A stretch of DNA of 64,000 nucleotides. Source: Parcubacteria group bacterium. GTDB taxonomy: Bacteria > Patescibacteriota > Patescibacteriia > UBA1558 > GWA2-36-10. The stretch's first letter is position 1, and each line of letters begins with the position of its first letter. The DNA is taken from the NCBI GenBank assembly GCA_003104935.1, contig PQAE01000006.1:1037-65036 (forward strand). Direction: 5' to 3'. The notes under the pieces were generated by a model. That model was given only the letters and a program-made list of their open reading frames with translations. It searched no databases and had not been told where the DNA came from. Shown here piece by piece: positions 1 to 64,000 of the stretch. The position numbers and the translations under genes are program-made.

Positions 1-765
1 TATTAGAAAGTCAAGAATCTTAGGATTATTTGGCGATAAAGATAAGGCCTTTTGGGCAGTTTCTAAAGATTTATGCTTATCCTCTAAATCTAAATACACT
101 TCGGCCAAAGACAGAAAATACAAATAATTGTCGCGGGCTAAAGATATGGACTGCAGATAATCCTCCTCGGCCTGGTGCAAATCTCCCCTTTCCCGGGCAA
201 TATCAGCCAGATAATAGTAAATGTCGGGATCATTTTTACCCGTTAATTTTAACAGATATTCTAAAGTCTCTTTAGCTTGAGTATATTCCTTGGTGGACCG
301 GTAAACCTGCGCCAACAGACGGTAGGCTTCGATATTGTGATGATCCAGACTCAAAATATCCAGGAGCACCTCCTCGGCTTTTTTGTATTCTTCCTGATTA
401 ATGAGTTGTTTAGAGGCCACCAGACGCTCGTCCGTTTCCTGAGACTGGCTGACAGCGGAGCTTAGCTTTTTATAGCCGCGGCGGCGCAGATCCCTTTCGG
501 CATTTTTTAATTTTTCATAATTCTGGCGAAACTTGGTACTGATTTTTTGTCCCGTCGGTTGCCACCAGTCTTGTAGCCGTGATAGAAATTCTTGCGACTG
601 TCGCTCCAGGCGATTTTTTAAAATAATATCTTTTTGTCGCTTGGCTACCAGAGTCGGCATGCTGTCAACTTTAATATTGGCCAAGCGGGGAAATCTCTTG
701 ACCACCTGCCAGACAATATAAACAAAGGATAAAATTGCTAAAATTATCAGGAAGATATCCCACAT
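1..765 (-). CDS. TPR-repeat protein with N-terminal TM anchor (partial; C-terminus beyond window start)
   Basis: Reverse-complement translation from ATG (rc of 763-765) gives MWDIFLIILAILSFVYIVWQ... followed by tetratricopeptide-like repeats (AYRLLAQVYRSTKEYTQAKETLEYLLKL..., YYYLADIARERGDLHQAEEDYLQSISL...). Not in the ORF track because it runs off the edge. Start lies 3 nt below the fba stop. Confidence 0.55.
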   Translation of the reverse strand, partial: MWDIFLIILAILSFVYIVWQVVKRFPRLANIKVDSMPTLVAKRQKDIILKNRLERQSQEFLSRLQDWWQPTGQKISTKFRQNYEKLKNAERDLRRRGYKKLSSAVSQSQETDERLVASKQLINQEEYKKAEEVLLDILSLDHHNIEAYRLLAQVYRSTKEYTQAKETLEYLLKLTGKNDPDIYYYLADIARERGDLHQAEEDYLQSISLARDNYLYFLSLAEVYLDLEDKHKSLETAQKALSLSPNNPKILDFLI

Positions 766-768
766 AGC

Positions 769-1638
769 TCAGGCCTTATTTTTACTGCCGAAAATATCAA
801 TCATTTTTTCCGCTTCTTTTTGCATGGCCTGAACGGACGGCGCCAGAATCTTTCGGGGGTCTATAAGTTCACGGCTCTTAACCAGATTTTTTAGCAGGGC
901 CTGATGAAAAGCCAGACGCAAGTTGGTATCAATGTTAATGACGCTGATGCCGTTTTTGATGGCCAGACAATAAGCCGCGGCCGGGAGCCCGGAACCTCCG
1001 TGCAAGACTAACGGTTTATTAGTGAGCTCTCTGATTTTTCTCAGGCGCGGCTGATCCACTTTTTCCCGGCCGCGGAAAGCGCCGTGTATAGTGCCGACGG
1101 ACACGGCCAGGGTATCTAGTCCTGTCTTGGCCACAAATTCTCTGGCCTGTTCCGGCCGGGTCAGCAGGTCTTTCATCTTTATCCGTCCGCTTTTTAATTT
1201 GACTAAACCCTCTTTGCCTAAGATGGAACCAAGCTCAGCCTGTAGCCAGGCGCCGTGAGTATGAGCCAGTTGCGCGGCCTGATGGCTGAGTTTGATATTG
1301 GCCGAAAAATCTTTTTCCGAAGCGTCCATATGTACCGAACTATAGCCGATATGAAGACATTCTTTGATGGTCTGCAGAGAATGCCCGTGGTCCAGATGGA
1401 TGGCAATCGGCACTCTTTTTCCTATGGTATTAGCCACATTACTGATCAGCTGAAATAAAGTCAGCACATTGGAATACTCAATAGCCGACTCGGAAGTGGA
1501 AATAATCACCGGTGATTTTTTGTTCACCGCGGCGCGCACTATAGCCAGAGTGATTTCCAAATTGGATGTATTAAACGCGGCCACGGCATAGTTGCCGGCC
1601 CGGGCCTTGTTTATTATTTGTTTGATGTGGACTATCAT
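769..1638 (-). CDS. fba: class II fructose-bisphosphate aldolase
   Basis: 289 aa; HLDHGHS metal-binding motif; GGSG and IAIHLDHG segments typical of class II FBA/tagatose-bisphosphate aldolase family. Confidence 0.85.
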   Translation of the reverse strand: MIVHIKQIINKARAGNYAVAAFNTSNLEITLAIVRAAVNKKSPVIISTSESAIEYSNVLTLFQLISNVANTIGKRVPIAIHLDHGHSLQTIKECLHIGYSSVHMDASEKDFSANIKLSHQAAQLAHTHGAWLQAELGSILGKEGLVKLKSGRIKMKDLLTRPEQAREFVAKTGLDTLAVSVGTIHGAFRGREKVDQPRLRKIRELTNKPLVLHGGSGLPAAAYCLAIKNGISVINIDTNLRLAFHQALLKNLVKSRELIDPRKILAPSVQAMQKEAEKMIDIFGSKNKA

Positions 1639-1639
1639 T

Positions 1640-2404
1640 TTATGAATTTTGTATTAATTCTACAAAAGTGGTGGCCTTCAGACTGGCACCGCCCACCAGC
1701 GCGCCGCGGATATTAGCCATCTTGGTAAAGTGATTGATGTTGGACGGATCGACGCTACCGCCGTAGATCACGCCCAAACTGTCCGTGTGACGCCCCTCCA
1801 TCACATCCACGTAGCTCTGCCGGATCATGGCCGCCGTCTGCGAGGCCTCTTCGCCGCTGATGGCCTGTCCTGATCCGATCACCCAAACCGGTTCATAAGC
1901 GATGATGATCTGATGATGGTTCTCCACCTCAACACCCTGCAGGGCTTCGAAAACCTGATGCATAATAATCGTGCCCTTATTACCCTCCTGCCTTTCCGTA
2001 AAAGTTTCACCCACGCAGATAATCGGAATCAGTCCATGTTTTAGGGCCGCCTTGACTTTGAGATTAATAGTTAGATTTGTCTCACCCAAAGCGCGGCGCT
2101 CAGAATGGCCCAAGATGATGTATTCGCAACCGCTGGCCTTGAGTTCGCGGATAGAAACCTGGCTGGTAAAAGCGCCGATGTCCTCATAAAAACCATCTTG
2201 CGCCCCCAGAGACAAATCGCTGTCTTTGAGCATCTTAGCTACCTCGGGCAAACTCAAAAAATCCGGACAAAGCACGATTTTCTTTTTAGCGCTGATTTTT
2301 TTCTCCGTCGCCAGGTTTTTTATGGTGCGGGCCAACTTTTTGGCTTCTTCTATGCTGAGTTGCATCTTCCAATTGGCCACGATAATCTGCTCAAAATTTT
2401 TCAT
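1640..2404 (-). CDS. tpiA: triosephosphate isomerase
   Basis: 254 aa; IVANWKM N-terminus, GHSERR catalytic motif, IAYEPVWAIGSG-like loop (AYEPVWVIGSG). Confidence 0.9.
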   Translation of the reverse strand: MKNFEQIIVANWKMQLSIEEAKKLARTIKNLATEKKISAKKKIVLCPDFLSLPEVAKMLKDSDLSLGAQDGFYEDIGAFTSQVSIRELKASGCEYIILGHSERRALGETNLTINLKVKAALKHGLIPIICVGETFTERQEGNKGTIIMHQVFEALQGVEVENHHQIIIAYEPVWVIGSGQAISGEEASQTAAMIRQSYVDVMEGRHTDSLGVIYGGSVDPSNINHFTKMANIRGALVGGASLKATTFVELIQNS

Positions 2405-2452
2405 AAATTGTGTAAAATAAGATCCATATTATAGTATAAAACAAAACACCGC

Positions 2453-3376
2453 TTAAAGCCAGCTAAAATTTTCCAGAGTCCAGGCCGACAAAATCTTGGC
2501 GTCTTTAAAGCGGTCATCCTGATTGTCCGATCCCAAAACCACGGTAATGATATTTTGCTTATCCCGACCGGCTACTTTCACTACCAGGCAATAGCCTGCC
2601 TGGTCAGTCGAGCCGGTCTTGCCGTTCTTGACTTTCAGGTAGCTACTGAGCAAATAATTTGTGGATTTTATTTTATAATTTTTTCCGCTCGGGGCGTTAA
2701 AATTATAAACTTTTAGGGTTGTGGCCGAATCAATATCTTTATTATTAAAAGCGGTTTTGGCCAATTTTAAAACCTCCAAGGCCGTAGAACTGTTTTGCGA
2801 ATTCAGGCCGATGGGATCGGCAAAATAAGTATTAACTAAGCCCATTTGCTTGGCTTTATCGTTCATCAGCTTAACAAAGTCATCCAGACTCAGACCGGTA
2901 CTGCGGACCAAAGCCCGCGTAGCATTATTATCCGAACCGACCAGCGCGGTAAAAAATAAATTTTTGACCGTCACCTCTTCGTCTTGCAATATATTCGGCG
3001 TGTCCGCACCGACTTCATCCTCGGCCAACATGGTAATTTTATTATCCCAGCCCGGATTGTGCTCCAGAAAAACTAAAGCGGTCATTAATTTGCTGATGCT
3101 GGCGATAGAACGGATCTCTTTGGCCGATTTTTGCCAGAGTACGGTTTCGCTGGCTTCGTCCATGACCGCCGCTGAGGAAGCACTGATCTTCACTCCCAGG
3201 GAAGACAGGTTTTTTCTCTGCGGCAAAACCAGAGAGTTATCGACGGCTACTCTTTGTATATTGGCCGTCGCCTCGGTCCCTTGATTAAAAACCTCCACGG
3301 TGGATAGATAAGATACCCGGGCCGGACTCAGACCCAGAGTGATTAAAATTACGGAAATAATGCTCCACAAATTCAT
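2453..3376 (-). CDS. D-alanyl-D-alanine carboxypeptidase (serine-type, PBP5-like)
   Basis: Signal peptide; SxxK (SISKLM), SxN (SDN), KTG (KTGST) active-site triad motifs. Confidence 0.75.
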   Translation of the reverse strand: MNLWSIISVILITLGLSPARVSYLSTVEVFNQGTEATANIQRVAVDNSLVLPQRKNLSSLGVKISASSAAVMDEASETVLWQKSAKEIRSIASISKLMTALVFLEHNPGWDNKITMLAEDEVGADTPNILQDEEVTVKNLFFTALVGSDNNATRALVRSTGLSLDDFVKLMNDKAKQMGLVNTYFADPIGLNSQNSSTALEVLKLAKTAFNNKDIDSATTLKVYNFNAPSGKNYKIKSTNYLLSSYLKVKNGKTGSTDQAGYCLVVKVAGRDKQNIITVVLGSDNQDDRFKDAKILSAWTLENFSWL

Positions 3377-3378
3377 AT

Positions 3379-4074
3379 TTATTTTATTTCCTCTTTGCTT
3401 AAAATACGGTACTGGCCCAGAGGCAAATTACCCAGATCTAATTTGCCTTCGCTTTGGCGGATGAGAGTCAAAACGTTACAACCCAACTCATCCAGCATGC
3501 GCCGGATCTGCCGCTTAAATCCCTGATGCAGGACAATCTGGATATAACCGTTGCCTTTATTTTCCACGGCATCGGCCCGAGCCCAGCCTTCGTTAAATTT
3601 CATTCCTTTTAACAGTTGTCCGGCCATCTCCTCAGTAAAGGGCCGGTCAATACGGACAATATAGGTCTTTTTTATTTCAAACTTGGGATGAGTTAATTTA
3701 AAAGCCAAGTCGCCGTCATTGGTCAAAAGCAATAGGCCCTGCGATTCTTTATCCAGCCGGCCGACCGGAAAAACTTTGGGCAATTTCGGAACCAGTGATA
3801 AAACCGTCTGCGGATTATACCTGTCCGTGACCGTACAGACATAACCGCGCGGCTTGTTTAACAAATAATATACTTTAAAATCTGGCTGTAGCAATTTGTT
3901 GTCCAGGGAAACATCGGTGGCATCGGGAGAAACATTGGTGGCTACGTCAGTCACTACGCCGCCGGCGATTTTTACCCGACCGGACTCTATGATGACCTCG
4001 GATTTGCGCCGCGAAGCTACTCCGCATTTGGCCAAAAAACTGGCCAATCTTATTTCCCGCCTATTTCTTCCCAT
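3379..4074 (-). CDS. rRNA pseudouridine synthase, RsuA/RluB family (S4 domain + catalytic domain)
   Basis: 231 aa; N-terminal S4-like segment (LAKCGVASRRKSEVIIESGRVKI), catalytic GRLDKESQGLLLLTND motif. Confidence 0.75.
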   Translation of the reverse strand: MGRNRREIRLASFLAKCGVASRRKSEVIIESGRVKIAGGVVTDVATNVSPDATDVSLDNKLLQPDFKVYYLLNKPRGYVCTVTDRYNPQTVLSLVPKLPKVFPVGRLDKESQGLLLLTNDGDLAFKLTHPKFEIKKTYIVRIDRPFTEEMAGQLLKGMKFNEGWARADAVENKGNGYIQIVLHQGFKRQIRRMLDELGCNVLTLIRQSEGKLDLGNLPLGQYRILSKEEIK

Positions 4075-4579
4075 ATAGTTCTTTAGCTTTTTGTAAAATA
4101 GCTAAATCTCTGCGGATGATGAATTTACCTTCATATGAGTCGGTGCTCTGCCCGGAAAAAACCTTCAGCGCCTGGTCAAAACCCAGCCAGTCCAATCTAA
4201 AACCGTCGGCGGTTTCCCCCGCGTCAAAATTTGTCTGACCCTTTTCCCCCTTTACCTCGGCAATAAAGCAATAAGACTTTTGGTGTAATTTATACTTATC
4301 ACGCCATTCTTCCACCAGGCCGATTTCCTGCAAATTATGGATATAACAGCCGGTTTCTTCCAGACATTCTCTGACCATGGCCGACAATTTGTTTTCGCCC
4401 GATTCCAGACCGCCACCGGCCAGTTTGTAATAACCGTCTTTAGCGACAAAAAGAGCCGCAATCTTGCCGGTAAAATCAAAAACTACGCCCCGCGACGCTT
4501 CGCGCAGAACATAATCAATTTTTTGTTCCCGATACCCGGGAAAAATATCTTTATCCCGCAAAGTTAAAATATGATCCAT
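4061..4579 (-). CDS. NUDIX hydrolase
   Basis: Nudix box GGGLESGENKLSAMVRECLEETG (GX5EX7REUXEEXGU). Confidence 0.7.
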   Translation of the reverse strand: MDHILTLRDKDIFPGYREQKIDYVLREASRGVVFDFTGKIAALFVAKDGYYKLAGGGLESGENKLSAMVRECLEETGCYIHNLQEIGLVEEWRDKYKLHQKSYCFIAEVKGEKGQTNFDAGETADGFRLDWLGFDQALKVFSGQSTDSYEGKFIIRRDLAILQKAKELYGKK

Positions 4580-4584
4580 ATCGT

Positions 4585-5151
4585 TTATTCTTCTTTACCG
4601 TCGCTCAAATCTGCTTGCAATAGTTGGGCCAGATTTTCATCGTTATTCAACTTTTCAAAATCAGGCAGATCTTTGACGCTGTCCAGTCCCAGATGGCGTA
4701 AAAAATCTATCGTCACTACATAAGTTGTGGCCAAATCATTTTTATTTTCACTGGTCTCAATCAGGCCGCGGATCAGTAAATTGCGAATTATCAAACTGCA
4801 ATTCACTCCCCGGATCTGCTCCAATTCCTCTTTGCTGATGGGCTGACGGTAGGCGATGATAGTCAGAGTCTCCAGTGAGGCCTTGGTCAATTCGCCACTG
4901 ATTTCTGCCTTGAAATAGGCGTTCAGCTCCGGTCCGTCAGCCGGATTGGAAATCATCTGTACTTTGTTATGGCTACTGGCGATGTGAATACCGCTTTCCG
5001 GATGATTATATTTACCCTCCAGTTCCTGCGTTAATTTTTCAACTTCATTTTCCCGGACGTCTAAAAAATCGGCCAATTCTTTGATGGTCAAGGGCTTGCC
5101 CACGGCAAACAGCAGACTCTCTAATAATGCCATTTTATTTTTCTCCGCCAT
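4585..5151 (-). CDS. scpB: segregation and condensation protein B
   Basis: 188 aa; MALLESLLFAVGKPLTIKELADFL typical ScpB N-terminal winged helix; adjacent to scpA. Confidence 0.8.
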   Translation of the reverse strand: MAEKNKMALLESLLFAVGKPLTIKELADFLDVRENEVEKLTQELEGKYNHPESGIHIASSHNKVQMISNPADGPELNAYFKAEISGELTKASLETLTIIAYRQPISKEELEQIRGVNCSLIIRNLLIRGLIETSENKNDLATTYVVTIDFLRHLGLDSVKDLPDFEKLNNDENLAQLLQADLSDGKEE

Positions 5152-5156
5152 ACAAC

Positions 5157-5858
5157 TTACAATTTCTTAATATTTAATTCGCCGAACATCTCGCTTTGTT
5201 GGACCACGATTTCACGCTGTTTGATCAGCTCCAGCATGGCCAGAAAACTAACCACAACCTCCACTTTATCATTGCTATTTTTTATCATCTGACTGAAGTT
5301 CAGACTGACTTTTTCTTTGATCAGATCACGCAGATTTTTTATTTTTTCGCTGATAGAAATAACGCGGTTCATCACCGCCTTGGGCATCTGCATGACCCGC
5401 TCGATCCGGTAAAGAATCTCCTGAAAAACCTGAGCCAGGATACCAGCGGTGATATGAATCGGCGGTAAAAACTCTTTGGCCGCTACGCGTCTATAAGGCA
5501 CATTGCGCACCAAAGCATAGCGTTTTTTACTGTTGTAAAGACGATTAACTACTTTACTGGCTTCATAATATTGTTTATAGATTTTCAGTTGCCGCTCCAG
5601 CGAGCCAGCGTCATCCTCGTCGGTCAGATCCAGATTGGGCAGTAAATACTTAGATTTGATATAAATCAATTTAGAAGCAATCAATAAAAAATCCGCCACC
5701 TCCGCCGATGGTAAATTTTCGCTTTTTTCTATATATGATAAATACTGGTCAGTGACCTGAGCCAGGGAAATCTGGGTAATTTGCAGTTTATCTTTCTCAA
5801 TCAGCGACAAAAGCAAATCCAGCGGCCCCTCAAATTTTTCCAATGAAAATTGGTGCAT
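5157..5858 (-). CDS. scpA: segregation and condensation protein A
   Basis: 233 aa; LEKFEGPLDLLLSLIEKDKLQITQISLAQVTDQYLSY kleisin N-terminus. Confidence 0.8.
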   Translation of the reverse strand: MHQFSLEKFEGPLDLLLSLIEKDKLQITQISLAQVTDQYLSYIEKSENLPSAEVADFLLIASKLIYIKSKYLLPNLDLTDEDDAGSLERQLKIYKQYYEASKVVNRLYNSKKRYALVRNVPYRRVAAKEFLPPIHITAGILAQVFQEILYRIERVMQMPKAVMNRVISISEKIKNLRDLIKEKVSLNFSQMIKNSNDKVEVVVSFLAMLELIKQREIVVQQSEMFGELNIKKL

Positions 5859-5916
5859 TATGGCTTAATTCTCAAATTTTAGCGCTTAAATTATATCATT
5901 TCAGGGTATTTTTTTC

Positions 5917-6151
5917 AAATAGAAAAGGGACCCTGCACGCAAGAACAGAGTCCCTTCCGCCACCGGCAGACAGCACGGTCTCGGGTGGCAACGGTCTCAG
6001 GGGGTGCGGGCCGGACGCGCCGCGTCTAGGATCCGTACAGCGTACACATCCTATTATCGCTTTCCCGTCAAATCGGGGAAGATTCGCTCCTCACCGGAAG
6101 CTCACGATAACTTGGGCATCTCCACCCCCTGATTTCTAATGAACTTTAATA
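5917..6151 (-). ncRNA. GC-rich structured small RNA candidate (family not recognised)
   Basis: About 235-nt GC-rich block between scpA and the upstream gene. Has its own minus-strand promoter (TTGACT-17-TAATAT). Only 5-7 codon ORFs. Predicted long-range stem CAGGGGGUG/CACCCCCUG enclosing hairpins (GUAC-GCU-GUAC, GACGC-GGC-GCGUC, GCCACC..GGUGGC). Ends in a 9-bp stem GGGACUCUG/CAGGGUCCC followed by UUUUCUAUUU (intrinsic terminator). Confidence 0.4.
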
Positions 6152-6158
6152 AGTATCT

Positions 6159-6187
6159 ATATTAGTATAAAAATCGGAAAAAGTCAA
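6159..6187 (-). promoter_or_regulatory. sigma-70-like promoter for the GC-rich sRNA (TTGACT-17-TAATAT)
   Basis: rc of 6182-6187 = TTGACT, rc of 6159-6164 = TAATAT, 17-nt spacer. Confidence 0.4.
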
Positions 6188-6207
6188 GGGCAATCATAAT
6201 AAATGAA

Positions 6208-6239
6208 AGACCCCGATCAAGCTGAGCTCGATGGGGTCT
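6208..6239 (-). terminator. intrinsic terminator of the 6264..6794 gene
   Basis: Hairpin GACCCCATCGAGCUCAGCUUGAUCGGGGUC followed by UUUCAUUU on the minus strand. Confidence 0.5.
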
Positions 6240-6263
6240 TCTTCCTAGGACGTGACCTAGGCT

Positions 6264-6794
6264 CTACTTCCGAGCGGTGCGCGGCTCCTTTGTGGTGGTA
6301 GCCGTGATGGCTGTCTTCATGGCCGCCCAGAAAGCGGACTGTTTGACCGAAGAGATGAATTCTTCGGTGTATCTGCACTGACTCTCGGCGCAGACGAGTT
6401 CCTTTGTCTCCACGCTGAGCGAAGTGTGCATCACCGTGCCATCAGTCGGCACGATGATTAGAATGGGATCGGTCATCGCCTTCTCGTTGCTAGCATACAC
6501 CCAGAAGGTGAAACCGCCGCCATTGATGCTGACCGTCAGGCTGGGATAGGCCGACAGGTACTTCTGGATTTCCTGATCCTGCCACACCTGGCACAGGAAT
6601 TCGGTGCTGAGCACCGGATCCTGCACGGCCTGAGTGATAGCCGTGCGCACTTCCTGCGGTACGATGGACTGGATCTTCGCAGTCTCGGCCGAGGCTGGAG
6701 TAGCTGCGAAGAAGCAGTAGGAGAACCAGATGGCTCCGATGATGGTGGCCCCGATAATGAGGCTGAATCCCATATATCCGAGATAACGACGCAT
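6264..6794 (-). CDS. hypothetical membrane-anchored protein, GC-rich cassette gene
   Basis: 176 aa; N-terminal TM helix; local GC about 55% against the AT-rich background; RBS AAAAGGGAGCGGAAA-ATG; own promoter and terminator. Confidence 0.5.
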   Translation of the reverse strand: MRRYLGYMGFSLIIGATIIGAIWFSYCFFAATPASAETAKIQSIVPQEVRTAITQAVQDPVLSTEFLCQVWQDQEIQKYLSAYPSLTVSINGGGFTFWVYASNEKAMTDPILIIVPTDGTVMHTSLSVETKELVCAESQCRYTEEFISSVKQSAFWAAMKTAITATTTKEPRTARK

Positions 6795-6842
6795 TTTCCG
6801 CTCCCTTTTGGGGTACTATCTAGCAGTTTGCTAGAACATAAT

Positions 6843-6871
6843 ATAATACCACATTTTTTACATTTTGTCAA
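6843..6871 (-). promoter_or_regulatory. promoter TTGACA-N14-TGg-TATTAT for the 6264..6794 gene
   Basis: rc of 6866-6871 = TTGACA; rc of 6843-6848 = TATTAT; 17-nt spacer with extended -10 TG. Confidence 0.45.
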
Positions 6872-7021
6872 CTACATTATAAACACAACACCTAACGCAG
6901 CCATGCTATCATTACAAATGTGGATAAAAAATATAATCATAAAAAAATATCGGAAATTTTCTGTTTGACCTTTTCTAACCATTTGATAAAATGATAACAC
7001 TAATAATTAATTAGAATTTGT

Positions 7022-7288
7022 ATGTTGAAGAAAGAGAAGCGACCCATTACTCCCGAGGCCTTCAAGGGCCTAGAAACCGTTGTCCGTTATGTGGTTAGAG
7101 AAGAACTAACTCCATTTCAGGAAGAAGTAAGATCTCAATTTCATCAACTCCAGCAAACAGTGGATGGTTATTTAAAGCAAACTATCGGTTGGCACGATGA
7201 ACAAACTATCCTGACCGCCCGCGTAGATAAAATACAATATGTAATGCTAAAAAAGAAGTTGGCCTCGGGATCGGAATTGGCAGTTTAA
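7022..7288 (+). CDS. hypothetical small protein
   Basis: 88-aa ORF isolated on the + strand, followed by the hairpin terminator at 7298-7335; no recognisable domain; weak RBS. Confidence 0.35.
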   Translation: MLKKEKRPITPEAFKGLETVVRYVVREELTPFQEEVRSQFHQLQQTVDGYLKQTIGWHDEQTILTARVDKIQYVMLKKKLASGSELAV

Positions 7289-7297
7289 TATTATTTA

Positions 7298-7335
7298 AGC
7301 AACATAAAAGAAGTTGGCTGGCCAACTTCTTTTGA
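7298..7335. terminator. bidirectional hairpin terminator (AAAAGAAGTTGGCTGGCCAACTTCTTTT)
   Basis: Perfect palindrome flanked by A/T runs between convergent 7022..7288 (+) and aspS (-). Confidence 0.5.
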
Positions 7336-7354
7336 TTTTGCAAAGTTAAATAAA

Positions 7355-8770
7355 TTATTTTTTTACCTGAATGCCTAATTCGTCTAATTGCTCTTTAGAT
7401 ACCGCCGAAGGCGAATCCATCATCGGATCCCGTCCGTCTGAAGTTAGTGGAAAAGCAGTTACTTCTTTCAGATTTTTCTCACCCAGCAAAACCATCAATA
7501 ATCTATCAATGCCCGGCGCAATGCCGCCATGCGGCGGTACGCCGTATTTAAAAGCTTCAAAATAATGGGCAAATTGTTTTTTCTGTTCTTTTGTAAAGCC
7601 GATAATGTCCCAAATTTTTTCCTGTAATTTCATATCGTGGATGCGAATCGCTCCTCCACCCACTTCAAAACCATTGAGTACCAGGTCATGCTGATAAGAT
7701 CGAACAGCACCAGGATTTTTGTCTAATTTCTTTATATCCTCTTCTTTAGGAGCGGTAAACATATTATGCGCCGGCCCCCATTTTTCGCCGGCATAATGAA
7801 AGGTGTCTTCTTTGGTCTGAGGCAGCATCAGAGGGAAATTTAAAATCCAGGCAAAAGCCAATTCATCCGGATTATTTTTATCTTTTCTTAGATCCGGCTT
7901 GTCGGTCTTGTATTTTTTTATAACCTCGTCATAATCCAAACGCGGCCATGGTTTTTGGCTAATTTTTTTCTCGGGAAATAAAGTTTCTACTAGTTCGGTG
8001 AATAATTTTTCAGTTAAGTCCAAAACATCTTCTTGTTTTACGAAAGATATCTCCATATCCAGCTGATAAAACTCGCCGGGACTGCGGTCAGCCCGGGCGT
8101 CTTCATCACGGAAGCACGGCGCAATCTGAAAATACTTTTCCATGCCGGCAATCATCAATAGCTGTTTGTACTGCTGGGGCGCCTGAGGCAGGGCAAAAAA
8201 CTCGCCGGGGTGTAGCCGCGACGGCACCAAATAATCTCGCGCTCCTTCCGGAGTGGATTTGGATAATATTGGAGTTTGGATTTCTACAAAATCATGCGCA
8301 TGCAAATATTCCCGGATAAAATGAATGACTTTGTCGCGCCACAAAATATTATTTTTCATGCGCTCATGACGCAGATCTAAATATCTGTATTTTAATCTTA
8401 ATTCTTCATTGGCCTGTCTGTCTTCATTAGCAATTTCAAAAGGCGGAGTTTCCGACTGGGATAAAACCTGTATTTTCTTGACCAGTAATTCAACCGTGCC
8501 CGTAGGCATATCATTATTAATCTGCTTGTCTCCTCTTTTCTGGACTACTCCTTCCACAGCCAAAACAAATTCCGGCCGGATATCCTTGATAATTTGCTGC
8601 GACTCGGAGTCCAGCTCATTTGGCACGACCACGACTTGCATGATTCCCCAGCGGTCGCGCAAATCTAAAAACACTATTTTGCCCATATTGCGCCGGTTAT
8701 TGACCCAGCCTTTGATTAAAACAGTTTTCCCGACCTGAGACACTGTTTCGATGGTTTTGATTCGGTTCAT
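7355..8770 (-). CDS. aspS: aspartyl-tRNA synthetase (short form lacking the GAD insertion domain)
   Basis: 471 aa class II aaRS; QQYKQLLMIAGMEKYFQIAPCFRDEDARADRSPGEFYQLDMEISF closely matches the AspRS motif 2 region (QLLM...CFRDEDLRADRQPEFTQ); N-terminal OB fold. Confidence 0.85.
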   Translation of the reverse strand: MNRIKTIETVSQVGKTVLIKGWVNNRRNMGKIVFLDLRDRWGIMQVVVVPNELDSESQQIIKDIRPEFVLAVEGVVQKRGDKQINNDMPTGTVELLVKKIQVLSQSETPPFEIANEDRQANEELRLKYRYLDLRHERMKNNILWRDKVIHFIREYLHAHDFVEIQTPILSKSTPEGARDYLVPSRLHPGEFFALPQAPQQYKQLLMIAGMEKYFQIAPCFRDEDARADRSPGEFYQLDMEISFVKQEDVLDLTEKLFTELVETLFPEKKISQKPWPRLDYDEVIKKYKTDKPDLRKDKNNPDELAFAWILNFPLMLPQTKEDTFHYAGEKWGPAHNMFTAPKEEDIKKLDKNPGAVRSYQHDLVLNGFEVGGGAIRIHDMKLQEKIWDIIGFTKEQKKQFAHYFEAFKYGVPPHGGIAPGIDRLLMVLLGEKNLKEVTAFPLTSDGRDPMMDSPSAVSKEQLDELGIQVKK

Positions 8771-8869
8771 CCCCTTAGAAATTTAATGATTTATGTTTTT
8801 ATAAATAAAGTGTTTTATCCCCCAGAAATTCTTGAAGTTTAGTTCGCAATTATTTAAATTTCTAAGGGG
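8771..8869 (-). promoter_or_regulatory. inverted-repeat leader hairpin sequestering the aspS RBS and start codon
   Basis: 16-bp perfect IR CCCCTTAGAAATTTAA (8771-8786) / TTAAATTTCTAAGGGG (8854-8869); in the mRNA the downstream arm contains the SD (AAGGGG) immediately before ATG. A second copy of the same element lies at 25884-25943. Confidence 0.4.
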
Positions 8870-8917
8870 ATTCATAAGTATTTATTATCTATATTTTGTA
8901 ATATTTTCTTTGGTGTG

Positions 8918-8941
8918 GATTCCCGCTTTCGCGGGAATGAC
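8918..8941. repeat. solo palindromic motif GATTCCCGCTTTCGCGGGAATGAC (also forms the inner arms of the element at 55702-55780)
   Basis: rc = GTCATTCCCGCGAAAGCGGGAATC; near-identical to GTCATTCCCGCGCAGGCGGGAATC at 55702-55725. Confidence 0.4.
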
Positions 8942-9034
8942 GGTTTGCAGTTTGTCAATGCGAGCCGCGCTCAGCGCGGCGTGGCAATCTACAAGCTTTT
9001 AGATTGCTTCGTCGCCAACAGCTCCTCGCAATGG

Positions 9035-9337
9035 CTACAGGTCCAACAAATCGTCATGTAAATCGCACCATTCTGGATTATCTTTTTTAATTAAAGCTAT
9101 CTTTTTCTTTCTTGGCCCTGCCTTTATATATTTTTCTCTGGAAATAGCATCATGTATATTATCAAATGTTTCATAATACATCAGATTATTAACATTGTAC
9201 CGAGCAGTAAATGATCTTGGATTTATCTTCTCTTTATGTTGGCGCACTCTCAATAATAAATTATTCGTGACGCCAGTATACAAAGTGCCGTTCTTATATG
9301 TAGCTAAAATATAAACAAAATACTGCTTATCGCGCAT
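9035..9337 (-). CDS. GIY-YIG nuclease superfamily protein (UPF0213/YhbQ-like)
   Basis: 100 aa; YFVYIL...GTLYTGVTNNLLLRVRQH matches the GIY-YIG catalytic core. Confidence 0.7.
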   Translation of the reverse strand: MRDKQYFVYILATYKNGTLYTGVTNNLLLRVRQHKEKINPRSFTARYNVNNLMYYETFDNIHDAISREKYIKAGPRKKKIALIKKDNPEWCDLHDDLLDL

Positions 9338-9358
9338 TGCTTTTCTTCACTTAAACAA

Positions 9359-9575
9359 TGGAGCCACCCGTCCCGCCTGTGGCGGGACGACCTCTTCCTT
9401 ATGCCGCCTGAGGCGGCACCCCGCCAGCGGGCGTGGCGAAATTATTGTTTGTGGAGCCGACTATCGGGCTTGAACCGATGACCTGCGGTTTATGCCGCCA
9501 GAGTATAACGAAGTGCGGCACCCCGCCCGCTGGCGGTGGCGATACCGCCGCTCCCCGCCTGCCTGCGCCTTGGTC
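9359..9575 (-). repeat. two tandem degenerate tRNA 3'-half-like units, each fused to a conserved GC-rich hairpin module
   Basis: Unit 2 (9461-9545): rc ends ...GGCGGCATAAACCGCAGGTCATCGGTTCAAGCCCGATAGTCGGCTCCA with a canonical T-arm, acceptor 3' strand and CCA, but no matching 5' acceptor strand. Unit 1 (9359-9443): rc ends ...GGCGGCATAAGGAAGAGGTCGTCCCGCCACAGGCGGGACGGGTGGCTCCA and shares TAAGGAAGAGGT with tRNA-Thr. Both share the module TTATGCCGCC..GCGGCACCCCGCC.GC.GGCG.TGGCGA. Confidence 0.4.
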
Positions 9576-9652
9576 TGGAGCCGATGGTCGGAATTGAACC
9601 GACAACCTCTTCCTTACGAAGGAATTGCTCTGCCAGTTGAGCTACATCGGCG
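9576..9652 (-). tRNA. tRNA-Thr (anticodon CGU)
   Basis: rc GCCGATGTAGCTCAACTGGCAGAGCAATTCCTTCGTAAGGAAGAGGTTGTCGGTTCAATTCCGACCATCGGCTCCA; cloverleaf with 7-bp acceptor, D-arm GCTC/GAGC, anticodon loop TTCGTAA, T-arm GTCGG/CCGAC, CCA encoded. Confidence 0.8.
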
Positions 9653-9699
9653 CAAGGCCATGGCGGGCAGGTACCAAACTGAGCTAAGTCGGCAAAAAA

Positions 9700-10992
9700 C
9701 TATGGTCGCAACCTATAAATCGTCCGGGGAAATGGAATAGACTCACGCACATGTTGCAGACCGCAGACCCAGGCCACCATTCTTTCTAAACCCAAACCAA
9801 ACCCGCCGTGCGGCACACTGCCATATTTACGCAAATCCAGATACCACTTAAATTCTTCCAAAGGTAATTTATGTTCTTGGATGCGCTTGAGCAAAATGTC
9901 ATAATCATCTTCTCTCTGACTGCCGCCAATAACTTCACCATAACCTTCCGGAGCCAGTAAATCGGCACACAAAACTCTATTATTATCCTCTGGGTCGCGC
10001 TTCATATAAAAAGCTTTGACCTTAGCCGGATAATGGGTAACAAAAATCGGATTATCATGGGTCAGGGATAATTTACCCTCATCTTCGGCGCCCAGATCGT
10101 CATCAGCTTTAATTTTAGAACCGTTTTTTTGCAGCCAGGAAACGGCTTCCGCATGAGTCATCTTGAAAAATGGCTTATCAATGTTTTCCAAGGGCTTAAT
10201 ATCCCTTTCCAAAATGGCCAGCTCTTCTTTATTTTTTTCTAAAACATTTTTGACCATAAAGCGCACCAGTTCTTCCTGAATCTTAAGATTGTCAGCAAGC
10301 TCGGTAAAGGCCATCTCGGCATCCATCATCCAAAACTCGGTCAGATGGCGACGGGTCTTGGATTTTTCCGCGCGGAACACCGGACCAAAATCAAATACCC
10401 GATTGTGGGCAAACATGGCTGCCTCAATATAAAGCTGTCCACTCTGCGACAGGTATGCCGTTTCGTCAAAATACTTGAGTTTAAACAACTCCGTAGTGCC
10501 TTCACAGGCATTAGGAGTTAGAATCGGCGCGTCAATCTTAGTAAAGCCGTTGATTTTCATAAAATCATAAATGGCCAAGGTCAAGGTATTGCGCACGCGC
10601 TGTATGGCCCACTGTTTTTTGGAACGCAACCAGAGATGCCGGATGTCCATCAAAAAATCTATGCCATGATCTTTTTTTGCGATCGGATAATCAGCCGCAA
10701 TCTGATAATAATATAATTCGCTAACCTGCAACTCGTACTCTTCGCGCTTGGGGTGTTTGGCCACTCTGGCGACTACCTTGACGGAACTTTCCAAGCTAAC
10801 ATCTTTGGATTTATGCCAAAGTTCCGGGGCTAATTCCGCCTCGTTTAAAATCGCCTGGCACTGACCCGTGCCGTCGGATAGCTCCCAAAAGGCGATTTTT
10901 CCAGAACTACGAAAATTCTTCACCCAGGCGTTGATTTCTACGCTCTGGCCGACATATTGACCCAAATCTTTGATAAATACTGCCTTAGTCAT
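9700..10992 (-). CDS. asnS: asparaginyl-tRNA synthetase
   Basis: 430 aa class II aaRS; FRAEKSKTRRHLTEFWMMDAEMAF matches the AsnRS motif 2 (FRAE..T.RHL.EF.M.E). Confidence 0.85.
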   Translation of the reverse strand: MTKAVFIKDLGQYVGQSVEINAWVKNFRSSGKIAFWELSDGTGQCQAILNEAELAPELWHKSKDVSLESSVKVVARVAKHPKREEYELQVSELYYYQIAADYPIAKKDHGIDFLMDIRHLWLRSKKQWAIQRVRNTLTLAIYDFMKINGFTKIDAPILTPNACEGTTELFKLKYFDETAYLSQSGQLYIEAAMFAHNRVFDFGPVFRAEKSKTRRHLTEFWMMDAEMAFTELADNLKIQEELVRFMVKNVLEKNKEELAILERDIKPLENIDKPFFKMTHAEAVSWLQKNGSKIKADDDLGAEDEGKLSLTHDNPIFVTHYPAKVKAFYMKRDPEDNNRVLCADLLAPEGYGEVIGGSQREDDYDILLKRIQEHKLPLEEFKWYLDLRKYGSVPHGGFGLGLERMVAWVCGLQHVRESIPFPRTIYRLRP

Positions 10993-11035
10993 AGTGCCTA
11001 AATAATAACTAAAAAAGTCATATAATACAAGGCCT

Positions 11036-11689
11036 TTATATGCCGCGGGCTCGAAAAATTACCCCGATGGTGCGGAAAATGATACTAAGATCAAACAAAA
11101 CTATTTTCCACCCGGGATTATGAGCGCAAAAAAGGATATACTCCCGATCCCACTCATATTGAGTAATGTCGGTCATACCTTTGCGGGATTGGTAAGGACC
11201 GGTTAGTCCGGACTTAATTACCTTCTTAGTATAGTTTTGGCGGGCCAGTTGTTTTTTGTAAACCTCCAGATTAACCGGCCGCGGACCAACTACGGAAATG
11301 TCGCCCACAAAAATACTCAGCAGTTGCGGCAACTCGTCTAAATATATTTTTTGCAGGACTCGGCCCACTCTGGTCAGACTGGCGCCGTCGTGCTCCAGCT
11401 CTTTGGTAAAGATAAAAGTTTTGCTTTTTTTTAAAGCGCGGATGACCTGAGGTTTAAAAATATTAAATTTTATAAAATTTACCGGCTGGCCACGAGAAAT
11501 TCTTTTTTCCACATAAAACAAAGGGGCGAAAAACTGCAGATGAATGATGTCTTCCAGAGCAATCAAAATTAAAATAATAAAAAATACCGGCCAGAGCAAT
11601 AAAATAAAAAATCCGGAAAATAAAACGTCAAAAGCCCTTTTTAAAGGGGCTATAGTGACGCAAGGCAGATTCGGATCAAATTCGGGCAT
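11036..11689 (-). CDS. polyprenyl-phosphate sugar transferase (Bac_transf family)
   Basis: 217 aa; N-terminal TM; DELPQLLSIFVGDISVVGPRP signature of bacterial sugar transferases (WbaP/WcaJ C-terminal domain). Confidence 0.7.
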   Translation of the reverse strand: MPEFDPNLPCVTIAPLKRAFDVLFSGFFILLLWPVFFIILILIALEDIIHLQFFAPLFYVEKRISRGQPVNFIKFNIFKPQVIRALKKSKTFIFTKELEHDGASLTRVGRVLQKIYLDELPQLLSIFVGDISVVGPRPVNLEVYKKQLARQNYTKKVIKSGLTGPYQSRKGMTDITQYEWDREYILFCAHNPGWKIVLFDLSIIFRTIGVIFRARGI

Positions 11690-11700
11690 TAATCAAAAAA

Positions 11701-12213
11701 CTAAATTTTTTTAATACTCTTTAGAAAACCGTAGGCGATGGCGCCGCCGATCAGAGCCGTGGCCAGCTGAGGCCAGGACATCATGCCGGAAATGGTCGGG
11801 GCCAATTCCTTTTTTATAACTAAATTAATAACCAAGGTGCTGGTGGACCATAAAAATAGAAACTTTAGCACACTGCCCGCCACTACACCAGACCAAAAAT
11901 CCTTTTGCCAGAGCCGGTCAAAAGCGATGACCATCACTACATTGGAGATCATAATAAAAGGTATCATCGGCGCCAGCAAGGGCGGTAATAAACCAACGGA
12001 CAAAGCAATGGTGCTGGGCAGTAAGGCCAAAATCATGGCATTACTCAGTCCTACCAAAACTACAGCGATAAAAAGCATAGCGTTGATCATGGGACCGGTG
12101 ATCCATTGCTGGTGAAAAAGCGGTAAAATTACTGATATTCCCAGGAGCCCGGCTAACTGGACTACAGTCAAAATTCCTTTTTTTTCTACCGATATTACTT
12201 TACTTAAGGCCAT
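11701..12213 (-). CDS. integral membrane protein (about 5 TM; possible ECF-transporter S-component-like)
   Basis: 170 aa highly hydrophobic; no catalytic motif recognised. Confidence 0.4.
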   Translation of the reverse strand: MALSKVISVEKKGILTVVQLAGLLGISVILPLFHQQWITGPMINAMLFIAVVLVGLSNAMILALLPSTIALSVGLLPPLLAPMIPFIMISNVVMVIAFDRLWQKDFWSGVVAGSVLKFLFLWSTSTLVINLVIKKELAPTISGMMSWPQLATALIGGAIAYGFLKSIKKI

Positions 12214-12256
12214 AAAAAATTTTGTTTATTTTTTTTATTTATTTGGATTTACACCG

Positions 12257-14017
12257 TTAAATCCGGCGACGCCGGACTCCGCCAACGGCGGAATATTTGA
12301 CGGGGTAAACTTCCTTTGATTTTTTCATATAATGCGTATGGCAAACACTCTTGGCATTTTTCTCGTCATCCAGAAAATTTTTATAAACATCCTGCACTAT
12401 CGGGCTGTCCTCGGCCACCCGGATTTTATTTTTAGTATCGATAGAGTACAGACCGGCGGCCCGCTTTTTTCTGATCTCGTCATCGACCGGCACCGGCTGG
12501 CCGCCGCCACCGATGCAGCCGCCAAAGCAAGCCATCACTTCCACATAATCATAAGCCCCGGGATTTTTCTTTAGTTCCGCGATAATAACCTTGGCATTGG
12601 CAATGCCGTTAGCCACCGCCACCTTAACAATTTTATCCTTCACTTTAATATCGGCTTTTTTCAGGCCTTGGATGCCCCGTACTTGTTCAAACTCTATCTT
12701 CGGCAATTTCCGACCGGTGATCATCTTATAGGCCGTACGCAAAGCCGATTCCATCACTCCGCCCGAGGCGCCGTAAATCACGCCGGCTCCGGTGGGCTGG
12801 GCAAATATCGGATCCGGTTTGGATTCGGGCATAGTTTTCAAATCAATGCCCTTTTTTCTAAAGATATGGGCCGCTTCCCGTACCGTATAGACATGGTCAA
12901 CGGCTCTTAGACCACTAATCTTCATCTCCGCCCTTTGTACCTCATATTTTTTAGCCACACAGGGCATGATGGACACCACTATTATATCCTTGGGATTGAG
13001 CTTCATTTTTTTGGCCCAGTAGGTCTTGATCAGCCCGGCCATGATCATCTGCGGCGATCGGGTGCTGGTCAGATAAGGGATGAGCTCGGGATGAAAAAAC
13101 TCTACATACTTGACCCAACCTGGACAGCAAGAAGTAAACAACGGCAAATTTTTCTTATTTTTAATTCGTTCAATCAACTCTTTAGCTTCTTCAATGGTGG
13201 TGACGTCCGCTCCCACGCTGGTATCAAAAACATATTTAACTCCTAATTTTTTTAAAGCGCTGATCAGACGCCCGGTAGCTACAGTGCCGTAGGGCAAGCC
13301 GAATTCCTCGCCGATAGTCGTACGCACCGAAGGCGCAAACTGCCAGACTACGGTCTTATCCGGCCGTTCAAATACTAGGTCTGAGTCCTCAAATTCTCCC
13401 ACGCCCTCAAAGGCGCCGACCGGACAATGGGTCAGACATTGACCGCAATAAATACAATCATGACAGGGATCGGCTGAGGGCATGACTTCAAAAAACTTGC
13501 CGTGTTTTTTATATTCCAGAAAATCCACGCCGACCTTATGACAGGCTTCTACGCAGAGTCCGCAGTCCACGCACTTTGAGCTGTCAAACTCCAGAGCCGG
13601 TCCAAAACGATGCACCGGATAACCGGCTTTGCGGTCGGGAAACTTATTAATGTTAATTTTCCAATCTTTGGCATAATGCCTGATTTTACAATTCTGCAAA
13701 TAAATACAGTCGCGGCATTCTTCGCAATGCTCGGTAAATATTAATTCTAAATTTACGGCCCGCGCTCTCCTGGCATCGGATGCCTCGCTATTTACTTCCA
13801 ATCCTTCCTGCACCGACAAAGTGCAGGCCGACTGCAGGCCCGGTTTGCCTTTGATTTTGACCTGGCAAAGACGGCAGGAACCCTGGATTTTTAAGTCCGG
13901 GTGAAAACAAAGATGGGGGATCTCCTGGCCATTGGCCAGAGCCACTTCTAAAACATTTTGCCCAGGATCAGCCAAACAGGTTTTACCGTTGATAATGATT
14001 TTTATCTTTTTAGACAT
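12257..14017 (-). CDS. hydA: [FeFe]-hydrogenase catalytic subunit
   Basis: H-cluster motifs L1 FTSCCPGW, L2 IMPCVAKKYE, L3 EVMACFGGCIGGGGQP; N-terminal 2Fe-2S and two 4Fe-4S Cys clusters. Start trimmed to MSKKIKII (ATG rc of 14015-14017) to avoid a 76-nt overlap with the upstream gene. Confidence 0.85.
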   Translation of the reverse strand: MSKKIKIIINGKTCLADPGQNVLEVALANGQEIPHLCFHPDLKIQGSCRLCQVKIKGKPGLQSACTLSVQEGLEVNSEASDARRARAVNLELIFTEHCEECRDCIYLQNCKIRHYAKDWKININKFPDRKAGYPVHRFGPALEFDSSKCVDCGLCVEACHKVGVDFLEYKKHGKFFEVMPSADPCHDCIYCGQCLTHCPVGAFEGVGEFEDSDLVFERPDKTVVWQFAPSVRTTIGEEFGLPYGTVATGRLISALKKLGVKYVFDTSVGADVTTIEEAKELIERIKNKKNLPLFTSCCPGWVKYVEFFHPELIPYLTSTRSPQMIMAGLIKTYWAKKMKLNPKDIIVVSIMPCVAKKYEVQRAEMKISGLRAVDHVYTVREAAHIFRKKGIDLKTMPESKPDPIFAQPTGAGVIYGASGGVMESALRTAYKMITGRKLPKIEFEQVRGIQGLKKADIKVKDKIVKVAVANGIANAKVIIAELKKNPGAYDYVEVMACFGGCIGGGGQPVPVDDEIRKKRAAGLYSIDTKNKIRVAEDSPIVQDVYKNFLDDEKNAKSVCHTHYMKKSKEVYPVKYSAVGGVRRRRI

Positions 14018-14040
14018 ATTATTTTTCGCCCACAGGACAA

Positions 14041-15033
14041 TCACCCTCTGGGTGATATTTTTATTTTGGCCAACAAACTGCGGAAGGGGACGACCACGGA
14101 TTTTCCTAAAGCACAAAAACTTGTGTTTTCCAAAACAAACATTAAATCCTCTATTTTTTTAGCGTCCAGCTTTTTATTTTCCAGCATCTTTTCCAGGCGA
14201 TAAGTGCCTTCGCGGCAGGGCGTACACTTGTCGCAATTTTCCCGCATAAAAAAAGTAACCCAAAACTTCATCAGCTGATACAAATCTGTTTTGGCTCTGT
14301 CAAAAATTACGATCGCTCCGGAACCACCCACTTTTTTCTTGGTCTCGCTAGGCAGTAATATTTCGCCGCTGGCTCCCCCGCCGATTTGCAAAAAATAATC
14401 TGTTTTCGGCAGATTGCCGGTGTGTTGTAAAATCCTCTGGATGGACCAGGAGTCCGGCAGTTCATACACGCCTGGTTTTTTGACGTCGCCGGAAATAGTA
14501 TAAAATCTGCTGTGTTGATATTTATTTTTAGCGATCTGACTGACAAAATAAAATGTTTCAATGTTATTAATCAATGTCGGGCAACCGAAAATGCCGGCTT
14601 GTCCCGGATAAGGCGGCTTAATTCGCGGTCGCGCCAGGTGATGCTCTATTTCCTGACATAACACTGTTTCCTCGCCGGAAAGATAGCCGCCTTTTTCACG
14701 AAATAATTTGATCGGAGCGCGGCCGATGAGCTTCTCCAGCTTAGCTTTATATTTCCGATAATAATCTTTGCGCAAAAAAATAATGGCCGTGGCATGGTCA
14801 ATATACTGCAGAGCGATTTTAATACCGCTAATCAGCTCCGCCGGATAGTGAGCTAAAATATAGCCGTCCTTCAAAACATTGGGCTCTCCCTCGGAGCCGT
14901 TTGCCACAATATACTTTTTTTCCGCCAACTGATTTTTTACTGCCTGCCATTTTACAGCTGTCGGAAAAGCCGCTCCGCCACGTCCGCTGAGCTGAGCTGA
15001 TTCTAATTTGGCGATGATGTCCCCCTTAGCCAT
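14041..15033 (-). CDS. NuoF-like NAD(P)H-binding flavoprotein subunit (hydrogenase partner, HydB/HndC-like)
   Basis: 330 aa; GGYLSGEETVLCQEIEH (FMN/NADH-binding region), CDKCTPCREG 4Fe-4S motif; immediately upstream of hydA. Confidence 0.7.
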   Translation of the reverse strand: MAKGDIIAKLESAQLSGRGGAAFPTAVKWQAVKNQLAEKKYIVANGSEGEPNVLKDGYILAHYPAELISGIKIALQYIDHATAIIFLRKDYYRKYKAKLEKLIGRAPIKLFREKGGYLSGEETVLCQEIEHHLARPRIKPPYPGQAGIFGCPTLINNIETFYFVSQIAKNKYQHSRFYTISGDVKKPGVYELPDSWSIQRILQHTGNLPKTDYFLQIGGGASGEILLPSETKKKVGGSGAIVIFDRAKTDLYQLMKFWVTFFMRENCDKCTPCREGTYRLEKMLENKKLDAKKIEDLMFVLENTSFCALGKSVVVPFRSLLAKIKISPRG

Positions 15034-15074
15034 ATTAGCTATTATTTTAGCACATTTTTCAAATTATTTAAACA

Positions 15075-15110
15075 AAAAACACAGGCTTGGGTTAAACCTG
15101 TGTTTTGAAA
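15075..15110 (-). terminator. intrinsic terminator after the anti-sigma-like gene
   Basis: Hairpin ACACAGG-N10-CCTGTGT followed on the minus strand by UUUUUUGUUU. Confidence 0.45.
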
Positions 15111-15127
15111 AAACTATTTTCGTTTTT

Positions 15128-16171
15128 TTAATCTTTGTGACCTGGCTCCCGCCCCTTTCTTTCGTCCTGATCATCATCTCGTCCTTGAGTGCTTGTCGCA
15201 GTGCTGGTGGCAACTCTGTGTTCATTATCATCATTATCAATACCGCTCCCGGTAGTAGTGGCCCGACGCTTGTCTTCCTGTTCCTTTTTTTTCTGATCTT
15301 CCGGACAGCGCCCGATAGTATCATCGTGTGACAAATGAGCCGCCAAAGCGGACTGAGCGATTATCAAATCATGCGATATGTTGGAGCCAGTTTTGTGGCA
15401 GACCATTAGCTTTTTTTCCAATATCCAACCCGGCGTGGTAGTAGCCGTAGATGTCGCGGTACTAGTCGCGGTAGAAGTCGCCGTGTTGATGATAAATTTC
15501 CAACCCTGACCTTCAAAATGAACTTTAATGGCGCCGTTATCTTCTTCCTCGGCTTCAATGTCAAATTGCTGGTTCTTATCTTTATTCTTAAATTTCGCCT
15601 GCCATTGCTCGGCACTATCCGAATCGGACAATTTATCTTCGATTGTTTTGACAATTCGCTCCACTTGGCTGTCCGCCCGACGATCACCGCTAGCCGCTAC
15701 CTGGCTTCGCAAATTAGCTACTAGATTCAGGGCGGTTTCTATGTTCTGGTCATTACTCTTCTCCTGTTCTAGTTTCAAATTTCCGGAATTTTTTTGTTTA
15801 TTAGCGTTATCAATAATAACTCTTAACTCCCCTGCTCTTTCCTCGGCAAATTTGACGCGTAATTCATTTTTCTTTTGCGGCACGCTCAATGCCAGCTGGA
15901 CTTTCTCCACAGCCTGATCTAAGGGAAATAAGACGTCGCCGGGTTTGGCATAATCCGCCGCCCGGACTGTAGCCACTGACCCGCCCAGTAACAAAACGAT
16001 AATTAAAGATACTATGCCCATATGTTTATAATTTAATGACAAATAAAAAGACCAGTGACTCGGCGATTGTTGTCTCCGAGATAAGATATTTAACCATAAC
16101 TTCGCGCTTTCCCCAACGCTCAAGTCTCTGGGTCTAATCTGCTCTAATTTTTTTTCTAAATTATTTGTCAT
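15128..16171 (-). CDS. membrane-anchored anti-sigma-factor-like protein with TATS tandem repeats
   Basis: 347 aa; start overlaps the sigma-factor stop by 11 nt (translational coupling); single TM (IVSLIIVLLLGGSVATV); charged coiled-coil-like region; TATSTATSTATSTATT low-complexity tract. Confidence 0.45.
   Translation of the reverse strand: MTNNLEKKLEQIRPRDLSVGESAKLWLNILSRRQQSPSHWSFYLSLNYKHMGIVSLIIVLLLGGSVATVRAADYAKPGDVLFPLDQAVEKVQLALSVPQKKNELRVKFAEERAGELRVIIDNANKQKNSGNLKLEQEKSNDQNIETALNLVANLRSQVAASGDRRADSQVERIVKTIEDKLSDSDSAEQWQAKFKNKDKNQQFDIEAEEEDNGAIKVHFEGQGWKFIINTATSTATSTATSTATTTPGWILEKKLMVCHKTGSNISHDLIIAQSALAAHLSHDDTIGRCPEDQKKKEQEDKRRATTTGSGIDNDDNEHRVATSTATSTQGRDDDQDERKGREPGHKD
15435..15490 (-). 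repeat. 12-nt tandem repeat encoding (TATS)n
   Basis: GGTAGTAGCCGTAGATGTCGCGGTACTAGTCGCGGTAGAAGTCGCC on the + strand = 4 to 5 units of a 12-nt period. Confidence 0.5.
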
Positions 16172-16694
16172 GTTTTTTTAATAATTCTTCCATTTTTTTC
16201 AAAGCCCGATAGTGCCTAATTTTCACATTATTTTCCGTAATTTCCAGAACAGCGGCGATCTCTTTGAGAGTCAGTTGCGACCAATACCTGAGTTCTATTA
16301 CCAGACGGTACTTTTCGTCTAATAAATTCAGCACCTTCCGAATCTGACCAAAATCCTCCGGTATAAATTCATAGCTATCACGGATATTTCCGTCCTGCCA
16401 CTGAGCCGCAGGCTTTTCCTGATAATGCCGGCTGAGTTTGCGACGGGCAATTCGGTAAACAAAGCCATAAAACTGAGCGTCGCTGTGGTAATTAAACCTA
16501 CCGCTGGCACGCCACAAATCAATGAATAACTCCTGTAAAATATCTTGGGCATCCTCCCTAGTCTTACTACGGGACAGTAAAAAACGAAATAAGGGCTGAT
16601 GCAAAATCTGATAAAAGCCGTAAAAAGCCTCCTCATTTCCCTGCCGGCTCGCGGCCAGCAAATCTTTAATATTGGGATTACTTGGTGTTTGCAC
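16161..16694 (-). CDS. RNA polymerase sigma-70 family ECF sigma factor
   Basis: 177 aa; region 2 (ILQELFIDLWRASGRF...YGFVYRIARRKL) and region 4 HTH (LTLKEIAAVLEITENNVKIRHYRALKKM). Confidence 0.8.
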   Translation of the reverse strand: MQTPSNPNIKDLLAASRQGNEEAFYGFYQILHQPLFRFLLSRSKTREDAQDILQELFIDLWRASGRFNYHSDAQFYGFVYRIARRKLSRHYQEKPAAQWQDGNIRDSYEFIPEDFGQIRKVLNLLDEKYRLVIELRYWSQLTLKEIAAVLEITENNVKIRHYRALKKMEELLKKHDK

Positions 16695-16743
16695 TTTTTA
16701 GGTCTTCTTAGATGCCATTATCTTAGCAAAAAGTTACAAAATC

Positions 16744-16766
16744 AGCCAAAGGCGGCCCTTTGGCTG
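16744..16766 (-). terminator. hairpin terminator between the pilin-like genes and the sigma factor
   Basis: AGCCAAAGGGCCGCCTTTGGCT on the minus strand followed by GAUUUUGUAACUUUUU. Confidence 0.4.
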
Positions 16767-16782
16767 TACAAAAAATTTCAAT

Positions 16783-17166
16783 CTATTGACGAGTGGCGTT
16801 ATATAGTTCGCCCAGCACGAAACTGGCGATAGCATAGGCCGACAAAACTATGGCAATACCCACTATACCAGCGCCCATAGTTTTTTTTGCTTCATCTATT
16901 TTCTCCGATGATCCCATAGAAAGCATCCATCTGAATCCGCCTAGTAAGAAAAGGAGGACAGCAATTACCCCTAAAAAGCCCAATAGAACATTGATAATTC
17001 CTGCGATAGCGGTTCGTAAATCTTTATTACCCAGCCGCACACCCTGTTGGATCAGATCATTGACTCCATAATAAGCGTCGGCATTATCGGCTAAAGTAAC
17101 TTGAGGGGCTACCAGCGCCGGCGTGAGCAATAGGGACAGAACAAATATTTTTTTTAGCAAAGCCAT
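16783..17166 (-). CDS. TrbC/VirB2-like pilin-family small membrane protein, paralog 1
   Basis: Signal peptide (MALLKKIFVLSLLLTPALVAPQVTLA|DNAD), soluble segment, then two hydrophobic helices separated by a short polar loop, the VirB2/TrbC topology; about 70% identical to paralog 2. Start trimmed to M15 of the track ORF. Confidence 0.5.
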   Translation of the reverse strand: MALLKKIFVLSLLLTPALVAPQVTLADNADAYYGVNDLIQQGVRLGNKDLRTAIAGIINVLLGFLGVIAVLLFLLGGFRWMLSMGSSEKIDEAKKTMGAGIVGIAIVLSAYAIASFVLGELYNATRQ

Positions 17167-17264
17167 AAACTTAACAGTTTTAATATTTAACGGCACAAAC
17201 AAATCCATTTAAAATACCACCGCTAGAAAAATTGTCAAGCTGAACTCCTAAGCGTTCCCAAAAA

Positions 17265-17636
17265 CTATCTCGTACCATTATACAACTCACCCAGCACAAA
17301 ACTGGAAATGGCATAAGCCGACAAGACTATGGCCAAACCAATCACGCCCGCAATAATTGCGGCACGGCCGGAACTATTTTTATCGGCCTGGCCCTGCGAA
17401 GTCATAATCTGAAATCCACCGTAAATAACTGCCACCACGGCGATCACGCCTAAAAAACCCAAAATAACATTGATAATACCGGCGATGGTAGTGCGTAGAT
17501 CTTTACTTCCCAGACGCACGCCTTGCTGGACTAAATCGTTAATACCATAATAAATATCAGCGTTATCCGCAAAAGTTACACGCGGCGCAAACAAAGCCGG
17601 GATTATTAACAGTGCAAGGATAAATAATCTATTCAT
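17265..17636 (-). CDS. TrbC/VirB2-like pilin-family small membrane protein, paralog 2
   Basis: 123 aa; MNRLFILALLIIPALFAPRVTFA|DNADIYYGINDLVQQGVRLGSKDLRTTIAGIINVILGFLGVIAVVAVIYGGF..IIAGVIGLAIVLSAYAISSFVLGE. Confidence 0.5.
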   Translation of the reverse strand: MNRLFILALLIIPALFAPRVTFADNADIYYGINDLVQQGVRLGSKDLRTTIAGIINVILGFLGVIAVVAVIYGGFQIMTSQGQADKNSSGRAAIIAGVIGLAIVLSAYAISSFVLGELYNGTR

Positions 17637-17704
17637 AAATAATTATTAATTAATTATTAGATTACATATATTATAGCAAATATTGTTAAAATTAATAACC
17701 CTCC

Positions 17705-17733
17705 TTGACAATAATCAAATAAAATGATATAGT
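17705..17733 (+). promoter_or_regulatory. promoter TTGACA-N14-TGa-TATAGT
   Basis: 17-nt spacer, extended -10; RBS GGGAGG 6 nt before the TTG start at 17770. Confidence 0.45.
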
Positions 17734-17769
17734 ATGGAAGTTTTTTAGTACCCTGTCCGGGAGGTAACC

Positions 17770-17979
17770 TTGTCCAGAGATATTGGCTTGGCCATAGACA
17801 AATTTGTGATTTGTCTGCTGACCGACGAACCCTCAAATGAGGCGCTGACTCAAGTCTGGCAGGATCTGGAAGAGCACGGCTTTGATCCCCACGCCTGGTA
17901 CGACCAGGCAAACTGCATTTCCATGCAACAGTGGTACGATGCCGTGGAATCGGAGATGGTCCTGCGCGGACTGTTCTAG
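17770..17979 (+). CDS. small acidic hypothetical protein, GC-rich cassette gene
   Basis: 69 aa, TTG start with strong SD; GC-rich ORF; followed by hairpin terminator; contains the QVWQD pentapeptide shared with the 6264..6794 product. Confidence 0.4.
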   Translation: MSRDIGLAIDKFVICLLTDEPSNEALTQVWQDLEEHGFDPHAWYDQANCISMQQWYDAVESEMVLRGLF

Positions 17980-17996
17980 AGCTACGGCTCGAAGCA

Positions 17997-18040
17997 AAGA
18001 GGCACCTAGAGCTTATTTAAGCCGGGTGCCTCTTCTAATT
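17997..18040 (+). terminator. intrinsic terminator (AGAGGCACC-N17-GGGTGCCTCT + TCT)
   Basis: 10-bp stem directly after the 17770..17979 stop. Confidence 0.5.
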
Positions 18041-18168
18041 GACAAAATAATCTTTTAGCGCTAAAAATACTCCGATTGTTGTCCGGCCAACAACAATGGA
18101 GCGGATGTGTTGGCAAACGGCCTGAAGCTCTTGCCAATGACGCTGAAGGTGTGTCACTTTTTCGCCGA

Positions 18169-18218
18169 AATGAACATACCCCCAGCTAATCGCTGGGGGT
18201 ATGTTCATTATTTTTCCT
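18169..18218. terminator. strong hairpin (AATGAACATACCCCC-N11-GGGGGTATGTTCATT) flanked by T-runs
   Basis: 15-bp perfect stem immediately downstream of the stop of the 18228..22073 giant gene; TATTTTTCC on the + side. Confidence 0.45.
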
Positions 18219-18227
18219 TACAGAAAT

Positions 18228-21200
18228 TTATTTAGCTTTAGCTCTTCTCCTAAATATAAAACCTAGTAAAATACCCATGCCGAAAGCCGCCGCAATCAAA
18301 AACCATTTTCTATCCCAAGCCGATGATGTTTTTAGTTCCACATCTTGGCTGACAAAATCTCCCTTACTGACATCAAAAATCTGCGACTTAAATTCATGAT
18401 AACCAGAAGCTTTGACGGTGAAATAATATTTACCTTCCGGCACCAGGAAATTATATTCACCGGTCTTGTCCGTATGTTGCGGATTAGTCTGATCAAAATC
18501 CTTGCCCGGCCATACTTTAAAATCATCTTGGCTCTGTGGTTTATAATACATCGTCACCTCGGCATCCGGTACCCTTAGCTCTTTGCCGTTGTATTTTTCA
18601 TAAACATAACCTCGTGGATCGATAAGTAGCTGAGTATTGCTGTCGTCCGTAGAGCCGTCTTGATAGTTAATCACGGTTTCCAAAATATATTCGCCGGCGA
18701 TCCAGGGCATATCAATATCGGCTTCATAGATGCCGTCACCATTGGTGTCTGTCAGTGTATATTCGCTGATCAGCCAGGTCTCGTCCGCCTGTGCCACTGG
18801 TACAAAATGCTGGATAATTTCCTTTTCTAAACTAACCTTGGCTGCTTTTTTGAAGATGACTCTGACCTTGATAGAAGTCACGGGTTTGTCCGGCTTGACC
18901 TCCTTTTTTAATTTGCTACCGGCTATCAGAGTAACCGTCTGGTCGCCTATACCTCGACTTAAGATAATCTGACCGGCTGTAGATTCGATAAAAGACTGTC
19001 CCGGTTGCAGGATATTTTCCGGCAGATTAGCCGACGGTGTTACTGGCGGTGTTGTTGGGACTTCCGGAGTCGGCAAAGTTACGACCGGTGCGGGCTGGGG
19101 TTGCGGAGCTGTAGTCGGTGGTCTCACTATCGGAGCCGGAATGGCCGGCAGTGGTGGTTTAGGAATAGTTACCGGCGGCTTGGTAATCACTACCGGCGGT
19201 TTTGGTTTTGATGCTACTGGAGTGACCGGTTTCGGAGGCACGGGAGGCGGCGGAGCCACAATCGGTGGAGTCACTACTGGCGCGGCCACCTGGGTATTTA
19301 AAATTATGCTGTCAAAAACTAGCTCCGAAGCCAAACCCCCGCTGGAATAATATTTCACATATACCGTATAGGTGCCATCCGGACAGGTATCACGCCGCAC
19401 CAGGCCGATATAACTGGAACAAAGATCCCATTGCTTGCTGGCAGTATAATCTTCTTGCCCGGCATCATTGAAGGTGCCGTCCATAGAAATAGCCATTCTG
19501 ACGGTGTTAGCGCCGGCGGTCAGATTTAAACTGACCAAGCGGTCAACAGCTTGAGTTGTTCCGTTATTAATAACTACTCCAAAATTTCCGCCCGGATTAC
19601 CTGACGATGGCGTGGGTGGTGCCGGCGGCACCGGCGGCAAACCGCCGCCGCCCCCGGGACAATTTGTTGTCGAAACGGTAGTGTTAACGGTTGCGGTTTC
19701 AATGCCATCGGCGTTTCTATATTTCACCGCATAAGTATAGCTATTGCCACAGGATAAAGAAGTATCGGTCCAGGAATTAGTATTTATCCAACCGGAATTA
19801 TGATTGCCGCCGGCAAAATAGTATCCCGAAGAGCCGACGCTATTGTTGGTCAAAGCATCAACGCTCAAAGCTACGCTATTGGTACTGCCAGTACCGCTAA
19901 AATTAGTCGGCGTATCGGCTAAAGTATATTTGCTGGCTACGGTGCCGTAAGTACTGGTGTTATTTGTCAGATCGCTAAACTGGACATCATAAGTATATTG
20001 GGTGTTATCGGTAAGACCTTGGTTAGTAATTGAAGATGTGGTGGTAGCGTTTGAGCCAAGGGCAGTAACGCTATCTCTCCGAGCCTGCCATTGATTTAAG
20101 ATGCCGCCCTCGGTTACTACGGTCGGCTTATTGACGACGATGGAGTTTGAGGTCACCGTGCCGAAAGTGGGCGCACCTACGGCTGAAGGCGCGACATTAT
20201 CCACGCCAAAAGCATTTGAGGTCGTCCAGGCGCTGGCATTGGCTGAGCCGTCGTTTGGTCGGACTCTGATATAAACACTGGCGTCTTCTGTGGTAGGCAG
20301 ATCAGTAGCGCTATCCCAGACAAAAGTATGACTAGTGCCGGGACTGGCCGAGGAACTAAGACCGGTCAATCCTTCTCCACCGCCGCTGGTAGCATCAGAC
20401 CAACTGGAATTATCTGTAGAATACTCAAGACCGGAAGAGCCGGTCTGCGAAATGTTTAAAGTATCGGCATCGGCGTCAATCAATTTATAATTTACCGTAA
20501 CATTGGCGCTGTCCCACTCGGCAAAATCATTGGTCAGCGTTGCGCTGGGAATATTATTATAGCCCACGGCGATATTATCCAGCTGGACTAACTGTGTTCC
20601 GTCCGAATGCAAAAAAGCCTTGAACAAAAAACTGCCGCTACCGGTGGAAAAAGTTCCGACGTTGGTATTGACAGTATCGGCCGTGCTGGCCTGAGCATAA
20701 GTGCCGTCCGAAGCGGTCCAACCGCTATTATAATAATACCAGGTAGAGCCCCCGTCATTGCTAATGACATATTTTATTTCTCCCCCGTTTTTAGTGGCTG
20801 TTTCGGTAAAACCAGACAAAGTACTAAAGGTCAAGACTGTAGCCGGTTGTATAGTGGGATCGTCATTAGGATATCTGGTCTGTTCGCTGCCGGCAGAAAT
20901 GCTTTCATCCAATACTTTCCAGACTTTGTAGTCGTCCCAAGAAGGCTGAGAATTCCAAGCATGCACTCCCGGATACAAAGTGGTAATACAATTTCCAGAA
21001 TTAATGCCGGTCAGATCAGCTCTGGTAGTGCCGTCTATCCAGGCCGTAACTCGAGTATTGGTAGGACAAGTAGTGCCATAAGTAACGCGCATCGTGCTAC
21101 GATAATCAACTCCGGTGGTAATCGTGAAAGTCCCGTAATTAACCGGCGTATTACCGTCAGCCAGCTTGGCGCCTAAACGCCAAATTTCCAAATCATTGGC

Positions 21201-22073
21201 CGAAGATCCATAAGTAGTAGTTCGTAAGCCATAACCAGTAGTTTCCGGAACAGAAGTAACCCAAGCGTGTCCGACAGTATTAGTGGTGACTGCTCTCTGC
21301 GACGTTACTTCTGAATACCACCCGCCTGTGGCTCCAAAGGCAAAACCGTTGCTAGTGTCTCCGGAAAATTTATCCGTAGCTTCGGTGGTTAGTTTTTTTA
21401 AACGCCCGGATCCGTCCGGATTCACCTCCCACTGAGTCAAGCCGGCATTAGCCCAAGTACTAGTTGTAGTGAAATCATTATAATAGGAATAAACATTGGT
21501 TAAAACCTGCGGACTAGATGTTGCCGCCCCACTATAACCGTAATACAAATAATAATTAGTGTCCGTACCCGAAGTAGAAACATTTGCCTGAGCTTTAAAA
21601 CGCACATCGCTGTTGACTGGTGCATTACTGGGCGTAGCGGCGATCGCTCCCAGACCGCTGGCCAAATAATCCATGTCAATATTGGTATTATCTGATCCAC
21701 TCCAATAAACTATACGCAAATCTGCGTGATCGGCGCGCATCTTTGAATCGCTGACCAAGGTGGCGATGTCTGCGTTTAAGGTCAGTGTATTCCCAGTAGC
21801 AACAGCGGTAGTGGAGCTGGCGGTGACCGTCAGTTGTTTGCGGTAAAGATAATTAGTGTCCCACCAGGGCGTGGAACGGCCGAGCTGGGCCTGGCCGCCA
21901 CTAAACTCAATCTTAGTGTTATCATAAGTATAGTCTCCGGCAGTGCCAAAATTATAAGTGCCGGAAGCGGCATCCACAGCGCCGGGTTGGTAATAAATAA
22001 AAAAAGAAGCCACAAGACAAAAAACAGTAAATATTACTATAGTTCTGCTTATTCTCCTATGGTTTATAAACAT
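18228..22073 (-). CDS. giant secreted/cell-surface protein (1281 aa) with Pro-rich stalk, CnaB/carboxypeptidase-regulatory-like domain and C-terminal TM anchor
   Basis: N-terminal signal peptide; long Thr/Ser/Gly/Asn-rich beta-rich region; Pro-rich linker (PPVPPAPPTPSS...PPPPVPPKPVTPVASKPKPPVV...); C-terminal GEYNFLVPEGKYYFTVKASGYHEF beta-sandwich motif; terminal FLIAAAFGMGILLGFIFRRRAKAK anchor. Confidence 0.7.
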   Translation of the reverse strand: MFINHRRISRTIVIFTVFCLVASFFIYYQPGAVDAASGTYNFGTAGDYTYDNTKIEFSGGQAQLGRSTPWWDTNYLYRKQLTVTASSTTAVATGNTLTLNADIATLVSDSKMRADHADLRIVYWSGSDNTNIDMDYLASGLGAIAATPSNAPVNSDVRFKAQANVSTSGTDTNYYLYYGYSGAATSSPQVLTNVYSYYNDFTTTSTWANAGLTQWEVNPDGSGRLKKLTTEATDKFSGDTSNGFAFGATGGWYSEVTSQRAVTTNTVGHAWVTSVPETTGYGLRTTTYGSSANDLEIWRLGAKLADGNTPVNYGTFTITTGVDYRSTMRVTYGTTCPTNTRVTAWIDGTTRADLTGINSGNCITTLYPGVHAWNSQPSWDDYKVWKVLDESISAGSEQTRYPNDDPTIQPATVLTFSTLSGFTETATKNGGEIKYVISNDGGSTWYYYNSGWTASDGTYAQASTADTVNTNVGTFSTGSGSFLFKAFLHSDGTQLVQLDNIAVGYNNIPSATLTNDFAEWDSANVTVNYKLIDADADTLNISQTGSSGLEYSTDNSSWSDATSGGGEGLTGLSSSASPGTSHTFVWDSATDLPTTEDASVYIRVRPNDGSANASAWTTSNAFGVDNVAPSAVGAPTFGTVTSNSIVVNKPTVVTEGGILNQWQARRDSVTALGSNATTTSSITNQGLTDNTQYTYDVQFSDLTNNTSTYGTVASKYTLADTPTNFSGTGSTNSVALSVDALTNNSVGSSGYYFAGGNHNSGWINTNSWTDTSLSCGNSYTYAVKYRNADGIETATVNTTVSTTNCPGGGGGLPPVPPAPPTPSSGNPGGNFGVVINNGTTQAVDRLVSLNLTAGANTVRMAISMDGTFNDAGQEDYTASKQWDLCSSYIGLVRRDTCPDGTYTVYVKYYSSGGLASELVFDSIILNTQVAAPVVTPPIVAPPPPVPPKPVTPVASKPKPPVVITKPPVTIPKPPLPAIPAPIVRPPTTAPQPQPAPVVTLPTPEVPTTPPVTPSANLPENILQPGQSFIESTAGQIILSRGIGDQTVTLIAGSKLKKEVKPDKPVTSIKVRVIFKKAAKVSLEKEIIQHFVPVAQADETWLISEYTLTDTNGDGIYEADIDMPWIAGEYILETVINYQDGSTDDSNTQLLIDPRGYVYEKYNGKELRVPDAEVTMYYKPQSQDDFKVWPGKDFDQTNPQHTDKTGEYNFLVPEGKYYFTVKASGYHEFKSQIFDVSKGDFVSQDVELKTSSAWDRKWFLIAAAFGMGILLGFIFRRRAKAK

Positions 22074-22166
22074 AAAACTTGAATAGATTGACGCATTTAT
22101 TCAGGAGTAATTATAACATATTTCGGCCTTAATGATAATAGTACTCAGAGATTTGCCACTTGAGTC

Positions 22167-22826
22167 TTGCTTAAAAACCCTAATAAAATTATAATTAAAA
22201 ACATGATAACTAATCTGATTGATTTTTTGGCACAACTGGTAGTAAATATTATCAGCCACATCGGCTACTGCGGCATTTTTTTACTGATGTTGGTAGAAAG
22301 CTGTGGTATCCCCATGCCCTCGGAAGTAATCATGCCCTTTTCCGGATTTTTAGTGGTTGACGGACAGTTAAATTTCTTAGCGGTAGTGATTATCGGCACC
22401 ATCGGCAATCTGGCCGGCTCAATACTGGCCTATTGGATCGGCGCCAAGGGCGGACGCCTGCTTTTGGAAAAATACGGGAAATATATTTTGATTTCCCGAC
22501 ATGATTTAAGTCTGGCCGACCGCCTTTTTGCCCGCTGGGGCCAAGCGGTTGTATTTTTCGGCCGGCTTTTGCCGGTTGTACGTACCTATATCTCTTTTCC
22601 GGCCGGCATCGCCCGCATGAATTTTAAAAAGTTTTGCCTCTATACTTTTCTCGGCGCCCTGCCCTGGTCCATTCTCTTTGTCTGGCTGGGAGTAAAAATG
22701 GGCAGTCACTGGGATCTGATCAGGGAAAAACTGCACGATTTTGATATGGCTATGCTGGCTTTAGTAATCCTGGCCATCCTCTTTTATATCTGGCGGCATT
22801 GGCAAAATAGAAAAATATCAAACTAA
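22167..22826 (+). CDS. DedA family membrane protein
   Basis: 219 aa; conserved DedA/SNARE-associated segment (LLMLVESCGIPMPSEVIMPFSGFLV...GRLLPVVRTYISFPAG). Confidence 0.75.
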   Translation: MLKNPNKIIIKNMITNLIDFLAQLVVNIISHIGYCGIFLLMLVESCGIPMPSEVIMPFSGFLVVDGQLNFLAVVIIGTIGNLAGSILAYWIGAKGGRLLLEKYGKYILISRHDLSLADRLFARWGQAVVFFGRLLPVVRTYISFPAGIARMNFKKFCLYTFLGALPWSILFVWLGVKMGSHWDLIREKLHDFDMAMLALVILAILFYIWRHWQNRKISN

Positions 22827-22828
22827 AA

Positions 22829-22868
22829 AACACCCGGGAGGCGAAACAATATGGGGTGTTTTTAATTT
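22829..22868. terminator. bidirectional hairpin terminator (ACACCC-N18-GGGTGT)
   Basis: Between convergent DedA (+) and cupin (-) genes, flanked by A/T runs. Confidence 0.4.
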
Positions 22869-22873
22869 AAACT

Positions 22874-23269
22874 TTATTCACTAGTCTGGCCGTCAAAATG
22901 CTCTTCCTGAGCCTCGGCTTCGGCTTTGCTGGCACGTACTACGCCGTCCTTGTGCTCCGGCGGAGAATATACCGTATAGAGTTTCATCACCTCTGTTGCG
23001 GAAGTATTGATGATGTTGTGTTTGGTGCCGGCCGGAATCACAATGGCAAAATTTTCGCCAATATCATGGGTCACTCCGTCTAATACGGCTTGGCCCGCGC
23101 CACGCTCTAGACGGATAAATTGGTCCAAGGTATGCACTTCTTCGCCAATGTCTTCACCAGGCTGAAGCGTCATCACTACCAGCTGACTATTTTTTGCTGT
23201 GTAAAGCACTTGGCGGAAATTATTATTTTCCAAAGTAGCTTGCTCTATATTAATTACATAACCTTTCAT
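22874..23269 (-). CDS. cupin domain protein
   Basis: 131 aa; two-motif cupin signature (QPGEDIGEEVHTLDQFIRLERG ... GENFAIVIPAGTKHNIINT). Confidence 0.65.
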   Translation of the reverse strand: MKGYVINIEQATLENNNFRQVLYTAKNSQLVVMTLQPGEDIGEEVHTLDQFIRLERGAGQAVLDGVTHDIGENFAIVIPAGTKHNIINTSATEVMKLYTVYSPPEHKDGVVRASKAEAEAQEEHFDGQTSE

Positions 23270-23364
23270 ATTTTTGTTATTAATAATTTTGTTATAACTT
23301 AATTATAGCAAACAACATTAAATATTAAAACTAATCTATTTTTTAGCAAGCTATTTTCATTATA

Positions 23365-23393
23365 TTGACAAATAAACGATATTGTGGTAGTAT
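23365..23393 (+). promoter_or_regulatory. promoter TTGACA-N14-TGg-TAGTAT
   Basis: 17-nt spacer with extended -10 TG. Confidence 0.45.
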
Positions 23394-23453
23394 CAACAGT
23401 TAGTGTACCTAAATCAAAATGGCACTATAGCCAACACTAGAAGAGGTTATGTC

Positions 23454-23759
23454 ATGGACCGCTTGGATCTGAAGTTCAGCCTGAAAGACGGCGATTTTCT
23501 GTGTTTGTTTTCCGATACCAATTCTCTTCAGGATGACCTGAAGGAAGCACAGATGGATCATACCGGCGACCACATCGTCGAGCATCTGGCTTTCGAGCCG
23601 GACAATATGGACGGCGAAGCCGTCTTGGATATTATCGACTCTACCGTTGATTTGGAGAAGGGTGTTTCTACCTTCGAAAAACTGGCGGGAGCGATTTTCA
23701 AATCCGGCGTCAACTACGGACGCGAACACGCGGCCAGAATCAAGGTCTCCGACCTATGA
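23454..23759 (+). CDS. small acidic hypothetical protein, GC-rich cassette gene
   Basis: 101 aa from ATG 23454 with RBS AGAAGAGG 7 nt upstream (the track start at 23403 lies within 10 nt of the promoter -10); GC-rich; strong terminator follows. Confidence 0.45.
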   Translation: MDRLDLKFSLKDGDFLCLFSDTNSLQDDLKEAQMDHTGDHIVEHLAFEPDNMDGEAVLDIIDSTVDLEKGVSTFEKLAGAIFKSGVNYGREHAARIKVSDL

Positions 23760-23770
23760 GCGACCAAAAA

Positions 23771-23816
23771 AGCCCCACCCACCCGAAGCATTTCGGTGCG
23801 GGGTGGGGCTTTTTCA
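23771..23816 (+). terminator. intrinsic terminator (AGCCCCACCCACCCG-N9-CGGGGTGGGGCT + TTTTTC)
   Basis: GC-rich stem followed by T-run directly after the 23759 stop. Confidence 0.6.
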
Positions 23817-23826
23817 GTTAAAAAAA

Positions 23827-24192
23827 TCAGTGCGGAAAAAGAAACTCCCCGCTTAAAAAAATGATAATAGCTAAGGCGTATAAAATGGCCAGATATTTAG
23901 CCACCACCCGGTCTTTATTTTTAAAGATGGCTAAGAGCCCTGATACCAAAGATAACAGTCCGGACAGATTAAGCGCCACCGATAATATAGGAATAAATAT
24001 ATTGCCCTCAATAACCTGTGATTCTCCTTTTATGACCGCCGCGACCAGCAGTGAAATTAACATCAGTCCATCAAAAATCAGGCCAAAGTAGACTGACCAT
24101 TTTCCTAAACGAGTTTTTGTGGTAATGCCAGATTTCATATATTTCATTTTCCAAAAAACACTAGTGCTGGCTAATGTTTTGGTTTTCGCCAT
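23827..24192 (-). CDS. hypothetical membrane protein (3 predicted TM)
   Basis: 121 aa hydrophobic ORF; no conserved motif recognised. Confidence 0.4.
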   Translation of the reverse strand: MAKTKTLASTSVFWKMKYMKSGITTKTRLGKWSVYFGLIFDGLMLISLLVAAVIKGESQVIEGNIFIPILSVALNLSGLLSLVSGLLAIFKNKDRVVAKYLAILYALAIIIFLSGEFLFPH

Positions 24193-24408
24193 TCTACTTA
24201 TGATGCCTTCTCTTAGCCTTATCTTCCAGCATTAGTCTTTTTATCTCCAGTCTTTTCTTGGTCTTTTTGGAGTGCGATTTTTGCCGCCTTCCAAAGGCAT
24301 GTGTTCTTTTAGCCATAAATATTATTTTCTAAATTTATTTAGTAGTTTATATGATACCTTATTTATTTGTTCTGGGCAAGGATCAACTGCAAATAGCAAT
24401 CTTCTTGT

Positions 24409-24855
24409 TTGTTAACCATGAAAATTTATGGTAGCATAAAATATATGTTTGAAAGGCCACCCGAAAATATTAATGAGGATATTAGCGCCGATGAAATGGC
24501 CAGGGGCGAAGCCATGGCCGCCGAGTTTTATCAGGAGACAGAGGTGCCTCAGGAAAACCGCAGAGAATGCGGACCAGAGGTTGCTGAATATGAGGATCTC
24601 TTGGCGTCTTTTGAGCAAACTCATAACCTAGAACAGTTGCACGCTATTATTGAACTTACGCCCGAAGATGCTCCCAAAAACCAATTGAGAGAACCCGCGC
24701 GTCTTGCTCTTTATCCCATCGTCACCTTACTAAACACTCTGAAAAAAGAAACCAATATCATGACTGCCAAACACGATGAATTAAAGGAACAATACATGAA
24801 ATTATCTCGAGCTGTGGGAATGATAAATAACAACATGGTTGATCACAATAGATAA
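24409..24855 (+). CDS. hypothetical acidic protein
   Basis: 148-aa ORF followed by hairpin terminator at 24858-24895 (AACACCAGC-N5-GCCGGTGTT + TTTATTTT). Confidence 0.4.
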   Translation: MLTMKIYGSIKYMFERPPENINEDISADEMARGEAMAAEFYQETEVPQENRRECGPEVAEYEDLLASFEQTHNLEQLHAIIELTPEDAPKNQLREPARLALYPIVTLLNTLKKETNIMTAKHDELKEQYMKLSRAVGMINNNMVDHNR

Positions 24856-24948
24856 TCTTTAAAAAACACCAGCTTCTAGCCGGTGTTTTTATTTTAACTT
24901 TGTCCTGGAAATTTATTACATTTAACTCCGCTTTAATATCACTTTAAA

Positions 24949-25128
24949 TTATTTTACGTAGCTAAATGCAAAATGCATTAAAACTATGGTTAAAGCGTTG
25001 AGCAATACTAAGCTGATTATTAATCGGGGTTCTGTAAAGGCTGGGATATTCATCAAGATATAAAGGGTATAAATTATCGCCACTATGACCGCCCCAATAA
25101 AATTACCTCTTATTATTAAGTGTTCCAT
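24949..25128 (-). CDS. possible 59-aa small hydrophobic protein
   Basis: Minus-strand ORF MEHLIIRGNFIGAVIVAIIYTLYILMNIPAF... just below the 60-aa track cutoff, in an otherwise ORF-free 430-bp region. Confidence 0.2.
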   Translation of the reverse strand: MEHLIIRGNFIGAVIVAIIYTLYILMNIPAFTEPRLIISLVLLNALTIVLMHFAFSYVK

Positions 25129-25285
25129 TTTTTTATATTTATATATCTATTCCAGCATACAAGCAAATAGCCTTTATTGAAAGGGCTTCTGAAAAACGGC
25201 TCCCACGGTAGGCCTCGAATCCCGTATAATCTCCTCCTCACTTGGCTCGAAGTCGATTTACGGGACAAGCCTACTTGTTACATAG

Positions 25286-25364
25286 TGGCTCCAGGGGATG
25301 GGATCGAACCATCGACATCGTGATTAACAGTCACGCGTTCTACCTCTGAACTACCCTGGAATCA
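25286..25364 (-). tRNA. tRNA-Asn (anticodon GUU), 9-nt variable loop
   Basis: rc TCCAGGGTAGTTCAGAGGTAGAACGCGTGACTGTTAATCACGATCGATGTCGATGGTTCGATCCCATCCCCTGGAGCCA; acceptor TCCAGGG/CCCTGGA, anticodon loop CTGTTAA, T-arm GATGG/CCATC, CCA encoded. Confidence 0.7.
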
Positions 25365-25538
25365 TCAAATAGCAAGAAAAAAACCGATCTTGCTGACCGG
25401 TCTAAATACTTATTTAAAAATAAAAATATGACCGGTCTTTATGGTCGGTTATTATTGTTATTATTTAAGCTGGAAAATTCAAAATAAGTCATATAAGTAT
25501 ATATAACACACAATGTATAAATTGTCAACCCATTTAAA

Positions 25539-25886
25539 CTATACCGTTGTTTTGCGGACCGTAGATAATGGCACTAAAAGTACCAATGCATTGCTCAACC
25601 ACATATACCAGGAGCTGAAAAAGCCCCAACCAGTAAAGGGTACGGTCAAAATAATATTGAGCACTAGACCAATTATAACCCAGAGAAAAGAATAGCTCAG
25701 CATAGCTCCGGCACTGTGCGCCGCCACGCTACGGCCAGCAAAATAAGAGGCAACTGCTACTGCGATAGCCACCACAATATCGACCCACGGGGTGCTTGTC
25801 GCTTTGTAGGCCACAAACACCGTGGCGACCAAATAAGCTACTGCCCACACTAAGACCCCGTACCCAAAAACTTTTTTGTAGTTCAT
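25539..25886 (-). CDS. hypothetical membrane protein (4 TM)
   Basis: 115-aa hydrophobic ORF; start codon embedded in the second copy of the aspS-type inverted-repeat leader. Confidence 0.45.
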   Translation of the reverse strand: MNYKKVFGYGVLVWAVAYLVATVFVAYKATSTPWVDIVVAIAVAVASYFAGRSVAAHSAGAMLSYSFLWVIIGLVLNIILTVPFTGWGFFSSWYMWLSNALVLLVPLSTVRKTTV

Positions 25887-25943
25887 CCCGTTAGAGATTT
25901 ATTAATTAGTCGAATCTCGTCGGAAAAAATCTCTAACGGGATT
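25884..25943 (-). promoter_or_regulatory. second copy of the RBS/start-sequestering inverted-repeat leader
   Basis: ATCCCGTTAGAGATT (25884-25898) / AATCTCTAACGGGAT (25929-25943); minus-strand RNA ...AAUCUCUAACGGGAUGAAC closely matches the aspS leader ...AAUUUCUAAGGGGAUGAAC. Confidence 0.4.
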
Positions 25944-25962
25944 CATAAATTAAAAATTAATT

Positions 25963-28668
25963 TTATATTTTACTTTCGATAATTTTGGCGGGTTTTGTGG
26001 TTTGAGAAAACTTGGCCGACAACCAGAGCGACAAGGGTTTGATTAATTCCGTGAGTAGCATCGCCGAAATAACGACCGAGATTATCAGCAGCCATTCGGA
26101 CCAGCTTAAGGGCGTAGTGCGCAGTACTTCATTGAAAAAAGGATGATAAATAGCCACCAGTTGTAGCAGGACGCCGATGATCACGGAAATATTTAAGTAC
26201 CAATTGCGCCAGGGCCGGCTTTTCAAAATATTTACTTCCAGCGCGCGCACGCTAAAAACATAAAACATTGTTTCCAAAGCCACGGTGGTAAAAGTAACAG
26301 TCCGAGCCAGCACTATGTCTTGACTCTGGGACCAAAAAAACCAGAAAATCCAAAGTGAACTGATGGAGGTAATAAGACTGATCGCTAAGATTAAAAATTT
26401 GCTTTCCCAATCCATAAGACTGGCTGATACTTTCGGCTTTTGATTCATGATCCGCTCCTCTTCCGGCTCCAGAGTCAGAGACAGGGCTGGCAAGCCGTCG
26501 GAGATAATGTTCACCCACAGAATCTGGGCGGTCAGTAATGGCAAGGGCAATCCTACCAATAGACTGGCGATGACTATAATCACCTGAGAAAAACTGTCGG
26601 ACAATAAAAATAAAATCACTTTCTTAATGTTGGCGAAAACGACTCGCCCCTGCTTGACGGCCATGACAATAGTGGAAAAATTATTATCCAGGAGCACCAA
26701 GTCGGCGGTTTCCTTGGCCACATCCGAACCGCTCATCACCGCTACGCCGACGTCGGCCGCTTTGAGCGCCGGTGCGTCATTGACGCCGTCGCCGGTCATA
26801 GAGACCACCTCGCCCCGCTGACGCCAGGCGTTGATGATGCGCAATTTGTCCGCCGGCGTGACCCGGGCATAGACTTTGATATTTTTGATGTCTCTGGCCA
26901 GCCGGGCATCATCCATTTTTAACAATTCTTCTCCGGTAATGACGCTTTCCGGACTCAACTCCCAGCCCAGACTCTGGGCGATGGTGCGGGCGGTATATTT
27001 ATTATCACCGGTGATGATCACCGTACGGATACCAGCCGCCAGTGTCTGCTGTAAAGTTTCCTTTATTTCCAAACGTAAAGGATCAGACAAACCCCAGATG
27101 CCCACAAATATAAAATCGCTTTCCGTCAATTCGCCTGCCAGAAAATCTTTATTTTTACTGACCAGGCGATAGGCCCCGGCTAAAACACGCAAACCCTGCC
27201 GGCTAAACTCCTGCCAGGCCTCGTCAAAATATTTTATTTTTTCCGGACCGAGACGCACATAATCATTGCGGTGCTGATAATACAAACAAAAACCCAATAT
27301 TTTTTCCGGAGCGCCCTTGAGATATTCAATATCCCGCGTCTGATCATAGTGATGGCGCGTAATCATATACTTATACTGCGAATCAAAGGGCAATTCGTTT
27401 TTGCGCGCCCGTTTTTTATCCAAATCCTGCCAATCCAAATGGCGTAGACCAAATAGAAATAGGGCTTTTTCCGTGGGCGTAGCAATCACTTTCCAGAGAT
27501 CCTGAGGCTCCTCACTATTTTCAACAATAGCATTATTACAGAGCAGAGAAATCTGGGAAATTTTGTTTAATTCCTGATCCCACTGCTGATCTTTGAGTGA
27601 ACTGGCCGCCAGATCAAGATGATGGCTGGCTGTAGCCAGCTGAGTAACACGCATCTCACCCTCGGTCAAAGTGCCGGTCTTATCAGTACAGATAACTGTA
27701 GTTGACCCCAAAGTTTCGGCGGAAACCAGGCGGCGGACCAAACCATTGTAGTGCAGGATGCGGCGCATGCCCACGGTCAGTATCATGGTCAAACTGATGG
27801 CCAGCCCCTCCGGTATGGCCGAAACGGCCACGGCCACTGAAATAATGAACATCTCCGGCATGGGATAATTTTTTATCATGCCAAAGACAAACATAACCAG
27901 TGAAACCAGACAAATAACTTTGGTGATACTTTTGGAAAAACTGCTCAATTTTTTTTGCAAAGGAGTCGGATCGTCGGCTGTCTCGGCCAACATGGTGGTG
28001 ATCTGCCCGATTTCGCTTCTGATGCCAGTTTCAGTCACGACTGCCGTGCCCCGGCCGACTACTACCAAGGTACCCATATAAACCATATTAGCCCGCTCGG
28101 CCAGGACCAGACCCGGCGATAATGGTTCTGTTTTCTTCTTTATCGGCCAGGATTCGCCGGTCAGCGAAGCCTCGTTGGTTTCCAGGCCACTCGAGTCAAT
28201 GACGCGGGCATCGGCCGGCACGCGGTCCCCGGACTGCAGATTGATAATATCCCCAGGCACTAACTGACTGGACTCAGTCTTTTTTTCCCGGCCGTCGCGC
28301 CAAACCAGAGTTTCTTTCTTGACGACGCTATTTAATTGCTCCAGAGATCTGTTGGCTTTATACTCCTGGATAAATCCGATTATGACATTGATCAACACTG
28401 CCGCTAAAATCAAGAGGGCATCCACTAAATCACTAAAAAAAACGCTGACTATACTGGCGATAATCAGAATATAGACCAAGGGACTCTTAAATTGGTATAA
28501 AAAAAGGCGAGCAACGGAAAAAGGACGCCTTTTGGCCAAAATATTAAGTCCATATCTGGACCGGCGCTTTTCGGCCTCGGACTCCGTCAAACCCTTAGTA
28601 GTGCTATTTAGATTTTTTAGTGACTGATGAGCACTAAGGGCATGCCAAACTGTTGCTGACTTTACCAT
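25963..28668 (-). CDS. cation-transporting P-type ATPase (P2-type, Ca2+/Mg2+-ATPase-like)
   Basis: 901 aa; DKTGTLT phosphorylation motif, TGDN, GDGVNDAPAL hinge, 10 TM. Confidence 0.85.
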   Translation of the reverse strand: MVKSATVWHALSAHQSLKNLNSTTKGLTESEAEKRRSRYGLNILAKRRPFSVARLFLYQFKSPLVYILIIASIVSVFFSDLVDALLILAAVLINVIIGFIQEYKANRSLEQLNSVVKKETLVWRDGREKKTESSQLVPGDIINLQSGDRVPADARVIDSSGLETNEASLTGESWPIKKKTEPLSPGLVLAERANMVYMGTLVVVGRGTAVVTETGIRSEIGQITTMLAETADDPTPLQKKLSSFSKSITKVICLVSLVMFVFGMIKNYPMPEMFIISVAVAVSAIPEGLAISLTMILTVGMRRILHYNGLVRRLVSAETLGSTTVICTDKTGTLTEGEMRVTQLATASHHLDLAASSLKDQQWDQELNKISQISLLCNNAIVENSEEPQDLWKVIATPTEKALFLFGLRHLDWQDLDKKRARKNELPFDSQYKYMITRHHYDQTRDIEYLKGAPEKILGFCLYYQHRNDYVRLGPEKIKYFDEAWQEFSRQGLRVLAGAYRLVSKNKDFLAGELTESDFIFVGIWGLSDPLRLEIKETLQQTLAAGIRTVIITGDNKYTARTIAQSLGWELSPESVITGEELLKMDDARLARDIKNIKVYARVTPADKLRIINAWRQRGEVVSMTGDGVNDAPALKAADVGVAVMSGSDVAKETADLVLLDNNFSTIVMAVKQGRVVFANIKKVILFLLSDSFSQVIIVIASLLVGLPLPLLTAQILWVNIISDGLPALSLTLEPEEERIMNQKPKVSASLMDWESKFLILAISLITSISSLWIFWFFWSQSQDIVLARTVTFTTVALETMFYVFSVRALEVNILKSRPWRNWYLNISVIIGVLLQLVAIYHPFFNEVLRTTPLSWSEWLLIISVVISAMLLTELIKPLSLWLSAKFSQTTKPAKIIESKI

Positions 28669-28735
28669 GAATATATTATAGCATAAAATATCAAATCACT
28701 TGATAATCTCCACTATTTCCAGTAATATTAAGACT

Positions 28736-30553
28736 ATGTTAATGGAACAAACTATAAAAAAAGTCCTGGTCGATCAGATCAAAAAAACCTTTGGTTTTGG
28801 TCTGACGGCCGAATCATTAAGCTTTGATCGCCCGCCGGATACTAAACTGGGCGACCTGGCTTTTTCTTGTTTTGATCTAGCCAAACAGCTCAAGAAAAAT
28901 CCCGCCGTCGTAGCCGAAGAATTGACCAAAGATTTTAGCGATCACCCATACCTAGAACAAGTCAAAAATTTCGGACCTTATATTAATTTTTTTGTCAGCC
29001 AAAAATACCTGAGTGACAATCTATTTGCAATGACTCGGGATAAAACCTTTGGACAATCCGCCCTTGGCCAAGGCCAAAAAATACTATTGGAATTTTCCGG
29101 ACCAAATACTAACAAGCCACAGCACATCGGTCACCTGCGCAACAATGTCCTGGGCCAAAGTCTGGTTAATATTTTTAAACACTGCGGCTATAAAGTCATT
29201 CCGGTCAATATTATTAATGACCGCGGCATCCATATAGTAAAAAGCATGCTGGCCTGGATGGAATTTGGCCAAGGCGAAACGCCGGCTTCCTCCGGAATCA
29301 AAGGCGACCATCTAGTGGGTAAATATTATGTGCGTTTTGGTCAGGAACTGGCCAAAGAAAAAGAAAAATACTTTACCGACAACAAAATCAATCTGGTAAA
29401 ACTCAGTAATCTGGAACAAAAAGAAGTGGCCGAAAAATTTTTGGCCCAATCACAGTGGATGGCCAAAGCCCGCGCTCTGCTGCTGCGCTGGGAACAGGAT
29501 AATAAGGAAGTAAAAAAACTCTGGAAGACCATGAACTCCTGGGTCTATGACGGCTACAAAGTGACTTACGACCGGCTGGGCATAAAGTTTGATAAAAACT
29601 ATTACGAGAGCGAGACCTATCTACTGGGCAAAGATTTGATAGCCGCGGGCTTGGATAAAAAAATATTTTTTAAAAAAGATGATGGTTCGGTTTGGGTGGA
29701 TCTAAAAGACGAAGGATTGGAAGAAAAACTATTGCTCAGAAGTGATGGTACCTCGGTGTATATGACTCAAGATCTAGGTACCGCCAAAGAACGCTATGAA
29801 GAATACAAGTTTGACCGTGCTATTTACGTCGTGGCTAGCGAACAGGAAAGACATTTTAAGGTCCTGTTTGCGACCTTAAAAAAGCTGGGCTTTGCCTGGG
29901 CGGAAAAACTCTATCACCTTTCCTACGGCATGATGTCTTTACCCAGCGGTAAAATCAAGTCCCGAGAAGGCGTAACCGCTGATGCTGATGATCTGATGGA
30001 TCGGGTGCACCAGAAAGCTAAAGAAGTCATGGCTGCGGCCGAAAAACAAATTACCACCAATGCCCAAGAAGAAGAAAATATAGCCGAAATAGTCGGCTTG
30101 GGCGCATTGAAATTTTTTATGCTCGGCACAACCCCGCAAAAAAATATTATTTTCAAACCGAGCGAATCAATTTCTTTTGACGGCTATACCGGCCCGTTTA
30201 TCCAGTACACGCACGCACGGATCAATAATCTGCTCAAAAAATACGGCAAAAAAATCACCGCCAAATTAAAATCTGATGAAAAGTTTAATACTGAAGAAAA
30301 GGAATTGATCACAACTCTTTTAGATTTTCCTGAAATTATAAAAAAATCTGCTTTGGATTATAATCCGGCGGTGCTTTGCCAATACCTCTTTAACCTGGCT
30401 AAAACCTTTAATAATTTTTACCAAAATCATTCCGTACTCAGCGCTGAAACTGAAGACCTGAAAAAAATGCGCTTACTTTTGTCAGCACAAACAAAAAAAG
30501 TCCTGTTTGACGGACTGGCTTTGCTGGCAATTAATGCGCCGGAAGTGATGTAA
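28736..30553 (+). CDS. argS: arginyl-tRNA synthetase
   Basis: Class I HIGH motif (PNTNKPQHIGHLRN); C-terminal DALR anticodon-binding domain. The track ORF starts at TTG 28700, which coincides with a TTGATA -35 hexamer; ATG 28736/28742 is more likely, but the start is uncertain. Confidence 0.75.
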   Translation: MLMEQTIKKVLVDQIKKTFGFGLTAESLSFDRPPDTKLGDLAFSCFDLAKQLKKNPAVVAEELTKDFSDHPYLEQVKNFGPYINFFVSQKYLSDNLFAMTRDKTFGQSALGQGQKILLEFSGPNTNKPQHIGHLRNNVLGQSLVNIFKHCGYKVIPVNIINDRGIHIVKSMLAWMEFGQGETPASSGIKGDHLVGKYYVRFGQELAKEKEKYFTDNKINLVKLSNLEQKEVAEKFLAQSQWMAKARALLLRWEQDNKEVKKLWKTMNSWVYDGYKVTYDRLGIKFDKNYYESETYLLGKDLIAAGLDKKIFFKKDDGSVWVDLKDEGLEEKLLLRSDGTSVYMTQDLGTAKERYEEYKFDRAIYVVASEQERHFKVLFATLKKLGFAWAEKLYHLSYGMMSLPSGKIKSREGVTADADDLMDRVHQKAKEVMAAAEKQITTNAQEEENIAEIVGLGALKFFMLGTTPQKNIIFKPSESISFDGYTGPFIQYTHARINNLLKKYGKKITAKLKSDEKFNTEEKELITTLLDFPEIIKKSALDYNPAVLCQYLFNLAKTFNNFYQNHSVLSAETEDLKKMRLLLSAQTKKVLFDGLALLAINAPEVM

Positions 30554-30692
30554 AATGATATTCGTTCTAACCTGTCGAGAATTAAATTCAAATAAGTTCT
30601 CGACTCCTCGGGCGTTACCCTCGTCACTCGAACAAATATTTTATACAAGAAGAACCTCCGCTGGATGTGTTTCCCTGCGCTGTTTTTTTAAA

Positions 30693-31508
30693 TTAAGAAC
30701 ATGGAATATAAGCGCAAGGCGGAAACAGCAGGGGCCAATGCGCGCGCAAATAAGTCAGCGCTATAACCGGCAATAGAGAAAAAACAAACGAGATAATAAA
30801 TGAATAAAGGCATTTTTTCCAGGTTTTAACTCTGTTGTCCGGCGCCGGGGGCAAACTGGCTAGCGCCGGAGCAATGATCAGATTATAGACGCTCATCGTG
30901 GGCAAAATCAAAAGTATTGCTCCCCAGAAATCTGTTCTTAAATAAGAAAGTGTTTTCTCGGCGTACAAGCCCCAAAGACCGATGATAAAAAATAAATTTG
31001 CGGATGTATAGCGATACCGCCGGTATAAAAAATACCAGCCAAATATAAAGCCGGTAAAAGCAAAAATGTTGAAAGCCCAAAACTGCAGAATTAATTGTCC
31101 CCAGCCCGTTAAAGATGCCCCGCTATTTAAAGCGTGAACCAGGGCCACCAAAATTTCTTCTGTCAGCACGGCACTGTAGCCCAACAAGACAAATTTGATT
31201 AGCGGGCGCAGTTTCCAATTTAATAAGATGTTACTCAGCTGCTCGCGATACTTCCAGAGCAATATTCCTCCCCCGCCCAACAATAAAATGTAATAGACAA
31301 AGACGATATAATGAGCGACAGAGATAAAATAAAAATTCAGTAATAAAACTGAAATTATAAGCGGAATAATTATTTTTCGGGGAAAAACGTGATTAAAACT
31401 GTAGTTGCCCACAACAATAGTTATAAATTTTAATGGCCTCCGCGCGCTACGAAGCAGCTTTACCTGGTGTGCCACGAGGATGCAAAGCAACTTCACGTGG
31501 CGCGCCAC
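30693..31508 (-). CDS. hypothetical polytopic membrane protein (start uncertain)
   Basis: 271-aa hydrophobic ORF; the first ~25 codons of the track ORF are encoded by the tRNA-fragment repeats, so the true start is probably internal. Confidence 0.35.
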   Translation of the reverse strand: MARHVKLLCILVAHQVKLLRSARRPLKFITIVVGNYSFNHVFPRKIIIPLIISVLLLNFYFISVAHYIVFVYYILLLGGGGILLWKYREQLSNILLNWKLRPLIKFVLLGYSAVLTEEILVALVHALNSGASLTGWGQLILQFWAFNIFAFTGFIFGWYFLYRRYRYTSANLFFIIGLWGLYAEKTLSYLRTDFWGAILLILPTMSVYNLIIAPALASLPPAPDNRVKTWKKCLYSFIISFVFSLLPVIALTYLRAHWPLLFPPCAYIPCS

Positions 31509-31530
31509 GTGGCTGCGCAGCAGCTTTACG
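31455..31530 (-). repeat. three tandem ~28-bp degenerate copies of the tRNA-Lys 3' end plus flank
   Basis: GCAGCTTTACCTGGTGTGCC / GCAACTTCACGTGGCGCGCC / GCAGCTTTACGTGGTGCGCC (the last is the authentic tRNA 3' end). Confidence 0.4.
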
Positions 31531-31607
31531 TGGTGCGCCCAGTAGGATTCGAACCTACGACCGTTTGCTTAAAAGGCAACTGCTCTACCAGGCTGAGCTA
31601 TAGGCGC
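31531..31607 (-). tRNA. tRNA-Lys (anticodon UUU)
   Basis: rc GCGCCTATAGCTCAGCCTGGTAGAGCAGTTGCCTTTTAAGCAAACGGTCGTAGGTTCGAATCCTACTGGGCGCACCA; anticodon loop CTTTTAA; T-loop TTCGAAT; CCA encoded. Confidence 0.8.
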
Positions 31608-31904
31608 ACGAAAAAAATTTGTTTTAAATTTACCCCATTGTGTCTAAAGCAAAAGAGCGAAGCCTGGAAGGCTGCTGTGCCCCGCGAAGCCCCGAACGAA
31701 GTGGGGGGCGAAGTGGGGAGCTATAGGCGCATGAAAATACCATTTAATTATACAGCAAATACGAAAAAAATTATATTGTATTTTGAGTTTTTTGTCAATC
31801 TTTAATATCTAAAAATTATTGTCATAATTGCTAAAAAACCTAAAAAATGATAGCATTTATAAAGAAAATATTATTTGTAAAAGTTTAATAAATAGATAAC
31901 CTTT

Positions 31905-32531
31905 GTGAATAAACTAGTAAGAGTCAATGGTATCTACAAACTGCCTCTAACCGTAAAAGCGGATTGGAGTGGATATTTAGCATTTTCAATTATTTTTGTT
32001 CCCATCTCTTTATTGTGGATTTATATCGCATTTGATAACCCCACTCAAAACTACTGGTTACCGAATTTAATTATAATTTTAGTTTATGGGTTTGTTTTGA
32101 TTTGGTTATTATCTTTCAAAATTATTTTGACCGCCGACGGAATATTCTACAAAACTTTGTTCTCCAAAGGACTTAATATTTACTTTGCCGAAATAAAAAA
32201 AGTAGAAATGGCGATTGGAATGAGTGCGACCGGCGGCGAAAAGACCGATCGTAGATTAAACGGATTTTATAGATTAAATATTTTCACAAATAATGCCAGA
32301 CAACTACGGACGATTAATTTAAGCCCTTTCGGCAAAAGAGATTGGGCGATATTGATTGATACAATAATGACTGCTAATCCAGCGACTGAGTTAGATGTGT
32401 TTTCAAAAAACTTATACAAAAATGATTTTAAACCTATTACACATGAAATCTTAAAAAAATTTTGGCAGTTTGCTCTCTGGTCTTTTTTTATATGTTTAAT
32501 TTTAAGCCTTCTTAGGGGTTTTATGACATAA
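31905..32531 (+). CDS. hypothetical membrane protein
   Basis: 208 aa with N- and C-terminal TM segments; no motif recognised. Confidence 0.4.
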   Translation: MNKLVRVNGIYKLPLTVKADWSGYLAFSIIFVPISLLWIYIAFDNPTQNYWLPNLIIILVYGFVLIWLLSFKIILTADGIFYKTLFSKGLNIYFAEIKKVEMAIGMSATGGEKTDRRLNGFYRLNIFTNNARQLRTINLSPFGKRDWAILIDTIMTANPATELDVFSKNLYKNDFKPITHEILKKFWQFALWSFFICLILSLLRGFMT

Positions 32532-32548
32532 TAAGTAAAAAATGATTT

Positions 32549-32971
32549 ATGCCCACCTGGATTATTTATGCTCTCTTATCGGCCGTCTTTGCCGCCGGCG
32601 TAGCTATCTTTGGCAAGATCGGAATCCAAAATGTGGATTCTACCCTGGCCACTACCGTGCGCTCGGTGATCATGGCCGTTTTTTTGCTCCTAGTTTCTTT
32701 CTCCCTAGGTAAGCTACAATTTGTCACCAGCTTTAATAACCGAACCCTGTCTTTCGTGGTATTGTCCGGTATTAGTGGAGCCCTGTCCTGGCTTTTTTAT
32801 TTTTTTGCTTTAAAAAACGGACCGGCTTCAGGCGTAGCTGCCTTGGATCGCTTGAGCGTAGTCTTTGTACTCATCTTTGCCATTTTGCTTTTGGGCGAGC
32901 ACCTGAGCTGGAAGTCCGGTTTGGGCGCAATACTGCTTACTATCGGCGCTATACTGATGAGTTTGAAATAA
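32549..32971 (+). CDS. EamA-like (DMT superfamily) small membrane transporter
   Basis: 140 aa, 4 TM, typical single EamA/DUF6 repeat composition. Confidence 0.55.
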   Translation: MPTWIIYALLSAVFAAGVAIFGKIGIQNVDSTLATTVRSVIMAVFLLLVSFSLGKLQFVTSFNNRTLSFVVLSGISGALSWLFYFFALKNGPASGVAALDRLSVVFVLIFAILLLGEHLSWKSGLGAILLTIGAILMSLK

Positions 32972-32999
32972 CTTCATCTGTATAAAATTTTCATCAGAC

Positions 33000-33028
33000 T
33001 TGACTGGCCTGTTTTTTTTATATATATT
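33000..33028 (+). promoter_or_regulatory. promoter TTGACT-17-TATATT
   Basis: Consensus spacing; GTG start with AAGGA SD at 33076. Confidence 0.4.
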
Positions 33029-33075
33029 TAGTCATTATTTGTTCGTCCCAATTTCCCTATCCAAAGGATAAAACC

Positions 33076-33351
33076 GTGATTAATTGGCCGTCTTTTTTTC
33101 ACGTCCTGGCTTTGGTCAGCTTTATGGCTGTGATCATCATGCTGGTCTACGTTTTTTTGCCCCGAGAAAATCGGCGCGATGGCAGACTGCATGCCGCAAC
33201 CATCGTCGAATCGATGTTTTGCACTCTCTACGGATGCATCGCTGATGAGCTCGGCGGTCAAAGCCACGTCTGGCTGATCCTATTTCTTTTGCCTTGTTTG
33301 TTCAGTCTAGCTGACCTGGCCTGGCTTTGGCAAAACCGCCAAAGAATATAG
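33076..33351 (+). CDS. small hypothetical membrane protein
   Basis: 91 aa, GTG start, 2-3 TM; own promoter and GCCCACAC/GTGTGGGC terminator. Confidence 0.4.
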   Translation: MINWPSFFHVLALVSFMAVIIMLVYVFLPRENRRDGRLHAATIVESMFCTLYGCIADELGGQSHVWLILFLLPCLFSLADLAWLWQNRQRI

Positions 33352-33374
33352 ACATGACATTTTGCTAGAAACAA

Positions 33375-33405
33375 GCCCACACTTCCCTGAGGTGTGGGCT
33401 TTGCT
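33375..33405 (+). terminator. terminator GCCCACAC-N9-GTGTGGGC + TTTGCT
   Basis: Same stem sequence as the terminator at 33764-33800. Confidence 0.5.
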
Positions 33406-33406
33406 A

Positions 33407-33435
33407 TTGACATAGCTTCGTTTATACCTTATTAT
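33407..33435 (+). promoter_or_regulatory. promoter TTGACA-17-TATTAT
   Basis: Perfect -35, near-perfect -10; RBS GGGGGA before ATG 33480. Confidence 0.45.
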
Positions 33436-33479
33436 TCCTTGTTATTTCGTTCACTTACATTCAACCACTGGGGGATATA

Positions 33480-33746
33480 ATGACAATAGCCGACCTGGTC
33501 TATGCCTTGGCCACGATCAACATCATCTTGGCCTTTTGCTCGGCCTACACTTTTATCAAAGCAAGCCCACACAGCCGGAAAGTGGAAATCAGCTGTCTGG
33601 TATTTCTCTTTCTGGCCTATGGCCTGACCGGCTACAACTGGCGAGAAGCCTCGCAAAACCCTGAAGGCTATGTGATCATCCTACTCATCGCCACTATCTG
33701 CACCATGGTGCTAGCTGTGGCTCCCCGACAATTCATCAAGATCTGA
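33480..33746 (+). CDS. small hypothetical membrane protein
   Basis: 88 aa, 3 TM; cassette-like (promoter + ORF + terminator). Confidence 0.4.
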   Translation: MTIADLVYALATINIILAFCSAYTFIKASPHSRKVEISCLVFLFLAYGLTGYNWREASQNPEGYVIILLIATICTMVLAVAPRQFIKI

Positions 33747-33763
33747 CCTCAGATCTGATTTGC

Positions 33764-33800
33764 GCCCACACTTTACCAAAGGTGTGGGCTTTGCTTTTTG
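33764..33800 (+). terminator. terminator GCCCACAC-N10-GTGTGGGC + TTTGCTTTTT
   Basis: Duplicate of the 33375 terminator stem. Confidence 0.5.
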
Positions 33801-33825
33801 TGCATAAACTGACTATAAATATGCC

Positions 33826-35349
33826 TTGAAAAAAGGCCTGAAATGGGTTAAGCTAACCCTACTAAATACATCCATGCCTATTGGAAAAATTCCCCAACAA
33901 AATCTGGAGGCCGAAGCCAGCCTGCTTGGCGCTTTACTTCTGGACAAGGAAAACATCATTAAAATCGCCGATCTTTTGCATTCGGATGATTTTTATAAAG
34001 ATTCCAACGGTCTGATCTATCAGGCTATTTTGGAATTATACGAAAAACATGACCCTATAGATATCCTCTCGGTCGGCAATAGGCTGATGGAAAAAAAGGA
34101 GTTGGAGGTCTGCGGCGGTAAAACCTATCTGGCCGAGTTGACTGCTTCCGTGCCAAACTCTTCGCATGTTGTTTCCTATGCCGACATTATCCGTAAGAAA
34201 TCCACGCTGAGAAAATTGGAAAGAGCGGCCGCGGAAATCAGCGAGTTTAGTTTTGCTGAAGATCAGGAAGTAGATAAACTACTGGACCAGGCCGAACAAA
34301 AACTATTTAATATTTCCCAGTCTTCGATGAAGAAAAACTTCATCCCCATCCGCAATATTTTAAACGACACTTTTAATCGTATTGATGAACTACATAAGCT
34401 GGGCGGCCGCGGTGTGCGCGGTATCCCTACCGGCTATGATGATCTGGATAAAAAGCTCTCCGGTTTTCAAAACTCCGATTTGATTATTTTGGCCGCCCGT
34501 CCCTCGGTCGGTAAAACTACTTTAGCCCTGGATCTGGTCAGAAGTATCGCCATCAAAGCCAAGGTGCCGGTCGGAATCTTTTCTCTGGAAATGTCCAAAG
34601 AGCAACTGGTGGACAAATTATTGGCCGCCGAGGCCAATGTGGACCTCTGGAAGATGCGTACCGGCCAATTGTCCGACCGCGAAGAAGACGATGACTTTCC
34701 CCGCATCGGCAAAGCCATGGGCGTACTCTCCGAAGCCCCGATTTTTATTGACGACTCCCCTAACCTCAATGCCATGGAAATTCGCACCAAGGCCCGCCGG
34801 CTAAAGATGGAAAACGGCCTGGGCTTTCTGGTGGTCGATTATATCCAACTGATGGAGAGCAGCCGCAAAAGTGAAAACCGCGTGCAGGAAATATCGGAAA
34901 TATCCCGCGCCCTCAAACAAATTGCTCGTGAGCTGGATGTGCCGGTCCTGGCTATCTCCCAGCTGTCCCGCGCCGTGGAAAACCGTTCACCCTCCATCCC
35001 CAAACTGGCCGACTTGCGCGAATCCGGCTCTATCGAGCAGGACGCCGACGTGGTTATGTTTATCTACCGTAAAGCCAAAGATAAAAATTTTCCCAACCTT
35101 TCCGAAGATGAAAAATATCTGGCCGAAATACATATTGACAAACACCGCAACGGACCGACCGGCCTAATCACCCTGTTCTTTGATGAAAATAAAGTCACTT
35201 TCCGCAGTGTGGACAAGGGATATCAGGCGCCGAGCCAGGCGCAAAATAGACCGACCGATCTGGCCAAGCCGGTTTCGGGTGAAGATCTGGCTCAGTCTAT
35301 GCCTGAAGAGCAATTACCGGCACTGGACTGGCAAGCCGAGGCTAAATAA
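33826..35349 (+). CDS. dnaB: replicative DNA helicase
   Basis: 507 aa; N-terminal DnaB domain, Walker A ARPSVGKTTLALD, DnaB C-terminal RecA-like motifs (IQLMESSRKSENR, SQLSRAVE). Confidence 0.85.
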   Translation: MKKGLKWVKLTLLNTSMPIGKIPQQNLEAEASLLGALLLDKENIIKIADLLHSDDFYKDSNGLIYQAILELYEKHDPIDILSVGNRLMEKKELEVCGGKTYLAELTASVPNSSHVVSYADIIRKKSTLRKLERAAAEISEFSFAEDQEVDKLLDQAEQKLFNISQSSMKKNFIPIRNILNDTFNRIDELHKLGGRGVRGIPTGYDDLDKKLSGFQNSDLIILAARPSVGKTTLALDLVRSIAIKAKVPVGIFSLEMSKEQLVDKLLAAEANVDLWKMRTGQLSDREEDDDFPRIGKAMGVLSEAPIFIDDSPNLNAMEIRTKARRLKMENGLGFLVVDYIQLMESSRKSENRVQEISEISRALKQIARELDVPVLAISQLSRAVENRSPSIPKLADLRESGSIEQDADVVMFIYRKAKDKNFPNLSEDEKYLAEIHIDKHRNGPTGLITLFFDENKVTFRSVDKGYQAPSQAQNRPTDLAKPVSGEDLAQSMPEEQLPALDWQAEAK

Positions 35350-35369
35350 CCAATAAACTAAATAAAAAT

Positions 35370-35663
35370 ATGTTCAACAAACTCAAACAAATAAACGATC
35401 TGCGAAAACAGGCCAACACCATCAAGCACGCTCTGGCCGAAGAAGTAATCGAAGTAGAAAATAGAGCCATTAAACTGGTGGTGGACGGCAATCAGGATAT
35501 AAAAAATCTGGAAATCAAGCCGGAATATCTGCACCAGGATAAAAAATCTGACTTGGAAAAAAACATCAAGGACGCTTTTTCCGAAGCACTAAAAAAAGTA
35601 CAGAGAAAAATGGCGTCCAAAATGCAGGATATGGGCGACTTCAAATTACCTAGTTTAAAATAA
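35370..35663 (+). CDS. ybaB: YbaB/EbfC nucleoid-associated protein
   Basis: 97 aa; typical length and position immediately upstream of recR. Confidence 0.7.
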   Translation: MFNKLKQINDLRKQANTIKHALAEEVIEVENRAIKLVVDGNQDIKNLEIKPEYLHQDKKSDLEKNIKDAFSEALKKVQRKMASKMQDMGDFKLPSLK

Positions 35664-35669
35664 TCTGCT

Positions 35670-36269
35670 GTGAAGCATCTTCCCGATTACATCCAAAGGA
35701 TAATAGATGACTTTGACAAATTGCCGGGCATCGGTCCCAAGACTGCCAGCCGGCTGGTTTTTAGTTTATTAAACCGTAAAGATGATGTGCAAAGGTTTTC
35801 GGAAAATCTAGCTGAAGCCTATCAGAAAGTAAACTACTGTGAACAGTGCTATAATCTAACCGACAAAAAATTCTGCAGTATTTGTTCTGATCCCCAGCGG
35901 GACCAGACCGTAGTCTGTGTGGTCGGGCACAATCAAGATGTGGACTCTATCGAAAAAACTAACCAATACAATGGCCTCTACCATCTACTCAACGGCTTGC
36001 TTAGTCCCTTAGAAGGTGTCACTCCGGACGATCTCAAGATAAATGAGCTCCTCAAAAGAATTGAAAAAAAAGAACTCAAGGAAATCATCCTGGCGCTGGA
36101 CCAAAGTCTAGAGGGCGAAGCTACCGCTATCTATCTGACTAAAATTTTAAAAAAATACCCGTCTGTTATTGTCAGCCAACTAGCCCGCGGCATACCCATG
36201 GGGGCTAATATTGAATACACCGACGAGGTAACTCTCTCCTCGGCGCTAAAAAATAGAAATAAGTTATAA
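35670..36269 (+). CDS. recR: recombination protein RecR
   Basis: 199 aa; HhH, C4 zinc finger CEQCYNLTDKKFCSICSD, Toprim domain. Confidence 0.85.
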   Translation: MKHLPDYIQRIIDDFDKLPGIGPKTASRLVFSLLNRKDDVQRFSENLAEAYQKVNYCEQCYNLTDKKFCSICSDPQRDQTVVCVVGHNQDVDSIEKTNQYNGLYHLLNGLLSPLEGVTPDDLKINELLKRIEKKELKEIILALDQSLEGEATAIYLTKILKKYPSVIVSQLARGIPMGANIEYTDEVTLSSALKNRNKL

Positions 36270-36302
36270 ATATTCCGTCCGTTGCGGGACAGTAATTAAA
36301 AA

Positions 36303-36337
36303 ACCCCGCCGCGTCTGACGCGGCAGGATTTTTTTAT
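36303..36337. terminator. bidirectional terminator CCCCGCCGCGTC-TGA-CGCGGCAGG + ATTTTTTTAT
   Basis: Between convergent recR (+) and rplU (-). Confidence 0.55.
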
Positions 36338-36651
36338 AATACTATTTTATCAATCTTGACTTCGGCCAACTGTTGGCGGTGGCCATAGCGACGTCTGTAT
36401 CTGACTTTACTCTTGTACTTAAAGACGTCAATTTTTTTGTCTTTATAGTTCCGTACCAAACTGGCCTCAACTTTGGCTCCGGTCACATGTGGTTTACCAA
36501 TAGTCACATTATCATTATCCGCCAGCAACAACACTTCATCAAAAACTACTTTATCGCCGGACTTTTGAGCCATGCTTAATTTCTCCACGCTTAAGATATC
36601 GCCCTGAGAGACTTGATATTGTTTTCCACCGGTCTTAATGATTGCAAACAT
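36334..36651 (-). CDS. rplU: ribosomal protein L21
   Basis: 105 aa; MFAIIKTGGKQYQVSQGDIL conserved L21 N-terminus. Confidence 0.85.
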   Translation of the reverse strand: MFAIIKTGGKQYQVSQGDILSVEKLSMAQKSGDKVVFDEVLLLADNDNVTIGKPHVTGAKVEASLVRNYKDKKIDVFKYKSKVRYRRRYGHRQQLAEVKIDKIVL

Positions 36652-36775
36652 AATTTTTTTCTTATCAATATAACGGGATGTATATTAACAAAAAAAACCA
36701 GAATTGTCAATTATTTAGGTTTTACATAATGTTTAGCCACATAAGTAGTAGCCTTGTTTATTCGACCTTACTGAC

Positions 36776-36804
36776 TTGACAAAAAGTCTAAAATGTGCTA
36801 TGAT
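36776..36804 (+). promoter_or_regulatory. promoter TTGACA-N14-TGc-TATGAT
   Basis: Perfect -35, 17-nt spacer, extended -10. Confidence 0.5.
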
Positions 36805-36871
36805 AGAGAGGTTATCTGTACACAACATTTTGTGCTTTTTTTGGTCCCACCCCCAAAAAGGATGGTCGCAA

Positions 36872-37252
36872 ATGTATACGAAGCTTCTGGCTTTGGCTGC
36901 CGCCGGCTGTGTACTGCTCATCGCTGTGTATATGCGCCACGGTGACCAGCATACGACTGGCAGCTGCTTCGTGGTCACTGATGGCCACAAAGCAGTCAGC
37001 TACGACCCGCGGGCAATGAAGTGCCGAACCGTCTTTTTTGACGCTGTTGGTGAACAGCGACAGATCCGGATCCAGAATCCGGCGCCACGCGATCAGTACC
37101 TGATGGTCTATAGTCAGACCACTGGTGAGAGCCACATCATCCACAATGATGGTGTGCTACTCCATAATCATTACACTATCTCCTGCTATCATCGCGATGG
37201 CAACAAATTTGCCCAAACCAAGCTCAACATCCTCAGAGGAAACGCCATCTGA
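36872..37252 (+). CDS. secreted/lipoprotein-like hypothetical protein, GC-rich cassette gene
   Basis: 127 aa from ATG 36872 (the track ORF begins at the -35 hexamer); signal peptide MYTKLLALAAAGC with lipobox-like AAGC; GC about 55%. Confidence 0.45.
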   Translation: MYTKLLALAAAGCVLLIAVYMRHGDQHTTGSCFVVTDGHKAVSYDPRAMKCRTVFFDAVGEQRQIRIQNPAPRDQYLMVYSQTTGESHIIHNDGVLLHNHYTISCYHRDGNKFAQTKLNILRGNAI

Positions 37253-37257
37253 GGATA

Positions 37258-37300
37258 ATCTAGACCCCCTGCCGAGAACGCTCGTGCGGGGGGTTTAATT
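37258..37300 (+). terminator. intrinsic terminator (CCCCCTGCCGAG-AACG-CTCGTGCGGGGGG + TTTAATTTTT)
   Basis: GC-rich imperfect stem plus T-run directly after the 37252 stop. Confidence 0.5.
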
Positions 37301-37307
37301 TTTATAT

Positions 37308-37336
37308 TGACAAATACTAATATATATGCTATATTA
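37308..37336 (+). promoter_or_regulatory. promoter TTGACA-N14-TGc-TATATT
   Basis: Perfect -35, 17-nt spacer, extended -10. Confidence 0.5.
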
Positions 37337-37340
37337 ACAA

Positions 37341-37379
37341 ATCACCATCTATAGCAACTTTCAGCTATAAAATGGTGAT
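37341..37379 (+). promoter_or_regulatory. 5'-leader stem-loop (ATCACCAT...ATGGTGAT with nested TATAGC/GCTATA)
   Basis: 8-bp outer stem and 6-bp inner stem in the predicted 5'UTR of the 37404 gene. Confidence 0.3.
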
Positions 37380-37403
37380 GTACATCAATATTTCACAGAG
37401 GAG

Positions 37404-38135
37404 ATGAAAATGTGCCTCACTCAGCACCTATTCCTGTCAGCGGCTAAAGTAGCCCCGGTCGGGAAAAATGAGTGGTCTTCGCCAGGAGGCAAAACCAATT
37501 CCGGACACTTCCGCAACCTCAAGGTCAGGGCCGTGCTCTATTTCAAGCCGCGCCTCGACCCCAATGACGGGCAGGAAAAATTTTCCGCCCGTTACGCCCA
37601 GGGACTGGACGGACGCAAGGGCCTGATGGTCTTTTGGCACCGCGATGTGCCCCGGCCGCCGAAACCCAGCCTGCGCATGGTGGAATTCCCCGTCTGGGGA
37701 AAAGCTAGATTCGCTCTGGCCATGCCCACCAAGGAGAAAAGGCAATTGACGGTTCTGATCAGGGATTTGAAACAGCAGCTTCGGGCTGCCGAACACCTCC
37801 CCGACCAGGAAACTACAGTCGACCAGGCGGACATTGTGTCCTTTTCAGTGGTGAAGTTCACCATGAAACAAAAGGGTCCGCAGGACGAATCCAAGCTCAA
37901 AACCGAATTTGGCTTGGGAATCGGATCGGATGGGCAAGGCATAGAAACCTTGCCTGATTGGGACGCTAATCCGCCTATCCGGCCAGGTTGGTGCCTAGTC
38001 AAGATCGGTATCAATCACAACAAGGGGTATGCTCTAGCACGCCCCTATCTGGATCCACAGACCCTCCGAGACGCTATTGCGGATCTGGAGAAGCAACTTC
38101 TGGAACTGGAACAATCGCCCTCTTCTATTAAGTAA
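37404..38135 (+). CDS. hypothetical protein, GC-rich cassette gene
   Basis: 243 aa; GC about 57%; RBS GGAGATGAAA-ATG; no recognised domain; followed by a 12-bp hairpin. Confidence 0.5.
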   Translation: MKMCLTQHLFLSAAKVAPVGKNEWSSPGGKTNSGHFRNLKVRAVLYFKPRLDPNDGQEKFSARYAQGLDGRKGLMVFWHRDVPRPPKPSLRMVEFPVWGKARFALAMPTKEKRQLTVLIRDLKQQLRAAEHLPDQETTVDQADIVSFSVVKFTMKQKGPQDESKLKTEFGLGIGSDGQGIETLPDWDANPPIRPGWCLVKIGINHNKGYALARPYLDPQTLRDAIADLEKQLLELEQSPSSIK

Positions 38136-38185
38136 GCGAGCTACTGATCCGGCAAACTAAATTCTCTCTTCTCTGTCACAATCAA

Positions 38186-38240
38186 AGACCCCTCACTGTA
38201 TTTGACAACAATCAAAATGAGTGAGGGGTCTTCAGTTTCT
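38186..38240. terminator. bidirectional terminator AGACCCCTCACT-N22-AGTGAGGGGTCT
   Basis: 12-bp perfect stem between convergent 37404..38135 (+) and the CDGSH gene (-). Confidence 0.5.
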
Positions 38241-38253
38241 ATAAATAATATTT

Positions 38254-38448
38254 CTATTTTAATTCTTCCCGACTACCATCGTCATGATAGCAATAGGTCA
38301 CACCTTCCTTTTCATCCAGGGTTCTCTTATGCGAGCCATCGCAAAAAGGCTGATTTTTAGAAAGTCCGCACATGCAGATGGAAACATTTTTATCCCCCAT
38401 CTTTAACTCCTGCGGTCCGTGGGCGGTTTTTTTTACTATTCTAGCCAT
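38254..38448 (-). CDS. CDGSH iron-sulfur domain protein
   Basis: 64 aa; CxC...CDGSHK signature (CMCGLSKNQPFCDGSHKRT). Confidence 0.65.
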   Translation of the reverse strand: MARIVKKTAHGPQELKMGDKNVSICMCGLSKNQPFCDGSHKRTLDEKEGVTYCYHDDGSREELK

Positions 38449-38465
38449 GTTCTTTATTTAATAAT

Positions 38466-39509
38466 TTATTTAGCTGATAAATAATCGGCGCATTCAGCGC
38501 TGATCAGCTCCCGCAGATTTTCCGTCACTGCTTTTTTAAATCCCAGCCTGGCTTTGTTGTGCATGGCGTGCAAGGGTCGCAACATGGTAGCCGCTTTGGA
38601 TAGACCCACAGCTTCTTCATCACCGAGCATAGTCAGACGTCCGCGCAAAACAAACGACTTTAGCATAGCTACGATGTCCTTGTCGCTATAATGATCAATA
38701 ATAGTACGAACGGCTTTCTGGACTTCATTCCAGTCGCCGGAGCGACGCAGTTCTTCCAGACCGATGCTCATAGTAAAATCTAGCAGATCAGTGGCTTTTT
38801 TATCAACTTCGGCGGTATTCTTTTCCTGGTTATAGATAATATCGGGAATATTTAAAATCGGCTTATCCAAACTACTACCCTCTGTTTCCCGCCAAATGAT
38901 ATCGCTGGGCAAAACTTCGCCGATTGCACCGTGACTTTCATGAATTTCTCGCACATATCCGGCGGCCTGACCCAAGGCCTGAAAACGGTCAATCTGCTCC
39001 AGCTTTGGATCGCCGATCAGGTCCGAACGGTAAATATCCTGCAATACGGTGCCGGCTTTATAAATATCCTGATCCTTAATCTCTATGCCCCACTCGTGCA
39101 AACCATATTCTTCGTCCAAACCTAGACGCTCAATATTTTCGGCGATCTCTTCGGGAGTGCCACGATATCGTTTCGTGCCCGGTGCTAAAAATCTAAAAAA
39201 TAATTTAGGGTGTCGTCGCAATAATTCCAAAGGCTCTTTGACCGTGTGCTCATCATAAGTCCGCAGGATGGCATCGCCAAATCTGTCCACTTTGGATACA
39301 AAACCGCGCATATCAAAAACCATACACTCCTGATCATCATAATTTATTTTGCCGCCGTAAACGCCTACGGTACTGTCATAACCCAAGGCTTCTCTGGTTG
39401 GTAACCTGGTCTCTTCAACTATGCCCTGGACTTTGGCACGGATATTATCAATAAACCCCTGAGGTTTTTCTTCTTTAGCCGGTACTGTAGGCGCTTGTTC
39501 TAAATTCAT
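38466..39509 (-). CDS. hypothetical protein (weak protein-kinase-like/APH-like resemblance)
   Basis: 347 aa; HESHGAIGEVLPSDIIW resembles an HGDxxxxN catalytic-loop; no confident assignment. Confidence 0.35.
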   Translation of the reverse strand: MNLEQAPTVPAKEEKPQGFIDNIRAKVQGIVEETRLPTREALGYDSTVGVYGGKINYDDQECMVFDMRGFVSKVDRFGDAILRTYDEHTVKEPLELLRRHPKLFFRFLAPGTKRYRGTPEEIAENIERLGLDEEYGLHEWGIEIKDQDIYKAGTVLQDIYRSDLIGDPKLEQIDRFQALGQAAGYVREIHESHGAIGEVLPSDIIWRETEGSSLDKPILNIPDIIYNQEKNTAEVDKKATDLLDFTMSIGLEELRRSGDWNEVQKAVRTIIDHYSDKDIVAMLKSFVLRGRLTMLGDEEAVGLSKAATMLRPLHAMHNKARLGFKKAVTENLRELISAECADYLSAK

Positions 39510-39623
39510 GATTTTTATTTAATAATTTGCTTTAATTATAACATAAAAAAACTCCCGTCAAAACAAGAGCTTGTGAACTACATCCGAGACAATTAAAAAC
39601 AAATCATCCAATGGTTAGCAATT

Positions 39624-40091
39624 TTATCTAACGAACCCACCGTGATAAAGGCATCTGTAAACAACCCTGTTGCCAAATAGAATCTCCTCTTTGCCAGAAA
39701 AATTATCCAATTCCCCATCAGCATAATTATTATAAACCCAACCATCGTCCTTAAATGTCTTTGGGCCTCTTACGGGAATTATATTGTCAGACTCCTGCAT
39801 TAAAGATTTCTTTAAAAAAACATAAACCTGTTTTGGGGCATAAGCGTCATCCAAGATAAACCCGTAATAATTTGCACCCCAAACAGGAACATTATTTTTG
39901 TAAACAACTTCCTCTCCAATAAAATCTTGCTCTCCGAAATATGTATCGTGATATGCCCAGCCGCCCCTTTTATATTCAAAGTCATCTGATTTCAACCGCG
40001 ATGACACAACCTTTTTGCCGTTCGCTGCATAAGTGCACTTATTGGCTATATTCAAAAAATTCGTAAACTCTTTTAAGTTAAATGTTTCCAT
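39624..40091 (-). CDS. hypothetical protein
   Basis: 155 aa from METFNLKEF; the longer track ORF start would overlap tRNA-Glu. Confidence 0.4.
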   Translation of the reverse strand: METFNLKEFTNFLNIANKCTYAANGKKVVSSRLKSDDFEYKRGGWAYHDTYFGEQDFIGEEVVYKNNVPVWGANYYGFILDDAYAPKQVYVFLKKSLMQESDNIIPVRGPKTFKDDGWVYNNYADGELDNFSGKEEILFGNRVVYRCLYHGGFVR

Positions 40092-40127
40092 AGATATTAC
40101 GTAGATACGAGTTGCTCGAAATGAATT

Positions 40128-40202
40128 TGGTGACCCCACCGGGAATCGAACCCGGATTGCCAGGTTGAGAACCTGACGTCCTAACCGTTAGACGATGGGG
40201 CC
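40128..40202 (-). tRNA. tRNA-Glu (anticodon CUC)
   Basis: rc GGCCCCATCGTCTAACGGTTAGGACGTCAGGTTCTCAACCTGGCAATCCGGGTTCGATTCCCGGTGGGGTCACCA; anticodon loop TTCTCAA; T-loop TTCGATT; CCA encoded. Confidence 0.8.
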
Positions 40203-40247
40203 TAAAACGACAGCTATTTCTAACAGATTTTCGGAAAATTGTAAAGC

Positions 40248-41513
40248 CTAGCGTTGCACTTTACCTACCAGGACTTCACTGGCTTCCCAGGGCTTGGCCA
40301 TGATTTCAAACACCATCTGTTCCATCTTGGAACCTCGTGAGCCCTTGACCAAGATCACGTCGCCGGGTTTGACCCGCTCCTGCACAAACTGGCCTGACCG
40401 CACCACAAAAGGAAAATGATAGATCTTGTCCTCATCCATACCGGCCTCACGGGCGCCGCGGGCAATATCGCGTGACCGCTCGCCAAAAACGTAAAGATAG
40501 TCTATGCCCAACTGGGCGGCCAAACGGCCTACTTCCTGATGTCCCTGTTCAGAGTGAGCGCCTAGTTCCAGCATGTCGCCAAAAATGGCAATACGACTGC
40601 CGTTGGCGGGCATATCATGCAAAATCTGCAAAGCGGCTTTAGCCGACTGCGGCGAAGCATTATAAGTATCATCAATAATCCAAGTTTTCTTAATACCGGG
40701 GATAAGATTGGTGCGGCCGCGGGCTGGTACATAATGGCCCAATCGTTCGCCAATGCGCACGATGTTCATCCCCATAGCCAGTCCGACTGCCGCAGCCGCG
40801 GCCGCGGCCTGAGCATGCTGCCACCCTAAAACACCGGGCAAAAACATCGGGGTTTCCGAGCCCTGGCTGCGCAGTTTAAAACTGGTGCCATATTGATCCT
40901 GATGTTGGCTGATTTTGATATTGGTCACTTGGACATCGCTACCCTCGCCTTGACCAAAAGTTTTTGTCCGGCATTTACAATTTTTTATAACTTCCTTCAG
41001 ATTTTCGTCGTCAAAATTAATGATGGCCCAACCGCCAGTGCCCAACTTTTTTAGAATACTGGATTTTTCCCTGATAATGTTTTTGATGCTACCAAAATAC
41101 TCTATATGGCTGGGACCGATGGCGGTGATCACGGCGATGTCGGGCTGGGCAATAGAACTGAGATAATCAATATCGCCGGGCCGGTCGGCGGCCATCTCTA
41201 GTACCAATACGCGCGGATAACGACGGCTTTTAAAAATCAACAGGCCGCAGGCCGATAAAAACAAAAACAACCAGCGGAAAATATTTTTACCGGGATTAGC
41301 TTTAGCCAATAAAATAGTAAGCGGTACCCCGATTTCGTTATTGAAATTTTTGACATTGCGCCGGACTTTGAAATCTTCGCGTAAAACGCAAAAAATGGCC
41401 TCCCTGGCGGAGGTCTTGCCAACCGAACCGGTAATACCGATTATTTTCGGTTTATACCTGGCCAATACCAGCCTGGCCAATATTTTTAATTTAAAATACA
41501 GCAATTTTTTCAT
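40248..41513 (-). CDS. murF: UDP-N-acetylmuramoyl-tripeptide--D-alanyl-D-alanine ligase
   Basis: 421 aa; Mur ligase P-loop GITGSVGKTS; position in the dcw cluster after ftsI. Confidence 0.8.
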   Translation of the reverse strand: MKKLLYFKLKILARLVLARYKPKIIGITGSVGKTSAREAIFCVLREDFKVRRNVKNFNNEIGVPLTILLAKANPGKNIFRWLFLFLSACGLLIFKSRRYPRVLVLEMAADRPGDIDYLSSIAQPDIAVITAIGPSHIEYFGSIKNIIREKSSILKKLGTGGWAIINFDDENLKEVIKNCKCRTKTFGQGEGSDVQVTNIKISQHQDQYGTSFKLRSQGSETPMFLPGVLGWQHAQAAAAAAAVGLAMGMNIVRIGERLGHYVPARGRTNLIPGIKKTWIIDDTYNASPQSAKAALQILHDMPANGSRIAIFGDMLELGAHSEQGHQEVGRLAAQLGIDYLYVFGERSRDIARGAREAGMDEDKIYHFPFVVRSGQFVQERVKPGDVILVKGSRGSKMEQMVFEIMAKPWEASEVLVGKVQR

Positions 41514-41525
41514 AAATATAGCGAT

Positions 41526-43340
41526 TTATCGGCTGGGAGCTATTTGGTAGTATTCTAGCAAATACTTGGCAATATCCGCAAACAGAGGCACGGCCGTAGA
41601 TTCGGCAAAGCGACCGGTCTGGGGATTATCCAGTTTCGTCAGCATTATAAATTTGGCGTTTTCGTGCGGCACAAAACCGATAAAGCTATGGATGGTCTTG
41701 CCGCTATCATAACGTTTGGTTTGGGGATTGGGCACATCAGCCGTGCCGGTTTTACCGGCCAGATAATAGCCGTCGATTTTAGCGGCTTGAGCGTGCCCAT
41801 TGTCGACATTATTCACCATCATAGCCGCCAACTGCGCTGCTGTGCTGGCTTGGATTACTTGCTGTACTACTTCCGGTTGAAATTTTTGCACCTGGCCGTC
41901 CGGCCAATTTATCTGACTGACGATATACGGCCTGAGTAAAGAGCCACGATTGGCAATAACATTAACCGCGGCGATCATCTGTAAGGGTGTAACAGTGATG
42001 CCTTGGCCAAAAGAAGCGGTCGCTTTAAAAATATCGCCTTTTTTGGCCAAGGCACTAATATCCCCGGCACTTTCCTGGCTGATGGTAATTCCAGTAGCTT
42101 TACCAAAGCCAAACTTTTCCATATAATCTTTGAAAATTGTATTGCTGATGTCGGCGGTCGCAAAGACGATACCGGTATTGAGTGAAGAAGCCAACACTTC
42201 TTTCATGTCCACTACGCCATGAGCTTTGAGATCAGCATTTTTTATTATTTCTCCGCCTTTAAACTTTACCTCGCCTTTGTCGTCAAAGGTAGTATTTGGT
42301 GTTACTTTGCCTTGATCGATAGCAATGGCCATAGCAATTACTTTCATTACTGAACCCGGCTCATAGGCGGCATAAACCGCGTTGTTATTGTAAACATCGG
42401 GGCTGTCTACTTTGTTATATTCATTAGGATCAAAAGAAGGATAATTGCACATGGCTCGGATAGCGCCGCTACTAGACTCCATAACTATGATTGTGCCACT
42501 ATCAGCCTGATAGAGCGGCAGAGCCTTAGCCAAGGCCTGGCAGGCGGCATACTGCACGTTGCGATCAATAGTCAGGACTAGATTAGCCCCGTTTTGCCGG
42601 GGACTGACATTTTCCTGATTGATTAAGCGTCCCTTTACGTCCTTTTCTCCCGTCAGACTGCCCTTGGCACCGGAAAGCTCTTGTTCAAAAAAACCCTCTA
42701 GTCCGTAACTGCCCACCCGCGAATATCCGTCTTGGCCATAACCAAAAAATCCCAAAACCTGGGCTCCGTCCTGTTTGTCGGGATAATATCTGAGTACGGT
42801 CTTATTAAAATTCACTCCCATTTCGGCCAAGCTGGTGATCGGCTTGGCGCCAGGATCGCTTTGATTTATATCCGTCCGTAACTGCTCCAAAGCCTGACGC
42901 AATTGTTCTTCTTTTTCCTTAGGAATTTGTTTAGCGATGGTTTCAAAATGCCGATCGGTTTTTTTTAGTTTGGCAAAGATCTCCGCTTTAGCCGTATCAT
43001 CTAAACCCAAGACAGAGGCAAAAATATCCGTTATATTTTGCGGCCGACTGATTTTGGCCGGATCGGCATTGATGTCATAATTAACATTATTAACGGCCAG
43101 AGGATAAAAATCAACGCTGTTATCTCCGGCTAATGCATAGATACTGCCCCGCTCCGGGGACAACTCCTCTACCACGGCCCGCTGGGCCAAGCCGGCCTGT
43201 AATAAATCTTCATGCCTGATAATCTGCAAATAAAACAAGCGACCGACGATAACGATCATGAGGAAAAAAATAACCCCTTGCAGGGCATTTAATCTTCGCG
43301 GAGAAATGGCATCGCCGCTATTGACCAAACCATAGGGCAT
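41526..43340 (-). CDS. ftsI: peptidoglycan D,D-transpeptidase (PBP2/FtsI class B PBP)
   Basis: 604 aa; N-terminal TM, SxxK (SVMK), SxN, KTGT motifs; dcw cluster position. Confidence 0.8.
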   Translation of the reverse strand: MPYGLVNSGDAISPRRLNALQGVIFFLMIVIVGRLFYLQIIRHEDLLQAGLAQRAVVEELSPERGSIYALAGDNSVDFYPLAVNNVNYDINADPAKISRPQNITDIFASVLGLDDTAKAEIFAKLKKTDRHFETIAKQIPKEKEEQLRQALEQLRTDINQSDPGAKPITSLAEMGVNFNKTVLRYYPDKQDGAQVLGFFGYGQDGYSRVGSYGLEGFFEQELSGAKGSLTGEKDVKGRLINQENVSPRQNGANLVLTIDRNVQYAACQALAKALPLYQADSGTIIVMESSSGAIRAMCNYPSFDPNEYNKVDSPDVYNNNAVYAAYEPGSVMKVIAMAIAIDQGKVTPNTTFDDKGEVKFKGGEIIKNADLKAHGVVDMKEVLASSLNTGIVFATADISNTIFKDYMEKFGFGKATGITISQESAGDISALAKKGDIFKATASFGQGITVTPLQMIAAVNVIANRGSLLRPYIVSQINWPDGQVQKFQPEVVQQVIQASTAAQLAAMMVNNVDNGHAQAAKIDGYYLAGKTGTADVPNPQTKRYDSGKTIHSFIGFVPHENAKFIMLTKLDNPQTGRFAESTAVPLFADIAKYLLEYYQIAPSR

Positions 43341-43353
43341 AAAACATAGATGA

Positions 43354-43677
43354 TTAATCTCTTAAAGCCACTGTCTTGTCCGGATTGCCTAAATAAGTTA
43401 TATCTTCGGACTGCACTTTTACCAAATTTAAACGCTTGCTTTCGGTTTCGATGCGTTGAGCAGTCTGGAGCTGGGTGGCTTGAGTATTGAGCAGAAGATA
43501 TTCATCGCTGATAGTCTGCACATCCAAACTGAGTTGGTGGCGCATCAAATTTTGATTGTTGGCGTAGCTGGTGGTCAAAAATAGCGTAATCAGCAAAGAA
43601 AAAACAAACCCGACGGCAAAATAGCGGTTATAACGCTGTAATTTTTTTAAAGTTTTAGCAAGGGTGGCTCTGGGCAT
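43354..43677 (-). CDS. ftsL: FtsL-like cell division protein
   Basis: 107 aa, single TM, coiled-coil, located between rsmH and ftsI. Confidence 0.55.
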   Translation of the reverse strand: MPRATLAKTLKKLQRYNRYFAVGFVFSLLITLFLTTSYANNQNLMRHQLSLDVQTISDEYLLLNTQATQLQTAQRIETESKRLNLVKVQSEDITYLGNPDKTVALRD

Positions 43678-43687
43678 TTTTTTGTTT

Positions 43688-44674
43688 TTATATTTTTTCG
43701 ATCACTCTCAGCTTGGCGCTGCGGCTACGCGGATTAGCTTTGATCTCCGCGGCACCGGGCTGAATTATTTTTTTAATTAGTATTTTTAATTTACTGCGAT
43801 GATTACAGTTACAGATCGGGTTCTGTGGCGGGCAAATACAATCTTTGGCCCCGTCCTTAAAAAAATCTTTGACTATCCGGTCCTCTAGAGAATGGAAGCT
43901 AATGACCGCAAGCCGGCCGCCCGGACGCAGAATCTCCAGAGCCTGCGGTAAAAACTGTTCCAGATTTTCCAGCTCATGATTGACCGCCAGGCGCAAGGCC
44001 TGAAAAACTAAAGTAGCCGGATGGCGACGAAAGCGCGGTAATTCCCGCTCTGGGATATATGAAATCCGGAGTATGGCCGAGACAAACGCAGAAGTTTTGA
44101 GCAATTTTTGTTTTTGTTTGACAAAATCACTGGGCGCCAAGTCTTGTCGCCAGGTCACAAGGCCATGGGACAGGTGCTTAGCATTGGGGATCTCGCCATA
44201 CTTCCGGAACATATTGACTAATTCAGATTCCGACCAAGTGAGGATGATTTCCGAAGCGGTCAACTTTTGACCGGGATCAAAACGCATATCCAAAGGACCC
44301 TGATCGCTAAAGGAAAAACCGCGGTTGGCCCGGTCTAATTGGTCGGAAGACAAACCTAAATCTATGACTATACCGTCAATGTGGGGAAGAGTATTTTTAT
44401 ATTTACTCCAGATTTCTTTTAAATGAACGTAAGACCGTTTGACTATAATTATTCGATCCTTATTCCTGGCCAGCCTCCTTTGACTGGCCACGACAGCATG
44501 GGGATCAATTTCTAGGGCTAACACTTTGCCGCCCGGCTTATTTTTTTTTAATAATTCTTCGCTGTGTCCACCGCCGCCCAACGTGGAGTCAATAAAATTT
44601 TGCCCAGGCCGAGGTTGTAAATAATCAATTACCTCTTTGGTCAGGACCGACTGGTGCTGATAATCAGCAGACAT
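43688..44674 (-). CDS. rsmH: 16S rRNA (cytosine1402-N4)-methyltransferase
   Basis: 328 aa; HQSVLTKEV...DSTLGGGGHSE SAM-binding motif typical of MraW/RsmH. Confidence 0.9.
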   Translation of the reverse strand: MSADYQHQSVLTKEVIDYLQPRPGQNFIDSTLGGGGHSEELLKKNKPGGKVLALEIDPHAVVASQRRLARNKDRIIIVKRSYVHLKEIWSKYKNTLPHIDGIVIDLGLSSDQLDRANRGFSFSDQGPLDMRFDPGQKLTASEIILTWSESELVNMFRKYGEIPNAKHLSHGLVTWRQDLAPSDFVKQKQKLLKTSAFVSAILRISYIPERELPRFRRHPATLVFQALRLAVNHELENLEQFLPQALEILRPGGRLAVISFHSLEDRIVKDFFKDGAKDCICPPQNPICNCNHRSKLKILIKKIIQPGAAEIKANPRSRSAKLRVIEKI

Positions 44675-44676
44675 AA

Positions 44677-45108
44677 TTAAACTCCCAAACCAACCAGACC
44701 TTCGGCAATCTCATTACTGTCTTTTTCGGAAGTACGTTGGTAAAGACTCCATAATTTCTCGTCCCAGACTTCCAAACGATTATACAAACCAGCTACAACT
44801 ACTTTCTTATTCAGACTGGCAAATTCTTTGAGATAATCGGGCAAAATAATCCGTCCCTGGCCGTCCAGGCGACAATCCATAGCTCCAGCCAGCATCAAAC
44901 GGGAAAAAGCACGGGATTTAGCTTGGCTGATCGGCAGAGCCGCTAATTTCTCTACTAATTTACTCCACTCTTTGGCCGTATAAATAAATAAACAACTGTC
45001 TAATCCCTTGGTAATAACTACGCCAGAGCTTAACAGTTTGCGGAATTTGGACGGCAAGGCTAAACGGTTTTTGCTATCCAAGTTGTATTTGTACTCGCCA
45101 ATAAACAT
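44677..45108 (-). CDS. mraZ: transcriptional regulator MraZ
   Basis: 143 aa; two MraZ repeats (LDSKNRLALPSKFR / DGQGRIILPDYLKE). Confidence 0.85.
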   Translation of the reverse strand: MFIGEYKYNLDSKNRLALPSKFRKLLSSGVVITKGLDSCLFIYTAKEWSKLVEKLAALPISQAKSRAFSRLMLAGAMDCRLDGQGRIILPDYLKEFASLNKKVVVAGLYNRLEVWDEKLWSLYQRTSEKDSNEIAEGLVGLGV

Positions 45109-45141
45109 AATGTCCGGCGCCTAGTTTAAGAGTTTAAAAAG

Positions 45142-45258
45142 TTATCCACAGGTCAATTTCCTATTTCACCACTTTTCCACACCACAATGGGATTCAAAGA
45201 CATTATACCCCACGGCAATGGTCTGTGTCAACAAATAACCCCCCGGCACTTATCCACA
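45142..45258. promoter_or_regulatory. three direct repeats TTATCCACA / TTTTCCACA / TTATCCACA upstream of mraZ (DnaA-box consensus; possibly MraZ operator)
   Basis: Perfect TTATCCACA at 45142-45150 and 45250-45258, TTTTCCACA at 45173-45181; on the mraZ strand they read TGTGGATAA. Confidence 0.35.
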
Positions 45259-45326
45259 ACTAAAAAACCGCCCCTGGCCAATGATCAAACCGGAAAGGCG
45301 GAATAAAAATCAATAATAGATGATAA

Positions 45327-45755
45327 TTATTTTATAATTTTATAACTCTGCCGACGCTTACTAATAGTAATGTCCGCCTTTTGATTATATTTTACTTTTA
45401 ATACTCTGAAATTTTTTTGTTTTTTTAGCTGAGTAAATATGGAAGCTATTTTTTTATCAATATTTGACGGTGAATAAAAAATACCGGCTACCGGAATTCG
45501 AAATTGCCAAGCTACGATATTAATCATGGTAGTAAAAACTTTTACCTGGGTCAGACTAGCACCATCAATAATCAGGCCTAAACCGCCGATAGCTTTCCAG
45601 TTTAGTTTGTATCTTTTGAGCAGGTGGTCCAGAAATTTTAAACTGTTATCCTCGCCGCGGGCAATTTCAAAATCCACCAAATATTTAGCCGTTCCTTTTT
45701 CCAGGATAAGCCAACAACCGTGATTATGATCCTTGATGTATAAGATGAGAAACAT
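45327..45755 (-). CDS. hypothetical protein (weak TsaB/YeaZ-like resemblance)
   Basis: 142 aa; IGGLGLIIDGASLT glycine-rich segment; no confident call. Confidence 0.35.
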   Translation of the reverse strand: MFLILYIKDHNHGCWLILEKGTAKYLVDFEIARGEDNSLKFLDHLLKRYKLNWKAIGGLGLIIDGASLTQVKVFTTMINIVAWQFRIPVAGIFYSPSNIDKKIASIFTQLKKQKNFRVLKVKYNQKADITISKRRQSYKIIK

Positions 45756-45773
45756 TAAAATAAAACCGTTCCT

Positions 45774-48700
45774 TTAAAATCCCAGTAGTTCTAACAGCCA
45801 ATTTTTCTTCGGTGCTGGTATGTTTTGACAAAGTCCCGTGGCGCTGATGCACTGCTGTCCGCTGGGACAACCGCAAAGACTACAGTTGTTGGAAAGGTTA
45901 CCGCTGGCATCGCAATATCTTGGTTTGACGCTACTGCAGGAATTAAGATTAGTGCGATCGCCGCATTGATTTACGACTTGATATACTTCCAAACCGTTCA
46001 GACCCCAAGAACAAGTGCCCGATGGCGTACAAATGCCGTCCATAGTAAAACGCAAATTCAGATAGCCGTCACTGACCATCACCGGCATCTGGTCCGAGCT
46101 GATGATGGGATAAGGAGCGGTGCCGGCGGTACTCTGCGCCGCTACCGTGCCAATCAGAACTCCACTCTCCTCTACTTTCATGGGCTGAGCAAAATTATTT
46201 GGATACTCGGTGTCTCCCCGATGCACGACAACCATATAGTTTCCATTGGCGGGAACTTTAATCTTAAAGGTCGGAGAATTTCTAGGATCGGTAGCGGACA
46301 AAGAGCTACCACGATTCATATAATCCTTGGTCATGACATCGCCCAAAGCACGCGTGCGACCACTGACACCATACATACTGGGCAAATCAAAACCATAACC
46401 TTGAACCTCACTATAAATGGAGTTGACGCTGTGTATTAGATTAGTCCAATCCCCACTACTCTGATTAGCGGCATCACTATTCATATTAAAATCAAATTTT
46501 TGTAACCAGCCAATGCCGCCGGGTGTTTGGGCGGTGGTGGTGAAGGAATTGTCAGCGGACCAAGCTATGTTTCCGCCGGCGTCAGCCGAACGGACCCGAT
46601 AATGATAAAAAGATGAGGCCGTCAAACCGCTGATGCTCTGGCTATGATTTAATACTAAAGACGGATCCAAGACAGTATTCTGGCCATAGCTGACGGTCAG
46701 GCCGTATTCTATTTGCGAGTTGGCCGCTTCGTTGGTATCCCAGATAATATCGGCACTATTTGTGGTTAAATTACTGGTCAGAACATTGGATATGACCGGG
46801 GCTATAATATCGATAGGTGCAGTGGCGGTAGTAAAAGTATAATCACCGGAAACAGCTTCATTGTTACTGGCATCTTTGGATCTAACCCGATAATGATAAG
46901 TGGTGTTGGCCTGTAAAGCAGACAAAGTTTGGCTATGGTTCAGTACAAAATTAGTGTCTAAAGTGGTGCTGAAGCCATAGCTGGCAGTCAAGCCGTATTC
47001 TATTATTGACGTGGCTGGTTCGTTGGTAGTCCAGCTGATAACAGCACTCTGCTGGCTGATAGATCCAGCCGAAACACCACTGATCTGCGGCGGGATAATA
47101 TCCCCGGCTCCCGGAGTAATAGTGAACGAAATCAAAGTATCGGCACTATTGATATTTCCAGCTACATCCTTACAACGCACATAATAACTATAAGTACCGG
47201 GGCTAAAACTAGCTACTGAGCGCGAACGGTGAATGTTTTTTCCGGTGATGGGCAAATAGTAAGGCATCAGCGGGTAGCTTTGTCCGGCACTTAAGCTATA
47301 TTTGCAAGTGGCGGCTTCATTGGTACTAAGGCCAAAACGCGTACTCGTGCCCGCCACTACCGAAGCCGCAGGAACAATACTGGAGATCTGCGGCGGCGTA
47401 GTATCAATTACAGCGGCGCCAGCATTGATGCTATATCGGATCAAAAAATTATTATCACCCGATGGGACTGTTACATTTGCCGTTTGATTACTGCCTCCCG
47501 GCAAAGGAGCGGGTTCGCCGCTCAGATCGTTGGCTGCCCAATAGACTTGATTACTGCTGGGCGGATATAAGTACAAATCATTATTATCTACTCTTTGCTC
47601 ATCAAAATATAAATTTTCTACCAAAGGTTTAGCGGCCGACTTTATCATATAGGACTCTGTGTTGGCCGGGGCGGTCCACTGCAATTGCCAGTTATTGCCT
47701 CCCAGACTCTGCTTCTGCGGAGTGATAAAACCGCCGCCTAATTTATTACGGTTAAGCCAAGTCCAGATAAAATCCTGTGCCGCGATGTCCGATCCTCTCT
47801 CATAGGGTTCATACTGCATCATCCGGCAAAACATACCCTGGCCAACTTCCAGAAAAATGGCGTTACCGGTTTGTTGATATGCCCAGCCATAGGCGGCCGG
47901 CAGATAGTCGGCGCGTTTAAATTCTTCCGTAACCGACGGAGAACTGGAGGTCACGGGATTGGGATATTGATAGGAGATACGGTAGGGAGTGCGCCAACCG
48001 TCAAAAGAGCCATTGCCGGGCACGCGACTATACTTAGTGATTTCCGTAGGCTCAAACTCGGTTTGCCCCAGGAGAAAATCAGACAATTCTTCTACGCGTC
48101 CCGGATCGGCGGCATCAGTACCGAGATCGCGCAAGACTCGGGCAGCCTCCCAAGTGCCAAAAGGCACAAAATATTGATGATAAAAACTATTGCCGCGGCC
48201 ATAAGGACAATCCATATGGCTCTGGGAATACAAAAATCCCCTGTCCATATTGCGGCCGTCATACTTAGTACCGTTACTACAGCCTCCGCCGTCGCGGCTA
48301 CTTATCAGTTGATCGGTCATAAACCTCAAATACTGCCATTCCCTGGGCAGGTTCAAATATTCGGCAAATAAGGCATGGTCACGATAAGAGTTAGGCCAGC
48401 CGCGCAGACCTCCAGATCCAAAACCATAAGTAGAAATTATTCTGTTGCGGGCGCCATATTCCCCATTTTCTCTAAGCGCTATATAATCTGCTATCTCCCG
48501 CGTGTCATTATAAAACTCATTTTCGCCGGTCAATAACCAGGCGACTAAGATTGACTGCCAGTGCGAATGATTACGATTAGATTCTAAGGTGTTGCCGCTG
48601 ATTCCCCCGCCGTTATACCCGCCAACATAATCACCCCAATTCCAAGCATTGGGATTGGAGTTTGGCCAAGTAGCGAGAAGATCGCAATCGTCACAACGCA

Positions 48701-50420
48701 CGGCCGCTTGGTCGGCTTTAAAACGGCTATCATGATAAGCCCGTAAAAACAAACCGCCCTTGCCGGTACGTAAATAATCGAGAAAATATGAAACAGATTT
48801 ATCCAATTGATTATTACCACCAGTCTTGCCCCAACTTCTGGCTCGCCAGACCACGTCCTTGTTTTCATTCGCTAGCAAGGAATCACGCAAAGGCCGACAG
48901 GTTACGGACTGGCCAAAAGCACTGTCGGTAGCGCTGATAAATTGACTAAACTCGGTTTCATCCACCAAATGCTTTGCCCCTAAGATTGAACCGGCTTCGT
49001 AATAATGATAATCTGTCGCCCGGCCAAATAAGGGATTGGCTAAAGCCAAAAAAGCACTGTTGTCCGAGGCTACCGGAACAGTATTATGAAAATCAATCAT
49101 TATTTGCCGGCTATCCCTGGCGCCCCAGGTAAAATAAATCGGCTGATAACTATTGTGCGGGGAAAATATCTGCAAATCCAGGTTGCCGTCTGGGCTAAAC
49201 TCAAAACCCCCTCCCCAAAACTCCGAAAGATGATTTTGGGCAATAGTGATAGCTCTGTTTTGACCAGTACTTTCGGACAAACGGGCCCAACCGAGAGACC
49301 ACTCTAAATCGCTCCCTAAACTATGAGAAACACTGGGGCCATTTTTTATTTCCATACCGGTCTGAGTCCCGACTGTAGGAGCGATAACATCCCCATAATC
49401 ACCGTCTATTTTATTTTTACTATAGGCCTGAAACAAATAAGCCGTGCCGGTACTGAGCGCTCCGCTAAAATTGCCGACATTGGTGGGAAATAAAAATTGC
49501 GGCGCGCCAGTCAGATTGGTCGGCAGACGCAGACCAAGGCTACGAAAGGCCTTTTTGCTAAGATCGGAACTGTTGGCATTGCGTAGCGCCAGGTCCATCT
49601 TAATTTGAGCGGAATTGCGGAAAAAATGCAGACGCAGAGTATAATACAAATTATGATTTAATCTATCAACAGAGGTCAGAGTACCTATGGCTTTGACTAT
49701 GGTATGCGCCGGACCGTCTTGTTCTACAGTCACCTGCGGAGCCGGATCGTAAATAGAAGAAAAAGTAGTACCATTATTGTCCAGGAGCCACAAACCGCCG
49801 CTATGCCCGGCGGTGATAAAAGACTGACCGTTGACTATGGCGCTGTCTATAACATTGAAATTGCTTTTTTTGATATCAAACTGAGCCACGCCGGTATTGA
49901 CAGCTATTTTACCGGCCGAAACCATAGCCATAGTATTGTTGGCCGGATTACCGTCATTATCAAAATTGCCACTTCCGTTGGTTAAGGCTATGTTTGTGAA
50001 GCTACCAGCCGCTACTGTAGCCTCAGTATCAACCGTTACCCATTGTAGATTTCCAGACTTGGGCCAACGGCGAGTTTCCTTAAACTGGCCTACGGTCACC
50101 CCGCTTAACCCCAGCTGACTGACATTAGTCACGGCATATTCATCTTTTAAGGGAATGCCAAAGGTAACAATCTGATTATTCCTATTAGTCCCAGTTACGC
50201 CCGAGGGCAATAGCTCTTCGACCGTAACCGGAACACTAAAAGACTGCACGGCGACCTTCTGCGGAATGGACAATAGCTTTAAAGTCTTATAGTTATTAAC
50301 TACTAATCCAGCTAAAATCAGGGCGGAAGAAACAAAAAGTAAGGCCAAAAAAATCCTTACTCTGATAGACAAAATAGTTTTAGTTGCGGAAGAATTCCTG
50401 GCCTTACGTTTCATAGACAA
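45774..50420 (-). CDS. giant extracellular protein (1548 aa) with three or more fibronectin-type-III repeats, a central polysaccharide-lyase/hydrolase-like region and a C-terminal Cys-rich module
   Basis: N-terminal TM/signal; three ~100-aa FN3-like repeats (PPQISxV...W.TNE.A.S.IEYG.T..YG....LD...VLNHSQ.LS.L.A...YHYRVRS.D..GN); C-terminal CGDRTNLNSCSSVKPRYCDASGNLSNNCSLCGCPSGQQC. Confidence 0.7.
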   Translation of the reverse strand: MSMKRKARNSSATKTILSIRVRIFLALLFVSSALILAGLVVNNYKTLKLLSIPQKVAVQSFSVPVTVEELLPSGVTGTNRNNQIVTFGIPLKDEYAVTNVSQLGLSGVTVGQFKETRRWPKSGNLQWVTVDTEATVAAGSFTNIALTNGSGNFDNDGNPANNTMAMVSAGKIAVNTGVAQFDIKKSNFNVIDSAIVNGQSFITAGHSGGLWLLDNNGTTFSSIYDPAPQVTVEQDGPAHTIVKAIGTLTSVDRLNHNLYYTLRLHFFRNSAQIKMDLALRNANSSDLSKKAFRSLGLRLPTNLTGAPQFLFPTNVGNFSGALSTGTAYLFQAYSKNKIDGDYGDVIAPTVGTQTGMEIKNGPSVSHSLGSDLEWSLGWARLSESTGQNRAITIAQNHLSEFWGGGFEFSPDGNLDLQIFSPHNSYQPIYFTWGARDSRQIMIDFHNTVPVASDNSAFLALANPLFGRATDYHYYEAGSILGAKHLVDETEFSQFISATDSAFGQSVTCRPLRDSLLANENKDVVWRARSWGKTGGNNQLDKSVSYFLDYLRTGKGGLFLRAYHDSRFKADQAAVRCDDCDLLATWPNSNPNAWNWGDYVGGYNGGGISGNTLESNRNHSHWQSILVAWLLTGENEFYNDTREIADYIALRENGEYGARNRIISTYGFGSGGLRGWPNSYRDHALFAEYLNLPREWQYLRFMTDQLISSRDGGGCSNGTKYDGRNMDRGFLYSQSHMDCPYGRGNSFYHQYFVPFGTWEAARVLRDLGTDAADPGRVEELSDFLLGQTEFEPTEITKYSRVPGNGSFDGWRTPYRISYQYPNPVTSSSPSVTEEFKRADYLPAAYGWAYQQTGNAIFLEVGQGMFCRMMQYEPYERGSDIAAQDFIWTWLNRNKLGGGFITPQKQSLGGNNWQLQWTAPANTESYMIKSAAKPLVENLYFDEQRVDNNDLYLYPPSSNQVYWAANDLSGEPAPLPGGSNQTANVTVPSGDNNFLIRYSINAGAAVIDTTPPQISSIVPAASVVAGTSTRFGLSTNEAATCKYSLSAGQSYPLMPYYLPITGKNIHRSRSVASFSPGTYSYYVRCKDVAGNINSADTLISFTITPGAGDIIPPQISGVSAGSISQQSAVISWTTNEPATSIIEYGLTASYGFSTTLDTNFVLNHSQTLSALQANTTYHYRVRSKDASNNEAVSGDYTFTTATAPIDIIAPVISNVLTSNLTTNSADIIWDTNEAANSQIEYGLTVSYGQNTVLDPSLVLNHSQSISGLTASSFYHYRVRSADAGGNIAWSADNSFTTTAQTPGGIGWLQKFDFNMNSDAANQSSGDWTNLIHSVNSIYSEVQGYGFDLPSMYGVSGRTRALGDVMTKDYMNRGSSLSATDPRNSPTFKIKVPANGNYMVVVHRGDTEYPNNFAQPMKVEESGVLIGTVAAQSTAGTAPYPIISSDQMPVMVSDGYLNLRFTMDGICTPSGTCSWGLNGLEVYQVVNQCGDRTNLNSCSSVKPRYCDASGNLSNNCSLCGCPSGQQCISATGLCQNIPAPKKNWLLELLGF

Positions 50421-50491
50421 AAATAAAAAAGTTTAGTAAGCAAAAATTGAGAAAACAATTTTCCCCTCCTATAATTTTGTTGTGCCCGGAA

Positions 50492-50875
50492 CTATTTTTT
50501 CTTCATCCGGAAAAATGCCCCAACCTGATAAAGCATAGCGATGTAGGCCAATACAATACCGATGTAATAAAATAGCCGATTAAACACACCGCCGAGAGCG
50601 GCGCTATGAGCCATAAACATCAAGAGTAGCACCAAAGAGGGAATAGCAATGCCGATGATCAGGGAAAGCGTAGCGACAAAAGCCGAGAGCTCGCTGTATT
50701 TGTTTGGTTTGCGGACGCCAAAACCAAAAGGGATATACAGAAAGGCGGTAGCTAGTAGCGGCGCCAAACCGTAATAAGCGCTCTTGTTATCCAGAAAACC
50801 ATAACTGCCAAACATGTAGGGGACAAATACTAAAAGGATTAGTATTGTCAAAACATTGTATTTACTAATAACCAT
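50492..50875 (-). CDS. small hypothetical membrane protein (4 TM)
   Basis: 127-aa hydrophobic ORF. Confidence 0.4.
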   Translation of the reverse strand: MVISKYNVLTILILLVFVPYMFGSYGFLDNKSAYYGLAPLLATAFLYIPFGFGVRKPNKYSELSAFVATLSLIIGIAIPSLVLLLMFMAHSAALGGVFNRLFYYIGIVLAYIAMLYQVGAFFRMKKK

Positions 50876-51007
50876 GTTTTGTTTTTTATTTTATTAATTT
50901 AAAAAATATTAAAAATTTCCAGTGGATTTTTCAGACTCTATTATACCATAAAAATGAATTTTAGGAAAACGAAAGCCCCCCACTTTCCGGATGGAAAATG
51001 AGAGGCT

Positions 51008-51355
51008 TTAGATTGGCCGCAGGCAGATACGGTACTGCAGACTGTCGGCGATCTGGTAGATGACGCTCACGAAGTGAGCCGCATAGCAACAGGAAAACCT
51101 TATTTTCCTAGTCGCAAAATAATCTTCCACCAGACTCAGGGCCTGCCAATCGCCGCAACACTGTGCGCACAGGACGCACTCCGGCGTCTGGCCATATATG
51201 GCGATGGAACCAACCGGATTTTGACCAAGTTCGGCTATGACCAGAGAGATCATCTGTTCGGCCAACTGCTGGCTAGCGGCGCTAAGTGTCGGTTCGCTGA
51301 TTACCACATGGATCGCCCCTAATTTCAAGAACACCGTTCTCCTAAAGTTTGACAC
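51008..51355 (-). CDS. Cys-rich hypothetical protein in a GC-rich patch (strand ambiguous)
   Basis: 115-aa minus ORF (CVLCAQCCGD, FSCCY) overlapping an 82-aa plus-strand ORF (51074..51322); local GC about 52%; neither ORF has a recognised domain. Confidence 0.3.
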   Translation of the reverse strand: MSNFRRTVFLKLGAIHVVISEPTLSAASQQLAEQMISLVIAELGQNPVGSIAIYGQTPECVLCAQCCGDWQALSLVEDYFATRKIRFSCCYAAHFVSVIYQIADSLQYRICLRPI

Positions 51356-51428
51356 TCCCCTGTTGCTTTGTCAAAAAAATCGCCCAGGCGAGCGATTGAT
51401 TAATGTTTTATGCAAAAAGGAAGCCGGG

Positions 51429-52037
51429 TTATTCCTTATAATGTTTGATATTAAAATCGTCGTAGGTATTTTGCCGGAGATCCTTGCTAATATTATCCAC
51501 CACGACAACTTTGTTGCCCGCCCAAATATCATAAATAAACTTATCGGTGATCTCTAAGCGGTAGAGATAATCACTGCGGGACATAAAAGTATAACGCAAT
51601 TCATCGGGTATTCCCTCGGCAATCTTTTTCAGATAGCGGTCAAATTGGCTCTTGGATACTTTACCCACGATCAGCACGTCGGTTGGTGCCTGGGTCTTGG
51701 TCAAGACGCCGGTAAAAATCAACAAATTCAGGCCGGGAATCCTGGACATATGGTGGGCGATTTTCATCTCCTCCAAGGCCAAGGCCTTAAAGACTAGATT
51801 TTTTATTTCCGGCAATAAATCAAATTTTTGGTTGCATAAATAATATTTTTTGCCGCCGTGATTTTCTGATTTGACAAAACCAAACTTTTCCAGATTGGCC
51901 AGCTCACGCCTGGCGGAGTTCAACTGCAAGCCTAATTTGCGGGTCAACTCCCGGACAAAGTATTTTTCCTGGCCGTGAATACAAAAAAACTTGAGAATTT
52001 TTGTTCTGGCCTTTGAACTAAAAATTTGTTCAAGCAT
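51429..52037 (-). CDS. winged-helix (ArsR/MarR-like) transcriptional regulator with C-terminal extension
   Basis: 202 aa; N-terminal wHTH KILKFFCIHGQEKYFVRELTRKLGLQLNSARRELANLEKFGFV. Confidence 0.55.
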   Translation of the reverse strand: MLEQIFSSKARTKILKFFCIHGQEKYFVRELTRKLGLQLNSARRELANLEKFGFVKSENHGGKKYYLCNQKFDLLPEIKNLVFKALALEEMKIAHHMSRIPGLNLLIFTGVLTKTQAPTDVLIVGKVSKSQFDRYLKKIAEGIPDELRYTFMSRSDYLYRLEITDKFIYDIWAGNKVVVVDNISKDLRQNTYDDFNIKHYKE

Positions 52038-52099
52038 AGAAGACGTTTATTTACTTGAGAAGCTAAATATAGTATAATATTATTTGATATAAATGTAAA

Positions 52100-54241
52100 A
52101 TGGCGGTTTTACAAAACCAGAAAATCTTCACTTACGACCCCGTCCATGCCCGAGAAATATCCGAGAATTATTTGAGCGAATACACGGAACGCGGGCAGCT
52201 TTTTATCGTCCTAGAAACTCCCCAACATAATAAAATAAACCAACAGCCGCTGATTGACGAATTTATCCAAAAAACGGCTAATTATTTTGATATTCTCAAA
52301 GAGGAAAATCCGGAAAAACTCCTGGAACAAATACTCCAAAAAATAAACCAATTTCTGCCGCTGATGGCGGCGGAGAGCAAAATCCGCAACTGGCTCTCCG
52401 GTCTGGCCATTTCCGTGGGCATAATCCACGAAGATTGGATCTATCTGTCCTGCCTGGGCAATATCAATGCCATCAATTTCCACCACAACCAGATTGTGAC
52501 TCTGACGCAAAAAGGCCAACCAATCAGTCCGACTAAAATATTTGCCGATCTTTCCAGCGGACAAATGAGCGAAGGCGACGCCCTGATCGTCGCCACCGAT
52601 TCCCTGTTCGACTATATCTCACTGGAAAAAATCCGACAGATTATCAAGCAATATACGGCTGAAGCCGCGGTACGCAAAATCAACAGCCTGCTGGAAGGAG
52701 TGCCCGATTTCGTTACTTTTAATGCTTTACTCATAAAAAAACCCGGCCTCGCCGATATGGAACTGGCAGTAGCTAAAACCAACAACGAGGACGAAGCCGA
52801 GTCAGACACGGAGTTGCCCAGCCAGGGCACTATCTTTGCGCCCGATAATACCCCCAAAAACTTTCGCGCCCGCACGCCGCAGCTTAAATCCAAGCTGGTC
52901 GTGGATCCGCGCGGTTTTAATAATTTCAGTTTTTTTAGAAAAGTGGGGCGGATTTTAGCAGCCATCGGTTTATTTTTTAAATTAGTTTACGTTTCGGTGG
53001 CGGCCCTAGTCCGGGCCGTAAAAAAGGCGGCGTTATTTATCTTTTCCAAAAATTACCGTCGCCGGCAGGAAAACCGCAGCTTAGAAAATATCAGTCGCTT
53101 GGGAGAGCAGAAGATAAATTGGTGGCAACAGCTCAGCCTGCTAAAAAAAATATCTTTGCTGACACTTTTGGTAATCGCTCTGATTTTTTTGCAAAGTTTA
53201 GTTTTTTCTACTCAGAACAAAGCTGAGCAAAACAAAGATCAATCCTATGACCAGCTGATAGTCGATGTTAATCGTCTGATGGGTGAAGAAAAAAACGCCC
53301 AGGAAATACTGAAGGATGAAATCGCGGCCGAAAAAATATTGGTTGAAATCCAGGATAAGCTCAATCGGGCTACTCCCCGGTCAGCCCAACAGCAACAGGA
53401 AATCAGCGCCTACCAGGAAAAAATATCGCACGAATTAAACCAAGTCCGCCATATCCACGAAGTGCCCGCCGTGGCTCTGTCAGAAATAGCCGATTTAAGC
53501 ACTAAATTAGTATCCGCCGAGCAAATCGTCCAAAAAAACGGTGTTTTTTATATCCTAGATTTAAATCTGCTCTACCAGTGGAGCCCACCAAATAATTTTG
53601 AACAGATCGCGACTTTTGAAAATAGCCGTCTGCTTAGTGACTGGCCAAATAAAAATAAACTGCTGGTCGGCAATGATAAACAATTCTACATTTTTGACCT
53701 GGACAGCCACCAGCTCAACCAAAATCCGATCAACAAAGTCGCGGCGAATAATGATATCAAAGACATCTCCGTCTACGGCGACAATCTCTATGTCCTAGAT
53801 ACGCAGGCCGGACAAATTTTCAAATACCCCCAGAGCGGCGATAGCTTTGGTAGCGGCCAGGCCTGGCTGAAAACAAAACAAGACCTGAGTCAAGCCAGCA
53901 GTATTGCCATAGACGGTAATCTCTATATCGTGGACAATCAGGGAAATATCAAGAAATACCTCAAAGGTGATCTGCAGGAATTTGACTACCACCAACCCCG
54001 ACCAATAATCGGACCCGGAGCGATCATCAAGACGTTCAGGGATTCACAGTATCTCTATATTGTTGATCCTTACAATAAGAGGGTAATTATACTGGATAAA
54101 AACGGCCAGATCAAAGAACAATGGACTTCGGCCAGCTTTGATAAATTAACCGACCTGGCTGTAGATCTGGGTGAAAAAGTAATCTACCTCCTCAACGGCA
54201 ATCACCTCTATCTCCTACCCGTCAACCAAACGACTAACTAG
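52100..54241 (+). CDS. membrane-spanning PP2C/SpoIIE-like phosphatase fused to an extracellular NHL-repeat beta-propeller
   Basis: 713 aa; N-terminal PPM-like region (GLAISVGIIHEDWIYLSCLGNINAI...GDALIVATDSLFD), central TM (ISLLTLLVIALIFLQSLVF), C-terminal repeats (NLYVLDTQAGQIFKY, GNLYIVDNQGNIKKY, YLYIVDPYNKRVIILDKNGQ). Confidence 0.55.
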   Translation: MAVLQNQKIFTYDPVHAREISENYLSEYTERGQLFIVLETPQHNKINQQPLIDEFIQKTANYFDILKEENPEKLLEQILQKINQFLPLMAAESKIRNWLSGLAISVGIIHEDWIYLSCLGNINAINFHHNQIVTLTQKGQPISPTKIFADLSSGQMSEGDALIVATDSLFDYISLEKIRQIIKQYTAEAAVRKINSLLEGVPDFVTFNALLIKKPGLADMELAVAKTNNEDEAESDTELPSQGTIFAPDNTPKNFRARTPQLKSKLVVDPRGFNNFSFFRKVGRILAAIGLFFKLVYVSVAALVRAVKKAALFIFSKNYRRRQENRSLENISRLGEQKINWWQQLSLLKKISLLTLLVIALIFLQSLVFSTQNKAEQNKDQSYDQLIVDVNRLMGEEKNAQEILKDEIAAEKILVEIQDKLNRATPRSAQQQQEISAYQEKISHELNQVRHIHEVPAVALSEIADLSTKLVSAEQIVQKNGVFYILDLNLLYQWSPPNNFEQIATFENSRLLSDWPNKNKLLVGNDKQFYIFDLDSHQLNQNPINKVAANNDIKDISVYGDNLYVLDTQAGQIFKYPQSGDSFGSGQAWLKTKQDLSQASSIAIDGNLYIVDNQGNIKKYLKGDLQEFDYHQPRPIIGPGAIIKTFRDSQYLYIVDPYNKRVIILDKNGQIKEQWTSASFDKLTDLAVDLGEKVIYLLNGNHLYLLPVNQTTN

Positions 54242-54322
54242 ATTTTGCTAAAAAAAATACCCCCTCGGTCGCTTTTGCGACACCTTCCCTAGTTTTATGG
54301 AAGAAAGAGAGGGTGTATTTTT

Positions 54323-54730
54323 TTATTTCAAAGTGACAGTAGCGCCGGCCTCGGTCAATTTCTTTTTGATAGTTTCGGCTTCATCTTTAGTAGCTCCTTC
54401 TTTGACCATCACCGGGGCACCATCGGCCATATCCTTAGCTTCCTTCAGACCCAGTTGGGTAACTTCGCGGATGGCTTTGATCACATTGATCTTGGTAGCA
54501 CCGGCAGTAGTCAACTCCACATTGAAGCTGGTTTTTTCCTCGGCGGCTTCAGTCGGAGCACCGGCCGCGGGCGCCATAGCCATGGCCATCGGGGCGGCGG
54601 CGCTGACGCCAAACTTGTCTTCCAATAGGGAGACGAGCTCGGAAAGATCTAGCACAGACATCTGCTCTATCTCTTCCACGATTTTCTTGAATTTGGCGGG
54701 CACTTCTACATTCTTTTTCTCTTCAGACAT
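54323..54730 (-). CDS. rplL: ribosomal protein L7/L12
   Basis: 135 aa; Ala-rich hinge and conserved C-terminal domain ([40 protein letters not shown]). Confidence 0.9.
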
Positions 54731-54809
54731 AATATTTATTTATTAATTATTGATTAATTAAATTTTATTGATTAATTTCGCCCAAAGGGCGATTTGCCTT
54801 TGGCGGAAA

Positions 54810-55331
54810 TTAACTCTTTTTCTCTTTGATGGCGCTCAGGGCATAAACCAGTTTACGGGTATTGCCACTCAGTACTTGAACCAAACCACTGATCGGAGCA
54901 TTGATAGTGCCGACCAATTTAGCCAGTAATTGCTCGCGGCTGGGCAGTGTGGCTAAGCGTTTGACCATGTCGGCCAAGACAAACTTGTTTTCCAAAATAC
55001 CGCTACCGAGTTCCAGAGCTTCATTTTCCTTGGCATACTTATTGATTATCTTGGGCCCGGTTACCTCGTCTCCATAAGACAAAGTTACGCCGACAGAACC
55101 ACGTAAGTTGTCCAAAGCCTCGGCTTCACCTAGTTCTTTGGTAGCCAACTGTAAAATGGTTTTTTTGGCGACCAAATACTCTGCTCCACCCTGCTTTAAC
55201 TCACGACGCATTTTTTCTACGGTTTTGACGTTTAACCCCTTGTCGGAACTAAAAACCACGGCCTTACTTTTGGCTATTTTTTCCTTGATATCCTCTAAAA
55301 CCTTCTTTTTTTGGGCTTTACTTTTTGGCAT
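54810..55331 (-). CDS. rplJ: ribosomal protein L10
   Basis: 173 aa; immediately upstream of rplL; typical L10 N-terminal region. Confidence 0.85.
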   Translation of the reverse strand: MPKSKAQKKKVLEDIKEKIAKSKAVVFSSDKGLNVKTVEKMRRELKQGGAEYLVAKKTILQLATKELGEAEALDNLRGSVGVTLSYGDEVTGPKIINKYAKENEALELGSGILENKFVLADMVKRLATLPSREQLLAKLVGTINAPISGLVQVLSGNTRKLVYALSAIKEKKS

Positions 55332-55560
55332 ATATTTAATAAAAAACTGCGACTTTCACCGCAGACAGAGCCAAAATATGGCTATTTTCCTCGGTAGGAT
55401 TTATCCCTCGACTTCGCTCGGGACCTACTGTCTACGGCTATATTTAAATTATGGCTATATACTAGCGGAAATGTGGAATGCTGTCAAGTGTTTAGGCAAA
55501 TGAAAGAGCCGGAACCACAGATGATCTCGGCTCAAAGAGTGGACGCCGGGCGAACTCCCT
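55332..55560 (-). promoter_or_regulatory. putative rplJ leader (L10-leader-like structured 5'UTR)
   Basis: About 230-nt GC-enriched untranslated region upstream of rplJ with several hairpins (AGGGGAAACTCTCC.., CCCTCGACTTCGCTCGGGACC..); by analogy with L10(L12)4 autoregulation. Confidence 0.3.
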
Positions 55561-55680
55561 CTATATGAGAGGGGAAACTCTCCAACTCTCGGAGATGGAG
55601 GTAACTACCACGGCGTCCATAAGAGTACTGTTAATAAACGTAAATTACCACAAAAAATCTAATGTGCCAACAGTTATAGC

Positions 55681-55806
55681 GGCCGAAGCTGGCCTTATTT
55701 TGTCATTCCCGCGCAGGCGGGAATCTAAAAGTATTATCATATCACTTAGCCTGTAGATTCCCATTTTCATGGGAATGACAGACAAGGCATACGGCCAGCT
55801 TCGGCC
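55681..55806. mobile_element. MITE-like nested palindromic element
   Basis: Outer 14-bp perfect IR GGCCGAAGCTGGCC (55681-55694) / GGCCAGCTTCGGCC (55793-55806). Inner inverted pair of hairpin motifs GTCATTCCCGCGCAGGCGGGAATC (55702-55725) and GATTCCCATTTTCATGGGAATGAC (55757-55780). No coding capacity; intergenic between the rplJ leader and mltG. Confidence 0.45.
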
Positions 55807-55819
55807 GCATCAAAAAATA

Positions 55820-56818
55820 TCAAGGCAAATATTTTTTCTTGTTGGCTAAATGTTCCTCGTAGGTCTTGCTATAAATCACCGTGCCGTCTTTGGTGGTCAG
55901 AAAATAATAATAAGGATTATCGGTCGGGTAAATCACTGCTTTGATGCTGTCTAAACCCGGGTTGCCGATCGGCCCGGGTGGCAAGCCTTTAAATTTATAG
56001 GTATTGTAGGGTGAATCCACCTGCACATCATCGCCTGTGGGCTGGACCAAGCCTTTGCCGGTAATAAAATTAATTGTAGCGTCGGATTGCAGGCCGATCC
56101 CATTTTGCAGACGCTTAATAAAGACATCGGCAATCATTTTTTTATCGGCTTTGGCCGGCACCTCTCTTTCTACGATTGACGCCAAAGTAATAACCTCAAA
56201 AATTGTTTTATTTTGTTTCCTTATTTCCGCTCTTAACTCCGGGTCCAATTGGCGGCCGAAATCATCCAGCATCTTATCGATCAAATCTTTTTCTGTGGTT
56301 TGCTCGTCGATAAAATGAGTATTGGGAAAAAGATAGCCCTCTAAACTGGCCGTCGCCGGCGCCTCAGCTAAAAAATCATATTGCTCCTGCCAGTCCTGTT
56401 TATGGGCAGTCCATTTTAAAAATTGGTCATAATCAAAACCATTTTTCTGCAACAGATCTTTTAATTCCGCTCGTCCCCTGTCCCAGCCCTCAATGAAAGT
56501 AAAAGAGGTTTGCCGGTGGCCAGGGCCCAGCAATAAAATATTTACCAGCCGACGGACGGATACATGGGCCGGGATAACATAACTGCCGGACTTGATGTGC
56601 GTACCGGCCTGTTTGAACCAAACCCAGCTCTCAAAAATAAATTTATTTTGGATGATACCCTGGCTATAAAAATCGCGACTAATCTCGTGCACCCCCTGAC
56701 CGCTGGCGACGACGACGGTTTGTTGCTCATTCAGTTTGTTGCCCCGGATTACTCCTCCGCTCAGCCAGATTGCCCCGGCCAGCAACGCGATAAATAATAA
56801 AACGATTATTTTTTTCAT
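55820..56818 (-). CDS. mltG: endolytic murein transglycosylase MltG (YceG family)
   Basis: 332 aa; N-terminal TM; YceG-like domain (GLPPGPIGNPGLDSIKAVIYP). Confidence 0.8.
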   Translation of the reverse strand: MKKIIVLLFIALLAGAIWLSGGVIRGNKLNEQQTVVVASGQGVHEISRDFYSQGIIQNKFIFESWVWFKQAGTHIKSGSYVIPAHVSVRRLVNILLLGPGHRQTSFTFIEGWDRGRAELKDLLQKNGFDYDQFLKWTAHKQDWQEQYDFLAEAPATASLEGYLFPNTHFIDEQTTEKDLIDKMLDDFGRQLDPELRAEIRKQNKTIFEVITLASIVEREVPAKADKKMIADVFIKRLQNGIGLQSDATINFITGKGLVQPTGDDVQVDSPYNTYKFKGLPPGPIGNPGLDSIKAVIYPTDNPYYYFLTTKDGTVIYSKTYEEHLANKKKYLP

Positions 56819-56822
56819 AAAT

Positions 56823-57578
56823 TTAAGGAAGTAATAAGACCGTTATTCCCAGAATCAAGGTATAAAAAGAAAACCAATAAAAATAATCCCGATTCATAAT
56901 TGACCGCAACCAGGATAAAGCCAGGAAACTAACCAGGGCCGTAAGCGCAAAACCAAAAATCATGTAGGGATGAAAAACCAAAGTGTTCTCAGACAAGATA
57001 AAAGCTCCGATGATAGCCGGTATGGCTAAGATAAATGAATATTCAAACGCCTCTTTTTTATTTAATCCTAAAATCAAGGCTAGGGCAATGACGCTACCGC
57101 TACGCGATAGTCCGGGCAACACGGCCAGACCCTGCATCAGTCCCAACACTACCGCCAAAGTCAAATTCATCTTTTTAGCTCCCTGACAAAACTTGGTAGC
57201 CAGGACCAAAATACCGGTAACAATAAAGAAAACAGCAACACTGTGCGGTTGCCGGAAAGCGTCCATGCGGTCATAAAAAAAATAGCCGATCAGCGCCGTG
57301 ATAGCGGTGCTAAGTATGATATACCAGCCCCAGCGATGATGCTCACTATTTTGGTCCGGGCGTCCAAAAAAATCTCTGGCCACCGACCGGATTTCTTTGC
57401 GGAAAAAAATCAGTAGAACCAGCAGACTGGCCAGGTGCAAAAAAATGTCAAAACCCAAACTGGCTTCTTTGATGGCTAGCCATTTTTCCCACAAAATTAA
57501 ATGTCCGGAACTGGAGATGGGTAGCCACTCAGCCAAACCCTGGGTAATGCTCAAAATAATAGTGTCAAAAATATTCAT
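56823..57578 (-). CDS. uppP: undecaprenyl-diphosphatase
   Basis: 251 aa; BacA motifs (SSSGHLIL; SRSGSVIALALILG), 8 TM. Confidence 0.85.
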   Translation of the reverse strand: MNIFDTIILSITQGLAEWLPISSSGHLILWEKWLAIKEASLGFDIFLHLASLLVLLIFFRKEIRSVARDFFGRPDQNSEHHRWGWYIILSTAITALIGYFFYDRMDAFRQPHSVAVFFIVTGILVLATKFCQGAKKMNLTLAVVLGLMQGLAVLPGLSRSGSVIALALILGLNKKEAFEYSFILAIPAIIGAFILSENTLVFHPYMIFGFALTALVSFLALSWLRSIMNRDYFYWFSFYTLILGITVLLLP

Positions 57579-57623
57579 TGTCCAATTATTCTATTATTTG
57601 ATATAATACCTATAAATAAATAT

Positions 57624-58055
57624 ATGGAATATAAACTCATTCTCATACCGCTGGCCGTGCTCGTCATCAATCAGGCTATCAAGATGATCATTGAACTGGC
57701 TAAAGGAAGTCTGACCTGGCCTTCACTACTGAGCTATGGAGGTATGCCGTCCTCGCACTCGGCTTTAGTAACCTCCTTGGCGACTGTCATGGCTTATTAC
57801 CAAGGACTAAATTCCGCCGAATTTGCCATGTCCATTATCTTGGCGCTGATAGTCATGCGCGATGCCTCCGGCATCCGCTGGCAACTGGGCAACCAGGGGC
57901 GCACTATTAATCAACTGATCAAAGAGCTGCCGGACGACCGGGAATACCATTTTCCAGTGCTGAGCGAAAAGTTTGGACACAAAAATACCGAAGTACTGGT
58001 AGGCATCTTACTGGGCCTGGTCCTGACGATAATCATCATTAATATCCTGCCCTAA
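57624..58055 (+). CDS. divergent PAP2-family membrane protein (DUF212)
   Basis: 143 aa; GGMPSSHSALVTSLAT and RDASGIRWQLG motifs typical of the divergent PAP2 family. Confidence 0.65.
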   Translation: MEYKLILIPLAVLVINQAIKMIIELAKGSLTWPSLLSYGGMPSSHSALVTSLATVMAYYQGLNSAEFAMSIILALIVMRDASGIRWQLGNQGRTINQLIKELPDDREYHFPVLSEKFGHKNTEVLVGILLGLVLTIIIINILP

Positions 58056-58068
58056 AAAATGAATAAAA

Positions 58069-59646
58069 TCAAATTAAGGGCCTGCCGGTCATCTCCGGCG
58101 GTTTTTTTAAACCCATAATTTTTAAAATGGTTGGCGCGATATCGGCTAACACTCCCACCGGCGTGACATGACTCAAATCAGTTCCCATTGTCCCCACCAG
58201 AACACTTTTGCCGGCATAATCCTGCCCGATGACAAAGAGGGGCACGGAGCTGTTTGAATGTTCCTTATCTATTTCGCCGGTCTGAATATTGTACATATTT
58301 TCGGCGTTGCCGTGGTCAGAGGTAACCAAAACTAAACCGTCATAAGACAGAGCTGTATCGACGATGTCACCTACAAGGGAATCTAACAATTCCACCGCTT
58401 CCACCGTCGCTTCGATATTGCCGGTATGTCCGACCATATCCGCATTGGCATAATTGATCACGATAAAATCATAAGTACCCTCCTTGATAGCCTCGGTGAC
58501 GCGAGCCGTGATTTCCCGGGCGGACATGGCCGGTTTTTGGTCATAAGAGATGACCTGGGGCGAAGGAATAAGTGCCCGGTCCTCTCCCGGATATATCTTT
58601 TCCTGACCGCCGTTGAAAAAATAAGTGACGTGAGCGTATTTTTCCGTCTCGGCGATATGAAACTGCTTTAAGCCAGCTTCCGATATTACCCGAGCTAAAG
58701 GAAACTCCACATGCAAAGGCGGAAAGGCCACTTCCACTGGCAGGTCTTTTTCATATTCAGCCATAGTGACCAGCAATAAATCCTTAAAATAGGCGCGCGG
58801 GAATTTTTCAAAACCTGGTAAAACCAGGGCCTTACTCATCTGTCGCGCCCGGTCGGCACGAAAATTGAAAAATATAACCGCATCTTGGTCGCAGATAGTG
58901 GCTCGCGGCTCACCGGCGGCATTGGTAATCACTACCGGTTCAAATTCTTCATCGTAAACTTTTTTGGCGTAGGAATCCTGAATCGCTTGGAGCGGATCAG
59001 TAAACTTGTGCGACGCCTGCCCGTCCACTATGGCCCGAAAAGATTTTTCGGTCCGATCCCAACGGTTGTCCCGGTCCATGCCCCAAAAGCGTCCAGCCAC
59101 AGTCGCGATCTTGCCCACGCCCAAGGCCCTGATTTTTTCCTCCAGCTTATCCACAAAATTTAGTCCGCTATTAAAGGGCGTATCGCGTCCGTCCAAAAAG
59201 ACATGGATAAAAACATTTTTAATTTTTTGCTGCTGGGCCAACTCCAGCAAAGCATAAAGATGCTCATTATAACTATGCACTCCGCCGGAAGAAACCAGAC
59301 CCATCAAATGCAAAGTGCTTTTATTTTTTTTAACATGATCACAGGCCTTCAAAAATGCGGGATTAGTAAAAAAATATCCGTCCGTAATCGCTTTGGTGAT
59401 ACGCGTCATATTTTGATAAGCCACTAAACCGGAGCCGATCGACAGGTGTCCTACCTGGGAATTACCCATTTCCCCCCAGGTCAATCCCACCGCTTCTCCC
59501 GAAGCCGCCAGAGGCATGATCGGATAGTTGGAAGCATACTTATCAAAATTAGGAGTTTTAGCCAAAGAAATAGCATTGGCCCGCGAAGGAGGAGCAATAC
59601 CAAATCCGTCTAAAATTATCAGCACTACCGGCTTAGGTCTAGTCAT
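58069..59646 (-). CDS. gpmI: 2,3-bisphosphoglycerate-independent phosphoglycerate mutase (iPGM), copy 1
   Basis: 525 aa; LIILDGFGIAPPS, SGGVHSY (catalytic Ser region), HVFLDGRDT, TSDHGNAE. Confidence 0.85.
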   Translation of the reverse strand: MTRPKPVVLIILDGFGIAPPSRANAISLAKTPNFDKYASNYPIMPLAASGEAVGLTWGEMGNSQVGHLSIGSGLVAYQNMTRITKAITDGYFFTNPAFLKACDHVKKNKSTLHLMGLVSSGGVHSYNEHLYALLELAQQQKIKNVFIHVFLDGRDTPFNSGLNFVDKLEEKIRALGVGKIATVAGRFWGMDRDNRWDRTEKSFRAIVDGQASHKFTDPLQAIQDSYAKKVYDEEFEPVVITNAAGEPRATICDQDAVIFFNFRADRARQMSKALVLPGFEKFPRAYFKDLLLVTMAEYEKDLPVEVAFPPLHVEFPLARVISEAGLKQFHIAETEKYAHVTYFFNGGQEKIYPGEDRALIPSPQVISYDQKPAMSAREITARVTEAIKEGTYDFIVINYANADMVGHTGNIEATVEAVELLDSLVGDIVDTALSYDGLVLVTSDHGNAENMYNIQTGEIDKEHSNSSVPLFVIGQDYAGKSVLVGTMGTDLSHVTPVGVLADIAPTILKIMGLKKPPEMTGRPLI

Positions 59647-59648
59647 GA

Positions 59649-61229
59649 TTATTTTTTTATTAAACTCTGGCCGGTCATTAGCTTGGGTTTGGAGATCTTC
59701 AGTATGTCCAGGATAGTCGGTGCGATACTGGCTAGACGGCCTTTATTTTTTAATTTGTATTTTTTTTGATTGGTGATAAGTATAAAGGGGACGGGATTGA
59801 GAGAGTGTTCGGTATCGACCTCACTGGTTTTAACATCGATCATTTCCTCGACATTGCCGTGGTCGGCGGTAATGATCAATGTTCCTTTTTTAGACAAAAT
59901 AGTCTTTGCCAGCTCACCCAAGGATCGGTCCAATATTTCAATGGCTTTGACCGCCGCCAACATGTTGCCGGAGTGTCCGACCATATCAGGACTGGCATAA
60001 TTTATCGTCACAAAATCATATTTTTCTTTAGTGATCGCCTGTATCACATAGCGGGTGATTTCCCGCGTACTCATGGCCGGCGCCTGATCATAGGAATCCA
60101 CATTTTTGGAGGGAATATTGACGCGAGTCTCACCGGCAATAGAATGATCGTAGCCGCCGTTGAAAAAATAAGTGACGTGAGCATATTTTTCCGTTTCGGC
60201 GATGTAAAGTTGACGCAAACTATGCAGAGCCATGGGCAAAGTATCGGCGATATCAATACTGGGGTAAGCGGTGATGATATGATCCAGATCCGGGCCAAAA
60301 TCGGTCAGGGTGACAAACAAAAGATTTTTGGGCAGATGCACGCGCCGGAAGGATCCGGGGTTTCTGGTTTCAAAATCTTTTTGGGCAAAAACCTTAGCCA
60401 GTTGCCGAGCGCGGTCCGAACGTAAATTAAAAAATACCAAAGCATCATTTTCGGAGATACTGCCAATCGGCTGACCGTTTTTGACCACGACCGACGGCTT
60501 GATAAATTCATCGCTCTCACCGCGGTTATAAGCCTGGCTAACGGCATCTATGCCGCTTTTAACATAATAGCCCCTGCCCAAAACCAAGGCGTTGTAGGCC
60601 AGTTTGGTGCGATCCCAGGCCTTTTTGCGGTCCATAGCATAAAAGCGACCCATGACAGTGGATATCCGGACGCGGCCGTTGTTAAAAATAGTTTTATACT
60701 GGCTGAGCAGTTTCAGGGCGGCAAAACGCGGACTGTCCCGGCCGTCGGTAAAAAGATGTAAATAAATTTTTTGCTTGGTCTTGCTCAAGAAAAAACTAAG
60801 CAGGGATAAAAGATGATCGTTATCGGCATGAGGACTGGAACCATCCGAAAGCAATCCCATCAGATGGACGTCCGATTGGCAATCCTCCACCTGCTTCGCG
60901 GCCTGTAAAAAAGCGGGATTTTTATAAAATGTCCCATTGCTGATGCTCTTGGAAATAATCACCGCATCCTGCTCAACCACCCGGCCGGCACCGATGTTCA
61001 TGTGCCCGGCCTCGGAATTTCCCGGTTGTCCCAGCGGCAAGCCGACGTCCCGGGAAGAAGCACTTAATTTGGCATGAACATATTTTTTATTCAGACAATC
61101 CATGACCGGTGTCTTGGCCTGACCTTCAGGGTTGCCTTTTTTTTCGACGCTGACTCCGTAGCCATCCAGGATAGCTAAAACCAGCGGACAATAGGGACGG
61201 GAGGATGGCTTTGTTTTACGGCTGGGCAT
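59649..61229 (-). CDS. iPGM-family paralog, copy 2
   Basis: 526 aa; LAILDGYGVS, SDGSSPHAD, HLFTDGRDSP, ITADHGNVEE; tandem with copy 1 (2-nt gap). Confidence 0.8.
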   Translation of the reverse strand: MPSRKTKPSSRPYCPLVLAILDGYGVSVEKKGNPEGQAKTPVMDCLNKKYVHAKLSASSRDVGLPLGQPGNSEAGHMNIGAGRVVEQDAVIISKSISNGTFYKNPAFLQAAKQVEDCQSDVHLMGLLSDGSSPHADNDHLLSLLSFFLSKTKQKIYLHLFTDGRDSPRFAALKLLSQYKTIFNNGRVRISTVMGRFYAMDRKKAWDRTKLAYNALVLGRGYYVKSGIDAVSQAYNRGESDEFIKPSVVVKNGQPIGSISENDALVFFNLRSDRARQLAKVFAQKDFETRNPGSFRRVHLPKNLLFVTLTDFGPDLDHIITAYPSIDIADTLPMALHSLRQLYIAETEKYAHVTYFFNGGYDHSIAGETRVNIPSKNVDSYDQAPAMSTREITRYVIQAITKEKYDFVTINYASPDMVGHSGNMLAAVKAIEILDRSLGELAKTILSKKGTLIITADHGNVEEMIDVKTSEVDTEHSLNPVPFILITNQKKYKLKNKGRLASIAPTILDILKISKPKLMTGQSLIKK

Positions 61230-61236
61230 ATTGCTC

Positions 61237-62508
61237 TTACTTTAATTGTTCTTCGATGTTTAACAAGCGATTGTATTTGGCGATCCGCTCACCGCGGGAA
61301 GTAGCTCCGGCTTTGATATATTCGGCATTGACGGCTATTGCCAGATCGGCAATCGTGGTATCAGTAGTCTCCCCGCTACGGTGGGAAACTGCGATCTCAT
61401 AATTGTTCGCCTGGGCTAATTTGATTGTCTCTAGGGTTTCGGTCAGAGTACCGATCTGATTCGGCTTGATCAAAACAGTATTGGCCACAGACAAAGATAT
61501 ACCCTTAGCCAGACGATCTTTATTGGTCACAAACAAATCATCGCCGATCAGGCGGATATGATTGGCCCGCACAAAATGATCACTGCTTATCCTCTGCCAA
61601 CCCCCCCAATCTTCTTCGGCCAGAGGATCTTCCAAAAAGCGCACTGGATAAACCTCCATCAGATCGACATAATACTCAATCATCTCGTCGGTAGACAAAC
61701 GGCGCTTATCCAAATTTAATTTATAAATCCGCTCCGCCTCGTTGTAAAAAACAGAAGAGCCCGCATCCAGCCCAAAAAGAATATCTTCACCCAAACGCAA
61801 ACCGCTACTCTCCACGGCCTGCTGGAGCAGATCCAGCACTTGGCGGTGCGACTCAAAATTTGGCGCGTAGCCGCCTTCATTGCCCAGATCCGTATCCAGA
61901 CCCAGTCCGGACAGCAAAGAGCCCAGACTCTGAAAAACCTCGCTGGCTTGGCGCAATCTCTCGCCAAAAGTGGGAGCGCGATGCGGCACGATCCAAAATT
62001 CCTGAATGTCCAGATTAGTGCTGGCATGTTTGCCGCCGTTAACCACGTTGACCAGCGGCACGGGTAGCTTATATTTCTTTTCGGACGGATCATAGAGGTG
62101 GCGCAAATATTCATACAAGGGTAATTTAGCAGTCAGAGCTCCGGCCTTGGCTACGGCCAAAGATACGGCTAAGATGGCGTTGGCACCTAGCCGGTTTTTA
62201 TTTGGCGTGGCGTCCAGCTCGATCATCAGGTCGTCAATTTTAGACTGCTCGGTGGCTTGTAAACCCTTTAATTCCCTATTTAATAACCCGTTGATGTTTT
62301 CTACGGCCTGGAGCACCCCTTGGCCGTGGTAACGGGCCTGATCGCCGTCGCGCAGTTCGCAGGCTTCAAATTGGCCGGTAGAAGCCCCGGATGGTACTGC
62401 CGCGGTAGCAGTCAGACCGTTACCCAGCTCTACAGTGGCCTGCACTGTCGGTTTTCCCTGCGAATCCAGTATTTCCAAGGCGCTGATTTTTTTTATTTTG
62501 TCAGGCAT
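61237..62508 (-). CDS. eno: enolase
   Basis: 423 aa; SHRSGETTDTTIADLAIA and LLKPNQIGTLTET-like motifs (IKPNQIGTLTETLETIKLA). Confidence 0.9.
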   Translation of the reverse strand: MPDKIKKISALEILDSQGKPTVQATVELGNGLTATAAVPSGASTGQFEACELRDGDQARYHGQGVLQAVENINGLLNRELKGLQATEQSKIDDLMIELDATPNKNRLGANAILAVSLAVAKAGALTAKLPLYEYLRHLYDPSEKKYKLPVPLVNVVNGGKHASTNLDIQEFWIVPHRAPTFGERLRQASEVFQSLGSLLSGLGLDTDLGNEGGYAPNFESHRQVLDLLQQAVESSGLRLGEDILFGLDAGSSVFYNEAERIYKLNLDKRRLSTDEMIEYYVDLMEVYPVRFLEDPLAEEDWGGWQRISSDHFVRANHIRLIGDDLFVTNKDRLAKGISLSVANTVLIKPNQIGTLTETLETIKLAQANNYEIAVSHRSGETTDTTIADLAIAVNAEYIKAGATSRGERIAKYNRLLNIEEQLK

Positions 62509-62568
62509 TTTTTCTTTGTCATTCTAAATTTATTTCAGAATCTGGCTTTTTTTAAAAGCGCTACTTTT

Positions 62569-63726
62569 CTACTTTTTTAAAACCTCTAAAGACGGCAAAG
62601 GAGCTCCTTCTAAAAAAGTGAGCATGGCGCCGCCGCCGGTAGAAACAAAGCTAAATTTATTTTGCAGTTTTAATTTATTGACCATGGCTACAGTCTCGCC
62701 GCCGCCGATAATCACTTCGGCTTTGAATCTGGATAAGGCCAATAACATAGTACGCGAGGCGACCATAAACTTTTCATTTTCAAAATAACCCAAGGGGCCG
62801 TTCCAGACAATCACTTTCTGTTTTTTTAAAATCGCCAGATAATTTTTGACTGTCTGCGGACCCAGATCAGCGATAAAATATTTTTCCGGCACCTGATTGG
62901 CCTTGACCGCCCGTCCGCTCCGAGCTCCTAAACTCTGGGCCACCACCACATCAACGGGCAAGTGCACCCGGGGGCCGGTCAGTTTGCGGGCGGCCGCTAA
63001 ACCGTCGTCGTCTACCAGCGACCGACCGATATCGTGGCCGCGCGCCTTGAGCATAGTGTTGGCCAGAGCGCCGCCTAAAAATACCTGGCCGCGCGATACA
63101 AATTTATTGATTAATTTAATTTTAGTGGAGATCTTGGCCCCGCCAAAAATGACGGACAGCTGGCGGCGCGTATTTAATACTTTGGTCAAATATTTGATCT
63201 CATCCTGCAACAGCAGGCCGGCGTAAGACGGTAAATACTTGGTAATCATATACATGGAAGTATCCTGACGGTGAATATTGCTGAAAGCGTCGTTGACATA
63301 AATATCGGCCAGCTGGGCCAATCTCTTGGCCAGCACCGCACAGTCCAGCTGTTCGCGGGGCTGAAAACGGATATTTTCCAATAGTGCCAATTGACCCGCC
63401 GACAGAGAACGACTCTGATCGGCCAGTTTGATCCAATCATGCTTCCAAAGCGGTACCGGTTGTTTTAATCTCCGGCCTAAATACCTTGCCACCGGTCGCA
63501 GACTCAAAGCCGGCACCACCCGACCCTGAGGACGACCCAAATGAGCGACCACGATGACTTTGGCACGGTGGCGCAATAAATATTTTATGGTCGGCAAAGA
63601 GCGCTCTATCCGCCAGGCATCGGCGGCTAAAACCCGTCCCTGCTCCAAAGGCACATTTAGGTCCAGCCGCAATAAAACTCTTTGGCCGGCGATCTTTTTG
63701 ACGTCTTGTACTTGGCGCAAAGTCAT
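62569..63726 (-). CDS. pgk: phosphoglycerate kinase
   Basis: 385 aa; RLDLNVP N-terminal motif, GGGETVAMV and STGGGAML C-terminal motifs. Confidence 0.9.
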   Translation of the reverse strand: MTLRQVQDVKKIAGQRVLLRLDLNVPLEQGRVLAADAWRIERSLPTIKYLLRHRAKVIVVAHLGRPQGRVVPALSLRPVARYLGRRLKQPVPLWKHDWIKLADQSRSLSAGQLALLENIRFQPREQLDCAVLAKRLAQLADIYVNDAFSNIHRQDTSMYMITKYLPSYAGLLLQDEIKYLTKVLNTRRQLSVIFGGAKISTKIKLINKFVSRGQVFLGGALANTMLKARGHDIGRSLVDDDGLAAARKLTGPRVHLPVDVVVAQSLGARSGRAVKANQVPEKYFIADLGPQTVKNYLAILKKQKVIVWNGPLGYFENEKFMVASRTMLLALSRFKAEVIIGGGETVAMVNKLKLQNKFSFVSTGGGAMLTFLEGAPLPSLEVLKK

Positions 63727-63730
63727 AAAA

Positions 63731-64000
63731 TCATTCGGTCACGGGAGCGGGCGGTGTCATAGGCCCGGTGTCCAATATTATATTTGACGGTAATTGGTCA
63801 GCACGGTCCGCCTGATTTTGTTCGGGAATAAAGATGGACTGTACTGCCGGCAATTTGCTCAAATCGCAAAGACTGGCCGTCGGGATTTGAGCCAGGATAT
63901 TGCCGCTTATCTCAAAAATCTGGGAGCCGATATCCAGCGAAACTCCGAGTTGCGCCAGACGGTCAACTGTGTCGGTAGCCAGAGGCATGCGGTCAAAAGA
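63731..64000 (-). CDS. C-terminal fragment of an unidentified protein (LRR-like periodicity), continues beyond window
   Basis: ORF ends 5 nt upstream of pgk; LAQLGVSLDIGSQIFEISGNILAQIPTASLCDLSKLPAVQSIF leucine-repeat-like pattern; no confident identity. Confidence 0.25.
   Translation of the reverse strand, partial: SFDRMPLATDTVDRLAQLGVSLDIGSQIFEISGNILAQIPTASLCDLSKLPAVQSIFIPEQNQADRADQLPSNIILDTGPMTPPAPVTE

Follow-up and report, generated by a model that had tools for sequence, protein, structure and literature searches.

The DNA analysed here, referred to as the window, is a stretch of 64 kb, on a 70.8-kb contig, from the metagenome-assembled genome of a Parcubacteria group bacterium whose ScpA protein finds its best matches among Komeilibacteria-like sequences. 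Upstream of its scpA gene, GC content reaches 0.50-0.58 over positions 5850-6750, compared with roughly 0.40-0.45 in the surroundings. In this region the preliminary description had proposed an independently transcribed, GC-rich structured non-coding RNA, a core reading that is now backed by synteny, covariation and the finding of no conserved ORF. The genes and signals at the locus are as follows.

8770-7355, minus strand: gene for a class II aminoacyl-tRNA synthetase
7022-7288, plus strand, opposite to that of the candidate RNA: ORF of 88 aa, without a Pfam family
6794-6264, minus strand: ORF of 176 aa with a hydrophobic N-terminal segment, without a Pfam family
6159-6187, minus strand: sigma-70-type promoter of the RNA (-35 TTGACT at 6187-6182, 17-nt spacer, -10 TAATAT at 6164-6159)
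About 6152-5917, minus strand: candidate RNA gene, between the 176-aa ORF and scpA
6133-6152, minus strand: AU-rich 5′ leader of about 20 nt, defined from the aligned promoter and leader regions
5917-5954, minus strand: intrinsic terminator with the stem GGGACUCUG/CAGGGUCCC (5954-5946 with 5935-5927), a 10-nt loop and the U-tract UUUUCUAUUU (5926-5917)
5890-5918, minus strand: promoter of scpA itself (TTGAAA-17-TATAAT with an upstream TG, 11 of 12 matches), a neighbour lying outside the RNA
5157-5858, minus strand: scpA (SMC_ScpA, 233 aa), the constant downstream neighbour of the RNA

On the minus strand, scpA is followed by scpB, a NUDIX gene and a pseudouridine synthase gene, in that order.

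The TTGACT-17-TAATAT promoter has 9 of 12 matches in a promoter scan and is one of 10 promoter-like matches in 2.5 kb, where 4.7 are expected. Its proposed position on the minus strand (6187-6159) is supported by comparison with relatives: in each of the four homologous loci described below (L002, L003, L007 and L168), the RNA is preceded at an equal distance by a promoter of the form TTGAC(A/T)-16/17-TAnnAT. From the position of the -10 element, transcription is predicted to start near 6152, which would place at the head of the transcript a leader whose motif, GUUCAU, is conserved within the clade.

At the other end, the U-tract stops at 5917, leaving a gap of 59 nt to the ATG of scpA at 5858. 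The terminal hairpin is not listed by the terminator scanner because its 10-nt loop exceeds the scanner's limit of 8, yet it is present in every fold computed, and compensatory changes occur within its stem (helix 8). The 9-bp terminal stem and U-tract near scpA that had been noted earlier thus hold, with the stem kept in relatives. The -35 element of the scpA promoter shares two bases with the last two of the U-tract, and this promoter is conserved even in relatives without the RNA, L169 and L090 among them.

Homologous loci and their gene neighbours

Four more distinct sequences, found through the genomic context of the closest ScpA proteins, carry the RNA unit immediately before scpA. This gives five in total, and in all of them ScpA is at least 69% identical to that of the window.

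L002: ScpA 80% identical
L003 (identical in L004 and L005): ScpA 69% identical
L007 (identical in L006): ScpA 70% identical
L168 (identical in L210): ScpA 69% identical

Each of these four loci carries the promoter, the GUUCAU leader, a folded body, the terminator and the scpA promoter, in this order. P0008 was left out of the comparison, as its contigs are too short upstream.

The genes on the upstream side are less constant. The GC-rich 176-aa ORF has its own near-consensus promoter (6871-6843, minus strand) and terminator, and its product is an orphan protein, probably membrane-anchored or secreted. This protein has only two database relatives, namely its own record and a protein at 53% identity (L001), the latter being the sole other full-length relative among 5.8 billion proteins. 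In L003 and L168 the homologous slot is without this ORF, and so probably is that of L002, for which the sequence extends 210 nt upstream of the RNA; in L007 the RNA seems to follow it, judged by eye from the similar end of the upstream ORF. The only relative of the 88-aa ORF, at 74% identity, is in L168/L210. The RNA follows this ORF in L168 and, to judge from sequence resemblance, probably in L002; in L003 the 88-aa ORF is absent and the RNA comes directly after the synthetase gene. Across the loci compared, neither ORF always adjoins the RNA, so neither provides a linked protein partner. The tie between the RNA and a 'GC-rich cassette gene' that the preliminary description had implied is therefore given up: the RNA and the 176-aa gene do not form one unit, because the ORF varies and because its copy in L001 precedes a different hairpin transcript.

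That transcript, at 1340-1435 of L001 downstream of the 176-aa homologue, has a TTGACA...TATCAT promoter and a short hairpin, AAUUGGCUAAUCCGCGUUUGACGCGGGAAGCCAAUUUUUU. The inner hairpin resembles the P2b element of the window RNA (CCCCGAUUUGACGGGAAAG), a likeness that may be due to chance. Within the window, a perfect 12-bp hairpin (AAAAGAAGUUGG-CCAG-CCAACUUCUUUU, 7306-7333) between the convergent synthetase gene and 88-aa ORF looks like a bidirectional terminator, and it accounts for weak near-matches to the Rfam families ncr1015 and OrzO-P.

Secondary structure and covariation

The predicted transcript of 246 nt folds at -100.3 kcal/mol (z = -3.8), and none of 200 shuffled sequences folds as well. 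Its structural parts, in addition to the leader and the terminator, are listed here; all are on the minus strand.

5997-6132: 5′ domain, with P1 as its closing stem; all cells of its curated helices are standard pairs
6132-6123 with 6006-5997: P1, the long-range stem CAGGGGGUG/CACCCCCUG, kept in relatives
6120-6117 with 6017-6014: P1b, followed by a short P1c
6111-6105 with 6059-6053: P2, a helix of the three-way junction
6101-6097 with 6090-6086: P2a hairpin, inside P2
6080-6076 with 6066-6062: P2b hairpin, inside P2, with the 9-nt loop CGAUNNGAM
6052-6048 with 6032-6028: P3, a helix of the three-way junction
6007-6013: invariant asymmetric bulge of 7 nt, CGGCCCG, flanked by P1b and the 3′ strand of P1
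5959-5989: P5 hairpin, in which a conserved pyrimidine-C mismatch separates the lower from the upper stem, capped by a variable loop

The length of P1 ranges from 10 to 12 bp across the sequences (UCAGG.../...CCUGA). The CGGCCCG bulge is identical in all five sequences and faces between zero and three variable nucleotides. At the three-way junction, which can be written (C)AA / P2 / P3, no nucleotides separate P2 from P3, and a second junction inside P2 bears P2a and P2b. The CGAUNNGAM loop of P2b is kept in four of the five sequences and the loop of P2a is variable (CGGUGA, CCGUGC, CAGUG or GUCA). In L007 the interior of P2 (P2a and P2b) has been swapped for one long hairpin, and L168 is without P3. 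A short linker joins the 5′ domain to P5, whose lower stem is GCCACC/GGUGGC in the window and GUCACC/GGUGAC in relatives (helix 7, 96% paired) and whose mid-stem mismatch takes the form C.C three times and U.C twice among the five sequences; the terminator abuts P5. All the stems that the preliminary description had named, the long-range P1, the GCCACC/GGUGGC stem of P5 and the terminal stem, are formed in the fold and kept in relatives.

A covariance model built from four sequences recovers all five at 117-239 bits. In the model-based alignment of the five sequences, standard pairs fill 93.8% of 260 pair cells, compared with 42-55% when the 3′ partners are slid by one to three columns, and 18 pairs show changes on both sides, compared with 2-5 in the slid controls. 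The observed values for pairing, double changes and covariation are matched by none of 500 shuffles. As this alignment misregisters P1, the length of which varies, the helices were also tabulated by hand. The curated table has 57 columns, in which all 236 cells are standard; 25 of the columns vary and 20 of the 57 are compensatory, with most compensatory changes in P2, P2a, P2b and P3. Because the structure guided its construction, the table favours the fold, and the 93.8% of the model-based alignment is the less biased count. Although the power of the covariation is limited by five distinct sequences, two of which have an identical 3′ half, compensatory substitutions maintain the pairs, and we therefore conclude that the fold is under selection. 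A comparison with related intergenic regions had been suggested as a check when the RNA was first described, and the compensatory changes among these five syntenic sequences bear the proposal out.

The identical 3′ halves belong to L002 (about 320-435) and L168 (about 3550-3665). The two share about 115 nt at 100% identity, beginning with UCCGGCCCGCC and taking in the 3′ strand of P1, the linker, and P5 and the terminator with their loops, in a promoter-RNA-scpA unit that is 69% identical over its whole length. The simplest reading of this pattern suggests a recent exchange of the 3′ module between the two lineages.

Coding potential and known RNA families

The region had been described as holding ORFs of only 5-7 codons. 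In fact a 31-codon ORF with a TTG start lies on the sense strand (5991-5896) and a 98-codon ORF with an ATG start on the antisense, plus strand (5843-6139), and neither is conserved. That the region codes for protein through either of them is barely credible. The two ORFs exist, and a tblastn search with the 98-aa product finds 44% identity to L002, but this is no more than the shared nucleotides impose. In L168 and L003 the 98-aa ORF is interrupted by in-frame stops and shifts of frame, and L007 has no counterpart; the ORF has no Pfam match, and it would cross the promoter and start codon of scpA in antisense. The TTG start of the sense ORF is missing in L002. Moreover, the indels between homologues are not multiples of three, and the substitutions are pairwise-compensatory rather than codon-periodic. 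A conserved protein ORF in relatives, which would have spoken against an RNA gene, was looked for on both strands of the five sequences and none was found. The features of a stand-alone small RNA gene are instead found together here: a promoter of its own, no conserved ORF, an intrinsic terminator and syntenic homologues in relatives.

A scan of the 64-kb window with Rfam 15 at gathering thresholds returned four tRNAs and one L10 leader only, and nothing at the RNA. At E values up to 10, positions 5700-7400 are without a match to 6S RNA, SRP RNA, RNase P RNA, tmRNA or a riboswitch. Matches below threshold inside the RNA, to ctRNA_p42d (16.8 bits, gathering threshold 50), SpR20 (14.2 bits, threshold 45) and BjrC68 (13.9 bits in the window within a range of 13.9-20.1, threshold 39), are terminator-shaped or small-hairpin alignments, and the four homologues searched at E values up to 1 gave terminator-shaped sub-threshold matches only. 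The resemblance to generic bacterial small RNAs such as BjrC68 and ctRNA_p42d consists of a 3′ hairpin and Rho-independent terminator shape; these RNAs have no counterpart to the 150-nt 5′ domain. ARAGORN found four tRNAs and no tmRNA in the window. The Rfam scan called for in the preliminary description has thus matched no family at either gathering or permissive thresholds. Since it matches no described RNA family, the RNA represents a new small-RNA family, of narrow distribution.

The ribosomal protein L10 leader (RF00557) lies at 55331-55455 on the minus strand and scores 48.4 bits, with a gathering threshold of 44. Downstream of tRNA-Thr (9576-9651), positions 9386-9575 on the minus strand contain two partial tRNA-like copies that end in ...GGCUCCA like tRNA-Thr. 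Each has an anticodon-arm-like and a T-arm-like segment, following a repeated GC-rich element, GCGGCACCCCGCC... The copies adjoin a GIY-YIG gene (9337-9035), and ARAGORN and Rfam call neither of them a tRNA. They may be duplications of a tRNA 3′ half that arose from integration events, or some other repeat.

It is extremely unlikely that the RNA is a diverged member of a known housekeeping family (6S, SRP, RNase P or tmRNA) that has escaped the covariance models. A GC-rich, stable fold and a strong promoter are what such an RNA would also have, and none of the four lies elsewhere in the 64-kb window. Against this stand the searches of the surrounding 1.7 kb and of the four homologues, in which no family was matched, and an architecture that fits none of the four. 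In place of the end-to-end rod with a central bubble of 6S RNA (RF00013), the fold is branched, with a closed 5′ domain backed by covariation and two independent 3′ hairpins, and its largest internal loop is the 7-nt bulge. Bacterial SRP RNA, small (RF00169) or large (RF01854), would show a hairpin with the conserved GNRA helix 8 and GGAA...AGCA motif, which is not found. The conserved blocks of RNase P RNA of types A and B, GGAAAGUCC and ACAGAA..CCGGCUUA, are absent from all five sequences; the folded RNA of about 215 nt is also below the size of the smallest bacterial RNase P RNAs. For tmRNA there is neither a tRNA-like end nor a conserved tag reading frame. The RNA is, furthermore, absent upstream of scpA where ScpA is at most 65% identical. 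A housekeeping RNA would be expected to be more widespread, but copies away from scpA may exist in those genomes. The early exclusion of tRNA, tmRNA, RNase P RNA and small SRP RNA therefore stands, whereas 6S RNA and a long-form SRP RNA, which had been kept as options, are not supported; what remains of the options is the 'novel sRNA'.

Some of the RNAs considered here are nonetheless instructive for comparison. 6S RNA binds the RNA polymerase holoenzyme and templates a product RNA, its bubble mimicking an open promoter. The window RNA is like it in its abundant-type promoter, its length of about 200 nt, its poor conservation between lineages and the protein-binding mode in trans that we propose. 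Unlike 6S RNA, it has no stem joining its two ends and no large central bubble, and Rfam gives no match. A parallel in organization is offered by orphan complex-folded non-coding RNAs of bacteria that have come to light through comparative genomics alone, such as the raiA motif RNA and candidates of the kind listed by Weinberg et al. (2017; PMC5737381); these are likewise defined by covariation, have multi-stem junctions with invariant nucleotides, measure 150-250 nt, have no assigned biochemical function and are restricted in lineage. The window RNA differs in that it matches none of those in Rfam 15 and is known from five Parcubacteria sequences at one syntenic site. In the literature on non-coding RNAs of candidate phyla or on RNAs near scpA, we found nothing relevant.

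The scpA slot and possible modes of action

The distribution of the RNA was surveyed in 160 scpA loci with flanks, collected from Patescibacteria genomes and metagenomes by two collection scans with a ScpA alignment; a genome scan with a single ScpA protein as query returned nothing. Beyond the five close sequences, no copy of the RNA turned up in these loci, either with the covariance model (R1) or with an nhmmer profile search under --max. The loci without it upstream of scpA, at ScpA identities of 65% or below, include L169/L170, L171 and L173; with filters off, L010 and L171 give a 6.9-bit match to the 3′ hairpin and terminator, or nothing. A blastn search of phage and plasmid records found no similar sequence. 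In viral contigs the pattern CCGGCCCGCCA..CTGACC occurs in 33 matches, none of which fits the model, and we attribute them to chance. The RNA family is so far known only from one small Komeilibacteria-like clade of Parcubacteria, in five distinct sequences.

Relatives whose ScpA is 54-63% identical have in the same slot a promoter, 160-420 nt of non-coding sequence and a terminator, directly before the conserved scpA promoter. These units are located as follows.

L010: 2233-2453
L088: 29-192
L092: 2220-2438
L171: 9782-9942
L173: 5519-5941

No similarity could be detected between their bodies, or between any of them and the window RNA, and Rfam assigns no family to the bodies of L010, L088, L092 and L173 (L171 was left out of this search). 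Several of these distant units share the leader motif GU(U/A)CAU with the window RNA, the form GUUCAU itself recurring in the leaders of the unrelated RNAs of L171, L092 and L010, and several carry unpaired C-rich or CCUCC-like stretches; within the L171 slot, CCGCCACCCC is similar to the 3′ strand of P1. In the wider group, the terminator lies 54-67 nt before the scpA start in 8 of the 12 closest non-redundant loci. To judge from these resemblances, which are weak, the slot looks like one ancestral small-RNA locus with fast turnover of its body.

We consider it probable that the locus is a gene in its own right, whose product, a structured non-coding RNA of about 235 nt, represents a new family and acts in trans, most likely by binding protein. 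The fixed adjacency to scpAB could nevertheless reflect a relationship in cis. As a cis-regulatory leader of scpAB, a riboswitch or a protein-controlled attenuator, the RNA would sense through its 5′ domain and regulate through its terminal hairpin. The position immediately upstream of scpA on the same strand, without exception, speaks for such a leader. So does the fold, which is rich in junctions, has invariant residues there and in the bulge, and leads into a terminator, as in many riboswitches. Terminating riboswitches and the window RNA have in common a promoter, a junction-rich conserved domain, a hairpin, an intrinsic terminator and a constant gene on the same strand. The resemblance ends, however, with the switch itself. 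In folds of truncated transcripts, the 5′ strand of the terminator has no conserved alternative partner: when the transcript is cut before the 3′ strand, the 5′ strand is unpaired or adds just 2 bp to P5, and no antiterminator pairing is conserved for either strand. A separate, strong scpA promoter lies past the terminator and persists in relatives without the RNA. Riboswitch aptamers are strongly conserved, whereas here the body is replaced by unrelated sequence in only slightly more distant relatives. Known riboswitch classes were in any case rejected, as no aptamer model is matched at E values up to 10 or in the homologues. A leader function is distinctly unlikely on these grounds; a terminator without a conserved competing pairing and an scpA gene with a conserved promoter of its own make a stand-alone RNA acting in trans the likelier reading.

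The RNA might pair in trans with mRNAs through an unpaired stretch, which could be the leader, the CGGCCCG bulge or the linker CUGACCA. The promoter-to-terminator layout with a 3′ hairpin and terminator is typical of bacterial small RNAs, and fast sequence turnover in a syntenic slot is usual for them. We nevertheless regard antisense action as unlikely: small RNAs that act through a seed are typically far less structured and GC-rich in the body, the invariant segments here are short and lie within helices, and sequences complementary to the bulge show no enrichment in the window (11 matches compared with 8.8 expected). An origin from a mobile or selfish element, as a guide or scaffold RNA, a retron-like RNA or a small ribozyme, would agree with the changing upstream neighbours, where the 176-aa and 88-aa orphan ORFs come and go, with slot RNA bodies that differ between lineages, and with the 3′ half common to L002 and L168. 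Such an origin is very unlikely, since no locus has an adjacent reverse transcriptase, transposase, nuclease or recombinase gene, flanking repeats are absent, the RNA is single-copy in the window, phage and plasmid records and viral contigs hold nothing similar, and the position relative to scpA is fixed. A diversity-generating retroelement with a template-variable repeat was also rejected, as no direct or inverted repeats occur between the RNA and the 176-aa gene.

For the stand-alone RNA, the protein-binding mode is the one we infer to be most likely, and the argument comes from where the invariant residues lie. They are found in the bulge, the junction, a hairpin loop and the mismatch rather than in long seeds, and for this reason we favour protein binding over antisense pairing. 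An asymmetric bulge, a junction, a loop and a mid-stem mismatch are typical features of protein or ligand recognition. If the terminator forms constitutively, the RNA would be released as a discrete molecule and could act in trans. The invariant 7-nt bulge and the mismatch-bearing hairpin may then serve as binding sites for a protein, which would make the RNA either a component of a ribonucleoprotein or a sequestering RNA. The neighbouring genes offer no candidate for the protein partner, those on the upstream side being variable.

A more far-reaching reading, which we think unlikely, is that these sequences represent a new class of complex RNA, a ribonucleoprotein core or a sensor of ligand or protein. 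The RNA of this clade would then be the local form of an old, fast-evolving gene tied to scpAB in Komeilibacteria-like candidate-phyla bacteria, with a constant promoter, GUUCAU leader and terminator around a body that diversifies and can swap modules between lineages.

Candidate-phyla bacteria have tiny genomes, and to our knowledge almost no regulatory RNAs have been characterised experimentally in them. An RNA of 235 nt with nested junctions, compensatory mutations and a near-consensus promoter is unlikely to be idle in such a genome, and comparably complex folds have in the past proved to be ribozymes, ribonucleoprotein cores or sensors. The present value of this five-sequence family is as a documented candidate for Rfam-style curation and for checks in metatranscriptomes. 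It would become more interesting if a wider search showed the family to be large, if one of the canonical housekeeping RNAs were missing from the clade, or if the slot proved to be a general site of small-RNA turnover. As a syntenic 'RNA slot' that holds different small transcription units in neighbouring lineages, just before the chromosome-condensation genes scpAB, it provides a concrete site at which the turnover of non-coding RNA genes in reduced genomes can be studied.

Follow-up and report, generated by a model that had tools for sequence, protein, structure and literature searches.

Two minus-strand genes in the window, the 64,000-nucleotide stretch of patescibacterial DNA analysed here, begin at the very end of a long inverted repeat, which raises the question of whether these hairpins control the genes they precede or belong to something of separate origin. 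An earlier note had offered both readings, a translational control hairpin or a small mobile element supplying a ready-made start. The comparisons described below argue strongly for an element: each hairpin is very probably formed by pairing between the terminal inverted repeats of a short, non-coding and MITE-like copy, derived from a selfish element with a wide distribution in Patescibacteria (CPR).

The first gene is aspS (7355-8770, minus strand), identified from the open reading frame list, a domain search and an identical database protein named aspartate--tRNA ligase, and its 471-aa product is a class II synthetase of the Asp/Asn/Lys type. Its start codon is abutted by copy 1, a complete short element of 110 nt (8766-8875, minus strand) including an ATGAA direct repeat at either end, which aligns end to end with the copies at the orthologous aspS loci L003 and L004. 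Copy 1 reads ATGAATCCCCTTAGAAATTTAA ... TTAAATTTCTAAGGGG-ATGAAC in the mRNA sense. Its left (5') terminal inverted repeat ATCCCCTTAGAAATTTAA (8854-8871) is 18 nt long and 100% complementary to the right (3') repeat TTAAATTTCTAAGGGGAT (8769-8786), which ends on the A and T of the aspS start codon. The perfect inverted repeat of 16 bp noticed earlier at aspS thus exists and is two bases longer in each arm, and the loop of ~67 nt agrees with the 67 nt that the repeat finder places between the arms. The upstream ATGAA (8871-8875) resembles a target-site duplication and also starts a small ORF of 30 codons (8783-8875; MNPLRNLNN...), probably a vestige of the N-terminus MNPVR(D/N) of the GIY-YIG protein described below, while the downstream ATGAA (8766-8770) comprises the native aspS start codon and two further bases. 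Direct viewing of the sequence revealed an internal right-arm-like segment AATTTCTGGGGGAT (8817-8830), which is unpaired in the minimum-free-energy fold and might alternatively pair with the left arm; ACGGGAT-type segments of this kind lie near the left end of many family copies.

Copy 2, delimited from the sequence and the repeat finder, is a complete short element of 65 nt including both ATGAA repeats (25882-25946, minus strand) and reads ATGAATCCCGTTAGAGATTT ... AAATCTCTAACGGG-ATGAAC in the mRNA sense. Its arms, with the cores ATCCCGTTAGAGATTT on the left (25924-25942, repeat finder) and AAATCTCTAACGGGAT on the right (25885-25903, repeat finder and fold), are 19 nt long at 95% complementarity with a perfect 16-bp core and stand 20 nt apart, the right one overlapping the start codon of a 115-aa ORF without Pfam match (25539-25886, minus strand), directly downstream of a P-type ATPase gene (25963-28668). 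The near-identical second element before an unrelated gene was therefore correctly noted. Both window repeats have the common end GGGATGAAC and each precedes a minus-strand gene. The 14-mer TCTAASGGGATGAA common to both copies has six matches in the window with at most two mismatches versus 0.9 expected, a number reached in 0 of 100 shuffles, four of these matches being the arms of copies 1 and 2. The only ORFs inside the window copies are the 30-codon remnant and one of 14 codons in copy 2.

Further copies, whose absence genome-wide would have spoken against the element, proved numerous when the pattern search was run on species-representative genomes: the 5' arm ATGAATCCCNTTAGANATTT occurs at no fewer than 118 loci (>=118) compared with about 17 expected by chance. 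Among the listed loci, the titled records are nearly all from Patescibacteria, covering many phylum-level lineages and often with several copies per genome; the Omnitrophota, Planctomycetota and Bacteroidales MAGs also named as hosts may reflect binning contamination. Together with the window, the listed loci yield at least 114 distinct complete elements with a matching 3' arm ...TCTAACGGGATG, ending ...TCTAACGGG-ATGAA, and the spacing between arms ranges from about 20 to >250 nt. Within one genome the copies are 65-95% identical, whereas their 200-nt flanks are about 50% identical, which is background, and tandem and nested copies with one common ATGAA occur (L025, L010, L034, L103).

The position of these elements relative to genes is highly biased. 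Of 106 evaluable elements, 90 have an ORF of 100 codons or more beginning at the 3' ATG, compared with 21% of all ATGAA in the same loci (P = 2e-44) and with 39% expected under a model of random ATGAA insertion followed by survival at non-coding sites only (P = 1e-22). An ATGAA target alone is insufficient to explain this strong bias. No extended insertion target beyond ATGAA was found in the element flanks, which are only A/T-rich. The seemingly constant left ATGAA partly reflects the search pattern, which demanded ATGAAT at the left end. Covariation of the flanks is seen as ATGGA...ATGGA in four elements and ATAAA...ATAAA in two, and these are the 6 covarying cases among 16 elements with a pentamer other than ATGAA on at least one side, the two pentamers of each of the other 10 being different from each other.

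Insertion contexts across relatives reveal filled and empty sites of the same gene. The aspS site is filled in the window, in L003/L210/L211 and in L004, and carries a single ATGAA at the start codon without any element in L124, L212 and L213, as do the orthologues of the 115-aa ORF in L207 and L208, which begin ATGAACTA(T/C)AAAAAA. In L002, aspS is likewise element-free and starts with ATGAC; L002 is as close to the window (87%) as the filled L003 is (88%), and close relatives thus differ by gain or loss of the element at aspS. A metagenome scan with AspRS returned only relatives of 49-72% identity, which serve as empty-site controls and add no further filled sites, the element being absent upstream of aspS wherever the start of the gene could be examined. 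Conservation of the structure in orthologous aspS leaders, on which the earlier note had let its proposal depend, therefore holds for one set of close relatives and fails for the others, and a conserved aspS leader is ruled out by the empty sites. Because element-free orthologues carry a single ATGAA there, the two flanking ATGAA copies behave like a target-site duplication; judged from the sequences, they are best called target-site-duplication-like, since site-specific insertion beside ATGAA without duplication would look identical. As the element-free orthologues start at the same ATGAAC, with MNR or MTR at the aspS site, the 3' ATG belongs to the host gene as its native start codon. Of the proposed mobile element supplying an SD-ATG-AAC start, the mobile element is thus upheld and the supplied start is not.

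What the short copies derive from is indicated by longer relatives with the same ends. Versions of 287-304 nt translate from the first ATG into a single-domain GIY-YIG nuclease of 93-95 aa (Pfam PF01541, E = 2.7e-19, sole domain), and no other ORF is present in the full-length copies. More than 3,700 database clusters match the full-length protein, the top ones being of 95 aa with the N-terminus MNPVRD and the C-terminus FLSLTG, and among solved structures the UPF0213 protein 1zg2 comes closest to it. The nuclease starts at the element's first ATG and stops in or overlapping the host ATG (ATGA), as in L203, where the nuclease gene (1501-1788) and its downstream neighbour (start 1785) have 4 nt in common. 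No full-length nuclease-coding element was found within the 64-kb window. Judging from this correspondence of ends, copies of 60-200 nt, both window copies included, appear to be MITE-like derivatives in which the small ORF MNP(L/V)R is a remnant of the nuclease N-terminus. The arms remain intact in copies that have lost the nuclease ORF, which argues for constraint on the nucleic acid itself.

It is also conceivable, though unlikely, that the window copies never moved in their short form and that each is the wreck of a full-length insertion whose interior was lost locally. Such decay in place would account for the gene-start position common to short and full-length forms and for the retention of precisely both ORF ends in short copies, and an ORF-internal inverted repeat GGAAACGC...GCGTTTCC kept beside the right arm in some copies (L089, L058, L014 compared with L019/L116) is what internal deletion predicts. 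However, short copies at different loci of the same genome agree in internal structure and reach identities of up to 93-95% in spite of unrelated flanks (L017/L069, L008/L042), which is not expected from independent decay, and tandem arrays of short copies exist (L025).

Less probable still is the retention or domestication of the hairpin as a host translational regulator, in which occlusion of the start codon would place aspS and the 115-aa gene under the influence of temperature, of small-ORF translation or of a bound factor. RNA folding recovers the two hairpins in the minimum-free-energy structure (-26.9 and -26.1 kcal/mol; z = -2.9 and -2.6), where A and U of each start codon are paired. 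Of the earlier proposal that Shine-Dalgarno (SD) sequence and start codon are buried in a stem, the part on the start codon stands as a predicted fold; sequestration of an SD sequence is unsupported, because the GGGG or CGGG at the window copies adjoins the ATG with zero spacing rather than at SD distance and most window genes lack an SD-like sequence, a point that also tells against the regulator. In its favour, the arms at aspS are perfectly kept in the window, L003 and L004, the one C:G / G:C exchange being compensatory (CCCC/GGGG in the window versus CCCG/CGGG in L003 and L004), against a similarity of only about 60% between the loops, and the hairpin itself could therefore be under host-level selection; the internal arm-like segment would offer these copies an alternative pairing. 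Across the family, however, it is the sequence of the arms that is kept and not pairing alone, the first variable pair being G:C in 93 of 97. The small ORF ends inside the right arm in 26 of 108 short copies versus 10.6 expected (P = 1e-5), yet it stops early in 80 of the 108, so that coupling is not general.

The link to a particular gene or regulon fails, although a predicted stem over the AUG, the other half of the suggested control hairpin, does stand: aspS of equally close relatives and of all more distant ones lacks the element, and the same arms precede >100 unrelated genes in many phyla. The window hairpins are not an aspS-specific regulatory switch. Rfam covariance models gave no match at gathering score at either site, in agreement with the remark that no T-box consensus is present, and relaxing the cut-off to E = 10 added only generic models of long hairpins, scoring far below their thresholds; T-box, riboswitch, leader and thermometer families were rejected on this basis. 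A search of the gene strand at both copies gave neither terminator-like nor promoter-like sites, and no T-run follows either hairpin. A translated N-terminal extension was likewise rejected, in view of in-frame stops in both window copies and an in-frame read-through in only 2 of 108 short copies, and the ATG-to-ATG distance across the family has no preference for multiples of three. In the transcripts of aspS and the 115-aa gene, the leftover hairpin is predicted to make translation start less readily, a putative effect regarded as a tolerated by-product rather than as the reason for the sequence.

Perfect inverted repeats adjoining gene starts might also serve a palindrome-binding transcription factor as its operator, or enclose a DNA segment that is switched by inversion. 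Both ideas can practically be dismissed: half-sites spaced about 20 to >250 nt apart do not fit a single dimeric operator, stretches of 20-67 bp lack the length that recombinase-mediated inversion requires, there is no associated recombinase gene, the nuclease ORF lies between the repeats of the intact form, and no promoter-like site was found on the relevant strand. A LexA-type operator (CTAA-N5-TTAG, from one paper) was rejected for its wrong spacing in the element, and an integron attC site is unlikely, the arms of copy 1 lacking the GTTRRRY core.

A scheme can be proposed for the selfish element that very probably left both hairpins. The intact form is about 290-300 bp long with one gene, for the single-domain GIY-YIG nuclease of ~95 aa, whose first codons ATG AAT CCC GTT AGA GAT (MNPVRD) constitute the left repeat and whose last codons TTC CTA TCT CTA ACG GGA TGA (FLSLTG-stop) constitute the right one. 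It sits at the pentanucleotide ATGAA that opens a host gene, with ATGAA on both sides. The upstream ATGAA would become the start codon of the nuclease, which would therefore use the initiation site of the host gene, and the downstream one would stay the host start codon, with the nuclease stop overlapping it (ATGA) or a TAA lying four bases upstream, an arrangement that would permit translational coupling. Internal deletion would generate copies of 60-200 bp with the ends only, which pair into a long hairpin and leave over the small ORF MNP(L/V)R. By analogy with the Ssn nucleases discussed below and with IS200/IS605, the nuclease might recognise the hairpins formed by the ends in single-stranded DNA, cut at the ATGAA junctions and so drive movement. 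A GIY-YIG domain is not an established transposase, and its role in mobilising the element is putative.

If the 95-aa protein does move the element, a nuclease fold would be added to the known transposition enzymes, and Ssn-type hairpin nucleases would gain a clear selfish-element origin. The position at the start codon would represent an unusual strategy, in which a parasite gene borrows the host initiation site and returns it via translational coupling. For CPR annotation, many small "hypothetical proteins" beginning with MNPVR are probably element remnants, and many real genes, essential ones such as aspS included, carry a 16-18-bp hairpin over the start codon. How translation initiates under such hairpins in CPR hosts largely without Shine-Dalgarno sequences is a testable question.

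Several known systems resemble the element in part. Free-standing GIY-YIG homing endonucleases of phages (Seg, Mob) are likewise selfish GIY-YIG genes wedged between host genes and using host expression signals, but they also contain a DNA-binding domain and home to one and the same locus in other genomes, whereas the element protein consists of the catalytic domain alone and copies of the element are scattered over many loci of a single genome. MITEs such as the Neisseria Correia elements are, like the copies described here, short, bounded by terminal inverted repeats and a short direct repeat, dispersed with unrelated flanks, gene-adjacent and able to form long hairpins when transcribed. The short copies also correspond to MITEs in being non-coding and in having a flanking repeat like a target-site duplication, with a single target at empty sites. 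Longer relatives with the same ends encode the GIY-YIG nuclease, which would be a putative mobiliser in the place of a MITE's autonomous partner. Known MITEs derive from insertion sequences with DDE transposases and enter the genome at short generic sites (TA for Correia); in contrast, the only related coding form here is a GIY-YIG nuclease, and about 85-95% of the copies lie exactly at a start codon. IS200/IS605 and the REP/BIME sequences with RAYT share very small size, hairpin-forming ends, a specific junction site of 4-5 nt and large numbers of palindromic derivatives that are non-autonomous, and a mechanism acting on single-stranded DNA may by analogy be common to IS200/IS605 and the element. 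They differ in that the full-length element encodes only the GIY-YIG protein and no Y1 (HUH) transposase. IS200/IS605 elements have neither target duplication nor terminal inverted repeats, whereas the element has a terminal inverted repeat and the ATGAA direct repeat.

The closest described system is that of the Ssn nucleases with their hairpin repeats. These are single-domain GIY-YIG proteins of about 94 aa (cd10448 clade) with site-specific ssDNA cleavage beside a hairpin, and their NTS/SRM hairpin repeats are scattered in many copies near genes, an IS-like architecture for which the authors themselves raised the analogy to IS200/IS605 and REP/RAYT (Chenal et al. 2025, PMC11893778). The likeness lies in the full-length relatives, with their PF01541 protein of 93-95 aa, and not in the window copies. 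An Ssn-like gene stands next door in the window (8915-9337), and its product is 40% identical to the element protein over 72 residues. A regular-expression scan of the window with the SRM motif HGTCWYN(0-2)YYVSBRHN(0-5)WNVSBRGN(0-2)RNCYNB (PMC11893778) gave one match, at the neighbouring NTS-like hairpin (8915-8942, minus strand); the element arms fail this motif, and membership of the published repeat class was rejected. Cleavage of ssDNA is a feature of Ssn and only putative for the element protein. NTS are self-contained hairpins of 20-50 nt outside the gene, whereas the ends of the element pair together and overlap the start and stop of its ORF, and its copies lie exactly on host start codons with an ATGAA direct repeat, a placement unreported for NTS. 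We therefore suggest, tentatively and at somewhat less than an even chance, that these elements represent a previously undescribed IS-like class, in which a bare 95-aa GIY-YIG nuclease acting on end hairpins integrates at ATGAA start codons, keeps the host gene via the ATGA overlap, and has spread through many CPR phyla, leaving hundreds of start-codon hairpins behind.

Two short copies of one palindromic element are located on the minus strand of the window, both directly upstream of a start codon. In the mRNA sense, copy 1 (8766-8875, 110 nt) reads AATACTT-ATGAA-TCCCCTTAGAAATTTAA-(67 nt)-TTAAATTTCTAAGGGG-ATGAA-CCGA with its second ATG starting aspS (7355-8770), and copy 2 (25882-25946, 65 nt) reads TTAATTT-ATGAA-TCCCGTTAGAGATTT-(loop)-AAATCTCTAACGGG-ATGAA-CTAC with its second ATG starting a 115-aa ORF (25539-25886), just upstream of which lies a P-type ATPase gene. 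The ATG at the 5' end of each copy opens a small remnant ORF, MNPLRNLNN... (30 codons) in copy 1 and MNPVRDFFRRDSTN in copy 2. The inverted repeats described in the earlier note were recovered at both sites by a repeat finder, by the count of a 14-mer common to both copies, which is far more frequent than chance, and by predicted RNA folds dominated by hairpins (-26.9 kcal/mol, z about -2.9 for copy 1; -26.1 kcal/mol, z about -2.6 for copy 2), although the stems are slightly longer than stated there, the repeat finder giving one perfect 18-bp repeat and one 19-bp repeat at 95%. The proposed burial of a Shine-Dalgarno sequence is not supported, since the G-run abuts the ATG without a spacer and most window genes lack such a sequence, and hence the predicted sequestration concerns the start codon only. 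Window gene starts are mostly A/T-rich upstream without a Shine-Dalgarno-like motif, and ATGAA begins 12 of about 61 genes; unlike these starts, some element copies in loci fetched from other genomes (L020, L118, L070, L214) carry AGGAGG about 12 nt 5' of the host ATG. The G+C content of the window, the only part of the source genome covered here, is 45%, and its AspRS is identical (100%) to a "Parcubacteria group bacterium" protein and about 80% identical to Komeilibacteria proteins, which places the window in a CPR/Patescibacteria genome. A left-arm-like ATACATCCCGTTATA with three mismatches and no right arm at 36669-36683 (minus strand), 18-32 nt upstream of the start of a 105-aa ORF (36334-36651), could be a relic or chance, as 3.3 such matches are expected.

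Scanning one genome per species with the left arm ATGAATCCCNTTAGANATTT, the pattern including ATGAAT at the left end, revealed at least 118 loci against about 17 expected by chance. Titled records among the listed matches are almost all Patescibacteria, including Saccharibacteria, Doudna-, Nomura-, Komeili-, Uhr-, Wildermuth-, Levyi- and Campbellbacteria, Paceibacterota and Kazan, with a few MAGs labelled Omnitrophota, Nitrospirae or Planctomycetota, for some of which the host assignment may be wrong. No right arm accompanies the matches in cultured Bacillus, Enterococcus and Flavilitoribacter, which appear to be those expected by chance. Genuine matches have a right arm ...(A/T)T(T/C)TCTAACGGG-ATGAA 20-270 nt downstream of the left arm, and at least 114 distinct elements were counted among the loci listed; two of three matches in a viral collection are complete short copies. 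Several genomes contain four or five copies within a few fetched kilobases, and copies within a genome are 65-95% identical to each other, with the 200-nt flanks on each side at the background level of about 50%. Where copies are arranged in tandem or nested, neighbours have only one ATGAA in common, an arrangement that would result if one copy inserted into a repeat flanking the other; these arrays (L025 273-590, L010, L034 and L103) read …TCTAACGGG-ATGAA-TCCCGTTAGA…. Downstream of aspS, more distant Patescibacteria (L139 1472-1571, L177 5833-5900, L200 3236-3303) have a variant whose arms contain an extra C/G, CCCCGTTAGA ... TCTAACGGGG, which suggests further subfamilies.

Five elements of 287-304 nt (L019, L116, L097, L023, L049) carry an ORF bounded by these arms, beginning at the first ATG of the element in four and at an internal ATG in L097. 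Its product, exemplified by MNPVRDFNLMFYIYVIESKKNGRWYTGSTNDLRKRFNQHN...REKYLKSGMGKCYLKNRLKRFLSLTG, is a single-domain GIY-YIG protein (PF01541, E = 2.7e-19), to which the UPF0213 protein 1zg2 is the closest among solved structures. It matches more than 3,700 database clusters, of which the best are exactly 95 aa long with N-terminal MNPVRD and C-terminal FLSLTG, residues coded by the two arms. The nuclease ORF has one of two stops, either a TGA within GGG-ATGA, which overlaps the host start, or the TAA of TCTAACGGG, which lies four bases 5' of that start. A four-base overlap is seen in L203-L205 between the nuclease gene (1501-1788) and the next gene (start 1785). Short copies have lost this ORF with the arms perfectly kept, hence the constraint on the arms acts at the nucleic-acid level. 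The two arms covary at their variable positions, the second such pair being A:T in 52, G:C in 32, T:A in 4, C:G in 1 and non-complementary in 8 cases. In some short copies the ORF-internal inverted repeat GGAAACGC...GCGTTTCC survives as a hairpin next to the right arm, an indication of internal deletion. The element is IS-like in having inverted repeats at its termini, a direct repeat of ATGAA, a single small nuclease ORF and many short derivatives.

Among 106 evaluable non-tandem elements, with ORFs called mechanically, the right-hand ATG begins an ORF of 100 codons or more in 90, of 50-99 codons in 11 and of fewer than 50 in 5; for all ATGAA in the same loci, the share that begin an ORF of 100 or more codons is only 21% (P = 2e-44). 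Of the ATGAA pentamers in the window, 12 mark gene starts, 116 fall within coding sequence and the other 19 are intergenic, so that random insertion followed by loss of gene-disrupting events would leave a gene-start share of only about 39% (P = 1e-22 against the observed share). Examination of the flanks yielded no target preference beyond ATGAA and A/T-rich surroundings. The gene-start bias is real and is explained only in part.

At the RNA level, a 16-18-bp stem that covers the AUG of an essential gene, as in the window copies, should hinder initiation, and translation of the remnant ORF, which stops 15 nt (copy 1) or 18 nt (copy 2) upstream of the host AUG, could open it. Across the family, an early stop ends the remnant ORF in 80 of the 108 short copies; it extends to the right arm in 26, against 10.6 expected, a modest excess. 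In the aspS copies the arms match perfectly, including one compensatory exchange in the window copy, and the loops are only about 60% alike; this comparison is compatible with some selection on arm pairing at the level of the host or of the DNA. A purely regulatory role of the hairpins is regarded as improbable; it would be compatible with a mobile-element origin.

The aspS locus exhibits both filled and empty sites. The element occupies the same position in L003 (88% AspRS identity; L210 and L211 have the same sequence) and L004 (81%), and is absent from L002 (87%), in which AAAAAATTT-ATGACAAGA comes after a tRNA gene, from L212 and L213 (80%; ...AACAAT-ATGAATCGT and ...AATTAT-ATGAACAGA) and from L124 (70%; ...AAACAT-ATGAACCGA). 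A metagenome scan found none 5' of aspS in the remaining 49-72%-identity relatives whose start could be examined. The expected conservation across orthologous aspS leaders is thus contradicted, and an aspS-specific leader is rejected, as aspS of several close relatives and of the more distant ones examined lacks the element. In the AspRS identity matrix, empty L002 falls inside the window/L003 trio and filled L004 outside, which requires at least two gain or loss events. None of the three detectable orthologues of the 115-aa protein carries the element, and two begin ATGAACTA(T/C)AAAAAA, the window sequence 3' of copy 2. Both sites have one ATGAA when empty and two when filled. Since element-free orthologues start likewise, the 3' ATG of both window copies is the native start codon, and not one supplied by the element, the possibility that the earlier note had raised. 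The element sits at start codons with gain/loss polymorphism. As a mobile element, its full-length form would borrow the host initiation region to express its own ORF, and the host ORF may be translated via coupling at the ATGA overlap. By analogy with IS200/IS605 and the Ssn GIY-YIG nucleases, the encoded nuclease would recognise the element ends, probably as ssDNA hairpins, and may cut at the ATGAA junctions.

The window contains further palindromes. Immediately upstream of copy 1, a 100-aa GIY-YIG gene (PF01541; 9035-9337, minus strand) is followed by the hairpin CGTCATTCCCGCGAAAGCGGGAATCCAC (8915-8942, minus strand), which is one base off the NTS consensus given for Neisseria in the Ssn paper and the sole match in the window to the published SRM search motif; 8915-9337 thus resembles an Ssn nuclease accompanied by its cognate repeat, here in a CPR genome. 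L003 and L210 have this gene and spacer upstream of aspS as well. At 55679-55808, a nested palindrome with outer arms GCGGCCGAAGCTGGCCTTAT / ATACGGCCAGCTTCGGCCGC surrounds two opposed NTS-like hairpins, one of which (55701-55728) has two mismatches to the consensus; it has no nuclease gene between the hairpins and lies between the next gene and a ribosomal protein L10 leader (RF00557; 55331-55455, minus strand; 48.4 bits, gathering score 44) upstream of ORF 54810-55331. Just past the stop of a 1281-aa ORF (18228-22073, minus strand), a perfect 18-bp hairpin at 18169-18209, AATGAACATACCCCCAGC / GCTGGGGGTATGTTCATT with a 5-nt loop and then TTTCGG, is probably a terminator; it holds ATGAAC/GTTCAT but no arm sequence of the element. 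Four tRNA genes are located at 9579-9651, 25289-25360, 31534-31607 and 40131-40202.

No Rfam family matches the two sites, and a full-text literature search found no account of the element sequence, of any GIY-YIG element that targets start codons, or of repeats of this type in CPR genomes. The closest described system is Ssn/SRM, in which 94-aa GIY-YIG proteins bind a hairpin repeat in ssDNA and cut a few bases upstream of it, and whose genes are flanked by their own repeats in an arrangement likened by the authors to an insertion sequence (PMC11893778). The protein architecture of the element fits this system, but its arms fail the SRM motif, and its two ends, which overlap the ORF and occupy a start codon, pair with one another. 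Membership in IS200/IS605 is rejected, as the element lacks a Y1 transposase. It has the structure of a MITE, differing in that its putative mobilising enzyme is not a known transposase. The element is therefore classed with palindromic repeat elements tied to stand-alone GIY-YIG nucleases.

Follow-up and report, generated by a model that had tools for sequence, protein, structure and literature searches.

Interrupted and nested tRNA-Thr genes in a Parcubacteria genome point to probable serial tRNA gene replacement by hairpin-ended DNA

The interval between asnS and aspS in a Parcubacteria group genome reads, judged from its nucleotide sequence, as three generations of one tRNA-Thr(CGU) gene: an outer copy (a) split by two inserts, an intact copy (b) that lies within one of those inserts, and a remnant (c) of a third allele. 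We think it probable that the locus records serial replacement of tRNA-Thr(CGU) by hairpin-ended, CPR-specific mobile DNA (CPR, candidate phyla radiation), acting through an enzyme and a mechanism that we infer. The two kinds of insert, a cassette that carries a complete tRNA and a GC-rich double-hairpin module, form families whose members occupy matching tRNA positions across many CPR genomes, and in every case an intact tRNA with the same anticodon lies next to the insert or inside it. Such tRNA-replacing mobile DNA would apparently be of an undescribed kind; searches of the full-text literature, in which subscription journals are mostly not covered, turned up no account of CPR tRNA genes that are interrupted or nested.

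The window analysed here is a stretch of 64,000 nucleotides, in which all features of the locus are on the minus strand. The asnS-aspS interval is 929 nt long; its sole protein-family match is a GIY-YIG ORF, and the few remaining short ORFs overlie tRNA copies and GC-rich repeats. An independent Logan assembly (L064) is 100% identical to the locus over 805 nt, so the arrangement is not an assembly artefact. The intact copy (b) (9576..9651), a canonical tRNA-Thr(CGU) with an encoded CCA that the original prediction had recognised, was called by ARAGORN at 9651..9576 and scored 66.6 bits against the Rfam tRNA model (gathering score 29). It is the only copy expected to work. Copy (b) is carried by a cassette of 118 nt (9554..9671), which interrupts the D-loop of (a), with GGTA before it and GAGC after it, and has no counterpart in the related locus L058. 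The cassette begins with a 5' arm, CCTGCCCGCC (9671..9662), and a 5' linker, ATGGCCTTGC (9661..9652), and ends with a 3' linker, GACCAAGGCGCA (9575..9564), and a 3' arm, GGCAGGCGGG (9563..9554). In the predicted fold the arms pair with each other, as do the linkers (GCCTTG/CAAGGC).

The outer copy (a) spans 9693..9452. Its 5' part, GCCGACTTAGCTCAGTTTGGTA (9672..9693), sits upstream of the intact tRNA and consists of the acceptor 5' strand GCCGACT, U8 A9, the D-stem strand GCTC and the D-loop AGTTTGGTA; apart from the D-loop it is the same as the uninterrupted allele of L058, L061 and L007. The middle part (9540..9553) holds the D-stem strand GAGC, G26, the anticodon stem strand GCGGT and the loop ATCG up to G35, and is identical to GAGCGGCGGTATCG of L058. 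It is followed, between G35 and U36, by a double-hairpin GC module of 47 nt (9493..9539), likewise without a counterpart in L058, which splits the anticodon at G|TAA (context ATCG-module-TAA) and is made up of hairpin 1, CCGCC-AGCG-GGCGG, and hairpin 2, TGCCGC-16 nt-GCGGCA. The 3' part (9452..9492), which we call unit 2, continues with TAA, the anticodon stem strand ACCGC, the variable loop AGGTC, the T arm ATCGG-TTCAAGC-CCGAT, the acceptor 3' strand AGTCGGC (9462..9456), U73 and a CCA that ends at 9452. The perfect T arm (ATCGG/CCGAT), acceptor strand and CCA had been described correctly, and in the minimum free energy fold AGTCGGC pairs 7/7 with GCCGACT upstream. The claim that neither unit has a 5' half is true of unit 1, the remnant described below, but not of unit 2, whose 5' part is the stretch at 9693..9672.

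With both inserts removed in silico, the 5', middle and 3' parts of copy (a) form a perfect 77-nt tRNA-Thr(CGU) cloverleaf according to ARAGORN, with all 21 stem pairs intact; the original prediction had named folding into a complete tRNA as a result that would count against it. The closest relative is L058, whose AsnRS is 86% identical. Directly after asnS it carries an uninterrupted GCCGACTTAGCTCATCTGGTAGAGCGGCGGTATCGTAAACCGCAGG, which equals copy (a) minus both inserts. Alignment of the locus across relatives, which had been proposed as a check, thus revealed an orthologous site that is empty for both inserts, a presence/absence polymorphism seen in a single orthologous pair in which the L058 contig ends inside the tRNA. 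An identification of unit 2 as an intron-containing tRNA-Met/Ile2(CAU) was rejected given the uninterrupted loop ATCGTAA in L058, L061 and L007.

Copy (c), or unit 1 (9359..9440), is the 3' part of a third, older allele without a 5' half. It begins with an anticodon-loop remnant, TTCG (9440..9437), and a 35-nt module at G|TAA (9436..9402), after which come TAA, GGAAG, AGGTC, a T arm whose loop is replaced by the GC hairpin CCGCC-ACA-GGCGG (9385..9373), the acceptor 3' strand GGGTGGC, U73 and the CCA (9361..9359). As had been noted, the unit ends at 9359 and has TAAGGAAGAGGT in common with the intact tRNA. Minus the module it aligns with the GCCACCC-type tRNA-Thr(CGU) of L003, L059 and L005, and its architecture of module plus T-loop hairpin recurs in L017, L028, L030 and L051. 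A search of the rest of the window for its 5' half found no GCCACCC tRNA start and no further module, and a split tRNA that uses unit 1 was rejected on this ground. The GIY-YIG gene (9035..9337; 100 aa, PF01541, E=5e-14) starts 21 nt past the CCA of copy (c), in agreement with the observation that such a gene abuts the array.

Both units carry the GC module, with an exact 13-nt repeat, GGCGGGGTGCCGC, together with TCGCCAC... and GGCGGCATAA; no other copy was found when the module was sought elsewhere in the window. Their hairpins had been described as compensatory: the loops AGCG and CGCT are indeed reverse complements, but these are loop differences and the stems show no compensatory changes. 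The hairpin pattern CCGCC-N3-5-GGCGG occurs five times in the window versus 0.19 expected, and three of the five are within this 200-nt stretch. The other two were rejected as insertions: the one at 7524 encodes the PPHGG motif of AspRS, and the one at 12279 belongs to a conserved hydrogenase C-terminus that is common to L001.

The acceptor, anticodon and T stems of the three copies differ in a paired manner, and for each copy the match is with a different relative's functional allele. The acceptor strands are GCCGACT/AGTCGGC in (a), GCCGATG/CATCGGC in (b) and ..../GGGTGGC in (c), and the anticodon stems of the units also differ from that of the intact gene. Copy (b) shares 68% identity with (a) and 83-84% with the alleles of L071, L003 and L001; its anticodon arm is that of the L003/L059 allele, and its acceptor and T arm (GCCGATG..CATCGGC) are common among cassette tRNAs (6 of 16 cassettes). 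The break points lie in the D-loop, the anticodon loop and the T-loop and do not bound one crossover segment. Synteny of asnS, tRNA and aspS is kept in relatives, with no integrated element or integrase. Dead outer copies mostly keep perfect stems, and may be young or still functional.

Fifteen further distinct cassettes have an intact tRNA-Thr between the same arms as the window cassette. In all 16, one tRNA-Thr gene lies inside another (4 CGU, 6 GGU and 6 UGU), the arms CCTGCCCGCC...GGCAGGCGGG are conserved, and the anticodon of the interrupted tRNA is that of the cassette. The linkers stay complementary and fall into three clear types, AGTCGCC/GGCGATC, GCCTTG/CAAGGC and CGCCTTAGCC/GGCTAAGGCG. 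Ten cassettes are inserted in the D arm and six at G|TAA; the D-arm junction varies from nucleotide 21 to 25, which does not look like the work of a strict site-specific enzyme. Within the UGU group, identity is 90% among the inner 3' halves but only 65% among the outer halves that they disrupt.

A pattern scan for the module returned 49 loci, of which 45 are CPR-type and hold 57 copies; related loci were fetched by patterns from this window and the conservation of the pattern parts is therefore forced. The module is a non-coding unit of 35 nt with two 7-bp stems. Its 5' arm, GCCACCGCC, which lies outside the search pattern, is exact in 42 of 57 copies, and its loops are hypervariable (19 and 27 variants). 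TAA follows all 64 full modules, including those from loci fetched with an unrelated pattern, and in unrelated tRNAs the module enters at the same point, G|TAA. The genomes (MAG labels) include Komeili-, Kerfeld-, Falkow-, Buchanan-, Moranii- and Saccharibacteria, and the contexts are Thr and Tyr tRNAs, tsaD (as a 36-nt in-frame insert) and three contexts without a nearby tRNA. Nearly all modules interrupt a Thr or Tyr tRNA copy in its anticodon loop, next to an intact twin of that copy, and taking the module out regenerates the Thr (UGU, CGU) and Tyr (GUA) anticodon loops. Three layouts recur. Eighteen cases have a Tyr 5' half, the module, a GIY-YIG ORF and then, mostly 253-292 nt on, an intact tRNA-Tyr; nine have a 5' half, the module, a spacer (25-41 nt in eight, 115 nt in one) and then the intact tRNA; and in fifteen the order is intact tRNA, spacer (17-33 nt in ten cases and longer in the other five), module and 3' half. 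Each interrupted copy that is seen whole adjoins an intact gene of the same anticodon, the two exceptions being cut by contig ends. Many interrupted copies are truncated, and most module-bearing copies are without one half.

No target-site duplication was found, and module removal restores the 7-nt anticodon loop exactly; no transposase family was detected among the 61 related loci. By its hairpin-forming sequence, its many copies and its polymorphic site, the module appears to belong with short palindromic mobile elements, leaving aside target-site duplication and transposase. A fold of the module as one long hairpin was rejected: one instance folds in this way, but loops 1 and 2 do not covary across instances. 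A phage origin was likewise rejected, since no matches to the module were found in viral contigs.

GIY-YIG is the only non-housekeeping family enriched near modules (36 of 61 loci), and a profile built from the window protein found 36 further ORFs in module loci. No transposase or integrase cluster was found among the neighbours in the 61 related loci. At the locus described here the window, L003 and L059 have the gene, and L001, L005, L060 and L061 lack it. The proteins are 78-100 aa long and consist of the catalytic domain only (Pfam match to residues 5-77), with no separate DNA-binding domain found. The window protein belongs to a different subfamily from the Tyr-linked ones. Its sole PDB relative by sequence is the UPF0213 protein BH0048, to which it is weakly similar (E=0.04). 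Searches of NCBIfam and PHROGs gave no match for the window or the Tyr-linked protein; PADLOC gave none for the former and two marginal matches only for the latter (E about 0.002-0.004). The layout of 5' half, hairpins, GIY-YIG gene and intact tRNA is also found at a tRNA-Gln.

To account for these observations, we propose that the cassette would act as a self-complementing insertion, which destroys the resident gene and supplies its replacement, so that only (b) would work. Copy (b) would be transcribed as part of the asnS/outer-copy transcript, from which RNase P and 3' processing would release it, the flanking stem serving as a processing stem. The defunct copies would gather further hairpin elements and then be lost piecemeal. 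Spread may occur in a homing-like manner: the DNA would break at conserved loop sequences and a filled allele would then be copied in by homology, and this proposed need for homology would explain why the interrupted tRNA always has the anticodon of its cassette. The small GIY-YIG nucleases that accompany these structures would be the most likely source of the breaks. At 10 of 22 cassette loci no GIY-YIG gene is present in the fetched stretch, which, with the different subfamily of the window gene, speaks against this role. The mobile reading as a whole also has to contend with the missing target-site duplication and recognisable transposase. A stronger version, a replace-and-addict drive, is possible and we put it forward tentatively: an active selfish cassette of ~115 nt, with nothing but a complete tRNA-Thr between GC-rich pairing arms, would home into the D-loop or anticodon loop of the resident tRNA-Thr and kill it, leaving the cell dependent on the incoming copy, while cargo-less hairpin derivatives would insert at G|TAA, both being mobilised in trans by minimal GIY-YIG nucleases or by a hairpin or single-stranded-DNA enzyme.

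Another reading is that slippage or unequal crossing-over at a highly transcribed gene produced local duplicates, one of which decayed, and that the GC stems and hairpins are non-mobile, selected RNA elements (processing stems, stabilisers or RNase III sites) that release the intact tRNA. Local duplication accounts for the nesting of cassettes in tRNAs of their own anticodon no less well than homing, the two copies of L037, inner and outer, are nearly identical, and outer copies keep intact stems. A selected stem would fit the linkers, which keep their complementarity through compensatory changes. It would also fit the promoter/terminator scan, itself uninformative, which gave no promoter-like site between asnS and the array; for this reason the inner tRNA would have to come out of a longer transcript by processing. 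Nevertheless, we consider this reading unlikely. In the window, L071, L087, L088, L089 and L095 the cassette tRNA and the tRNA around it are distinct functional alleles whose stems differ in a paired manner, and filled and empty sites differ between close relatives. Nor does duplication fit a 35-nt module that has identical stems across distant CPR groups, enters unrelated tRNAs at the same G|TAA point, and also lies outside tRNAs, in frame in tsaD and in the three tRNA-free contexts.

The original prediction had favoured the scars of integrase-mediated insertion and had offered as an alternative an interrupted tRNA that standard parsers miss. The latter describes the gene of unit 2 well, but its inserts behave as mobile insertions and not as introns. 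For the interrupted genes to be functional, through new protein-dependent or archaeal-like introns or trans-joined halves, (a) and perhaps (c) would have to yield working tRNAs, which we regard as very improbable. Copy (a) minus its inserts is a flawless tRNA, the inserts are in loops as archaeal introns are, and the GC-rich helices of Nanoarchaeum split-tRNA leaders resemble the modules. ARAGORN in intron mode, which had been suggested as a check, accepts the 47-nt module as an intron yet miscalls copy (a) as tRNA-Met(CAT). Against this, an intact gene of the same anticodon adjoins every module copy that is uncut by a contig end, most module-bearing copies lack a half, the T-loop is replaced rather than interrupted in (c) and in four other loci, and the module is translated through in tsaD. 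No bulge-helix-bulge motif was predicted in the anticodon arm plus module by the energy model, which places the junctions in a 7-nt/5-nt internal loop and not in 3-nt bulges around a 4-bp helix. Intron_gpI gave no match at the gathering score in the window or at E<=10 in 8800-9800, where no other Rfam intron match was found either, and the inserts are 35-47 nt long. Rfam searches of the window, and a permissive one of 8800-9800, gave tRNA as the only known RNA family, with the rest far below gathering scores; a tmRNA or permuted tmRNA was rejected, as ARAGORN found none. Integrase scars, with the units as attL/attR-type partial duplications that remain after a phage or island has integrated at tRNA-Thr and been excised, can hardly be the explanation. 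A mobile-looking nuclease gene does adjoin the array, and partial tRNA copies beside an intact tRNA are reportedly the classical signature of integration (attributed to Williams, 2002). However, the units are not 3'-end repeats but parts of two tRNA-Thr(CGU) alleles other than the intact gene, and unit 2 surrounds the intact gene and does not follow it, a nesting that contradicts integrase scars. No integrase or island was found between asnS and aspS in the window or eight relatives, no integrase family in the 61 related loci, and no matches in viral contigs.

Serial replacement by mobile DNA has parallels in several known systems. Rickettsia palindromic elements, REP/BIME and Correia elements are short palindromic multi-copy DNA without coding capacity. 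Like such MITE-like repeats, the CPR module occurs in frame in a protein gene (tsaD) and also within RNA genes; it differs in being much shorter (35 nt, two 7-bp hairpins), in its exact G|TAA point, in lying overwhelmingly in tRNA anticodon loops and in having a related form that carries a whole tRNA. Integrative elements with tRNA genes as targets run to kilobases, code for an integrase and repair only the 3' segment of the target, with a tRNA 3' part of their own. The cassette similarly disrupts a tRNA gene yet supplies a working tRNA sequence, but it is about 115 nt long, encodes only a complete tRNA and has the resident gene wrapped around it. IS200/IS605-derived palindrome-associated elements have hairpin ends, make no target duplication and insert beside a fixed tetranucleotide, which is TTAC for IS608. 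G|TAA reads TTA|C on the other strand, but the cut is inside the tetranucleotide and not after it, and no TnpA gene was found in the 61 loci.

Phage T4 SegB has a DNA-binding part and leaves tRNA genes intact. It is described as a free-standing GIY-YIG homing endonuclease in the tRNA cluster of the phage, which cuts the allele lacking SegB and promotes the inheritance of its own gene and of flanking tRNAs (PMC2330249). The favoured model borrows this logic by analogy, the CPR GIY-YIG candidates likewise being among tRNA genes. Unlike SegB, the CPR proteins are putative nuclease domains of 78-100 aa only, and their genes are flanked by two copies of one tRNA, the first truncated and the second intact. 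Short (<200 bp) ORF-less inserts and inserts encoding GIY-YIG proteins have been described in CPR rRNA genes by Tsurumaki et al. 2024 (PMC11270868); they are unlike group I/II introns and most are at the top or base of stem-loops. Host group, short ORF-less DNA and GIY-YIG are shared with our inserts, but that study concerns rRNA genes only, and 'tRNA' is absent from its text. Inserts in rRNA must be removed or tolerated, whereas here an intact copy bypasses the interrupted tRNA gene. In archaea, tRNA introns, intron transposition in Thermoproteales and split and tri-split tRNAs include loop interruptions at non-canonical positions (PMC10714607). There too, loop interruptions have moved between tRNAs and GC-rich helices adjoin tRNA halves. 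However, the archaeal introns are spliced by an endonuclease into working tRNAs from sole gene copies, whereas in the bacterial CPR case an intact copy is always present and many copies are truncated. Yeast mitochondrial GC clusters and sponge mitochondrial hairpin elements are described as GC-rich, mobile and non-coding (PMC4478555, PMC2800124). They resemble our inserts as GC-rich hairpin elements in compact genomes, but are organellar, have other target preferences and are not known to carry a tRNA gene or to nest a gene in a copy of itself.

If the cassette is mobile, it represents a new route of horizontal turnover for an essential RNA gene, with the tRNA itself as the cargo that makes the insertion harmless. 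Mobility would also account for the half-genes that litter CPR tRNA clusters and give a testable role to the abundant small GIY-YIG proteins of CPR and other groups. To our knowledge, a mobile cassette of this kind would be the smallest self-complementing element. The 35-nt module, with its exact G|TAA target, provides a handle for tracing the responsible enzyme. Annotation of such loci calls for caution: tRNA finders miss the outer copies or, in intron mode, miscall them, as ARAGORN does for (a), and gene callers translate the GC hairpins as spurious ORFs.

The tRNA-Thr copies, GC-rich modules and GIY-YIG gene described here belong to a metagenome-assembled genome (MAG) of a Parcubacteria bacterium, a member of the candidate phyla radiation (CPR), from sample SRR5381729; its AsnRS has 100% identity to an NCBI protein labelled "Parcubacteria group bacterium". 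They lie on the minus strand in the interval between asnS (10992..9700, minus strand) and aspS (8770..7355, minus strand). As described in the original prediction, an intact tRNA-Thr(CGU) gene, copy (b), is located at 9651..9576 (ARAGORN; Rfam score 66.6 bits, gathering score 29), two tRNA-like 3' ends with a common GC-rich module lie downstream of it, and a 100 aa GIY-YIG ORF (9337..9035; PF01541, E = 5e-14) adjoins the array. An independent Logan assembly (L064) is identical to the locus over 805 nt. The hairpin pattern CCGCC-N3-5-GGCGG occurs five times in the window (0.19 expected), three of these within the tRNA array stretch.

The original prediction also held that neither 3' end has a 5' half. 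This is correct for the one it called unit 1, whose 5' half is gone, and incorrect for unit 2. The 5' part belonging to unit 2 (GCCGACT TA GCTC AGTTTGGTA; 22 nt, 9693..9672, minus strand) sits directly upstream of the intact tRNA, and its acceptor strand GCCGACT is the exact complement of AGTCGGC in unit 2. Folding, insert removal and comparison with relatives all indicate that unit 2 is the last segment of a complete gene that is broken into three, copy (a) (9693..9452, minus strand). In the minimum-energy fold of 9692..9449, the acceptor stem of copy (a) closes around all of the intervening sequence. A 118 nt insert (9671..9554, minus strand) interrupts the D-loop between GGTA and GAGC, and a 47 nt insert (9539..9493, minus strand) interrupts the anticodon between G35 and U36; the 77 nt that remain after removal of both are recognised by ARAGORN as a perfect tRNA-Thr(CGU). 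The closest available relative (L058, AsnRS 86% identical) has an uninterrupted allele, GCCGACTTAGCTCATCTGGTAGAGCGGCGGTATCGTAAACCGCAGG, directly after asnS, and the insert boundaries are therefore not arbitrary; this orthologous empty site is a single case, on a contig that ends within the tRNA. The same allele as copy (a) is complete in two further related loci (L061 and L007). The 118 nt insert, which we refer to as a cassette, holds copy (b), meaning that a presumably functional tRNA gene lies within the D-loop of another, disrupted version of itself. When the D-loop insert was removed by hand and introns were allowed, ARAGORN called copy (a) as tRNA-Met(CAT) with a 47 nt intron. We rejected this assignment, as the comparative data show a CGU anticodon split by the insert, and copy (a) represents a pitfall for automatic annotation.

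Comparison with relatives identifies unit 1 as the remaining 3' part of another, third allele, copy (c) (9440..9359, minus strand). Without its 35 nt module (9436..9402, minus strand) it reads TTCG-TAA-GGAAG-AGGTC-GTC[CCGCCACAGGCGG]GAC-GGGTGGC-T-CCA, a GCCACCC-type tRNA-Thr(CGU) that is carried intact at the same locus by L003, L059 and L005. Relative to that allele, a GC hairpin in copy (c) substitutes for the T-loop and two inner stem pairs. An orthologous GIY-YIG gene is found 3' of the GCCACCC-type tRNA in L003, as it is 3' of copy (c) in the window. Stem differences among the three copies are paired changes, so the copies are functional alleles that evolved separately rather than duplicates in decay. 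Copy (b) shares 68% identity with copy (a) and 83–84% with the L071, L003 and L001 alleles. Its acceptor and T arm (GCCGATG..CATCGGC) are of the commonest type among cassette-borne tRNAs and its anticodon arm matches the (c)-type allele exactly, so that copy (b) looks like a chimera.

The module is a cargo-less GC double hairpin. A scan of one genome per species with a pattern derived from the window (GGCGGGGTGCCGC-N3-25-GGCGGCATAA) returned 49 loci, comprising 45 CPR-type MAGs with 57 copies and four chance matches in GC-rich genomes. Some of the 45 MAGs are mislabelled as Gammaproteobacteria: the "uncultured Gammaproteobacteria bacterium" MAGs L013, L015, L021, L032, L036, L038, L047, L048 and L057 have a CPR-type tRNA cluster, the module and GIY-YIG, and their labels look wrong. 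A typical module is 35 nt long (CC-A-CCGCC nnn GGCGG-GG followed by T-GCCGCC nnn GGCGGC-A) and forms two 7 bp hairpins with hypervariable loops; its 5' arm, which was outside the search pattern, is exact in 42 of the 57 copies. TAA directly follows all 64 of 64 full modules, including loci obtained by an unrelated pattern. Excision of the module restores an exact 7 nt anticodon loop (CTG|TAAA in Tyr(GUA), TTTG|TAA in Thr(UGU) and TCG|TAA in Thr(CGU)), and no target duplication was found at module insertion sites. In one Patescibacteria MAG (L011 5732..5767), a 36 nt copy is in frame within tsaD; its 12 codons are translated and add 12 residues (CHRLWRGAALGR), leaving the 375 aa ORF unbroken. 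Three further copies have no nearby tRNA, and the module had no match in viral contigs.

Three arrangements recur around the module. In 18 cases a tRNA-Tyr 5' half is followed by the module, a GIY-YIG ORF of 78–100 aa and an intact tRNA-Tyr; the ORF starts 9–28 nt past the module where it is separately callable, and the intact gene lies 253–292 nt past the module in 15 of the 18 and farther away in three. Nine copies have a 5' half, the module, a spacer (25–41 nt in eight, 115 nt in one) and then an intact tRNA. In 15 others the intact tRNA comes first, followed by a spacer (17–33 nt in ten cases and longer in the other five), a few anticodon-stem nucleotides, the module and a 3' half. A tandem version occurs at L033 7646..7990, in which an intact tRNA-Tyr precedes two units with a 101 nt period (spacer, module and a Tyr 3' half identical over 45 nt to that of the intact gene), with an additional 5' half, module and GIY-YIG upstream. 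Every module copy in a tRNA context is accompanied by an intact gene with the same anticodon in the same stretch, apart from two that are cut by contig ends. Disrupted copies often have extra single hairpins (CCNCCGCC nnn GGCGGGG) in the D-loop, and in L017, L028, L030 and L051 a hairpin of this kind stands in for the T-loop, as it does in copy (c).

Clustering of ORFs from 61 related loci revealed small GIY-YIG proteins (36 loci) as the sole enriched non-housekeeping family, with no transposase or integrase among the clusters. These proteins consist of the catalytic domain only. Searches against curated NCBIfam and phage families gave no match, and a defence-family search gave two marginal matches, both to a Tyr-linked protein. 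GIY-YIG genes occur sporadically at the asnS–aspS locus among relatives and were not found in the fetched stretch of ten of 22 cassette loci. The first of the three arrangements above has a counterpart at L071 4040..4490, where the 5' half of a tRNA-Gln carries a hairpin in its D-loop and, after TTG, another kind of double hairpin; GIY-YIG and an intact tRNA-Gln follow, the latter 17 nt past the GIY-YIG stop codon.

The arms of the window cassette, CCTGCCCGCC and GGCAGGCGGG, also flank intact tRNA-Thr genes in L037, L030, L014 and L043, and L015 holds another nested pair, whose inner copy is disrupted too. In a metagenome scan, the cassette 3' junction that is commonest (CCAGGCGATCGGCAGGCGGG, a pattern from the window) yielded 35 loci, 22 of them CPR-type. 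Sixteen distinct cassettes were recovered (four Thr(CGU), six Thr(GGU) and six Thr(UGU)); ten are inserted in the D arm of the outer tRNA between nucleotides 21 and 25, and six at G|TAA in the anticodon loop, the point used by the cargo-less module. Outer and inner anticodons are identical wherever the outer tRNA is readable. The cassette 5' arm and linker are conserved although they were outside the search pattern. Linkers are of several types; three are each clearly self-complementary, namely AGTCGCC/GGCGATC, CGCCTTAGCC/GGCTAAGGCG (L093) and the window's GCCTTG/CAAGGC, so that a stem of approximately 17 bp is maintained by compensatory change. Four UGU cassettes have inner 3' halves that are 90% mutually identical, against only 65% for the outer halves they interrupt, several of which have perfectly paired but different stems; this is the pattern expected from the entry of related cassettes into resident genes that had diverged. 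The 10 nt arms are exchanged or flipped at L014 5240..5131 (tRNA on the minus strand; CCCGCCTGCC ... GGCGGGCAGG) with linkers in the usual orientation, suggesting that the arms may be a separable palindromic unit.

We are highly confident in the description itself, which covers the nested genes, the vacant site in L058, three distinct alleles, two families of inserts at fixed positions and an intact twin throughout. That the cassette is mobile and replaces tRNA genes is, on balance, the reading we favour from these sequence patterns. As a self-complementing insertion, the cassette would take over from the resident tRNA-Thr gene, with copy (b) presumably the only functional one of the three. 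Copy (b) may be co-transcribed with asnS and then processed out, the flanking stem being a possible processing stem; copy (a) begins 6 nt after the asnS stop codon, and a promoter scan found no promoter-like site upstream of the array after asnS. Superseded copies would acquire cargo-less hairpin elements and be lost piecemeal, giving the series from (a) to (c). Because the cassette is always in a tRNA with its own anticodon and copy (b) is chimeric, its spread may include homology-dependent copying once the DNA has been broken, in the manner of homing endonucleases. The likeliest candidates for the nuclease making the break would be the GIY-YIG proteins, and we put forward a role for them in cassette spread only tentatively.

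Local duplication with selection for processing stems would likewise account for the inner and outer anticodon match and for the compensatory linkers, but it leaves unexplained why the inner alleles are foreign, why an identical module occurs in tsaD and in distant genomes, and why the site is filled in one close relative and empty in another, and we consider it rather improbable. Functional introns or split tRNAs are more doubtful again: intact twins are present, many copies are truncated, T-loops are replaced, the module is read through in tsaD and no intron signature was found. The integrase scars proposed in the original prediction are contradicted by the nesting of an intact gene within the gene of unit 2, by the units and the intact gene being different alleles, and by the presence of neither an integrated element nor an integrase; we regard them as very improbable.

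As a mobile insertion, the cassette would be rated, together with the module, among palindromic mobile elements and tRNA-targeting selfish DNA. The cargo-less module can be likened in its working to Rickettsia palindromic elements and mitochondrial GC clusters, but is shorter than these, inserts at an exact target and favours anticodon loops. The logic of the cassette resembles that of T4 SegB (PMC2330249) and that of tRNA-targeting integrative elements which restore the gene they enter. The nearest literature from the host group is a survey of CPR rRNA gene insertions, which describes GIY-YIG-encoding inserts other than introns alongside short, uncharacterised ones (PMC11270868) and does not mention tRNA. 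Our literature search, with subscription journals mostly outside its reach, found no report of a hairpin-ended mini-element carrying a complete tRNA gene into another copy of that gene.

Similar fragments and hairpins were observed elsewhere. The first 13 nt of tRNA-Lys(UUU) (31607..31531, minus strand) are duplicated upstream (GCGCCTATAGCTC; 31730..31718, minus strand), ending after the D-stem strand, with a GC-rich hairpin-forming stretch 3' of the fragment (region 31798..31595, minus strand). A near-consensus promoter (TTGACA-17-TATAAT; 31798..31770, minus strand) is upstream of the fragment and not of the intact gene. L003, L007 and L059 have 5' tRNA fragments of similar style. 3' of the GIY-YIG gene, window positions 9034..8900 (minus strand) form a nested palindrome with an outer stem CATTGCGAG/CTCGCATTG around GCAATCTA-8 nt-TAGATTGC; its GC hairpins vary among relatives, and L003 keeps the frame but has other hairpins in it. 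The hairpin that comes next, ATTCCCGCGAAAGCGGGAAT (8939..8920, minus strand), is found again at 55702..55725, and the spurious ORFs 8832..9002 and 8915..9061 arise from translation of these repeats. Finally, a CCGCC-N3-GGCGG hairpin overlaps the last codons of a [FeFe]-hydrogenase-like gene (window 12279..12291; L001 2714..2726; C-terminus ...GGVRRRRI). Since L001 conserves it, the hairpin is no recent insertion; it could be an old one or a terminator within the coding end.
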